DNA of 32,000 nt, from positions 60,001-92,000 of the forward strand of contig NZ_CP045921.1 of the NCBI RefSeq assembly GCF_025273655.1. Direction: 5' to 3'. The notes under the pieces are model-generated. The model ran no database searches and was not told the DNA's origin. It saw only the letters and a program-made list of their open reading frames with translations. Shown piece by piece: positions 1-32,000 of this stretch. The number at the start of each line of letters is the position of its first letter. Positions within the stretch are counted from its first letter, which is position 1. This DNA is from Candidatus Saccharimonadota bacterium. GTDB lineage: Bacteria > Patescibacteriota > Saccharimonadia > Saccharimonadales > Saccharimonadaceae. The position numbers and the translations under genes were made by a program.

Positions 1-150
1 CCAAAATGTCTTTTGATTTTCAGGACTGAGTTGCCCCATATTTTCAATGTTGCTAATGAACTCGTACAACTCTTGGCGGGGCGCCTTAATGACTAGTTGA
101 ACGGTCGCCTGTAATGCGGGCCGAGCAGGTGCTGTTTTTGGGGATTCCAT
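1..150 (-). CDS. SRPBCC/START-like (polyketide cyclase/dehydrase family) protein, N-terminal 50 aa only, runs off the window
   Basis: ATG = complement of cat at 148..150, open to position 1. My translation is MESPKTAPARPALQATVQLVIKAPRQELYEFISNIENMGQLSPENQKTFW. The VIKAPxxxLYEFISNIENM pattern resembles the start of SRPBCC domains. Not in the ORF track because it is truncated. Confidence 0.4.
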   Translation of the reverse strand, partial: MESPKTAPARPALQATVQLVIKAPRQELYEFISNIENMGQLSPENQKTFW

Positions 151-261
151 ATGAAATAGTTTACCAAGAATCTTCTGGCTGTTATACGGGTGTATAATAG
201 TATATGGAGCACAACTACCATGTGCACGTACCAGCAAACTTAGAGGGAAGGAGCGTTCCAG

Positions 262-1098
262 ATGGATGACACTCAGAGCAACAAGTATAATGGTATACAT
301 CTTAATGTGGAGGATAGCGGCGGCGAAGGTCGGCCAATCATCCTCATTCACGGCTGGCCGCTGTCGGGCAAATCGTGGAATAAACAAGTCCCGGCCTTGC
401 AGGAGGCTGGTTATAGGGTGATCACCTATGATCGTCGCGGATTTGGCGACAGTGACAAGCCGAGTGACGGATACGACTACGATACGTTTTCGGACGATCT
501 GGCGGGTATTATCGACTCGCTTGGCCTCGAGGGTGTGTCACTCGTCGGATTTTCGATGGGCGGCGGCGAGGTGGCGCGGTATGTGTCTCGTCACGGCGAA
601 GACAAGCTGCATAGCATTGTGTTTGCGGGTGCCGTTCCTCCGTATTTATTGAAGTCTGACGATAATCCCGACGGGCCGTTGACGCAGGAAAAAGCCGACT
701 CCATGACCGAGCAAGCCAATTCGGATCTGGACGGGTTGCTCGATCAATTTACCAAAGATTTCTTTTCGCCGAATGCAGACGGTAACCTCTTGATACTGGA
801 CGAGGAGCGTCAAGACGCGCTCGAACAGGCACGCAAAGCGGATCCGACGGCTGTTCGCGGGGCGATGAAGGCGTTTGCGACCACTGACTTTCGAGACGAC
901 TTGACGACGGTGACGATTCCGACGCTCGTGATCCATGGTGATTCGGACGGAATCATTCCATTCGAAGGATCGGGCAAACGCACGCACGAAGCGATTGCCG
1001 GCAGCGATTTGTACGTCGTAGAAAACGGCCCGCACGGATTCAACACTACGCATCCGGACGAGTTCAATAAAGTGGTGATCGACTTTTTACAGAAATAG
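262..1098 (+). CDS. alpha/beta hydrolase, non-heme haloperoxidase / arylesterase family
   Basis: 278-aa ORF. Motifs HGWPLSGKSW, RRGFGDSD, nucleophile elbow GFSMGGGEVARY, late HGDSDGIIPF and PHGF. Collinear by memory with Pseudomonas fluorescens aryl esterase / chloroperoxidase-type proteins. Confidence 0.9.
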   Translation: MDDTQSNKYNGIHLNVEDSGGEGRPIILIHGWPLSGKSWNKQVPALQEAGYRVITYDRRGFGDSDKPSDGYDYDTFSDDLAGIIDSLGLEGVSLVGFSMGGGEVARYVSRHGEDKLHSIVFAGAVPPYLLKSDDNPDGPLTQEKADSMTEQANSDLDGLLDQFTKDFFSPNADGNLLILDEERQDALEQARKADPTAVRGAMKAFATTDFRDDLTTVTIPTLVIHGDSDGIIPFEGSGKRTHEAIAGSDLYVVENGPHGFNTTHPDEFNKVVIDFLQK

Positions 1099-1120
1099 CG
1101 CGGGTGAGTAGTAGCGCTTG

Positions 1121-1151
1121 AAAGAACGGGGTAATGATCGCCCCGTTCTTT
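1121..1151. terminator. bidirectional hairpin between convergent genes
   Basis: aaagaacgggg (1121..1131) and ccccgttcttt (1141..1151) form a perfect 11-bp stem with a 9-nt loop. A/T runs on both sides. It lies between the stops of the 262..1098(+) and 1151..2074(-) genes. Confidence 0.6.
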
Positions 1152-2074
1152 TAGTGAGGCCGAAGCAGCTGCGCGATGCCATCGCGGTAAGTGGTAATAC
1201 GAAATTCCGGAAAGCGTTTTGTGAATTTTGTTGAGACGAAAATGTTATTGCGGGCGTAGCGCGATAATAACTCTTGAGCTTCTCTTAACTGCGGGTTAAA
1301 CACACCGCCGATTTTGAACATGACCAGCGGGACCACCGTATACGGAAGGTCGCGGCCTTTGATCTGGGAGGCAGCCGCTATCAGGCTTTTGTAGGTCAAC
1401 CGGTTATCATCACACGGCAGGTGCCATGTCTGGTCGTACACGTCCGGCGTATTGCCAATGAGTGCCATTGCCCGGCTGGCGTCAGGCGTCCAAATCAGGG
1501 TCCGAAGCGTCTTGTCGCTGATGGGCACGCGGGCTTTTTTGCCGTGCTTGATCGCATCGAAAATCGCCGTGTTCGTCAAGCTTTGGGTCTTGCCGGGTCC
1601 ATAAAATTCCGGCGCCCGGCAGATAACGGCCTTGATGCGACCGGCGTTCATTTCGTCGAGCAGCAGGGTGGCGATGTTCGCTCGAACGGTTGCTTTTCGC
1701 CCGACGGGCACGAAAGGTGCCTCTTCGGTTTGCGGCTCGGCAGTTTTCGGGTACATGTAGGTGTTATCGAAAAAGACAAGTTTGCAATGATGTTTTTTAC
1801 ACGCGTCGATCACGTTTTTCATCATGATCGGGAACTGCTCTTCCCATAGCTTTGCATCCATAGGCAGGCCGACGGTAAAATAGGCGATATCACTGCCTTC
1901 GACGGCCCTGTCGGCCGCGTCGGCGTCCAGCAGGTTGGCGGCCATAAGCTGGTCCGATTCGTGAACTTTACGCGGATGCCGACTGACGAGGCGAATATCG
2001 CGGGTGTAATTTTTGTACAGCTCCCGCGTCAATTCTTCGGCTATCTGGCCATTTGCTCCAAGTACTGTTTGCAT
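1151..2074 (-). CDS. NAD(P)-binding SDR / NmrA-like epimerase-dehydratase family protein
   Basis: 307-aa ORF. N-terminal Rossmann glycine motif VLGANGQIA. Length and layout are typical of atypical SDRs. Confidence 0.7.
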   Translation of the reverse strand: MQTVLGANGQIAEELTRELYKNYTRDIRLVSRHPRKVHESDQLMAANLLDADAADRAVEGSDIAYFTVGLPMDAKLWEEQFPIMMKNVIDACKKHHCKLVFFDNTYMYPKTAEPQTEEAPFVPVGRKATVRANIATLLLDEMNAGRIKAVICRAPEFYGPGKTQSLTNTAIFDAIKHGKKARVPISDKTLRTLIWTPDASRAMALIGNTPDVYDQTWHLPCDDNRLTYKSLIAAASQIKGRDLPYTVVPLVMFKIGGVFNPQLREAQELLSRYARNNIFVSTKFTKRFPEFRITTYRDGIAQLLRPH

Positions 2075-2105
2075 ACTACTTATTATATAAAATATACGGC
2101 AGAAG

Positions 2106-2114
2106 TGCTATAAT
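2106..2114 (+). promoter_or_regulatory. extended -10 element TGCTATAAT for hchA (probable leaderless transcript)
   Basis: TGcTATAAT at 2106..2114 ends 7 nt before the hchA ATG (2122). No Shine-Dalgarno sequence lies in between. Confidence 0.45.
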
Positions 2115-2121
2115 AAGACAC

Positions 2122-2991
2122 ATGTCTAATATAGTAAAAAATCTCTTAGGTACCGCTCCTACGCCCGCCGGAAATAATGTCTATGGCCCGTCGCCGCTGG
2201 CGCTAAAACTAGCCACATCCGACGTGACGGATTACAAAAAAGTCACCTACGACGCGCTCCCTCAAACATACAAAATCTTGATGCTTTGTTCGGAGCAATC
2301 CGATGTGCCCATGACCAACGGCACTTTTTTCTTTTCGGGCAATCATCCCGTCGAGACATTGGTGCCGATGCTGCATTTACAAAGCGCTGGCTTTGAGTTC
2401 GATATCGTGACTCCGCACGGTAAGCCCGTCAAATTTGAGATGTGGGCGATGCCAAAGAAAGACAAAAACGTTCAGGCGATCTACGATGAGTACAAATCGC
2501 AGTTTGATCATCCGAAGAATCTGGCCGACCTCGCCAAGAATAATTTTGCGAGCGCGGAAGAGTACGCCGCTATTTACATTCCGGGCGGGCATGGAGCGCT
2601 GCTTGGCCTGCCGAATGACGAAAATGTCGGCGCATTGATCCGCTGGGCATTCGACAAGGACCTCTTCCATTTGTCCATTTGCCACGGACCGGCGGCCATG
2701 TTGGCGGCGGCTCCCAAAAACAAGGATGAGCCATTTATTTACGACGGCTATGAAATCACCGCCTTTCCGGACAAGGTAGACCGCCAAACGCCTCTTGTTG
2801 GATACATGCCCGGCCAACTGACCTGGTTCTTTGGGGAGAAGTTACAAGAGCTTGGCGTCACGATCATCAATACCGAGGCTGACAAGTCGTGCCACGCCGA
2901 CAGGAAGCTAGTGACAGGTGCCAGCCCCAAGGCAGCCAATGAATTCGGAAAACTGGCCGCGACGACACTCGTGCGTCATTTCAACAAGTAA
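2122..2991 (+). CDS. hchA: protein/nucleic acid deglycase - glyoxalase III, Hsp31 (DJ-1/PfpI superfamily)
   Basis: Collinear with E. coli HchA from memory: SGNHPVETLVPMLHLQSAGFEF, YAAIYIPGGHGAL, nucleophile motif ICHGPAA, QTPLVGYMPGQLTWFFGE, DRKLVTGASPKAAN. Start moved from 2053 to the ATG at 2122 because the upstream 23 codons overlap the divergent gene and the promoter. Confidence 0.9.
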   Translation: MSNIVKNLLGTAPTPAGNNVYGPSPLALKLATSDVTDYKKVTYDALPQTYKILMLCSEQSDVPMTNGTFFFSGNHPVETLVPMLHLQSAGFEFDIVTPHGKPVKFEMWAMPKKDKNVQAIYDEYKSQFDHPKNLADLAKNNFASAEEYAAIYIPGGHGALLGLPNDENVGALIRWAFDKDLFHLSICHGPAAMLAAAPKNKDEPFIYDGYEITAFPDKVDRQTPLVGYMPGQLTWFFGEKLQELGVTIINTEADKSCHADRKLVTGASPKAANEFGKLAATTLVRHFNK

Positions 2992-3006
2992 AGTCTCGGT
3001 TGGTAG

Positions 3007-3600
3007 TTACTCGATCGTGTTTCCGGTAACTGACCCGACGATATTCTCGAGAGCATTGATGCATATGCGAATGATATGGTCTTTTGCGATGTCGCGGTGT
3101 TCATTCGCGTGGTAGGCCATTTCGGCCACGAAACTCAGCCACGAGCTCAGCGCGCCACGCATCAGCGGCGTATCCGGAAGATTGAGGTATTCGATGATAC
3201 GTTCGGTGTGAACGTCGTGATGACACGAAACGGCCCGGCGTGCGGTCTTTGGTACGGACGCGTCGGATCGGCGAAGCGTCAGAATAACGTTGTCTGTTCG
3301 CTCCTGATAGTCGATATAGGCATTCAGCGCCCGTACTAAATTTTGTTCGGCCGTCAGTTCGTGCGTAGGCTTTGTAGCCGCGAGCAGTTCGTCGGATTGG
3401 TGGAGGATGACCGCTTCAAACAACGCCGCTTTGCTGGGATAGTAGTGGTACACCAAGGCGCGCCCTACATGTGCCTCGGTGGCAATGTGGCTCATTGATG
3501 CGTTGGTGTAGCCGTGATCGGCGAAGTGTTTGGCGGCAACCGCTAGCAGCTGATCTTTGCGCTCATCGGGGTGAAGCCGGTTAGAAATGACAGTCGTCAT
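3007..3600 (-). CDS. TetR/AcrR family transcriptional regulator
   Basis: 197-aa ORF. The N-terminal HTH DQLLAVAAKHFADHGYTNASMSHIATEAHVGRALVYHYYPSKAALF is the canonical TetR_N signature. Confidence 0.85.
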   Translation of the reverse strand: MTTVISNRLHPDERKDQLLAVAAKHFADHGYTNASMSHIATEAHVGRALVYHYYPSKAALFEAVILHQSDELLAATKPTHELTAEQNLVRALNAYIDYQERTDNVILTLRRSDASVPKTARRAVSCHHDVHTERIIEYLNLPDTPLMRGALSSWLSFVAEMAYHANEHRDIAKDHIIRICINALENIVGSVTGNTIE

Positions 3601-3611
3601 AGAAAATCGTT

Positions 3612-4736
3612 CTAGTCTTCTTTGTTATCGTTAACAATTTCTTTTTCGGCGAAACTGATACTGGAATTGCGTATGCCATAGCCGAGCAGCACGGCAACGC
3701 CAATAAGCGAATAGACAATAGGTACGAGTAGGTAGCGCATGATGTCGATACCATTAAAGTATATCGCTTGACGCAACGCGCTCAGCCCCGAACCGGTAGG
3801 AAGGACGCCTGCAAGCGATTTCCATATCCCGTCACCGGTCAGCGCAACCGCGACCGGGCCACCCGAGGCTGGCGTACCAAGAACAACAAAAAGGATAATC
3901 ACTAGCGCCGTCCCTGCCATACCGAGAAGAGTAATAAGTGCACCCGAGAACATCCCGACCCCGTACGTCGTCAGCGTTCCGACACCGACGACAGTCCAGA
4001 AATTTCCATCAGGCAGAATATGCGCGCTTTGGGCGATGCCCGCGACCCCGAGGCTGGTCACAAAGGCAAAGACAGCCATGCCAATTGTGCGGATGATAGC
4101 ATTGACATGTGTGTATATCCGCTTGCCCCGAATCAGGTTGAGCGATACGGCGGCAAAATACCCGCCGAACACGAAGGCGAAGGCGACGTAAAATAATCCG
4201 ATACCGTTCGGGTCTTCGGCAGGAAGCGCCGCGATGTCATCGACCGTCGTGGATTTGATTGGTGCTTGGGCGAGCGCTGCTGTTTGCGGGTTTGCCGCCA
4301 GTTGCTTGCGTACCGCCTGTTGGTACTGCTCGTCGAATTGCCTCAATGACGTTTCAAGAGAGGTGGTCAGACTCTTATTGATCGCCGATGCAACGGTGAT
4401 AGTGCTCGTCGGAAACGTCGGTGTATAGATAGCGTAGATGTCTTGACGTTTCAACTTGGAGACTGCCTCGTCCTTGCTGCTGACGACCGATACCGAGTAG
4501 GCGCCATTACTCTTGTCCTGCAGCGTCTTGGCGACGGTGTCAACCTTTGATGCTTCACCGACGACCGCAAGCGGCAACGAGTGTGCTTTCGGGTGGTGAA
4601 ACGCCGTGATGTAACTAAAGGCGAGCAACAGCTCGATAACGGCAACGCCAACTAAAACGCCGGTTGCGATCAAAACGGATCGTCTTAACGATGATGTCGA
4701 TGGTTTGATTTTAGGGGGGGTGTACTTATTAGACAT
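3612..4736 (-). CDS. integral membrane protein, YhgE/Pip / ABC-2-like (DUF3533-like) topology
   Basis: 374-aa ORF with an N-terminal TM helix, a ~150-aa soluble loop, then about 5 C-terminal TM helices. It sits immediately upstream of, and on the same strand as, the TetR gene. Confidence 0.55.
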   Translation of the reverse strand: MSNKYTPPKIKPSTSSLRRSVLIATGVLVGVAVIELLLAFSYITAFHHPKAHSLPLAVVGEASKVDTVAKTLQDKSNGAYSVSVVSSKDEAVSKLKRQDIYAIYTPTFPTSTITVASAINKSLTTSLETSLRQFDEQYQQAVRKQLAANPQTAALAQAPIKSTTVDDIAALPAEDPNGIGLFYVAFAFVFGGYFAAVSLNLIRGKRIYTHVNAIIRTIGMAVFAFVTSLGVAGIAQSAHILPDGNFWTVVGVGTLTTYGVGMFSGALITLLGMAGTALVIILFVVLGTPASGGPVAVALTGDGIWKSLAGVLPTGSGLSALRQAIYFNGIDIMRYLLVPIVYSLIGVAVLLGYGIRNSSISFAEKEIVNDNKED

Positions 4737-4985
4737 ATGTATAATAATAAACCTATCTTGCAGATATTACAATGTACTAGAGAGCTATATACTCTAAATC
4801 GACCTCGTCCCAATATTGCATTCACGTCTTCTTGCTGGTTACTGGCCGTCCTTGTGTCACCGTTCACACTTCAAAGACTCTTGATGAATCATCGATAAGC
4901 CAGCTCAGCACCCCACTATCGCACACAAGAAGTAACGTCGGATAGTTATCCTCGAATCCCCAGACCCCTTCATTATTGCGGCCGA

Positions 4986-5012
4986 TTGGCACTCTAGTAT
5001 TGCAAGTGCCAA
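4986..5012. promoter_or_regulatory. CIRCE operator (HrcA binding site)
   Basis: TTGGCACTC-N9-AAGTGCCAA, compared with the consensus TTAGCACTC-N9-GAGTGCTAA. Located 50 nt upstream of groES. Confidence 0.8.
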
Positions 5013-5028
5013 TTTTTTTGTCTACAAT
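5000..5028 (+). promoter_or_regulatory. sigma-70-type promoter of groES-groEL
   Basis: TTGCAA (5000..5005), a 17-nt spacer, then TACAAT (5023..5028). The -35 box overlaps the right arm of CIRCE. Confidence 0.55.
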
Positions 5029-5061
5029 GAAAAGGTAGATTAATAAAAACGGAGGAAACGC

Positions 5062-5325
5062 ATGAGTTCACCTATTAAACCACTGGCAGATCGTGTCGTC
5101 GCAGTGCGCGAGAAGGCACAGGAAAAGACCGCAAGCGGACTGTTTCTCCCAGATAGTTCGAAAGAGAAACCAGTCGTGGCAGAAGTAGTGGCAGTTGGCC
5201 CAGACGCCAAGGCTGTCAAAAAAGGCGACAAGATCGTTTACAAAGAATACAGCACGACAGAGCTCAAGATCAACGATGTTGAGTATTTGATTGTCAAAGA
5301 AGAAGATATCTTAGCGACGGTATAA
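5062..5325 (+). CDS. groES: co-chaperonin GroES
   Basis: 87-aa ORF with IKPLADRVVAV...ASGLFLP...GDKIVYKEY. RBS GGAGGA upstream. Directly precedes groEL. Confidence 0.95.
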   Translation: MSSPIKPLADRVVAVREKAQEKTASGLFLPDSSKEKPVVAEVVAVGPDAKAVKKGDKIVYKEYSTTELKINDVEYLIVKEEDILATV

Positions 5326-5336
5326 GGAGTTTATAG

Positions 5337-6980
5337 ATGGCAAAAAAAGTATTTTATGACGATGACGCTCGTGAGCGCGTGCTCGCTGGCGCAAAAGCAC
5401 TGTATGACGCAGTGAAAGTAACGTACGGTCCAAAAGGTGGCAATGTCGTGATTGCCAAGGGTTATGGTGGTCCAACAGTCACGCATGATGGTGTGACTGT
5501 AGCAGAAAGTGTGGAGTTACCAGAAAACGACGATGAGACGCTTGGCTACAAAGTGGGTGCGGAGCTTATCAAACAAGCTGCGACCAAGCTCAACAAGGTG
5601 GCGGGCGACGGCACGACAACAGTGACGGTACTGACCTACAGCATCCTCAAAGAAGCTAACCGCTTGATTGCAGCTGGTCATAACCCACAGGAACTACGCA
5701 AAGGTATCGAAGCTGCGGCTGTCGATGTGATCAAGTCGCTCGAGAAACAGGCGGAGTCGATCGAAGGCAAAAGTGATCGCGTAGCAGAGGTCGCGACTAT
5801 TTCAGCGGGGAGTCGTGAGATCGGCGAGCTGATCGCCAGCGTCATCGAAAAAGTTGGCAAAGAAGGCGTCGTCACTGTCGAAGCTGGTCAGGGTCTTGAG
5901 CTCGAAAGTGAAGTGGTCGAGGGCTTCAGTCTCGACAAAGGCTTCGCGAGCGCACTGTTTGTCACAGACGTGAATCGCCAAGAGGCAGTATTCGAGAAAC
6001 CAGCTATCGTACTGACCGACAAAAAGCTGAGTAGCGTGCAAGATATCGCACCAATCCTCGAGAAACTTGCCCAAGCTGGCCAGAAGAGCCTTGTACTGAT
6101 TGCCGACGAAGTAGAGGGTGAAGCACTGAGTATCCTGGTGCTCAACAAGCTCAAAGGTGTATTCAACAGCGTCGTCGTAAAGGCACCAAGTTTCGGTGAT
6201 CGCCGCAAGGATGTACTGGCTGACATCGCCGTGCTGACGGGTGCGACCGTAGTGAGCGACGAGCGCGGCATGACGTTCGAAAACACCGGCCTCGAAGTTG
6301 TGGGTAGTGCCCGCAAGGTAATCGTCGGCAAAGATGAGAGCACTATCATCGAAGGCGCTGGTAAAGCAGCCGACGTGAAAGCTCGTATCGCCCAGATCAC
6401 GACGCAGGCTGAAAGCGCTCCAAGTAACTATGACCGCGAGCAGTACGAAAAGCGTGCGGCCGCACTGAGCGGCAAAGTCGCCGTCATCAAGGTCGGTGGG
6501 GCCTCTGAGACCGAGATCGACGAGAAGAAGTTCCGTGTCGATGATGCCGTGGCGGCGACCAAAGCGGCGCTTGCCGAAGGCATCGTGGCCGGCGGCGGTG
6601 TGACACTCGTAAACTTGTCTGATGCCATCAAGGCTGACGGTGCGGACTCACATTCAGCTGGCAAGCTGATCCTCAAGAATGCGCTCAAACAGCCTTTCCT
6701 GCAGATCATGGCGAATGCCGGTCTCAATAGCGAAGCGCTACTTGCGCAGGTAGAAAACGGCAAAGCTGGCTTCGGTATCGATGTCAATGCGCCTGAAAAC
6801 GGCCTAATCGATGTGAAGAAAGCAGGTGTGATTGATCCAGCGCGCGTGACGAAAGAAGCGGTCCAAAACGCGGTCTCGATCGCATCTACAGCTGCGACTA
6901 TGGGCGCCCTCGTGGTTGATATCCCAGAGAAAGAAGCTCCGGCTGCCGGCGGTATGCCTGGCGGCATGGGAATGATGTAG
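5337..6980 (+). CDS. groEL: chaperonin GroEL
   Basis: 547-aa ORF with GPKGGNVVI, AGDGTTTVTVL, GGVTLV and the C-terminal GGMPGGMGMM tail. Confidence 0.97.
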   Translation: MAKKVFYDDDARERVLAGAKALYDAVKVTYGPKGGNVVIAKGYGGPTVTHDGVTVAESVELPENDDETLGYKVGAELIKQAATKLNKVAGDGTTTVTVLTYSILKEANRLIAAGHNPQELRKGIEAAAVDVIKSLEKQAESIEGKSDRVAEVATISAGSREIGELIASVIEKVGKEGVVTVEAGQGLELESEVVEGFSLDKGFASALFVTDVNRQEAVFEKPAIVLTDKKLSSVQDIAPILEKLAQAGQKSLVLIADEVEGEALSILVLNKLKGVFNSVVVKAPSFGDRRKDVLADIAVLTGATVVSDERGMTFENTGLEVVGSARKVIVGKDESTIIEGAGKAADVKARIAQITTQAESAPSNYDREQYEKRAAALSGKVAVIKVGGASETEIDEKKFRVDDAVAATKAALAEGIVAGGGVTLVNLSDAIKADGADSHSAGKLILKNALKQPFLQIMANAGLNSEALLAQVENGKAGFGIDVNAPENGLIDVKKAGVIDPARVTKEAVQNAVSIASTAATMGALVVDIPEKEAPAAGGMPGGMGMM

Positions 6981-6995
6981 GCGCATCTCCCTTTA

Positions 6996-7025
6996 AAGAC
7001 ACCTCGCCTATAGAGGTGTCTTTTT
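6996..7025 (+). terminator. rho-independent terminator of groESL
   Basis: aagacacctc / gaggtgtctt stem (10 bp, 7-nt loop) followed by TTTTT, 15 nt after the groEL stop. Confidence 0.7.
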
Positions 7026-7042
7026 GGTACCATGGTACTAGA

Positions 7043-8002
7043 ATGAAAAAGATTTTGATAGAAATCGCGTCGTATCGAGACGATGAGCTGGGCAAGACAG
7101 TGGCAAGTTTGCTGCGGCAAGCGAAGCACCCCGAGCGGCTGCGATTTGCAATAGCGCACCAGTATGGTCCAGAGACCGAACATACGCTCGATAAATATCG
7201 AGACGATGAACGATTTCGGCTACACGAGATACCCTGGCATGAGGCTCGCGGACTTGGTGTGGCACGACGACGCTGCGATGATATGTATGCGGGGGAAGAC
7301 TTTTATTTCCAAATCGATGCGCATATGCGAGCCGAGCGGGAGTGGGATGCGCGACTAGTACGGGAATGGGAAGCGCGCGATGATGAGATGGCGATACTGT
7401 CGTCATACCCACCGGCGTACAAGTATGTAGCGCCAGCGCAAGTAGAGTTCGTACCATCCGACCCCAACAGGTTAGTGGTCAATGCGATGTATGCGGGGTT
7501 TGTGCCGACGTTTTTTGGGCAAGCACTGCGCGCTGATACATCACGCCGGGGTGCGTTTCTCGCGGGTGGGTTTCAGTTTGGTCCGGGGCGGGTATGTACA
7601 GAGGTACCGTACGAGCCGGACGTGTGCTTTGTGGGGGACGAGATTATCCATTCGCTGCGTGTGTTTGCAGCTGGCTATAGAGTATATAGTGTGCTAGATC
7701 AGGTATTGTGGCATTTGTATCTTCGCTCGGAGCATCAGCCGAACGCACGACATTTTTGGAAGGATTTTCAGGAGACCTCGGAGCTCGCAGAGATATATGA
7801 GCAGATGAACGCGCGCAGCCTAGAGGTAATGCGCCGGTATTTTGTGGGGCAGGCGAGCGATGTGCGGGCGTTTGAGGAGTTTGCGGGCGTAGATTTGCAG
7901 CAACACACGGTGCATCCGGACATGTATGAACTGCCTAATTTGCCGATGGGCAGCGGTGGAGAGTGGCGTAGTCGATCCATGGCGCCGCGTACTCAAGCCT
8001 AA
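7043..8002 (+). CDS. glycosyltransferase, GlcNAc-transferase (Pfam GlcNAc PF11397-like) family
   Basis: The start MKKILIEIASYRDDELGKTVASLLRQAKHPERLRFAI... and FQIDAHMR match my memory of the GlcNAc glycosyltransferase family. Start moved from 7016 to the ATG at 7043 because 7016..7042 overlaps the groEL terminator. Confidence 0.55.
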   Translation: MKKILIEIASYRDDELGKTVASLLRQAKHPERLRFAIAHQYGPETEHTLDKYRDDERFRLHEIPWHEARGLGVARRRCDDMYAGEDFYFQIDAHMRAEREWDARLVREWEARDDEMAILSSYPPAYKYVAPAQVEFVPSDPNRLVVNAMYAGFVPTFFGQALRADTSRRGAFLAGGFQFGPGRVCTEVPYEPDVCFVGDEIIHSLRVFAAGYRVYSVLDQVLWHLYLRSEHQPNARHFWKDFQETSELAEIYEQMNARSLEVMRRYFVGQASDVRAFEEFAGVDLQQHTVHPDMYELPNLPMGSGGEWRSRSMAPRTQA

Positions 8003-8052
8003 CTACGCAAAAACTCCTCTGGCACGAGGAGTTTTTGCGAGTAGCTACTGGG

Positions 8053-8571
8053 CTATACGACAGGAGCAGCGTCTGGTGTTGGGAGGGCAACTTCGTCCAG
8101 GGCTGATGCTGGTGCGTCGGTCGCTGGCTTACTTGTGAGGTAATCGATCTCTTTAATGATATCGAGCAGCGCCATGCCACGACGAGCGTCGTCGCTGATG
8201 AGCTTGGCAGTTTCATGGGCAGGTGGCACGAGATCGCGATCGTCGGTGCAGCGAATGAGCAGGAGATACGTATCGAATTTTTCCTCTGGCGGAAGGTCAA
8301 GCTTATCGATAAGTGGTCGCAATTCATTGATTGCTTCCATTTTGACACCCTCTAGGTCATCACGCGAAGGTACGGGGTTGGTAGCGATAGGGAGTGGATC
8401 GATTGCAATTGGTTCGGGTGCTGCCGTCTCCGGTACGGTGCTGACTTCTTCGACTGGCTCTGCGGCTGTGTCGTCTGCTGGCATGCCGTTGACACCAGCC
8501 AGCACCTTAGCCAGCTCTTGATCGTCGCTGATGTTGCTCACTGTATTATCTGGTTGAAGATTCATTCCCAC
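8053..8571 (-). CDS. hypothetical acidic protein
   Basis: 172-aa ORF with a Pro/Ala/Asp/Glu-rich N-terminal half. No motif recognised. Coding-like composition, and divergent from the 8665 gene. Confidence 0.5.
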   Translation of the reverse strand: MGMNLQPDNTVSNISDDQELAKVLAGVNGMPADDTAAEPVEEVSTVPETAAPEPIAIDPLPIATNPVPSRDDLEGVKMEAINELRPLIDKLDLPPEEKFDTYLLLIRCTDDRDLVPPAHETAKLISDDARRGMALLDIIKEIDYLTSKPATDAPASALDEVALPTPDAAPVV

Positions 8572-8664
8572 CTCTAGTTTATTCGTTACATTCTTTTACA
8601 TAGTACTGTATCATGGATACATAGACATAAGCAAGATAATTTGTGAGGTAAACAAGAGGTACTC

Positions 8665-9714
8665 ATGTTAGACGATGTGCAGATTTATACGCAAAAAGAC
8701 CCATCGGGGGCGTTGGGAGTAGCGGCGAGCGAGTGGCAGCAGGCCAAGTTCGAGGCGGAGGTGCAACATCCGGATCATGACGGACGTGAGATTACTCGTA
8801 TCGTCTTCGCGGGCATGGGCGGTTCAGCGCTGTCGGCGCTGATGGTGAAATCATGGCTCGAGGGTTCGCTGGATGTGCCATTTGAGGTGGTGCGAACCTA
8901 TGCACTGCCGGCGTATGTCGGAAGTTCGACGCTCGTAGTGATTAGCAGCTGCTCTGGTAACACCGAGGAGACGCTAAGCTGCCTAGACGACGCCCAGGCC
9001 CGGGGCGCACAGATTGCTGTGCTCACAGCTGGCGGTACACTGCTGGAGCGTGCTCAGCAGGGCAGCATGACGCACGTGGTGCTGCCGAGTCGTACTGAGT
9101 ACGAGCCGCGCATGACGACGCTGGCGCAGATGCGTGCGTTGACGAAGCTATTGTGGCATTTTGGTGTGACGGATGGCTCGTATTACGATGAAATCGCACG
9201 GTATGCGGATTGGCTACACGACGAATCACAGGCTTGGCTGCCAGAAGTGACAACCGACAAAAACATCGCCAAGCAACTCGCCCTTTTCTCTGTCGGTAAA
9301 ACAGCGGTGTTTTATGCAGGCCACCTGATGGCGCCTATCGCCTACAAATGGAAGATTAGCTGGAACGAGACAGGTAAAAACTTGGCGTTTTGGAACGAGT
9401 ATCCAGAGTTTAATCACAACGAGTTTTTGGGATGGTCGAGTCATCCGATAGAGAAGCCGTATGCGGTGATTGATCTAGTAAGTGATTTTGAGCATGAACG
9501 CATTCTGAAGCGTTTCGAGTTGAGCGACAAACTACTAAGCGGCCGACGGCCAAAAGCAAATATCGTGCGCTTGCAGGGCGAATCACCGGTAGCGCAGATG
9601 CTGTGGGGGTGTGTGTTGGCAGATTTCGTGAGTAGCTATGTGGCGGTGCTCAACGGCGTGGATCCGACACCAGTAGACTTGATCGAGAAATTCAAAAAAG
9701 AGTTGGCTAGCTAG
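8665..9714 (+). CDS. bifunctional phosphoglucose/phosphomannose isomerase (SIS domain)
   Basis: 349-aa ORF with SIS motifs FAGMGGSALSA and SSCSGNTEETL. Length and C-terminal domain are typical of the PGI/PMI family. Confidence 0.75.
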   Translation: MLDDVQIYTQKDPSGALGVAASEWQQAKFEAEVQHPDHDGREITRIVFAGMGGSALSALMVKSWLEGSLDVPFEVVRTYALPAYVGSSTLVVISSCSGNTEETLSCLDDAQARGAQIAVLTAGGTLLERAQQGSMTHVVLPSRTEYEPRMTTLAQMRALTKLLWHFGVTDGSYYDEIARYADWLHDESQAWLPEVTTDKNIAKQLALFSVGKTAVFYAGHLMAPIAYKWKISWNETGKNLAFWNEYPEFNHNEFLGWSSHPIEKPYAVIDLVSDFEHERILKRFELSDKLLSGRRPKANIVRLQGESPVAQMLWGCVLADFVSSYVAVLNGVDPTPVDLIEKFKKELAS

Positions 9715-9737
9715 CCAACTCGCTCAATAATTGCTTT

Positions 9738-9769
9738 GCAGTCACCCCGGCAGGAGTCGGGGTGACTGC
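9738..9769. terminator. bidirectional hairpin between convergent genes
   Basis: gcagtcaccccg (9738..9749) and cggggtgactgc (9758..9769) form a perfect 12-bp GC-rich stem with an 8-nt loop. Confidence 0.7.
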
Positions 9770-9785
9770 ATCTGCCGGGGTGGAA

Positions 9786-10163
9786 TCAGAATGGAAGTTC
9801 GGTCTTGTGCTTCTCAAGCAGACTCCTGACCACCTCGGGAACTTCGAGTCCTTCATCGGGAGGTAGATCAAACTGAGCATACTTAGCCGGAATGATGATT
9901 GCTCCGCAGGTCAGAACTGCTGGCTTGCCGTTCAGCATGTCGTTGTAGTCTTCGACGTGAACCTGCTGCAACGTGGCGACACTGTCTTCGTCGACAGTGA
10001 AGGTGATGCGGAGCAAGGTGCCCTCTGCTGCCATAGTGCCCGACACTGTGTCACCGGGACGGATATCTCTTAGGGTACATTCACACCCCTTGATCGTCAG
10101 ACGGAACGTGTGCGCCGGTTGGCGAACATCAAGTACGGAGCCTGTGCGATGCGTTTCGAACAA
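9786..10163 (-). CDS. hypothetical protein (start uncertain)
   Basis: The 190-aa track ORF overlaps the FtsX gene upstream of 10238. The first in-frame starts after that are a TTG at 10163 (GAAGGAAA 4-6 nt upstream) and an ATG at 10034. Its own promoter is at 10213..10221. No recognisable domain. Confidence 0.4.
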   Translation of the reverse strand: MFETHRTGSVLDVRQPAHTFRLTIKGCECTLRDIRPGDTVSGTMAAEGTLLRITFTVDEDSVATLQQVHVEDYNDMLNGKPAVLTCGAIIIPAKYAQFDLPPDEGLEVPEVVRSLLEKHKTELPF

Positions 10164-10212
10164 GGTATTTCCTTCTGTGTCGCCCCAGCTTCTTTCACCA
10201 GGGACAAATAAT

Positions 10213-10221
10213 ATTATAGCA
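10213..10221 (-). promoter_or_regulatory. extended -10 element TGCTATAAT (minus strand)
   Basis: The reverse complement of attatagca is TGCTATAAT. This is the same 9-mer as at hchA. It lies between the FtsX stop (10238) and the small ORF. Confidence 0.4.
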
Positions 10222-10237
10222 TAATAACTATAATATA

Positions 10238-11479
10238 TCAATGATACTGTCGTAGCGCTTCGATAGGATTTTTGCGAGCGGCACGCAGAGCTGGATAGAT
10301 GCCAAAAACGAGGCCGACGAGCATAGAGGTGCCGATTGAAGCGACAGGGACCCACCAAGTGAAGCCTGGGTTGAATGGCAAGAAGGTGCTAAGGAGAAGG
10401 GCGACGGCGTAGCCGAGGAGAAAACCGAAGACGCCACCGGATATGCTCATTACGAGCGCTTCGATGAGGAACTGGAATGTAATGTGATAGTTGCTGGCAC
10501 CGACGGCTTTGCGAATACCAATTTCGCGGGTACGCTCGGCAACGTTGGCTAGCATGATATTCATAATGCCGATACCGCCGATTATAAGTGCGATAGCCGA
10601 CACGAGCATCGCCACGACACCGACGAGATTGAACAAGAGTGATGTAGGCTTGGAGATCTGGTCGCCAGTGAGGACAGTGAAGTCTTTCTCCCCGTTGTGG
10701 TTGTCGGTGATGACTTTGTTGATCTGAGAGGTGAGAGCCGAGAGGTTGGCGGCATCTTTGGCTTTGACGTCAATCTGTCGGATCTGTGCAATGCCTTGGT
10801 TGAACGACTTACCGCTATCGAGGCTGATGATGACGGCGTCATTGACGTTCAGATTATTGTAGTTGATCGCGTCGTCGACTGTTTTGAGTACGCCGATGAC
10901 CGTGAACTGTTGGCCACGAACTTTGAATAGTTGACCGATGGACTGGTCGGTGCCGAACAGGTCGATCGAAAGCTGATGACCGATGACGGCGGTGTTTTGG
11001 TTGGTGATGTCGTCAATGAACTGGCCGTCTTGGATTTTGAGGTCGGAGACGGTGGCAAGAGCTGGGGTGGTAGCGACGATCGGCGCATCGGTGATTGTTT
11101 GTTTGCTATCATTTGTCTTCACGGAACCGTCGACTGACATGAGTGGTGCAGCATCGGCGACATTATCGAGCTCGGAGACGGTGCGATAATCTTTTTCGGT
11201 AAGTGAGCTGACTGCGAAGCTGTTGCCGCCGAGTGGCGCCACCATGTCCCGAAGGTTTTGTGGTGTCTGCTCAGTGCCGGGGCGGATAACGGCGATGTTG
11301 CCACCAAGTGCATCGACTTGATCGCTCACTAGCTTGGCGGCGCCATAGCTCAGTGCGAATATGACCGTCATACAGGCAACACCGAGCGTGATACCGAGGG
11401 TTGTGAGAAGCGTCCGGAGGCGATTACGGCGCAGAGATTCGCGGGCCACGCTGATGTGATTGACGATGAGAAGACGCAT
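10238..11479 (-). CDS. ABC transporter permease, MacB/FtsX family
   Basis: 413-aa ORF with an N-terminal TM, a large periplasmic MacB_PCD-like domain and a C-terminal FtsX 3-TM bundle (REIGIRKAVGAS motif). Confidence 0.9.
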   Translation of the reverse strand: MRLLIVNHISVARESLRRNRLRTLLTTLGITLGVACMTVIFALSYGAAKLVSDQVDALGGNIAVIRPGTEQTPQNLRDMVAPLGGNSFAVSSLTEKDYRTVSELDNVADAAPLMSVDGSVKTNDSKQTITDAPIVATTPALATVSDLKIQDGQFIDDITNQNTAVIGHQLSIDLFGTDQSIGQLFKVRGQQFTVIGVLKTVDDAINYNNLNVNDAVIISLDSGKSFNQGIAQIRQIDVKAKDAANLSALTSQINKVITDNHNGEKDFTVLTGDQISKPTSLLFNLVGVVAMLVSAIALIIGGIGIMNIMLANVAERTREIGIRKAVGASNYHITFQFLIEALVMSISGGVFGFLLGYAVALLLSTFLPFNPGFTWWVPVASIGTSMLVGLVFGIYPALRAARKNPIEALRQYH

Positions 11480-12274
11480 TTACTTTTTACCCTTTCGTGC
11501 ACGGCGAGTTGATTTGCTGCGACTGCCAAGACTAACTTTTTTTGCCGGGGCAGATGAACGGGTATTTTGGACGACAGTTGTCTTGGTGTCGGTATCGATC
11601 CGACCGTCGAGCATAGTGATCACACGGTCGGCGTAGGTGGTCATATCGGGATTGTGGGTTACCATGATGATTGTGTTGCCGCGACGGTGGATGTCGGACA
11701 ATTCTTCGAGGATGAGGTGGCTAGATTTGCTATCGAGATTGCCTGTCGGCTCGTCTGCCAGGATAATGCTGGGGTCGTTTACTAGGGCGCGGGCGATGGC
11801 CACGCGTTGGGTCTGTCCGCCAGAGAGCTGCCAGGGCATGTAGTATTCGCGTTCGTTGAGATGAAAAGTCTTCAGCATAGCGCTAGCTTTTTTGGCACTT
11901 TTAAGAGCTGGGGTTCCTGTATAAGCAAGGGGAAGTGCAACGTTTTCGATGACGTTCAGCCGTGGCACGAGATTGAAGCTCTGGAACACGAATCCGATAC
12001 GCTTGGAGCGGATAGCGGCGCGTTTGGCGCTGGTGAGGCGGGCAACTGATTTACCGTCGAGTCGGTAGTCGCCTTCATCTGGCTTGTCGAGAAGTCCTAG
12101 TACATTGAGGAGGCTTGTCTTGCCACAACCGCTCGGGCCCATAATGGCGATGAATTCGCCTTTTTTGATCTCGAGGTCTATATTGTCGAGCACAGTGTGT
12201 TCGGCGTCACCTATGCCGTAGCGTTTCGTGAGGCCTCTCAAAGATATGACTGGTGCCGAGTCAGCTTTTTTCAT
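11480..12274 (-). CDS. ABC transporter ATP-binding protein (MacB/LolD type)
   Basis: Walker A GPSGCGKTS, Q-loop, signature LSGGQTQRVAIARAL, Walker B ILADEPTGNLD, H-loop VTHN. The stop abuts the permease start. Confidence 0.93.
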   Translation of the reverse strand: MKKADSAPVISLRGLTKRYGIGDAEHTVLDNIDLEIKKGEFIAIMGPSGCGKTSLLNVLGLLDKPDEGDYRLDGKSVARLTSAKRAAIRSKRIGFVFQSFNLVPRLNVIENVALPLAYTGTPALKSAKKASAMLKTFHLNEREYYMPWQLSGGQTQRVAIARALVNDPSIILADEPTGNLDSKSSHLILEELSDIHRRGNTIIMVTHNPDMTTYADRVITMLDGRIDTDTKTTVVQNTRSSAPAKKVSLGSRSKSTRRARKGKK

Positions 12275-12448
12275 TCCTCCTATTATAGGGGGAACAACAG
12301 AGAAGAAGCAACCGTGAGCGTTATTTCTACATCATAATGTTGCGGATTTGGCTTAGGGTTGTCGTTATAGTGTGTGCGCATAGACTACAATTCGCATCAC
12401 GAAAGGGCTGTTTAGATGAGGGCGTCTTCGCTATAATGGAAACTCTAC

Positions 12449-12538
12449 GGAGAGGTGGCCGAGTGGTTGAAGGCGCACGCTTGGAAAGCGTGTGTGCCAG
12501 CAATGGTACCGCAGGTTCGAATCCTGTTCTCTCCGCCA
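12449..12538 (+). tRNA. tRNA-Ser (anticodon GGA), encoded CCA
   Basis: Hand-folded. Acceptor GGAGAGG/TCTCTCC, anticodon stem CACGC/GCGTG with loop TTGGAAA, long variable arm, T-loop GGTTCGAATCC, 3' GCCA. Confidence 0.9.
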
Positions 12539-12578
12539 TAGAAAATAGCTCGGTCTTGCAATCGAGCTATTTTCTATG
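12537..12578 (+). terminator. tRNA-3' hairpin with CATAGAAAAT / ATTTTCTATG arms
   Basis: catagaaaatagctcg (12537..12552) pairs perfectly with cgagctattttctatg (12563..12578). The stem starts inside the tRNA CCA end. Confidence 0.6.
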
Positions 12579-12648
12579 ATGTAGGAAGCGTTGATAGTCT
12601 CTCTATTTTTTCTAGTAATCCCCACAACGCTCATGCTATACTACCTGT

Positions 12649-13341
12649 ATGCAGCCACAAACACCTCAGGCCCCTCAGGTGCCGACTCCGGAGCAACCAC
12701 CCCAACCTCAAGTCGTGGAGCCGCAGCCGGTCGCTATGCCACAAGCGGTAGAGCCCGCTTCTCAGCAATCACAGTTTGCAGACGAGACGGCGCAACGCCA
12801 GACACCAATGGTAACCGTATCGATGGGCGAGGTGGCTATGGGCGAGACTGTAGACGGGCCGGAGCGGCAGAATGCCGAAGTGGGGGTAGTTGAATGGCAG
12901 GCTCAAGAATACATCACTACCGACAAAAATCCGATCTGGTATGCTGGACTCGGTGTATTTGTCGTCGTCGCGATCGCACTAGATGTATTTGTACTCAAGA
13001 CATATTTCACCGTGTCACTTCTCGCAATTGTGATCGCAGTTGTACTCATCGTGATGCACATACGACCAGCACGCATGATTAATTATCGGCTTGATGGGGA
13101 GGGCCTGCGTGTCGACGATGTACTCTATCCTATCGCCGAGTACAAGTCGTTTGGCGTATTGCACGACGGTAAAGAAAACACAATCCATCTGATACCTGTT
13201 AAGCGGTTCAAGCCAAGTTTGCAGGTGTATTTTCCGGTTGAGGTAGGTGAGTCTATCGTAGATTCACTAGGCGCACGTCTACCGATGGAAGAATTGCACC
13301 TCGACTTCGTCGATCGTATCGTCCACTTGTTCCGTCTGTAG
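12649..13341 (+). CDS. hypothetical membrane protein with Pro/Gln-rich N-terminus
   Basis: 230-aa ORF with an N-terminal PQ-rich low-complexity region, two TM helices (IWYAGLGVFVVVAIAL, FTVSLLAIVIAVVLIV), then a PH-like soluble domain. No named family recognised. Confidence 0.6.
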   Translation: MQPQTPQAPQVPTPEQPPQPQVVEPQPVAMPQAVEPASQQSQFADETAQRQTPMVTVSMGEVAMGETVDGPERQNAEVGVVEWQAQEYITTDKNPIWYAGLGVFVVVAIALDVFVLKTYFTVSLLAIVIAVVLIVMHIRPARMINYRLDGEGLRVDDVLYPIAEYKSFGVLHDGKENTIHLIPVKRFKPSLQVYFPVEVGESIVDSLGARLPMEELHLDFVDRIVHLFRL

Positions 13342-13370
13342 TTGATTTATAGCTCTATCTCTGTTATACT
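13342..13370 (+). promoter_or_regulatory. sigma-70-type promoter of tRNA-Arg
   Basis: TTGATT (13342..13347), a 17-nt spacer, then TATACT (13365..13370), about 30 nt upstream of the tRNA. Confidence 0.45.
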
Positions 13371-13401
13371 TGCTGTTAGTGTCAAATTTTGACAAACCTG
13401 A

Positions 13402-13478
13402 GCACCCGTAGCTCAGCTGGATAGAGCGTTGGCTTGCGGAGCCAAAGGCCATAGGTTCGAATCCTGTCGGGTGTACCA
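13402..13478 (+). tRNA. tRNA-Arg (anticodon GCG as read from loop TTGCGGA), encoded CCA
   Basis: Hand-folded, 77 nt. Acceptor GCACCCG/CGGGTGT (G1-U72 wobble), D-arm GCTC-AGCTGGATA-GAGC with A20, anticodon stem TTGGC/GCCAA, T-loop GGTTCGAATCC, discriminator A, CCA. Confidence 0.85.
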
Positions 13479-15095
13479 TACTTGAATTAGAGACGCTATT
13501 GCGTCTTTTTTCATCTGTTCTGGATAGGTTTGGACCTTCAAGAACTGCTTTTCAAGAGACGGATACTTTTCAACTAGTGGAGTTAGATATTCTATAGGCT
13601 CAAACAGTAGTACGCCATCTTTCAGTAATAGGTTTTGACCAATAATGCTCAAGACTTCTTTCTTTTTTAAGTCATTATCACTTTCGAAGTCATATTTAGC
13701 ATATCGTGCGAAATTAAAGTACTTCTCTAGCAGTTGACGTTGACGCTTGTTTGAGTTCTCCTGGTCATCAAATTGACCCCTCAATGTAATAAGCCTGTCT
13801 TCAAGCTCTTGCTTCTCGGATTTATAAAAAGTTTCGTCAATCATACCTTTATATAAAGCACGTTGTAGTTTGTTCACCTCAGCTTCTGTATTTTTAATAG
13901 CTTTCATCTGAGTCTCGATTACTTTTTCTTGCTTCTCTGCTTCATCTTCGTGGAACTCGTCTAAATACTCACAAGTCCATTTGAAGAAGTCTTCAATAAT
14001 CGTATACTTGCTAATCTCATTTCGAATAGCTTTGGTTAAATCTTGTGGAGTTATCCTGCTAACGGTCATTGTCTGCGAGCATTCAGAGTACTTCTTTTTT
14101 CGAGTACAGTAACAGTATTCGTATGTATGTACGTTTCCATTCTTCTGTTTCTTGACTATTTTAGAATATGTAATCAGGCAACCGCATTCTCCACACTTAA
14201 CTAGACCACGATATGGGAATGGGTCATCTAGGGCTATCTTTTCTTCTGGTCGAGGCTGGTTTGCCCGACCTATCATTCCTTGCACTTGTCGAAACTCCTC
14301 TGGTGTAATCATAGGCGAATGTTTACCTTCTGTGTGGTAGATTCCAGAGAAGCGAATAGCACCCATATAGAAAGGATTCTTAAACATTAAATACAGTCCA
14401 GATACTGACAGTGGTTTATTTCCAGATTTTTTACGTTTAGGAGTTTTAAGCCCCCACTCTTTATCAGCAATTCTTGCTATTTGACTAACAGAGTATTGAC
14501 CCGTAAGGGCGTAGTCCCACATTCTTCGCACTAGTGCATATCTAGCGTCATCAATGACGATTACATTGACATCACTGAACTCGCTTTCTTTCGCATTCTT
14601 GTAGCCTATTGGAACTCTGCCAGGATAATAGCCATTTTTAGCCCTTTGCGACATTCGGTCTTTTACAATTATTGATAAATCACGACTAAACTGAGTATCT
14701 TGAGCTGCGTCTATGCTAAATATAAGGGCGTTATCTTCTGGAAGGTAGTTTTTATCCTTGGTAATAATAGCTTTAAGTTTGCCATCAAACATTAGCTGCT
14801 GGATAACTCCACTCTCTTTTGGATTACGAGCTAAGCGATTAGATTTATAGGTAAGAATAGCGTTTATATTACCTTTTTCTATTTGTTCGATAAGCTCATC
14901 AAACTTTATCCGCTGGTCTGGTATCTTTGCAGATTTAGATTCCTTATATATCGCTTTTTTGACGATACGATATTCTCTTGCTTCTGCAATTTCGGTCATT
15001 GTTTCTAGTTGGTCATCTAGTGACGCAATTTGTTTGTCTTCGCTTTCGTTAGACTTTCTTGCGTAAAGTCCGTATTTCAGTTGTTCTAAGTTCAT
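13413..15095 (-). CDS. large serine recombinase (integrase)
   Basis: N-terminal resolvase domain with YARKSNESEDKQIASLDDQ (catalytic Ser), a recombinase domain, the zinc-ribbon cysteines CGECGC...YCYC and a C-terminal coiled coil. Start set at the ATG at 15095 (MNLEQLKYGLYARKS). The last 18 codons lie antisense inside the tRNA-Arg gene. Confidence 0.9.
   Translation of the reverse strand: MNLEQLKYGLYARKSNESEDKQIASLDDQLETMTEIAEAREYRIVKKAIYKESKSAKIPDQRIKFDELIEQIEKGNINAILTYKSNRLARNPKESGVIQQLMFDGKLKAIITKDKNYLPEDNALIFSIDAAQDTQFSRDLSIIVKDRMSQRAKNGYYPGRVPIGYKNAKESEFSDVNVIVIDDARYALVRRMWDYALTGQYSVSQIARIADKEWGLKTPKRKKSGNKPLSVSGLYLMFKNPFYMGAIRFSGIYHTEGKHSPMITPEEFRQVQGMIGRANQPRPEEKIALDDPFPYRGLVKCGECGCLITYSKIVKKQKNGNVHTYEYCYCTRKKKYSECSQTMTVSRITPQDLTKAIRNEISKYTIIEDFFKWTCEYLDEFHEDEAEKQEKVIETQMKAIKNTEAEVNKLQRALYKGMIDETFYKSEKQELEDRLITLRGQFDDQENSNKRQRQLLEKYFNFARYAKYDFESDNDLKKKEVLSIIGQNLLLKDGVLLFEPIEYLTPLVEKYPSLEKQFLKVQTYPEQMKKDAIASLIQVWYTRQDSNLWPLAPQANALSS
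13469..13480. repeat. attL core: 12-bp direct repeat GGGTGTACCATA (last 10 nt of tRNA-Arg plus 2 nt)
   Basis: An identical 12-mer recurs at 21433..21444. The composition shift starts here. Confidence 0.7.
13491..13511 (+). terminator. element-supplied terminator directly after tRNA-Arg
   Basis: agacgc-tatt-gcgtct followed by TTTTTT, 12 nt after the CCA end. It replaces the native hairpin now stranded at 21440..21480. Confidence 0.5.
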
Positions 15096-15218
15096 AGTTT
15101 TCCTATCTATATTATATAACTTTATTAGTATTATGTTAAACAATTAGTTTATGTTTATAGAGGTGGTGGTCTACACTGTGGGATTAAGTGAGTGAAGCAA
15201 AAATGTATACACCTATAA

Positions 15219-16259
15219 CTAATCATTTTTTGCGGCACTCGGCTCGTCAGAGGGTAAATAGTATTTATAAGAATTACGCCCACCAGGTAGTACTCTTACC
15301 ATCTCTGTACGAGCTAGCTCATCTAGGCAGTCGCTAATCTTTTTATCACCACCTTTGAACCCATCTGTCTTAATTTGTGCTACAAGCTGCCTTTTAGATA
15401 ATCCAGGATATAACCCTACTGCTTCTACAATTTCTTTCAGCTGTTCATTGTGTCGGTCTGCTGACGACTTTCCTTCGCCTACATATTCAAACTCTGTAGC
15501 ATTCTCGTGAAACCTCAGTTCAAATGGGGCTGGCTCCCAAATATCTCTATTCTTGGTTTGTGTAAGTCTTACGAACTCGCTTTGACCAACACGGTTTACT
15601 GCAATGTGACAATCTGCGGCAGCTAAAATGTCGGAAGAACCACGCATTTCCATTGCTGGATTGCTTTGCCCTGCGACACCTTTTCGGTTGTGGTGCAGAA
15701 TCAATACTGCAAGTCCTGTATCCGCCAACTGCCTATAGCAGTCCATAAGCGTAGCCATATCACCAGAAGCGTTTTCATCAGCATTATTGAAGCGGGTAAA
15801 GGAATCAAATATAACTAAGCCAATTTCTTTTTCTTTAGCTTCTTTTGCGATTGCGTCTACATATAAATGGTTCATCTTATAGCCAATTCTGGAAGTAAAA
15901 TGAATCTCTGTATTTTCAGAAGCTCCCATTTGTTTGAACCGCTTTTGTAGTCTCTGTCGTCCACTCTCTTCATCAATAACCATTACCCCCATCTGTTTAG
16001 AAGGGAAATGTCCAAACACACTCTCACCCTGAGCAACTTTCACTGCCATCTCCATATATAGCCAAGTTTTGAAACTTCCAGGTGAGCCTGAGATGATTGT
16101 TACTCCCTCGGCTGGTATTAAGCCTTCTATAGCCCAAACTTCTGGCGGAAACTCCTCTAGCAACAAATCGCTCAATCGTTCAGTAGAGAGCCTTAGCTGG
16201 CCTGTCTGTGTACCTTTTTCCCAAAGCTCTTTGTATCGGTTGCGATTTGGAGAGGTCAT
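15219..16259 (-). CDS. RepA/AAA_25-type (RecA-fold, DnaB-C-like) replication ATPase with C-terminal winged helix
   Basis: Walker A GSPGSFKT, Walker B GLVIFDSFTRF, ILHHNRK sensor motif. The C-terminus GLSKRQLVAQI...LDELARTEMVRV is wHTH-like. Confidence 0.7.
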   Translation of the reverse strand: MTSPNRNRYKELWEKGTQTGQLRLSTERLSDLLLEEFPPEVWAIEGLIPAEGVTIISGSPGSFKTWLYMEMAVKVAQGESVFGHFPSKQMGVMVIDEESGRQRLQKRFKQMGASENTEIHFTSRIGYKMNHLYVDAIAKEAKEKEIGLVIFDSFTRFNNADENASGDMATLMDCYRQLADTGLAVLILHHNRKGVAGQSNPAMEMRGSSDILAAADCHIAVNRVGQSEFVRLTQTKNRDIWEPAPFELRFHENATEFEYVGEGKSSADRHNEQLKEIVEAVGLYPGLSKRQLVAQIKTDGFKGGDKKISDCLDELARTEMVRVLPGGRNSYKYYLPSDEPSAAKND

Positions 16260-16408
16260 TTCCTAGCTCCATAATTCGGTTGTGTTAAGTAGACTAGGCG
16301 TATCAAAGCCATTCCATCTACGATTGCTTTTTGTTTACTTATCTTCTTGCCGAAGTTTTTCTTGTAGAGTACTTGAAACTCTTTTATTTGCTTTTCTTTT
16401 AACTGCAT
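16256..16408 (-). CDS. small hypothetical protein (50 aa), not in ORF track
   Basis: ATG at 16408 preceded by AGGTGG 6 nt upstream. My translation is MQLKEKQIKEFQVLYKKNFGKKISKQKAIVDGMALIRLVYLTQPNYGARK. Its TGA overlaps the ATG of the ATPase gene (ATGA), which suggests translational coupling. Confidence 0.45.
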   Translation of the reverse strand: MQLKEKQIKEFQVLYKKNFGKKISKQKAIVDGMALIRLVYLTQPNYGARK

Positions 16409-16672
16409 ATTTTTACCACCTGTTACTCTAATTTTTGACGCACTTAACCAGCCCAGTCGTGGATTGAATCCAGCTAAGTTAAGGCAATTAGAATAGAATG
16501 CTTACAAAGTTATTCGTAAACGATTACTAATTATTATTTGTGACTGTTTTACTTCTTCTCTATATCTTTAAGATGTTTCTCCCTTTGTTTATTGGTTTTC
16601 TGTCGTTAGCTTTTCTTATGTGACTGCTGTTGAATCGTATATGTACGGTGATTCGTTAGTCGCTTGCTGAAA

Positions 16673-16695
16673 AACTAAGTTCCACTATAGGGAGG
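16673..16695 (+). promoter_or_regulatory. T7/K11-type single-subunit phage RNA polymerase promoter look-alike
   Basis: AACTAAGTTCCACTATAGGGAGG. The 12-mer CACTATAGGGAG (16683..16694) is identical to positions -7..+5 of the T7 consensus TAATACGACTCACTATAGGGAGA, giving 16/23 matches overall. It lies in non-coding DNA. Confidence 0.25.
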
Positions 16696-16700
16696 GGGCT

Positions 16701-16738
16701 GTTAGGACTTAGCAATAACTTGTTAGGATATGTTAGTA
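16701..16738. repeat. three phased GTTAG(G/T)A direct repeats (iteron- or operator-like)
   Basis: GTTAGGA at 16701 and 16722, GTTAGTA at 16732. The spacings of 21 and 10 nt are approximately whole helical turns. Confidence 0.3.
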
Positions 16739-16746
16739 ACAGATGT

Positions 16747-16779
16747 AAAAAACGAAAAAACCGCCGTATTACGGGCGGT
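16747..16779 (-). terminator. rho-independent terminator of the 16799..17305 gene
   Basis: On the minus strand, an accgcccg/cggcggt-type hairpin (16760..16779) is followed by TTTTTTCGTTTTTT, 20 nt after the stop. Confidence 0.6.
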
Positions 16780-16798
16780 ATGTTCAAGTTCAGTTATA

Positions 16799-17305
16799 TT
16801 AGTTTCGAGTGATTCTCAGACGATATTCGTCATTAACGGAAGTTCGTTCTTTACTGCGTTTGAATAAATCAGTTTTTAATCCAAGCTTCCTACCTTTATC
16901 ATTTAAGCGTCGAACAGCTTGTTCTACGCCTCTTCGGGATTCTTTAAGTTTTGCAAGAGATACGGCATTATCTCTAGCTTCAAACACTGCATAGTCGTCA
17001 ATATATTTATTAGGAGAGTTGAATGTTATTTTACATACATAGTGTTCAAGAGATTTTGGTTCAATTCTTATTTTATTATCGCCTGAATGGAGTTCGGTTT
17101 CTTTCAGGTCATACCAAATAGAGTTCTTCAAGAGAGACTTTGCGGCTATGTTATTCTTCCTTTTCTTATAAAGGATTGGTGCAAAATACCAAACCGCCAT
17201 ACCTAAAGCCATAAGGGAAAGAATTGCGTACACTACAAGAAAGATATTATTAAACTCAGGGTCTACTTCTATCTGCGGTGTATTGAATGCAAAGTATTTA
17301 TTCAT
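16799..17305 (-). CDS. hypothetical N-terminally membrane-anchored protein
   Basis: 168-aa ORF with one TM helix (IFLVVYAILSLMALGMAVWYFAPILY). The C-terminal part, ending in RRGVEQAVRRLNDKGRKLGL, is faintly reminiscent of the recognition helix/wing of OmpR/PhoB-type DNA-binding domains. Confidence 0.5.
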   Translation of the reverse strand: MNKYFAFNTPQIEVDPEFNNIFLVVYAILSLMALGMAVWYFAPILYKKRKNNIAAKSLLKNSIWYDLKETELHSGDNKIRIEPKSLEHYVCKITFNSPNKYIDDYAVFEARDNAVSLAKLKESRRGVEQAVRRLNDKGRKLGLKTDLFKRSKERTSVNDEYRLRITRN

Positions 17306-17427
17306 AGCTATTTATATTGTAAGCGATTTGGATATTCTGACGGTGATTTCGTTATATGTAAGAAATTGAAAAAGCTATTCTCTCTATAATAAGAGTAGAG
17401 ATAAAACAAATATAAACAGGAGTTTTT

Positions 17428-17751
17428 ATGGTTAATAAAAAACCAATAGGTAGACCACAAAAAGTTAATTATCAGATTATAAGTAAATTGGAGGACTCAT
17501 TGCAGTACGGGTCTACTATTTCAGAAGCTTGTTACTACGCTGGAATTAGTAGGGATACATTTTACCGTTACTTCCGTGAAGATAGAATCTTTGCTGAAAA
17601 AATGGAACTTGCACGAAATAAGCTGCTAACAATCGCTAAATCAAATGTTAGTAGAGCGATAATAGAAGGTGATTATGAGAGCAGTTTATGGCTATTAGAA
17701 AAGGTCGTTACTCCCTCTCTAGCTATTGCTGACGAAGTGCCGAGGGTATAA
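17428..17751 (+). CDS. phage-type HTH DNA-binding protein (terminase-small-subunit-like N-terminal fold)
   Basis: 107 aa with GRPQK...STISEACYYAGISRDTFYRYFRED..FAEKMELARNK...SLWLLEK. This pattern matches my memory of TerS-like/HTH_23-like phage proteins. RBS AGGAG upstream. Confidence 0.55.
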   Translation: MVNKKPIGRPQKVNYQIISKLEDSLQYGSTISEACYYAGISRDTFYRYFREDRIFAEKMELARNKLLTIAKSNVSRAIIEGDYESSLWLLEKVVTPSLAIADEVPRV

Positions 17752-17754
17752 ATA

Positions 17755-18246
17755 ATGGAAGAGTACGAGTTTTTCTATGCCGATATTGAAGCAGATTCGA
17801 TATTTCTAAGTAGGTATAACGTAGGAGATTTTATACACGCTAATAATGGCGTAGTAGCTTCTAGGCTCAAGGGAGGTTTACTGACGAACTGTAATGTACG
17901 ATTCTCCTTCGTGCCTCACCCACAAGGATTTTTAGGTTACAGAGTTGAAGATGAAGATTGGAAAAATCAACAACTATTTATTTTTGACAAAGACTGGCGT
18001 TTCAAAGTTGAAGACAGGTTCTTTTACGATGGCGTTTTTCAAATCTTAATGTCGCATATAGATTGGGAGGACTTTGGTGAGAAAAAAATTATCGAAGCTG
18101 CTAGAAAAGACTTCAAGAAGCTTTATAAACAACCGCCTGTAGATGTTCTAAATAATGTGGAATGGAAGCGAAGAGTTAGGAAAGTTCCTGGTGTTGATGG
18201 GAAGAACAGTCCCTACAAAGGTTTTCTGACAATGTATTGGAAATAG
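17755..18246 (+). CDS. hypothetical protein
   Basis: 163-aa ORF starting 3 nt after the previous stop. Trp/Phe/Asp-rich. No motif recognised. Confidence 0.5.
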   Translation: MEEYEFFYADIEADSIFLSRYNVGDFIHANNGVVASRLKGGLLTNCNVRFSFVPHPQGFLGYRVEDEDWKNQQLFIFDKDWRFKVEDRFFYDGVFQILMSHIDWEDFGEKKIIEAARKDFKKLYKQPPVDVLNNVEWKRRVRKVPGVDGKNSPYKGFLTMYWK

Positions 18247-18293
18247 CCTATGTAACGTCACTGATAATTATTATTTGACTGTCAGATTAACAG

Positions 18294-18512
18294 CTAAATA
18301 TCTTTAAATAAGTCTGCTATATCTACTTTCAATGAGCTTGCAATCTTATTTAATGTACCGAGTCTAGCCCACCGCTTACCAGTTTCGATATATGCAATTG
18401 CTACGACGCTCATACTAATACTTTCGGCTAATTGTTGTTGCGTTACGCCTTTACTTTTTCGTACTACTGCAACACGCTTGCCAAATGTTTTCATCAATTC
18501 GTTTTCATTCAT
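18294..18512 (-). CDS. XRE (Cro/CI-type) HTH transcriptional regulator
   Basis: 72 aa with FGKRVAVVRKSKGVTQQQLAESISMSVVAIAYIETGKRWARLGTLNKIASSLKV, a canonical HTH_3 domain. Confidence 0.85.
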   Translation of the reverse strand: MNENELMKTFGKRVAVVRKSKGVTQQQLAESISMSVVAIAYIETGKRWARLGTLNKIASSLKVDIADLFKDI

Positions 18513-18525
18513 ATCATAAGCGTAA

Positions 18526-18566
18526 AATAATAAACAGATAGTTACATAAACTAGCTGTTTATTATT
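18526..18566. promoter_or_regulatory. 12-bp perfect inverted repeat upstream of the XRE gene (candidate operator)
   Basis: aataataaacag (18526..18537) and ctgtttattatt (18555..18566) with a 17-nt spacer, starting 14 nt upstream of the XRE start, in the divergent region toward the 18707 gene. Confidence 0.4.
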
Positions 18567-18706
18567 ACTTAATTAACGGGGTTGTACTGTTATATAAAAA
18601 GTATTGATAAATAGTTAATGGTGTTTGCCCGCTAACAAATATATAGGTATTGATGTTGTATAGTAAACGTAAATGATTAATTCAAAATGAAATTAGGAGC
18701 TTAGAA

Positions 18707-19351
18707 ATGTCATTCTTCGACAAGGTTAAAGATGCAAGTGATAAAGCTGGTAAATCAATTCAGAAGAGCTATCAAGAGCAACAGCAGAAGTCAGCCGAAC
18801 TAAAGGATATTAGAGGGGCTAAACTAGACGCTCTAGCTGTGGAGTATATGGGTGGATACGGTGATGGTCGTAAAGCGAATGGCATTATTACTTTTTACCA
18901 AAACCAAACAGAGTTCAGTGCTGTTATGAGTACAAAGTTCACTATACCTAATTCTCAAATCAAAGACATTCTTGTAGAAGGTAAAGATGAAGTTAATAGG
19001 CGTGTTACCGTAACCCGACTTATTGCAGTTGGTATATTTGCTTTTGCACTCAAGAAGAAGAGCAAAGACCAAGAATCGTATATCACGCTTGAACTTATTG
19101 ATGGTCAAGAAGTTATTTTATTCGTGGAAAATAAAGCACCTATGGCTTTGAGAGCTAAATTAGCTAAGGTTATCTCGTCTGTTAAACAAGTTAGTGCATC
19201 ACACCAAGTAGTCTCTGCTCAGCCGCAACCACGAGTAAGCATAGCTGATGAACTCGGTAAACTCGCTAACCTCAAAGAACAAGGTATATTGACCCAAGCT
19301 GAGTTTGATACAGAAAAAGCTAAAGTACTTAACGGTAGGACGTCTATATGA
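18707..19351 (+). CDS. PH-like domain / SHOCT domain protein
   Basis: 214 aa. The C-terminus IADELGKLANLKEQGILTQAEFDTEKAKVL is a SHOCT motif. The middle region (GIITFYQNQTEF...ILVEG...VTVTR..ITLELIDGQEVILFV) looks like a bacterial PH/YokE-like domain. RBS AGGAG. Confidence 0.65.
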   Translation: MSFFDKVKDASDKAGKSIQKSYQEQQQKSAELKDIRGAKLDALAVEYMGGYGDGRKANGIITFYQNQTEFSAVMSTKFTIPNSQIKDILVEGKDEVNRRVTVTRLIAVGIFAFALKKKSKDQESYITLELIDGQEVILFVENKAPMALRAKLAKVISSVKQVSASHQVVSAQPQPRVSIADELGKLANLKEQGILTQAEFDTEKAKVLNGRTSI

Positions 19352-19842
19352 CCCAACAAAATCAAAAGAAAGAAATGTCTAAAGGTATTTATTTCTTAAT
19401 GTTGATTCCAATCCTTATGTTTGGAGTTCTAGGTGGACTTATTGGATTTATGGGTGACAATCCCGACCCCCTATCAGGATTTTTATGGGGAGCGGGTATT
19501 GGGCTTGCAGTATGTGTCATAACATTCATCGGAATGTACGGATGGGAGTGGATTAAAAAGGAAGTTGAAAAAGGACGATTGCTACCGTTCATTATAATTG
19601 GCGTTATTGCTGCCGTTGTAGTCAGTGCATACTTGGGAATGAGTTTAGGCGGACCTTCTTGTGTGGAGTCGGATACAGATAATAGGGGCAGTAGCTGTGT
19701 CGAATATGCAGACGATGGCTACGAAGCTACCGGCGACCAGAAATGGGATAAGTTTTGGAGTACCCTGCCTATTACTGTTATCATCGCTTCTCTAATTGCT
19801 GTTATCGTTCGCAATCAGATGGAAAAAGATAAGAAAAAATAA
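19348..19842 (+). CDS. hypothetical 4-TM membrane protein with Cys-containing acidic loop
   Basis: 164 aa. The ATG overlaps the upstream TGA (ATGA). Four hydrophobic helices. Loop GGPSCVESDTDNRGSSCVEYADDGYEATGD. Confidence 0.6.
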   Translation: MTQQNQKKEMSKGIYFLMLIPILMFGVLGGLIGFMGDNPDPLSGFLWGAGIGLAVCVITFIGMYGWEWIKKEVEKGRLLPFIIIGVIAAVVVSAYLGMSLGGPSCVESDTDNRGSSCVEYADDGYEATGDQKWDKFWSTLPITVIIASLIAVIVRNQMEKDKKK

Positions 19843-20127
19843 AATCTTAAAAGATTCTTATGGATACTCAACGACTATTTAGAGAGACAATTGTTCGAGC
19901 AATACCACCCTATCGCTAACACAATCTTTCCTAACGGAACTTACTATGGAAGAAGTGTATTGGGGAACGAAGGAGAATCCATTTCAGTCTCTGAATGGAA
20001 CCCTGATATGGTTACTGTCAAAATACATAAGGGTGAATTCAATGGATTCTCGGACGGCAAGGCTCACTTTCGTTAAGTATATAAATTGTATATATCTACA
20101 CTATAAATTGTCTATTTTCTATCCAAC

Positions 20128-20454
20128 CTAATGCGTAGCGCCACTACCTAGTTCAATCATAAGCACACCTCCAATTACAACGGCAATACCAATGGACATA
20201 ACTAACGTCAGATGTTCTTTGAATAGTAGTTTGCTAAAAATCGCAGTAAGAGCAACTCCTGACGCTGCCCATATACCGTAAGCGACACCGAGGGCCATAC
20301 CGCTAGAAAGTGTAAAAATCAGCATTGTAAAGGCAATAGTATATCCAACCGCAACAGCTACCCACCATCGACGCTTGCCTGAGCTTGCCATCCGTAATGA
20401 AAGTGCTCCTGATACCTCGGCAATAATTGCACCGATAAGAAATAACCAACCCAT
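20128..20454 (-). CDS. small multidrug resistance (SMR) transporter subunit, second of a pair
   Basis: 108 aa, 4 TM. TM1 glutamate in GAIIAEVSGALSLR, plus GVAYGIWAASGVALTA. Its start overlaps the upstream stop (TAATG). Confidence 0.85.
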   Translation of the reverse strand: MGWLFLIGAIIAEVSGALSLRMASSGKRRWWVAVAVGYTIAFTMLIFTLSSGMALGVAYGIWAASGVALTAIFSKLLFKEHLTLVMSIGIAVVIGGVLMIELGSGATH

Positions 20455-20801
20455 TATACGTTTCCTTTCTCTTTTCTAGTTGCAGCCTGTGAACCTAATT
20501 CAATCATTAGTACGCCAGCAATAATTACTACAATCCCTAGTACCATAATCGAGGTTAAAGGTTCGTTAAAAATCAAATGTGATAGGAACGCAGTCATTGC
20601 TACACCACAAGCACCCCATATCCCATAAGCTACCCCTAGAGCCATACCTGATTTAAGTGCTTTTGTTAAAAACACAAAAGCTAATACATAACCTATCAAT
20701 ACCACTATATAGAAAATTGAATTATCCATCCCTGCCTTCAATGAAAGTGTAGCTACTACTTCCGAAATGATAGCTCCGACTAGAAATATCCATTGTTTCA
20801 T
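20454..20801 (-). CDS. small multidrug resistance (SMR) transporter subunit, first of a pair
   Basis: 115 aa, 4 TM. TM1 glutamate in GAIISEVVATLSLK, plus GVAYGIWGACGVAMTA. Its start overlaps the tetR stop (TAATG). Confidence 0.85.
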   Translation of the reverse strand: MKQWIFLVGAIISEVVATLSLKAGMDNSIFYIVVLIGYVLAFVFLTKALKSGMALGVAYGIWGACGVAMTAFLSHLIFNEPLTSIMVLGIVVIIAGVLMIELGSQAATRKEKGNV

Positions 20802-21322
20802 TATTTTACTCCTTCTTTTAGTATTTTCTCTGAGACGTCTAAGATTGACTGCCTCTCTTCGACACTTATGTTCAACATCCCCAAGCCTCTATCGAACCAA
20901 GCCCCATCAGCGATAAGTCGAACAGTCATCAATGCAGACCGCCTAGTAATGTCCGTAATATCGTAAAAGTTGAACCAAGCTTCAATCTGTTTAGCCCATT
21001 TAGCGTAAAGCTCATCTTTTAATTTGTAGTCAGCCATAAAGGCGAAATCTGATGAGTCTATTTCGTCAGACATTGCATACCTAAGGTAAGTCATCATCCT
21101 GTCTTCGGCGTTAGGTTTAGCAGGAGTTGCGTCAAGCATTAATTGCCATCTTTCTACGACATCATTCACAAGACCCATCATAAGCGATTTTTTTGTAGGA
21201 TAGTGATGCACTAGTCCTGCTTTAGTTAATCCTATATCACGAGCGACGGAATCAAGCGAAACCGTTTCCCCGTTTTTTATACGTTCCTGTGCAGCTTTAA
21301 TAATATCTTTTTTCTGAATCAT
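20801..21322 (-). CDS. TetR/AcrR family transcriptional regulator
   Basis: 173 aa with the N-terminal HTH IIKAAQERIKNGETVSLDSVARDIGLTKAGLVHHYPTKKSL. First gene of the tetR-smr-smr operon. Confidence 0.85.
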   Translation of the reverse strand: MIQKKDIIKAAQERIKNGETVSLDSVARDIGLTKAGLVHHYPTKKSLMMGLVNDVVERWQLMLDATPAKPNAEDRMMTYLRYAMSDEIDSSDFAFMADYKLKDELYAKWAKQIEAWFNFYDITDITRRSALMTVRLIADGAWFDRGLGMLNISVEERQSILDVSEKILKEGVK

Positions 21323-21331
21323 AATACCATA

Positions 21332-21345
21332 CTACCATATGGTAG
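21332..21345. promoter_or_regulatory. perfect 14-bp palindrome CTACCATATGGTAG (candidate TetR operator)
   Basis: Located 10 nt upstream of the tetR ATG (21322) and preceded by a partial repeat, ATACCATA. Confidence 0.5.
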
Positions 21346-21432
21346 GTTTATTAACAATATAATCTTTGGACGGTATTTATTTATATCAAGTTACGATATT
21401 ACTTGTAATGATGGTTTGAACTTCTTTAACTA

Positions 21433-21444
21433 GGGTGTACCATA
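21433..21444. repeat. attR core: second copy of GGGTGTACCATA (orphan tRNA-Arg 3' end)
   Basis: Identical to 13469..13480. Followed by the host-type tRNA hairpin. Composition returns to the host level here. Confidence 0.7.
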
Positions 21445-21480
21445 GAAAATTCCCCACCATGCGTGGGGAATTTTCTATGG
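21440..21480 (+). terminator. orphaned native tRNA-Arg 3' hairpin (CCATAGAAAAT arms)
   Basis: ccatagaaaattccccac (21440..21457) pairs perfectly with gtggggaattttctatgg (21463..21480): an 18-bp stem with a 5-nt loop. Confidence 0.65.
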
Positions 21481-21509
21481 TCTCAGTAGTCTTGTTATAA
21501 TAAATCTAT

Positions 21510-21758
21510 ATGCAACATACATGGAATTTTCCCGACAAAGAGTCGGAACAGAAATGCATCGACGAACTCATCACCCGCATCGAAGATATCGGCGACGACG
21601 GGGTGGGGATGATTGCGGCGCAAGATGTGATAGATATAGTGACAGAGCACTTAGCACCGACAATTTACAACCGCGGTGTGCGTGATGCCCGGAAGCTCGT
21701 GCTTGATAAAATGCAAGATGCCGAGTTTGAGCTGGATGGCTTGCAGATCCAGCAGTAG
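21510..21758 (+). CDS. DUF2164 family protein
   Basis: 82 aa. The pattern E..C...L......I..D.G...A....D.....L.P..YN.G..DA resembles DUF2164 proteins as I remember them. Confidence 0.55.
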   Translation: MQHTWNFPDKESEQKCIDELITRIEDIGDDGVGMIAAQDVIDIVTEHLAPTIYNRGVRDARKLVLDKMQDAEFELDGLQIQQ

Positions 21759-21770
21759 GTAAATTGCAGT

Positions 21771-22796
21771 TTACGCGTCAGTGTTGTCGATATCAGATTT
21801 GCTTTCACCGAAGTGCACACGGGCTTTTTCGTGCTGAGTGGAGCGTCGCCTGCGGATGAGATACCAGCCCACAAAACCGATGACAGTGAGGAGGGCAGAC
21901 GCCCCAGCCAATGGGAGGAGCGTCATGCGCATCTCTGCTGCGGTAGCGGCTGCGAGCGCGCGTGCAAGCTCCTGGTAGCCTGGTTCGAGGACATACGAAT
22001 TGACGATAGCGACACCGCTACCTTGAGCGATGAATACTGTAAGTGCCGCCAGCAGTCCACCGATACCGATGACAGCGACACCCCGGAACCTGTGTTTGAT
22101 CAAGAGCCATAAACTACTAAGTGCGAAGATACCCGCCGCAAAGATGGCGGCCGAATTGAGCATGTTGAGGTACTCGGGGATGTTGCGGGTCTGGCTGATG
22201 ACGGAATTTGGAATAGTGAGCTGGTCGCTCGACAGCACCCCCTCTTTGATAGTCGGCTGGGATTTTAGGGCGACTAGGATACCGGCGCGGATTTCTTTTT
22301 CGCTGAGTATCGACAGGCGACATTGGCCAGTGGCGATGTCGGCCGATGTATTGGTGTAATTACATATGGGTTGGGCGAGGATTTTGGCTGTCATCTCGGC
22401 AGCCAGCGAATCGGCCAGCTCGGTGAGCTGCTGCTGCGCGTCTACTCGAAACGTTGCGTCGGGCTGTTTACTGCCCAGCCAGTTGGCCATAGATTCGGTT
22501 GCCGGCACTAGTAGCTTGTCGAGATTGTCGTCATCGAAACTTTTGTCGACGGCTGTACGGACGACTTTTTCGTCTACGAGTGCTCCGTAGCCAGTGTCTT
22601 GGGCTTCGGCCAGGATTCGCGGCGTGAGGATATCGCCACGCACGATCTCGTACGTGTTGGCGCTACGGGTAATTTTGCGCAGACTACTAGCGTCGCTGAC
22701 AACTTTTGTTATTGAGTAATTGAGCGTGATGATGGCAATACAGCTCGCGATAATTACACACCATAGACTAAGTCGAACGATTTTGAAAAACTTCAT
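21771..22796 (-). CDS. hypothetical membrane protein
   Basis: Start moved to the ATG at 22796 (MKFFKIVRLSLWCVIIASCIAIITL, a signal-anchor). A large extracytoplasmic domain is followed by 3-4 C-terminal TM helices. Confidence 0.6.
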   Translation of the reverse strand: MKFFKIVRLSLWCVIIASCIAIITLNYSITKVVSDASSLRKITRSANTYEIVRGDILTPRILAEAQDTGYGALVDEKVVRTAVDKSFDDDNLDKLLVPATESMANWLGSKQPDATFRVDAQQQLTELADSLAAEMTAKILAQPICNYTNTSADIATGQCRLSILSEKEIRAGILVALKSQPTIKEGVLSSDQLTIPNSVISQTRNIPEYLNMLNSAAIFAAGIFALSSLWLLIKHRFRGVAVIGIGGLLAALTVFIAQGSGVAIVNSYVLEPGYQELARALAAATAAEMRMTLLPLAGASALLTVIGFVGWYLIRRRRSTQHEKARVHFGESKSDIDNTDA

Positions 22797-22951
22797 ATAT
22801 CCAGTATACGCGCATTGTTTTTGTCTTGTCACCATACAGGCTGCGTATCGCAACCAATTGATGGCAGTCGAATGTTTGAGTGCGCGTATGATAGAATGGT
22901 ACAGATTACTCTAGGGGTGTAGGAGTAATTAGCTACTCAGAGAAAAAGTCT

Positions 22952-23039
22952 GGAGAGGTGCAGGAGTGGTTGAACTGGCTTGTCTCGAAAACAAGTGTGG
23001 GGTAACTCACCGAGGGTTCGAATCCCTCTCTCTCCGCCA
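22952..23039 (+). tRNA. tRNA-Ser (anticodon CGA), encoded CCA
   Basis: Hand-folded. Acceptor GGAGAGG/TCTCTCC, anticodon stem CTTGT/ACAAG with loop CTCGAAA, long variable arm, T-loop GGTTCGAATCC, GCCA. Confidence 0.9.
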
Positions 23040-23076
23040 TAGAAATACCGTGACCAGATGGTCGCGGTATTTCTAT
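23039..23076 (+). terminator. tRNA-3' hairpin with ATAGAAAT / ATTTCTAT arms
   Basis: atagaaataccgtgacc pairs with ggtcgcggtatttctat (17 bp, one G-U pair, 4-nt loop). It starts at the last A of CCA. Confidence 0.6.
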
Positions 23077-23134
23077 TTCTTCGATCTCTCTGTAGGCGGA
23101 CGAGTAGATTTTGTCTGCTGTATACTATTAGTTA

Positions 23135-24561
23135 ATGACACGTCTCCCAACGCGCCTTGAGCTTCTCGCTTTTATCGTCGGATTCACACTTATGACATTT
23201 GAGCTGGCTGCGGCACGTATTCTTGCTCCGACGGTCGGGAGCTCTACATATGTCTGGACAAGTATTATCGGCACGATAATCGCAGCACTGAGCTTCGGGT
23301 TTTATGTCGGCGGTCGGATAGCGGATGCGCGTGCTCGACGACGAGATGTGATGTGGCTGCTATTAGTGGCGTCTGGGTTAATTGCACTTACAACCGTACT
23401 GTATCCTCATGTGTTGCCGTGGCTGGCGGACCTTGAGATCGATGTGCGTGCGCAAGCTGTCATGGCAGCATTGCTACTGTTCGCACCTACTAGTTTCGTG
23501 CTCGGTACGATTAGTCCGTACCTGGCCAAACTCAACGTCACTTCACTCAAAACAGCCGGAACTGCTGTAGCAAACCTGAGTATGTGGGACGCACTCGGTG
23601 GGATTACGGGCACGTTTCTGGACAGGCTTCGTGCTGTTTGGGTATGTGGGATCGCGCGCAATCTTCGTCGTGCTGGTAGTGGTGCTACTGCTGGCGACTG
23701 TGCTACTTGCAGAAAAGTTGTACCGGGGTCAGTGGATTTTTGCCGGCATAGTACTTTATATTGTGGCGCTGGCGCCCACATATGCCCAGGCACTTAACAT
23801 CGATACGCCGACGGCACACTATACGGTGTTTGACTGGGAATCTGACGGGCAACGTATGCGCGGCCTGGCTATGGGGCCGGGCGGTGTCCAGTCGGGGATA
23901 CAGGTGAATCGACCCGACGAGCCGGTATTTTGGTACACCAAGCAGTTGGCCGGTTTGATCGCGCAGACCCCAGCGAAGCAACGGATACTCATGCTAGGCG
24001 GCGGTACGTTTACACTACCGCAGCAAATAGCGCATCGATATCCTCACTCTCTCATATCGATGTTGTCGAGATCGACCCGAAGCTAGTAGAGGTTGCACGT
24101 GAGCATTTCTACTATCGAGATCCAAGCAATGTCACTCTGACTTTTACGGATGCTCGCACATATGTTAATCAGACCAAGCAGCGCTACGACATCGTGGTAG
24201 TGGATGTGTATGGCACAACACGGATATTCCGTTTACTTTTATGACACGCGAATATGGTGATGCCTTGCGGCGAGTGGTGCAACCTGGCGGTGTGGTGATG
24301 GTCAACATGATCGCTGGTGAGCAGGGCGGATGCCAAGAGCTACTGAGCACACGCGAGGCGCCATATCGCTACAACTTTTCGCAGCGTCTCGTGAGCACAA
24401 GTGAAGGAACTCACCCTGATACGTTACATAATATCATCGGTGTATATGGTGAGGCGTTGCCGCAGTACACGGGTTACCAGGATACCCAGATACCGCGTTT
24501 TGAGCCATATACAGATGACTTTGCGCCTGCAGAGCGAATCCGTCAGAATTGTGCAGCATAA
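23135..24561 (+). pseudogene. fused multi-TM membrane domain / spermidine-synthase-like methyltransferase-fold protein, disrupted by three frameshifts
   Basis: Four consecutive ORFs (start coordinate mod 3 = 2, 0, 2, 1) together give one collinear protein. N-terminal TM helices are followed by ILMLGGGTFTLP, IDVVEIDPKLVEVAREHF, YDIVVVDVYG and LRRVVQPGGVVMVN. The shifts lie near 23615-23625, 24040-24055 and 24215-24228. Confidence 0.7.
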
Positions 24562-24666
24562 ACGCTACATCTAGCGTTGTAAAAATCAAACAACACACTA
24601 GCTTACATGTAACAGAGGCGACTAATCGTGTGGTGAAAAATACCCGCATAAAATTACCAAAAAGGC

Positions 24667-24695
24667 TTGAAACCCATATATATAGGGTCTATTAT
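24667..24695 (+). promoter_or_regulatory. sigma-70-type promoter of the nrd operon
   Basis: TTGAAA (24667..24672), a 17-nt spacer, then TATTAT (24690..24695). This implies a ~175-nt 5' UTR. Confidence 0.5.
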
Positions 24696-24720
24696 CGTAG
24701 GTAGACACTACATATGTAGT
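24672..24720. promoter_or_regulatory. two AT-core palindromes resembling tandem NrdR boxes
   Basis: ACCCATATATATAGGGT (24672..24688, inside the promoter spacer) and the perfect palindrome ACTACATATGTAGT (24707..24720). The centres are ~33 bp apart. The consensus as I recall it is acaCwAtATaTwGtgt. Confidence 0.45.
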
Positions 24721-24876
24721 CAGTCAATAAAACACACATTACGCAAGAAGGATATCGTAAGCGCTACGTCGCTATTCTTCGTTGTGTCCAAGTTCAAAAG
24801 AGGTGAGAGACTTATGAGCAAGGCGGGTGGATTATCAATAACATAAAAGACAAGAACGTAGCCAAAGGGGTATAAG

Positions 24877-27282
24877 ATGAACGGAATTCATGTGGTCAAG
24901 CGCGACGGCACTCGCGAACCATTTGACGCCAACAAGATCAATCTGGCTCTGGTCGCGGCAAGTGAGGGTTTGCCGAATCAGATTCAGAAAGTTGTCCAGG
25001 TTGCAAGCGAACTGCAGTTGACGCTGTTCGACGGGATTACGACCGAACAGCTGGATGAGGCAGTAATTCATACGGCGCTACAAAATGTCAAAGATGATCC
25101 AGATTTTGACACGATCGCTGCGCGCCTGCAACTCAAGGTAGATTACAAAAATATCTTGGGGAACTATGAAAACGCCAAAGAGCTCAAGAAGCTCCACGAC
25201 AAAGAGTTTTTGCCGTACTTGCGCCAGGCTGTCAAAGATGGACTCCTTGACGAGCGCATGGCCGATACCAAGTTTTTTGATCACAAGAAGCTTGCAGCTG
25301 CACTTGATCCAGATCGAGACAATCTCATGCGCTACTTAGGTGTTGTGACACGTCGTAATCGCTATAGCCTCCGCAAAAACGGTGTGCGCGTACCACTTGA
25401 GGTGCCGCAATACACTGCTATGCGTATCGCTATGGGCCTCAGCCTCTGCGAAGACGATCCTACGACTGTGGCGCTCGAATTTTACGAATATATCTCCAAG
25501 CTCGACAGTAACCCTGCGGGAAGCACGCGCATCAACGCTGGTGGTTCGTTCCCACAACTGTCCAACTGCTTCCTCTTCGACATCGAAGACGATATGGAGG
25601 CTATCGCTCGTGGTGTCCGCGACACGATGTGGATCGCCAAAGGTACCGGTGGCATCGGTATCGGTATTAGCAAGCTGCGCGCTGCGGGAAGCCCAGTCAA
25701 GACGACCAATACCGAAAGTACCGGTCCGATTCCGTTCATCAAAATGATTGATACGGCGCTGTTCGCCGTAAGTCGCAAGGGCAAGAAACAGGGAGCTGCG
25801 GCCATCTTCATGGAAAACTGGCACCTCAATTTTCCGCAGTTCCTCGATCTCAAGCAAAACTCTGGCGACCCATACCTCCGTACGCGTATTGCTAACACAG
25901 CGGTAGTGCTGAGCGATGAGTTTATGAAGCGAGTAGAAAAAGACCAAGATTGGTACCTGTTTGATCCAGCCGAAACACCAGACCTGGTGGAGCTCTACGG
26001 TAGTGAGTTTAGCGCGCGCTACAAAGAGTACGTCAAACTGGCTGAGAAGGGCGAGCTGCGCGACTTTGCGAAGGTTCCGGCTCAGCAGCAATTCCGCCAG
26101 ATTCTCCAGCAGCTTCAGGCTACCAGCCACCCGTGGCTCACCTGGAAAGACACGCAAAACGTGCGTGCACTCAACAATAATACAGGTACGATTCACCACA
26201 GCAATCTGTGTACCGAGATTACATTGCCGCAAGACAAGGACAATACAGCAGTTTGTAACTTGAGCAGTATCAACTTGAGCGTACATCTCCGCGAAGACAA
26301 GACATGGGATTGGGAGCGCTTAGAGAAAGCGGTCCGTAGCTCTATTCGTCAGCTCGACAATCTCTGCGACCTGACCAATACACCGATTCCACAGGCTATG
26401 AATTCCAACCTGAACAACCGCGCTGTTGGTCTGGGTGTGATGGGCTTTACCGATGTGATCGAGAAGCTTGAATACAGTTATGACTCAGACGAGGCATTTG
26501 ATCTCATGGATCAGTTGCTCGAATTCATTAGTTACCACGCCATCGATGCTAGTGCAGACTTGGCCCGGGAGCGCGGCAGCTATCCAAACTTCAAAGGTAG
26601 CGGTTGGAGCAAAGGCATGTTGCCAATCGATACGCTCGATGTACTCGAAAAAGACCGCAAAGTGAAGGTCAAGATTAGCCGCAAACACCAGCTCGACTGG
26701 GACGGCCTGCGCTCAAAGGTGAAAAAAGGTATGCGCAACGCCACACTCATGGCTATCGCACCGACCGCCAACAACGCACATGTGTCTGGTACGACACCCG
26801 GTATCGATCCACAGTTCGCGCAGATTTTCTCTCGTGCGACACTCAACGGTAAGTTCCTCGAGGTGAATCACAATATGATTCGCAAGCTCAAAGAGCTCAA
26901 CCTGTGGGAAGAGGTAAAAGACGAAGTACTGGCCAACCAAGGCGACATCCAGAATATTGAGGCAATTCCGCAGCATATCAAAGACGTCTACAAGACAAGC
27001 TTCCAACTTAGCCCCTATGCCTTCATCGAAGTAGCGGCTCGGGCGCAGAAATGGGTCGACCAAGCTATCAGCCGCAACATGTATCTCGAGACACGCGACA
27101 TCGATGAGTATGTAAATATTTACTCTGAAGCATGGCGGCGTGGCCTCAAGACGACGTACTATCTGCACGTCAAACCGCGGCATCAGGCAGAGCAGAGCAC
27201 CACAAACGTGAACAAAACAGAAGAAATGGCCAAAAAATCAGGCGGCGCACGCAAAGTCGGATTTGGTTTCGCAAAAGTATAA
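24877..27282 (+). CDS. nrdA: class I ribonucleoside-diphosphate reductase, alpha subunit, with N-terminal ATP-cone
   Basis: ATP-cone VVKRDGTREPFDANKI. Active-site motifs LSNCFLF, SNLCTEITLP, TAVCNLSSINL and radical-path TTYYLH. The C-terminal 40 aa contain no cysteine. Confidence 0.95.
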   Translation: MNGIHVVKRDGTREPFDANKINLALVAASEGLPNQIQKVVQVASELQLTLFDGITTEQLDEAVIHTALQNVKDDPDFDTIAARLQLKVDYKNILGNYENAKELKKLHDKEFLPYLRQAVKDGLLDERMADTKFFDHKKLAAALDPDRDNLMRYLGVVTRRNRYSLRKNGVRVPLEVPQYTAMRIAMGLSLCEDDPTTVALEFYEYISKLDSNPAGSTRINAGGSFPQLSNCFLFDIEDDMEAIARGVRDTMWIAKGTGGIGIGISKLRAAGSPVKTTNTESTGPIPFIKMIDTALFAVSRKGKKQGAAAIFMENWHLNFPQFLDLKQNSGDPYLRTRIANTAVVLSDEFMKRVEKDQDWYLFDPAETPDLVELYGSEFSARYKEYVKLAEKGELRDFAKVPAQQQFRQILQQLQATSHPWLTWKDTQNVRALNNNTGTIHHSNLCTEITLPQDKDNTAVCNLSSINLSVHLREDKTWDWERLEKAVRSSIRQLDNLCDLTNTPIPQAMNSNLNNRAVGLGVMGFTDVIEKLEYSYDSDEAFDLMDQLLEFISYHAIDASADLARERGSYPNFKGSGWSKGMLPIDTLDVLEKDRKVKVKISRKHQLDWDGLRSKVKKGMRNATLMAIAPTANNAHVSGTTPGIDPQFAQIFSRATLNGKFLEVNHNMIRKLKELNLWEEVKDEVLANQGDIQNIEAIPQHIKDVYKTSFQLSPYAFIEVAARAQKWVDQAISRNMYLETRDIDEYVNIYSEAWRRGLKTTYYLHVKPRHQAEQSTTNVNKTEEMAKKSGGARKVGFGFAKV

Positions 27283-27310
27283 GCAAGTAACAAATTAGGG
27301 GGATAACACA

Positions 27311-27487
27311 ATGAACGCAAACGCAATACTCGACGAAAACATGACACTCGAAGAAAAACTAGCAGCTATCGATCAGGCCATGGCGGCACTTGCTGGCCAG
27401 ACCAAACAGGTGACCAACGATGACGGTACCGTCACGAACGTACCGATTGATCCAGCGGATGCAACTATGTGCGTGGGGTGCCAGTAA
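27311..27487 (+). CDS. small protein (58 aa) ending in C-x-x-C-Q; candidate trans-acting RNR redox tail
   Basis: Not in the ORF track (<60 aa). ATG at 27311 with AGGGGGA 8 nt upstream. My translation is MNANAILDENMTLEEKLAAIDQAMAALAGQTKQVTNDDGTVTNVPIDPADATMCVGCQ. The TAA at 27485..27487 is 1 nt before the next ATG. Confidence 0.55.
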   Translation: MNANAILDENMTLEEKLAAIDQAMAALAGQTKQVTNDDGTVTNVPIDPADATMCVGCQ

Positions 27488-27488
27488 G

Positions 27489-27761
27489 ATGGCATTTGGA
27501 GAGACCCGGCTCCAGACGGTGCGCCCAGAAGAAGTGCTACTGGCACCAGATGCATCTGGCCGCCTAGCGCGCGAGATTACCTTTGCAGCCCAGAATCTGG
27601 ACGAGATCGATGCAGCACTGGCAGACCATGTTAATGGAGATATGACTGTGCAGGTTAACGAGCTATTGGATTCTCGACGGCAAATAGCTTGCGAGCAGCA
27701 AGCAGCACGTGCAATTTACGAAGTTATGAACTTTGGCGAATATGAAGAGGAGGTAGCATAA
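27489..27761 (+). CDS. small acidic hypothetical protein (90 aa) between nrdA and nrdB
   Basis: ATG at 27489 (MAFGETRLQTV...), chosen over the track start at 27420, whose extra 23 codons overlap the 58-aa ORF and look non-coding. Its TAA overlaps the nrdB ATG (ATAATG). Confidence 0.5.
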   Translation: MAFGETRLQTVRPEEVLLAPDASGRLAREITFAAQNLDEIDAALADHVNGDMTVQVNELLDSRRQIACEQQAARAIYEVMNFGEYEEEVA

Positions 27762-28750
27762 TGGCAGGCATATTAGGCACAGGTATCCAAGACGGGCTAC
27801 TACTCAAACCAGTTCACTACCAGTGGGCGATGGATCTCTACGATCAGGCGGTGGCCAACACGTGGTTTCCAAACGAAATCCAGCTCGGGCAAGATCTCGC
27901 TGACTGGAAAAAGATGACAGACGAAGAGCGGCATGCGCTCGAGTTCCTCATGAGTTACTTCAACCCAAACGAGCTGCTCGTAAACAAAGCGCTGGCATTT
28001 GGTGTTTACCCGTATGTCAACGCAGCCGAGTGTCACCTGTACCTGGCTAAGCAGATGTGGGAAGAGGCAAACCACTGCATGAGCTTCGAGTATGTGCTTG
28101 AGACATTTCCGATTGATCGCGACAAAGCCTATGCGGCACATGTAGAAGTACCAAGCATGGCAGCCAAAGAAGCGTTTGAGACCAAATATATCAAACGCAT
28201 GACGGAGGAAACGCTCGATATCACTACCACCGAAGGCAAAAAAGACTTCGTGAAGAATCTGATCGCCTACAATATCATTCTCGAAGGTATTTGGTTTTAT
28301 AGTGGCTTCATGGTTGCACTCAGTTTCCGCCAGCGCAACTTGCTACGCAACTTCGGTAGTCTCATGGACTGGATCATCCGCGACGAGAGCTTGCATCTCA
28401 AATTTGGTATCAACTTGATCCTCACTACACTAGAGGAAAACGAAGACCTGCAGACACCAGAGTTTGCCGAAGAGATCAAGCAGATGATCCTCGACGCAGT
28501 AGAGATGGAAGAGCAGTACAACCGTGATCTATTGCCAAAAGGTATCTTGGGGCTCAATGCCGACTATGTGAACCAGTATGTACGTTATCTCACCGATCGT
28601 CGTTTGGAAGAGCTTGGTTTTGGCGCGCACTACAAAGTCAGCAATCCAGCCAAATGGATGGCCGCAGCAAACGACACGCTTGAGCTTGTCAATTTCTTCG
28701 AGAGCACCAATACTAGCTACGAAGTCAACGCGACCAAAGACAAGAAATAA
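27761..28750 (+). CDS. nrdB: ribonucleotide reductase beta subunit with class Ic (R2c-like) signature
   Basis: Ligand motifs NPNE71LLV, E102-A-N-H105, LE175GI and DE209SLH212. F109 (ttc 28085..28087) is at the position of the radical tyrosine (H-x-x-x-Y). The C-terminal tail has Y320. Confidence 0.93.
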   Translation: MAGILGTGIQDGLLLKPVHYQWAMDLYDQAVANTWFPNEIQLGQDLADWKKMTDEERHALEFLMSYFNPNELLVNKALAFGVYPYVNAAECHLYLAKQMWEEANHCMSFEYVLETFPIDRDKAYAAHVEVPSMAAKEAFETKYIKRMTEETLDITTTEGKKDFVKNLIAYNIILEGIWFYSGFMVALSFRQRNLLRNFGSLMDWIIRDESLHLKFGINLILTTLEENEDLQTPEFAEEIKQMILDAVEMEEQYNRDLLPKGILGLNADYVNQYVRYLTDRRLEELGFGAHYKVSNPAKWMAAANDTLELVNFFESTNTSYEVNATKDKK

Positions 28751-28770
28751 CAATTAGGTACATTACAACT

Positions 28771-28802
28771 AGGCGGCGCACGAACGAAGGGTGCCGCCTT
28801 TT
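28771..28802 (+). terminator. rho-independent terminator of the nrd operon
   Basis: AGGCGGC...GCCGCCT stem followed by TTTT, 20 nt after the nrdB stop. Confidence 0.6.
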
Positions 28803-28828
28803 GTATTTTTCGAAAAAAAGGAGCAGCT

Positions 28829-29749
28829 ATGAAACTGACACTCTGCGGGTCGATGTCGTCGCGCGAACTGATGCAGGCGACTAAATCAGACCTAGAACAA
28901 CGTGGCTACCAGGTGGATAACCCGGATTTTGCCGAAGACTCATTGCACGTTGCATTAGAGCAGGACGTGGACAAAAAACGTGGTTTTATCGACCAGCACT
29001 TCGCCAAAATCGACACGTCTGACGCAATTTTGGTCGTCAACGGCGAGAAAAACGGCGTCGCAAACTACATCGGTGGCAACACTCTCATGGAAATGACGTA
29101 TGCGTACGCTCATGGGCTCGAGGTGTTTGTACTAGGTGATGTACCAGACGTGTCGTTTCGTGACGAGATTCGTGGATTGCAGCCGATTCTACTTCGTGGC
29201 GAACTCGATGCTCTGGACGACTACGTGGCATCGTTGCCTCTGCTGTATATGAGTACCGAAAGCCTCATCAAGCACACCGCTGTCAGTCGTGCTATGCGTC
29301 GGGCGGGTATGCCAGTGCGTATTAATGGTAAAAAGGTTGATTCAGGTGTGAGTGAGCAGCCAATGACGATCGAAGAAACCTACGAAGGAGCGATGAATCG
29401 CCACAGTAACCTAAAGAGACTTGGTGTTCAGGCGAGCTACTATGCAACAATCGAGAGTGGACAGCATCCCGCACATGTCAATCATAGCCTGTTTGGCTGT
29501 GATGTGGTGGTCATCGAAAAAGAGGGGAGCAACGCAAAAATTGGTATCGACCTTGACCTTGAATTTCCGCAGGAAATGCTCGATAAAGTCCCAAGTCAGT
29601 ACCCTGATCTGGGCGTGCTCGTTCAGCAAGAATACGGAGCTGTGTCAAAAGACCCGTTTCCATACTTTACAAATGGCCGTGTGACTAGGCAGAAGGTACT
29701 CGAGGATGCTGCTTATAAAGTTGCCGTGCAGCTACCGGAGCTAGCATGA
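28829..29749 (+). CDS. fusion protein: N-terminal nucleoside 2-deoxyribosyltransferase-like domain and C-terminal YjjX-type ITP/XTP pyrophosphatase (DUF84) domain
   Basis: The C-terminal half (VDSGVSEQPMTIEETYEGAMNRHSNLKRL...YYATIESG) is collinear with E. coli YjjX ([29 protein letters not shown]). The N-terminal ~135 aa (LCGSMS...SDAILVVNGEKNGVANYIGGNTLMEMTYAYAHG) resembles NDT-like Rossmann domains. RBS AGGAG. Confidence 0.7.
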   Translation: MKLTLCGSMSSRELMQATKSDLEQRGYQVDNPDFAEDSLHVALEQDVDKKRGFIDQHFAKIDTSDAILVVNGEKNGVANYIGGNTLMEMTYAYAHGLEVFVLGDVPDVSFRDEIRGLQPILLRGELDALDDYVASLPLLYMSTESLIKHTAVSRAMRRAGMPVRINGKKVDSGVSEQPMTIEETYEGAMNRHSNLKRLGVQASYYATIESGQHPAHVNHSLFGCDVVVIEKEGSNAKIGIDLDLEFPQEMLDKVPSQYPDLGVLVQQEYGAVSKDPFPYFTNGRVTRQKVLEDAAYKVAVQLPELA

Positions 29750-30333
29750 AAACTGAGATAGAGGTGAAGTTTTGCCAGGTGGAAGTGGACGGTATGCGAG
29801 TTCGCCTCGCTGCGGCTGGTGCAGTATGTGTGCAGCCCATGCGTCTCATGCGCCGCCGCGTATTCTACCTGGTAGATCGCGCCAAAGATGCGTACCTGCG
29901 TGTGCGTGATGAAGGCGACAAAGTCACCATGACATACAAAGAGTTCGACGGTCAGCAGGGACTCCATAGTGCGCAGGAAATCGAGATCGTCGTGAGCGAT
30001 TTTGATGCTACTATAGAGATGCAGCTACAAGCCGGTCTAGTACCCAAAAGCTACCAAGAAACCCGCCGTGAGACGTGGCATATGTCCGACGGCACAGAGG
30101 TAGTGATAGACGAGTGGCCATGGCTACGGCCATTTATCGAGGTAGAAGGCGAGAGCGAAGAGGCGGTACGAACAGCGGCGGACAGTCTGGGCTTTGACTG
30201 GGGCGACGCGGTGTTTGGTGCTGCTACTGCCGCCTATCGTCAGCAATACACGCACCTGTCGGACGATTTCATCATGGATCAGCTGCCAGAGATTCGGTTT
30301 GATGCGCCAGTGCCGGAGCAACTACAAATATAG
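29746..30333 (+). CDS. CYTH-domain protein (triphosphate tunnel metalloenzyme / class IV adenylate cyclase family)
   Basis: N-terminal EIEVKF signature, RVRDEGDKVTMTYK and later acidic strands. The ATG overlaps the upstream TGA (ATGA). Confidence 0.8.
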   Translation: MKTEIEVKFCQVEVDGMRVRLAAAGAVCVQPMRLMRRRVFYLVDRAKDAYLRVRDEGDKVTMTYKEFDGQQGLHSAQEIEIVVSDFDATIEMQLQAGLVPKSYQETRRETWHMSDGTEVVIDEWPWLRPFIEVEGESEEAVRTAADSLGFDWGDAVFGAATAAYRQQYTHLSDDFIMDQLPEIRFDAPVPEQLQI

Positions 30334-30396
30334 TTTTAATATTTTTCAAAAATATAATTCATGCTACACTAAATCCATAATTATGGAGGGGTGAGT

Positions 30397-32000
30397 GTGA
30401 ACGTACGATTATTTGCCGGTGCCGCAGTGCTGGTTTTGTCTATTGTAGGGGTGGTTCATGCCGATTCATACGCGGTAGAAAATCTGAGATGGGATGACGT
30501 GACGGGCGCAACCGTGACGTCGGGCTTCAGTCTGGAATCCGAGCGAAAGTCATGGCATTTTGGCAATTGCCGCGAAGAGCAAGGCGAAGTAGAGGGCTAC
30601 TCTCCGAGGATATCAACCACACTCTGCGTAGTACGGAGCGCAAACCTTGCTTTTGCATCGTATAGTGACGGAGGTTCACAGCGATACGCCGCCAAGCTGG
30701 CGTCGGATACGGTCTTTCACTTGATCGATAATACATACTTGCCTGCAAATCCCCTCTTGTTGGCAGATGACACGTTTTTGACGTTGAATTTTGCTGCTGG
30801 CCCACCGCAACTTGTAACTATTGGCGCTGTACACACTAAGCTGATAGAAAAACAGATCCAGTCGGGTCCGGATACTTTTCGCAAGGTGTACGCCGTCGAT
30901 GCCTCTCAGGGTGTTACCGTGACCGATGCGAGTGGCCATGCGCTTTTTGCGGGTGCGGTCGCTGTCTCGACAAACGGGCGCTACGCCGCCTCTGCTGTAT
31001 ATGGTAGCGGTATCGTGCGTATTGACTTGCAGACAAAAAAGGCCAAGCTGATCGCAAGCAACAGGGTCAATTCACAGAATCAAAATATCCAACTCGCGAT
31101 TTCTAATGACGGCTCACGTGTTGTCGTGTCCGATCAAGATCTTGGCAAAAGCAGCGTATATATGGTCGGTGACGCGTGTGGCCGCTCTGATTTCTATGCC
31201 AATTCGAAAATTGATCAGCCATGCCCATCGATTGATTTTTCTACTGAACTATCTAACGCAATGGATAAGCGAAGCGCGTATCGTGCGGTCATTGGTGCCG
31301 ATGATACGGTCAACTTCTATTATTGGGATTCGAGTCAGTCGCTCGGCCGCATGGCTATTGTGAAGCCAGATTCGACTAAACTTCGCCTACAGTATTTGGC
31401 ACTAGGGGACTCATATTCGAGTGGTGAAGGTGATACAGAGAAGACGGCATCGGGCGGCAAGTACTACCGTGATTTTACCGACAAAGAAGAGGATACCCTT
31501 GTGAGAACACCACGCGAGAAGTGTCATATTAGTACTAGGTCATACCCGTACTTACTTGCGGCAGATATGGGACTTGGTAGTCCAGCTACGAACTCGACCA
31601 CCAAATGGCAGTCGGTGGCATGCTCGGGCGCGCAAACATATGATATTGCAAATAGTGACAGTGGGTATCTTGGTCAAGGCTGGGGTGGCAAGGACCCGGG
31701 ACGACCAAGGCTGCAAGGCTATGTTGATGCGACACAACTGCAGACCCAGGCACTCAGTGATTTTATACCTGGACGCGTGCAGCAGATTGAGTTCGTGAAG
31801 AAGTATCGGCCGAAGGTGATCACGCTGACAATGGGCGGAAATGATGCAGGATTCGGTGCAATTATGGACGCCTGTGCCAACCTCACTTCGCCAGGAACAT
31901 GTGATTTTGCAACACTCGACAGACGTCAGAAGCTCAAAAATGGCCTGTTGGATATTTATGATGATCTCGTAGAGACTTATTCAACCGTGCGTAATGTTAC
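30397..32000 (+). CDS. secreted protein with C-terminal SGNH/GDSL hydrolase domain, 3' end outside window
   Basis: Not in the ORF track (open-ended). I read it codon by codon from the GTG at 30397 (GGAGGGG 5 nt upstream) to 32000 and saw no stop. Signal peptide VNVRLFAGAAVLVLSIVGVVHA. Block I is LALGDS339YSSGEG, block II ACSGAQ, block III LTMGGNDAGF. Confidence 0.8.
   Translation, partial: MNVRLFAGAAVLVLSIVGVVHADSYAVENLRWDDVTGATVTSGFSLESERKSWHFGNCREEQGEVEGYSPRISTTLCVVRSANLAFASYSDGGSQRYAAKLASDTVFHLIDNTYLPANPLLLADDTFLTLNFAAGPPQLVTIGAVHTKLIEKQIQSGPDTFRKVYAVDASQGVTVTDASGHALFAGAVAVSTNGRYAASAVYGSGIVRIDLQTKKAKLIASNRVNSQNQNIQLAISNDGSRVVVSDQDLGKSSVYMVGDACGRSDFYANSKIDQPCPSIDFSTELSNAMDKRSAYRAVIGADDTVNFYYWDSSQSLGRMAIVKPDSTKLRLQYLALGDSYSSGEGDTEKTASGGKYYRDFTDKEEDTLVRTPREKCHISTRSYPYLLAADMGLGSPATNSTTKWQSVACSGAQTYDIANSDSGYLGQGWGGKDPGRPRLQGYVDATQLQTQALSDFIPGRVQQIEFVKKYRPKVITLTMGGNDAGFGAIMDACANLTSPGTCDFATLDRRQKLKNGLLDIYDDLVETYSTVRNV

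Follow-up and report, generated by a model that had tools for sequence, protein, structure and literature searches.

Gene content of the island beside tRNA-Arg

The window, meaning the whole stretch of 32,000 nucleotides analysed here, comes from a Candidatus Saccharibacteria genome of 51-53% GC and contains an AT-rich island that begins at the 3' end of a tRNA-Arg gene. Windowed GC bears out the step in composition that a preliminary description had placed at both ends of this island and excludes a uniform composition, which the same description had named as refuting its reading: every 500-nt bin from 13501 to 21500 lies between 0.31 and 0.42 and the adjoining bins between 0.47 and 0.56, and by segment the GC is 0.380 in the island, 0.526 in the left flank and 0.507 in the right flank. 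The tRNA, the ends of the island and the signals around them are as follows.

13402..13478, plus strand: tRNA-Arg (anticodon GCG), the integration target (ARAGORN; Rfam RF00005, 68.5 bits)
13469..13480, plus strand: attL core, the 10-bp GGGTGTACCA of the tRNA 3' end with CCA, plus TA in this host, making 12 bp
13473..13474, plus strand: predicted crossover dinucleotide GT in the middle of the dyad GGT-GT-ACC (based on the symmetry of the sequence and on the paradigm of large serine recombinases)
13479..21442, no strand: integrative element, 7,964 bp with one core copy counted, 38% GC
13489..13514, plus strand: intrinsic terminator (8-bp stem followed by a T-run) that the element provides for the tRNA
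21414..21424, plus strand: attP P-arm motif GTTTGAACTTC, at a fixed distance from the core and conserved in Arg-clade elements
21433..21444, plus strand: attR core, where the tRNA 3' end recurs as an orphan copy
21437..21438: attR counterpart of the predicted crossover GT
21439..21481, plus strand: host terminator hairpin of the uninterrupted tRNA-Arg, a 19-bp perfect stem that begins inside ACCA

The genes of the element and their predicted control sites are listed in the same way.

13413..15095, minus strand: large serine recombinase (LSR), 560 aa (Pfam PF00239, PF07508, PF13408; phrog_95 integrase)
15111..15139, minus strand: site that is promoter-like by consensus alone (TTAACA-17-TATAAT, 11/12), ahead of the integrase ATG
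15219..16259, minus strand: AAA_25 (RepA/DnaB-like) ATPase (PF13481, E=1e-34; primase and helicase PHROGs)
16256..16408, minus strand: 50-aa two-helix protein, near-universal partner of the integrase clade (AF2 pLDDT 86)
16760..16779: terminator-like hairpin after the 168-aa gene
16799..17305, minus strand: 168-aa protein with one hydrophobic segment
17428..17751, plus strand: 107-aa HTH protein, terminase small subunit- or excisionase-like (phrog_4102, E=9e-14)
17755..18246, plus strand: 163-aa protein
18294..18512, minus strand: 72-aa cI/RstR-like HTH repressor (the identical gene in L006 matches Pfam HTH_31/HTH_3)
18526..18566: inverted repeat in the divergent promoter region of the 72-aa repressor, likely its operator (predicted)
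18707..19351, plus strand: 214-aa protein with a C-terminal SHOCT domain (PF09851)
19348..19842, plus strand: 164-aa membrane protein with only weak family matches
20128..20801, minus strand: overlapping pair of SMR genes encoding 115 aa and 108 aa (PF00893, E about 1e-18 each)
20801..21322, minus strand: TetR-family regulator of the pump operon (PF17937)
21332..21345: palindrome CTACCATATGGTAG, likely the TetR operator (predicted)

The sole recombinase in the element is the LSR, in agreement with the earlier assignment of its mobility to a serine rather than a tyrosine enzyme: no tyrosine recombinase domain was detected among the ORFs of the island, and no unassigned ORF of at least 100 aa is left there. 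The protein has Resolvase, Recombinase and Zn_ribbon_recom domains, the last matching just under the Pfam cut-off (23.9 versus 25.3 bits), and the invariant positions of the LSR alignment include catalytic and zinc-ligand residues (S15, R13, C301, C304, C330 and C339). It is at most 26% identical to the LSRs of annotated phages and plasmids, matches solved structures at E about 1e-4, and scores far under the NCBIfam cut-offs for XisF and CcrB.

The AAA_25 ATPase, whose gene is present in 13 related loci, is probably the replication protein of the excised element. The 50-aa protein, for which sequence and fold comparisons gave no informative match, is a candidate directionality factor or regulator; a homologue is encoded in 60 of the 62 informative loci, in each case on the strand of the LSR gene and upstream of it. 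Family searches (Pfam, PHROG and others) returned no match for the 168-aa and 163-aa proteins, and the 107-aa HTH protein weakly matches HTH_7 and TIGR01764. Transfer genes, including those for a relaxase or a capsid, were not found in the element. The SMR pair, which the NCBIfam EbrA/B and Qac models match below their cut-offs, reads from its sequence as cargo, an EbrAB/Qac-like small multidrug-resistance efflux pump, and this TetR-controlled pair probably exports cationic toxic compounds.

Attachment sites and their recombination products

The 12-bp direct repeats reported at 13469 and 21433 are both present. They are the only two exact matches to GGGTGTACCATA in the window, where 0.10 matches with up to one mismatch are expected by chance and two or more occurred in 0 of 100 shuffles. 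Across hosts, however, the common sequence is the 10-bp GGGTGTACCA, with which the tRNA ends, CCA included; the repeat stands, but the core is 10 bp rather than the proposed 12, and the extra TA is a coincidence of this host's flank. The tRNA-Arg(GCG) is still intact after the insertion, and the right-hand copy is indeed an orphan tRNA 3' end followed by a host-type hairpin, found at 21439..21481 (dG -32.8 kcal/mol, z -6.8).

An empty attB is present in a strain of the same species (contig L153), in which window position 13480 is joined straight to 21433; its alignment covers 11422-13480 (99.56% identity) and 21433-21497, and the two parts overlap by exactly the 12-bp repeat. The site is an exact match to the attB that had been reconstructed as tRNA-Arg plus hairpin. 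Comparison with insert-free relatives, a check that the preliminary description had proposed, also revealed a host hairpin directly after the tRNA in related species (L104-L107). The hairpin at 21439..21481, directly 3' of the tRNA in the empty sites L153 and L104, has been moved 8 kb by the insertion.

A search for circular junctions had been suggested as well, and the predicted reciprocal attP junction was found in an assembled contig (L154), where window position 21444 is joined to 13469 at 100% identity (the alignment covers 15988-13469 and 21444-21198, which once more share the 12-bp repeat). The 557-aa attP form of the integrase was predicted first and then found by exact look-up (P0229, on L154). 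All four att sites are represented in public assemblies, attL and attR by the window, attB by L153 and attP by L154, and one copy of the 12-bp repeat is kept in each recombination product; neither the IMG/VR nor the JGI contigs contained the attP pattern.

L154 spans just 2.7 kb, and its junction could belong to a head-to-tail chromosomal tandem rather than to a circle, the element integrating efficiently and excising rarely or never alone. Tandem or accreted arrays are seen among relatives: in L098 the right end of the element abuts another (split) LSR gene, and in L108 an LSR 3' end abuts an arm resembling the right end of the element, with the tRNA 1.2 kb beyond. A tandem would, however, itself need a circle that integrates into attL or attR. 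Empty sites occur in the same species, and two Logan contigs of a single run break off precisely at the core, one ending and the other starting there, as expected if occupied and empty alleles coexist. We consider the tandem rather unlikely.

Copies of the element that are 98.3-99.98% identical lie at at least 9 different chromosomal flanks, with a flank GC of 0.377-0.513, and beside 9 unrelated flanks the right end shows no difference as far as CCA. The exact TetR protein occurs in 2180 index blocks and at least 1000 contigs, and integrases of 99-100% identity are found in three GTDB species representatives. We are highly confident that the island is an active or very recently active Saccharibacteria element of 7,964 bp whose own LSR integrates it into the last 10 nt of tRNA-Arg. 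A donor unlike the host had been suggested from the low GC and from ATGA/TAATG overlaps between genes. The low GC is real, but because the same element occurs in hosts with flanks of 38% GC, the simplest donor is a low-GC Saccharibacteria lineage; the overlaps are also real, but they are ordinary operon features and no evidence of foreign origin.

Integrase genes that run into tRNA genes

The integrase ORF spans the att core, such that its last 22 codons (about 20 residues) are tRNA antisense in the integrated form (560 aa) and its C-terminus is encoded by the other end of the element in the attP form (557 aa). The enzyme is one member of a clade, mostly Patescibacteria by record titles, that is specialised on tRNA 3' ends: in 59 of the 73 informative loci the LSR gene and a convergent tRNA gene overlap at their 3' ends, and 17 anticodon types are targeted. 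Some members come from MAGs labelled Gammaproteobacteria and other phyla, so a description of the clade as Patescibacteria-wide rests on record titles. The use of tRNA ends by LSRs had been called uncommon, which is true of the literature but not of this large clade, where it is the rule and which is apparently an undescribed tRNA-targeting lineage in CPR bacteria.

The same recurrence bears on whether the island might be an immobile fossil with a coincidental repeat, or was inserted in trans by a tyrosine integrase with the LSR acting only as a resolvase. The classical targets of tyrosine integrases are tRNA 3' ends, but the juxtaposition of integrase and tRNA recurs in related loci, the repeat is beyond chance, near-identical copies occupy at least 9 contexts, and the island offers neither a tyrosine recombinase domain nor a spare ORF of at least 100 aa. 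Barring assembly chimeras, the attB and attP contigs contradict both versions, to which we give next to no credence.

Another reading is that the exchange of the C-terminal 15 residues LVKEVQTIITSNIVT for a tRNA-antisense tail acts as an integration-dependent switch, altering the stability or directionality of the integrase. A comparable case, integration-dependent immunity, is reportedly found in cluster G, N and P mycobacteriophages. In keeping with a switch, the ORF reads through the core in the window and in the majority of relatives, the antisense CCA is in frame as Trp in 50 of 59 tRNA-overlapping loci, and the 560-aa and 557-aa forms both occur in assemblies. The tail nevertheless varies freely with the host tRNA, one identical integrase head carrying 5 different tRNA-encoded tails, and because SNPs in the host tRNA truncate it in several hosts (L011, L014 and L020), the swap probably has no function. 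A simpler reason for the conserved frame is that the coding sequence fixes the spacing of attP and terminator, and we consider a switch highly improbable.

The hairpin at 13489..13514 (dG -13.6 kcal/mol, z -5.0) lies within the last integrase codons (KKDAIASL, opposite strand). A terminator hairpin lies inside these codons in 42 of 53 loci across the clade; among control windows the figure is 19 of 530. Its stem covaries: 81.8% of cells are paired versus 63.7% after shuffling, and 60 double changes were counted versus 25.7 in shuffled alignments, the observed value being reached in 0 of 500 shuffles. The proposal that the element supplies a replacement terminator for the tRNA is thus strengthened by a hairpin conserved, with covariation, across the integrase family.

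Proposed mechanism and related systems

We propose that the LSR inserts the element by conservative site-specific recombination into GGGTGTACCA of tRNA-Arg genes. Strand exchange would take place at the GT in the middle of the GGT-GT-ACC dyad; the recombination products confine the crossover to the repeat, positions within the 10-bp identity being indistinguishable by sequence. The acceptor/T-arm of the tRNA would serve as the specific half-site of attB, and the downstream half-site would tolerate variation. The right half-site does vary between hosts; LSR sites seldom behave in this way, and the scheme accounts for recognition only in part. The P-arm motif of attP looks like the tRNA T-arm shifted outward by 4-5 bp and may mimic it in the manner of the zinc-ribbon-domain motif of characterised LSR sites. 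After integration, the hairpin and T-run in the integrase 3' codons replace the displaced host terminator, and this embedded terminator may both supply the tRNA 3' end and shield the convergent integrase gene from tRNA read-through. Excision would require a directionality factor, for which the 50-aa ORF is the best candidate and the 107-aa HTH protein an alternative, and the AAA_25 protein may replicate the excised circle. Spread between cells could occur by natural transformation or by helper-phage packaging.

Packaging would be the route of a PICI-like phage satellite, which excises, replicates and is packaged by a Saccharibacteria helper phage. The element shares with such satellites its small size (8 kb), an integrase at one end, a cI/RstR-like repressor with a divergent promoter and inverted repeat, an AAA_25 gene matching phage primase/helicase PHROGs, and cargo at the far end; its very wide dissemination and the match of the 107-aa HTH protein to TerS PHROG 4102 (E=9e-14), with weaker matches to three more TerS PHROGs, point the same way. 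The TerS match, however, is limited to the HTH-containing N-terminal part of a 166-position profile, the same region also matches resolvase and excisionase HTH models, and the gene is present in only 3 of 80 related loci. The element also differs from PICIs in having no capsid, capsid-remodelling or interference genes and no known helper, and it was not found in viral contig collections: element and attP are both absent from IMG/VR, and relatives of the integrase on viral contigs are only about 30% identical. We think a satellite unlikely. As a statement about the route of transfer, it is compatible with the integration mechanism proposed here.

With characterised LSRs (A118/LI, TP901-1, Bxb1, phiC31, CcrB and XisF) the integrase shares the Resolvase, Recombinase and Zn ribbon domains, the catalytic Ser and Arg and the four Cys, and its sites share small size, short identity, a dyad around the central dinucleotide and conservative reciprocal products. 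Known LSRs usually insert inside protein-coding genes and disrupt them, whereas the present enzyme recombines at a tRNA 3' end and leaves the tRNA intact. Tyrosine-integrase islands and prophages in tRNA/tmRNA genes (Williams 2002; Islander/TIGER) likewise have a tRNA 3'-end site, a tRNA-end repeat, an intact tRNA, an integrase gene beside it and an AT-rich island. Their recombinases, however, belong to an unrelated family with a different chemistry and their cores are typically 15-50 bp or more, whereas the window element has a 10-bp core, no arm-type sites and an attP within the integrase coding sequence.

Judged by layout, the nearest counterpart in the literature is the ssrA islands of Dehalococcoides (DsiB; McMurdie et al. 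2011, PMC3146451), which form tandem arrays and, like the window element, are low in GC, carry adaptive cargo and have an LSR (there of roughly 540 aa) on the reverse strand beside attL. A short direct repeat of a structured-RNA 3' end, embedded in the integrase gene, is common to both, and relatives of the window element also form tandems. The DsiB islands target tmRNA (ssrA) with a 20-bp repeat and a crossover in the T-loop, whereas here the targets are tRNA-Arg (and 16 other tRNA types in the clade), and the core measures 10 bp and lies at the acceptor/CCA end. The DsiB module also includes a second, small serine recombinase (DsiA), ParB, and Mom-like and RecF-like genes, all of which the window element lacks, whereas the window element has the conserved 50-aa partner and the embedded tRNA terminator.

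Boundaries and gene content of the element

The names carried by homologous proteins place the host in Candidatus Saccharibacteria (TM7, Patescibacteria). The target gene, tRNA-Arg(gcg), lies at 13402..13478 according to ARAGORN and Rfam. The window has exactly two copies of the 12-bp direct repeat GGGTGTACCATA, at 13469 and 21433; 0.10 matches would be expected by chance, and none of 100 shuffles gave two. On the right, the repeat forms an orphan tRNA 3' end and runs into a perfect hairpin with a 19-bp stem (dG -32.8 kcal/mol, z -6.8), and a hairpin with a T-run lies just within the left end at 13489..13514 (dG -13.6, z -5.0). The repeats, the orphan 3' end with its hairpin and the inner hairpin are thus all present where the preliminary description had placed them, and the sharp change of composition that it claimed at both ends is borne out by 500-nt bins, with GC contents of 0.31-0.42 throughout 13501-21500 and of 0.47-0.56 in the adjoining bins (overall 0.380 for the island, 0.526 and 0.507 for the flanks).

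Genes of the element, with the source of each assignment
13413..15095, minus strand: large serine recombinase, 560 aa, with Resolvase, Recombinase and Zn-ribbon domains (Pfam; phrog_95 integrase)
15219..16259, minus strand: AAA_25 RepA/DnaB-like ATPase (Pfam; matches phage primase/helicase families)
16256..16408, minus strand: 50-aa ORF overlapping the ATPase start (ORF call)
16799..17305, minus strand: 168-aa protein (ORF; no family match)
17428..17751, plus strand: 107-aa HTH protein, like a small terminase subunit or excisionase (PHROGs, NCBIfam)
17755..18246, plus strand: 163-aa protein (ORF; no family match)
18294..18512, minus strand: 72-aa cI/RstR-like repressor (PHROGs, NCBIfam)
18707..19351, plus strand: SHOCT-domain protein (Pfam)
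19348..19842, plus strand: membrane protein (ORF, Pfam)
20128..20801, minus strand: two overlapping SMR genes (Pfam, NCBIfam)
20801..21322, minus strand: TetR regulator (Pfam)

No unassigned ORF of at least 100 aa is left in the island. The 50-, 168- and 163-aa proteins returned nothing usable from Pfam at E values up to 5, PADLOC had no defence-system match for the genes of unassigned function, and a megablast of the whole island against plasmid and phage sequences gave no match. The cargo is the SMR pair, two adjacent genes that each carry a Multi_Drug_Res domain (PF00893, E=1.4e-18 and 3.6e-18) and show the features of a paired pump of the EbrAB/Qac type (~105-115 aa, four TM segments and the Multi_Drug_Res domain); their top NCBIfam models are EbrA/B and Qac, all below the equivalog cut-offs.

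Several intergenic features accompany these genes. An inverted repeat with 18-nt arms lies at 18526-18566, between the cI-like repressor and SHOCT genes, and a 14-bp palindrome, CTACCATATGGTAG, lies at 21332-21345, immediately upstream of the TetR start; both are probable operators. The 50-aa ORF and the 168-aa gene are separated by an AT-rich stretch of 390 nt devoid of ORFs (16409-16798), with a terminator-like hairpin at its edge (16760-16779); it may serve in regulation or as a replication origin, and a search for iterons there gave none. In a variant of the element on another contig (L094, 7139-8522), whose SMR/TetR/SHOCT part has 98.3% identity, the module formed by the 72-aa HTH repressor and the 163- and 107-aa genes gives way to a SMODS (CBASS-type cyclase) gene and one for a CARF_Card1 protein; the middle of the element therefore acts as an exchangeable slot able to hold defence genes.

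Attachment sites and spread

Looking up proteins close to the 230-aa protein of the left flank brought to light three kinds of site. In L153, a contig of the same species whose flank protein is 99% identical, the sequence aligns to window positions 11422-13480 (99.56%) and then runs straight on at 21433-21497, the two segments overlapping by precisely the 12-bp repeat; the attB that had been reconstructed as tRNA-Arg followed at once by the hairpin is found as such on this contig. Four more distant relatives (L104-L107) likewise have tRNA-Arg with a homologous hairpin directly after it and no island. Two contigs of a single Logan run meet the core exactly, one with its end and the other with its start, as would be expected of a k=31 assembly graph in which occupied and empty alleles coexist. 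A pattern search for the empty site had no match in JGI contigs; the actual same-species site, in ENA, differs by one base (GAACATT).

For the excised form, we built in silico the integrase that the attP configuration would encode, a protein of 557 aa whose tail, LVKEVQTIITSNIVT, is read from the right end of the element, and an exact-sequence look-up returned a protein (P0229) identical to the prediction. Its contig, L154, is 100% identical to window positions 15988-13469 and then to 21444-21198, again overlapping by the 12-bp repeat, and its junction is the predicted attP: TetR end, TTTAACTA-GGGTGTACCA-TACTTGAATTAG, integrase end. The attP pattern AACTAGGGTGTACCATACTTGAA had no match in IMG/VR or in JGI metagenome contigs, the junction having been reached in ENA through the predicted protein. 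The preliminary description proposed searching reads for circular junctions; an attP junction is found here in an assembly, on a contig so short that a head-to-tail tandem of the element could account for it as well.

All four att sites exist in nature: the window provides attL and attR, L153 the attB and L154 the attP, each with one copy of a 10-12-bp core. Four sites with a single repeat copy per product are the signature of conservative site-specific recombination, and short sites recombining reciprocally are what characterizes a large serine recombinase. Integration at, and excision from, the 3' end of tRNA-Arg are thus very probably the work of the element's own integrase.

The element is widespread. 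An exact copy of its TetR protein is indexed in 2180 blocks of the assembly collection and encoded on at least 1000 contigs, and 99-100% identical integrases occur in the representatives of three different GTDB species. In the ten places compared, the right end shows no difference up to ...TTTAACTAGGGTGTACCA, past which it meets nine unrelated flanks that each carry a hairpin of their own. Because identity stops at CCA beside unrelated flanks, the core common to the hosts is 10 bp and the following TA is specific to the host in the window; this comparison of 10 insertion contexts led us to reject the 12-bp repeat as the true core. The overall interpretation of the preliminary description holds up with such refinements, the core being 10 rather than 12 bp. 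Five different tRNA-encoded tails follow an integrase head that shows 0 differences over 541 aa, indicating that the same element sits in several distinct tRNA-Arg genes. Over a common 3.2-4.8 kb, copies are 98.3-99.98% identical beside host flanks with GC contents of 0.377-0.513; the 38% GC of the element matches its low-GC Saccharibacteria hosts, among which its home lineage is most simply sought. That a regulated efflux pump travels at this level of identity across very different Saccharibacteria genomes is relevant to the spread of resistance in the phylum.

The tRNA-Arg locus has further peculiarities. In L101 (6700-7110; also in L102) the 8-kb island is absent and the locus looks scarred: a complete tRNA-Arg is preceded, at a distance of 75 nt, by an 18-nt tRNA 5' fragment (GCATCAGTAGCTCAGCTG), and ~165 nt downstream of the complete gene an orphan 19-nt 3' fragment (AATCCTGTCGGGTGTACTA) precedes a hairpin of the window type. 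The arrangement looks like that left by a tRNA-bearing segment taking the place of the central part of an older tRNA. The stem of the native tRNA-Arg terminator starts, in many Saccharibacteria hosts, within the encoded ACCA (window 21439-21481 and the flanks in L093, L094, L097, L100 and L104; for example GTACCAAGAAAAAAAGACG...CGTCTTTTTTTCTTGGTAC), so that the primary transcript would have the tRNA 3' end locked into its terminator helix. The T-loop of the host gene is polymorphic, GGTTCGAATCC in the window versus GGTTCAAATCC in empty-site strains and relatives (L003, L153, L101, L104), and two metagenome contigs (the ends of L001 and L004) break exactly ahead of this polymorphism.

The integrase and the overlapping features at its 3' end

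The 560-aa protein has the catalytic domain, Recombinase domain and four-Cys zinc ribbon of a large serine recombinase. The Resolvase domain (PF00239) scores 48 bits against a cut-off of 23.3 (E=1.8e-12) and the Recombinase domain (PF07508) 33.8 bits against 21.1; the zinc ribbon (PF13408) is recorded for many homologues and, at 23.9 bits in the window protein, falls slightly below its cut-off of 25.3. Y11, A12, R13, K14, S15, Q22, R62, R87 and R90 are invariant among 21 homologues, as are C301, C304, C330 and C339 in the homologue alignment, and residues ~380-450 look helical, judged from sequence alone, which bears on the coiled-coil motif that large serine recombinases have within the zinc-ribbon domain. 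The reading frame meets no stop until 13413, within the tRNA, so that the last 22 codons are tRNA antisense and the att core lies inside the ORF. Host tRNA SNPs in three loci (L011, L014, L020) put a stop codon into this tail (…WYTRQDLNL*), and the annotated length of the integrase therefore depends on the host tRNA allele. A functional swap of the C-terminal tail was set aside as the main reading, since the tails vary and host SNPs truncate them.

Large serine recombinases cross over at a central, asymmetric overlap of 2 bp between imperfect inverted half-sites. The core reads GGT-GT-ACC, a dyad about a non-palindromic GT, and 8 of 14 symmetric positions match in the flanking arms of attP. 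This symmetry predicts strand exchange at the central GT, and the crossover would thus fall at 13473-13474 and 21437-21438. Elements of this integrase clade that reside in tRNA-Arg (hereafter the Arg clade) have in their P arms a common (GTTTG)AACTTC whose distance from the core is constant. Set against the tRNA side of attB, the P arm has its best register 4-5 bp outward in the window element and in four of five other Arg-clade elements, a displacement that recalls the A118 integrase model, in which the motif for the zinc-ribbon domain is reportedly shifted by 5 bp between attB and attP half-sites. The right half-site of attB varies between hosts. The integrase may recognize the T-arm.

The same stretch appears to supply the interrupted tRNA with a new terminator, as the preliminary description had proposed for the inner hairpin, and the idea now has good support across the family. 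A GC-rich hairpin followed by a T-run begins ~10 nt past the tRNA end, within the last codons of the integrase, in 42 of 53 loci, compared with 19 of 530 control windows from the same genes. The stem covaries: 81.8% of cells are paired versus 63.7% when shuffled and 32-60% in slid controls, and double-change cells number 60 where 25.7 are expected, a value reached in 0 of 500 shuffles. An explicit pair count with controls was used here in place of RNAalifold, which by itself gives a weak consensus energy because the hairpin shifts register by 1-2 nt. On the opposite strand, the T-run encodes the conserved 'KK' of the protein. We suspect that the terminator has a second role in insulating the convergent integrase gene against read-through from the tRNA. 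With coding sequence, recombination site and terminator superimposed, this is a clean case of multi-layer sequence constraint.

The integrase clade, its precedents and possible means of transfer

Relatives of the integrase number 798 at E<=1e-10 in a protein search and 554 in a scan of GTDB species representatives. About two thirds of the best 80 carry Patescibacteria names, and some are labelled otherwise. Of the 73 loci with sequence past the gene end, 59 have a convergent tRNA gene that overlaps or adjoins the 3' end of the integrase; 50 of the 59 read the antisense CCA in frame as an invariant Trp, and the loci examined use 17 anticodon types. Arg-clade elements have repeats of 8-12 bp and sizes of 4.3-10.3 kb. 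For distant relatives the search for direct repeats mostly gave no result, and, distant cores being shorter than 8 bp or the elements longer than the 10-kb flank, attR and element size are available for the Arg clade alone. Judged by sequence comparison, the clade is remote from anything characterized, with at most 26% identity to integrases of annotated phages and plasmids, ~30% to IMG/VR relatives and E values of ~1e-4 against solved structures.

Sites in tRNA and tmRNA genes are described in the literature as typical of tyrosine integrases, with serine-recombinase elements inserting within genes and disrupting them. In tyrosine-integrase islands a tyrosine recombinase stands beside the tRNA, whereas Pfam finds no Phage_integrase domain in any ORF of this island; the textbook division, which leaves protein-coding genes to serine integrases, is broken by the whole clade, and the target gene is preserved. 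The one close precedent is the ssrA islands of Dehalococcoides, in which a 540-aa serine integrase lies beside attL, the repeat is embedded in its gene and islands occur in tandem (PMC3146451). The element in the window works like them, its reverse-strand integrase gene at attL (13413..15095) spanning the core at 13469..13478, without being one of them. They occupy the tmRNA gene ssrA and have a 20-bp repeat; the target here is tRNA-Arg(gcg) with a 10-bp core, and ARAGORN detects no tmRNA in the window. Their companion module of dsiA (a small serine recombinase), parB, mom-like and recF-like genes is not found in the island, and Pfam reveals neither a second Resolvase domain nor ParB among its ORFs. 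In full-text literature searches, no publication connected serine recombinases and tRNA genes with Patescibacteria or Saccharibacteria, although large island databases may contain such loci undescribed. Mobile elements of CPR/Patescibacteria have barely been described so far, and this compact integrase, for which natural attP and attB sequences are available and whose attB is present in many Saccharibacteria, is a candidate tool for these newly tractable organisms.

The island differs from integrative mobilizable elements in that no relaxase or coupling-protein family is matched in Pfam, PHROGs or NCBIfam, though an oriT may still be present. Packaging as a PICI-like phage satellite is an alternative route to which we give a low probability: PHROGs provides candidates for all four PICI roles (integrase, master repressor, pri/rep and terS), but the TerS-like match is limited to an HTH region, the 107-aa gene is absent from most relatives and the element was not found in IMG/VR. 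Transfer may well occur by natural transformation.

One small gene accompanies the integrase almost throughout the clade. With an iterative profile, homologues of the 50-aa ORF were found in 60 of the 62 loci whose upstream sequence is 2.5 kb or longer, always upstream of the integrase on the same strand, 23-4,500 nt away. The rest of the island genes are not conserved across the clade, AAA_25 alone recurring, in 13 loci. AF2 models the protein as a confident two-helix hairpin (pLDDT 86) that has no Foldseek PDB match at E<=0.001, and a homology search returned only 7 near-identical sequences. Large serine recombinases excise under the control of a recombination directionality factor. From its co-occurrence with the integrase, we propose that it may be a directionality factor or regulator; the 107-aa HTH protein is also a candidate directionality factor.

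Taken together, these observations allow a broader reading, which we put forward tentatively and consider somewhat less than an even bet. The clade would be an apparently undescribed lineage of serine integrases, spread through Patescibacteria and specialized on tRNA 3' ends, with the element in the window as its best-documented member. By using the near-universal T-arm, acceptor and CCA as an attB half-site, it could hop among at least 17 tRNA types by small changes; some 45 bp would carry three superimposed codes (the last codons of the integrase, the P' arm of attP and the replacement tRNA terminator), and the 50-aa protein would be a dedicated partner acting as directionality factor. If true, the lineage would offer a natural, minimal and host-matched integration toolkit for CPR bacteria, and the element would be carrying an SMR efflux cassette in a sweep now under way through Saccharibacteria.

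About 15 of the 80 closest loci (L031-L033, L050, L052, L056, L057, L063, L065, L082, L086, L024, L070, L072 and L084) come from MAGs titled Gammaproteobacteria, Pseudomonadales, Bdellovibrionales, Neomarinimicrobiota, Saganbacteria or Melainabacteria, and most of them share the tRNA-overlap architecture; either the clade extends past Patescibacteria or these bins are mislabelled. In L098 (2238-3740) the right end of the element abuts another large serine recombinase gene, split into Resolvase and Recombinase ORFs, and in L108 (11540-12954) the 3' end of a large serine recombinase gene is joined to an arm resembling the element's right end, with tRNA-Arg(tct) 1.2 kb beyond; both loci are tandem or remnant arrays.
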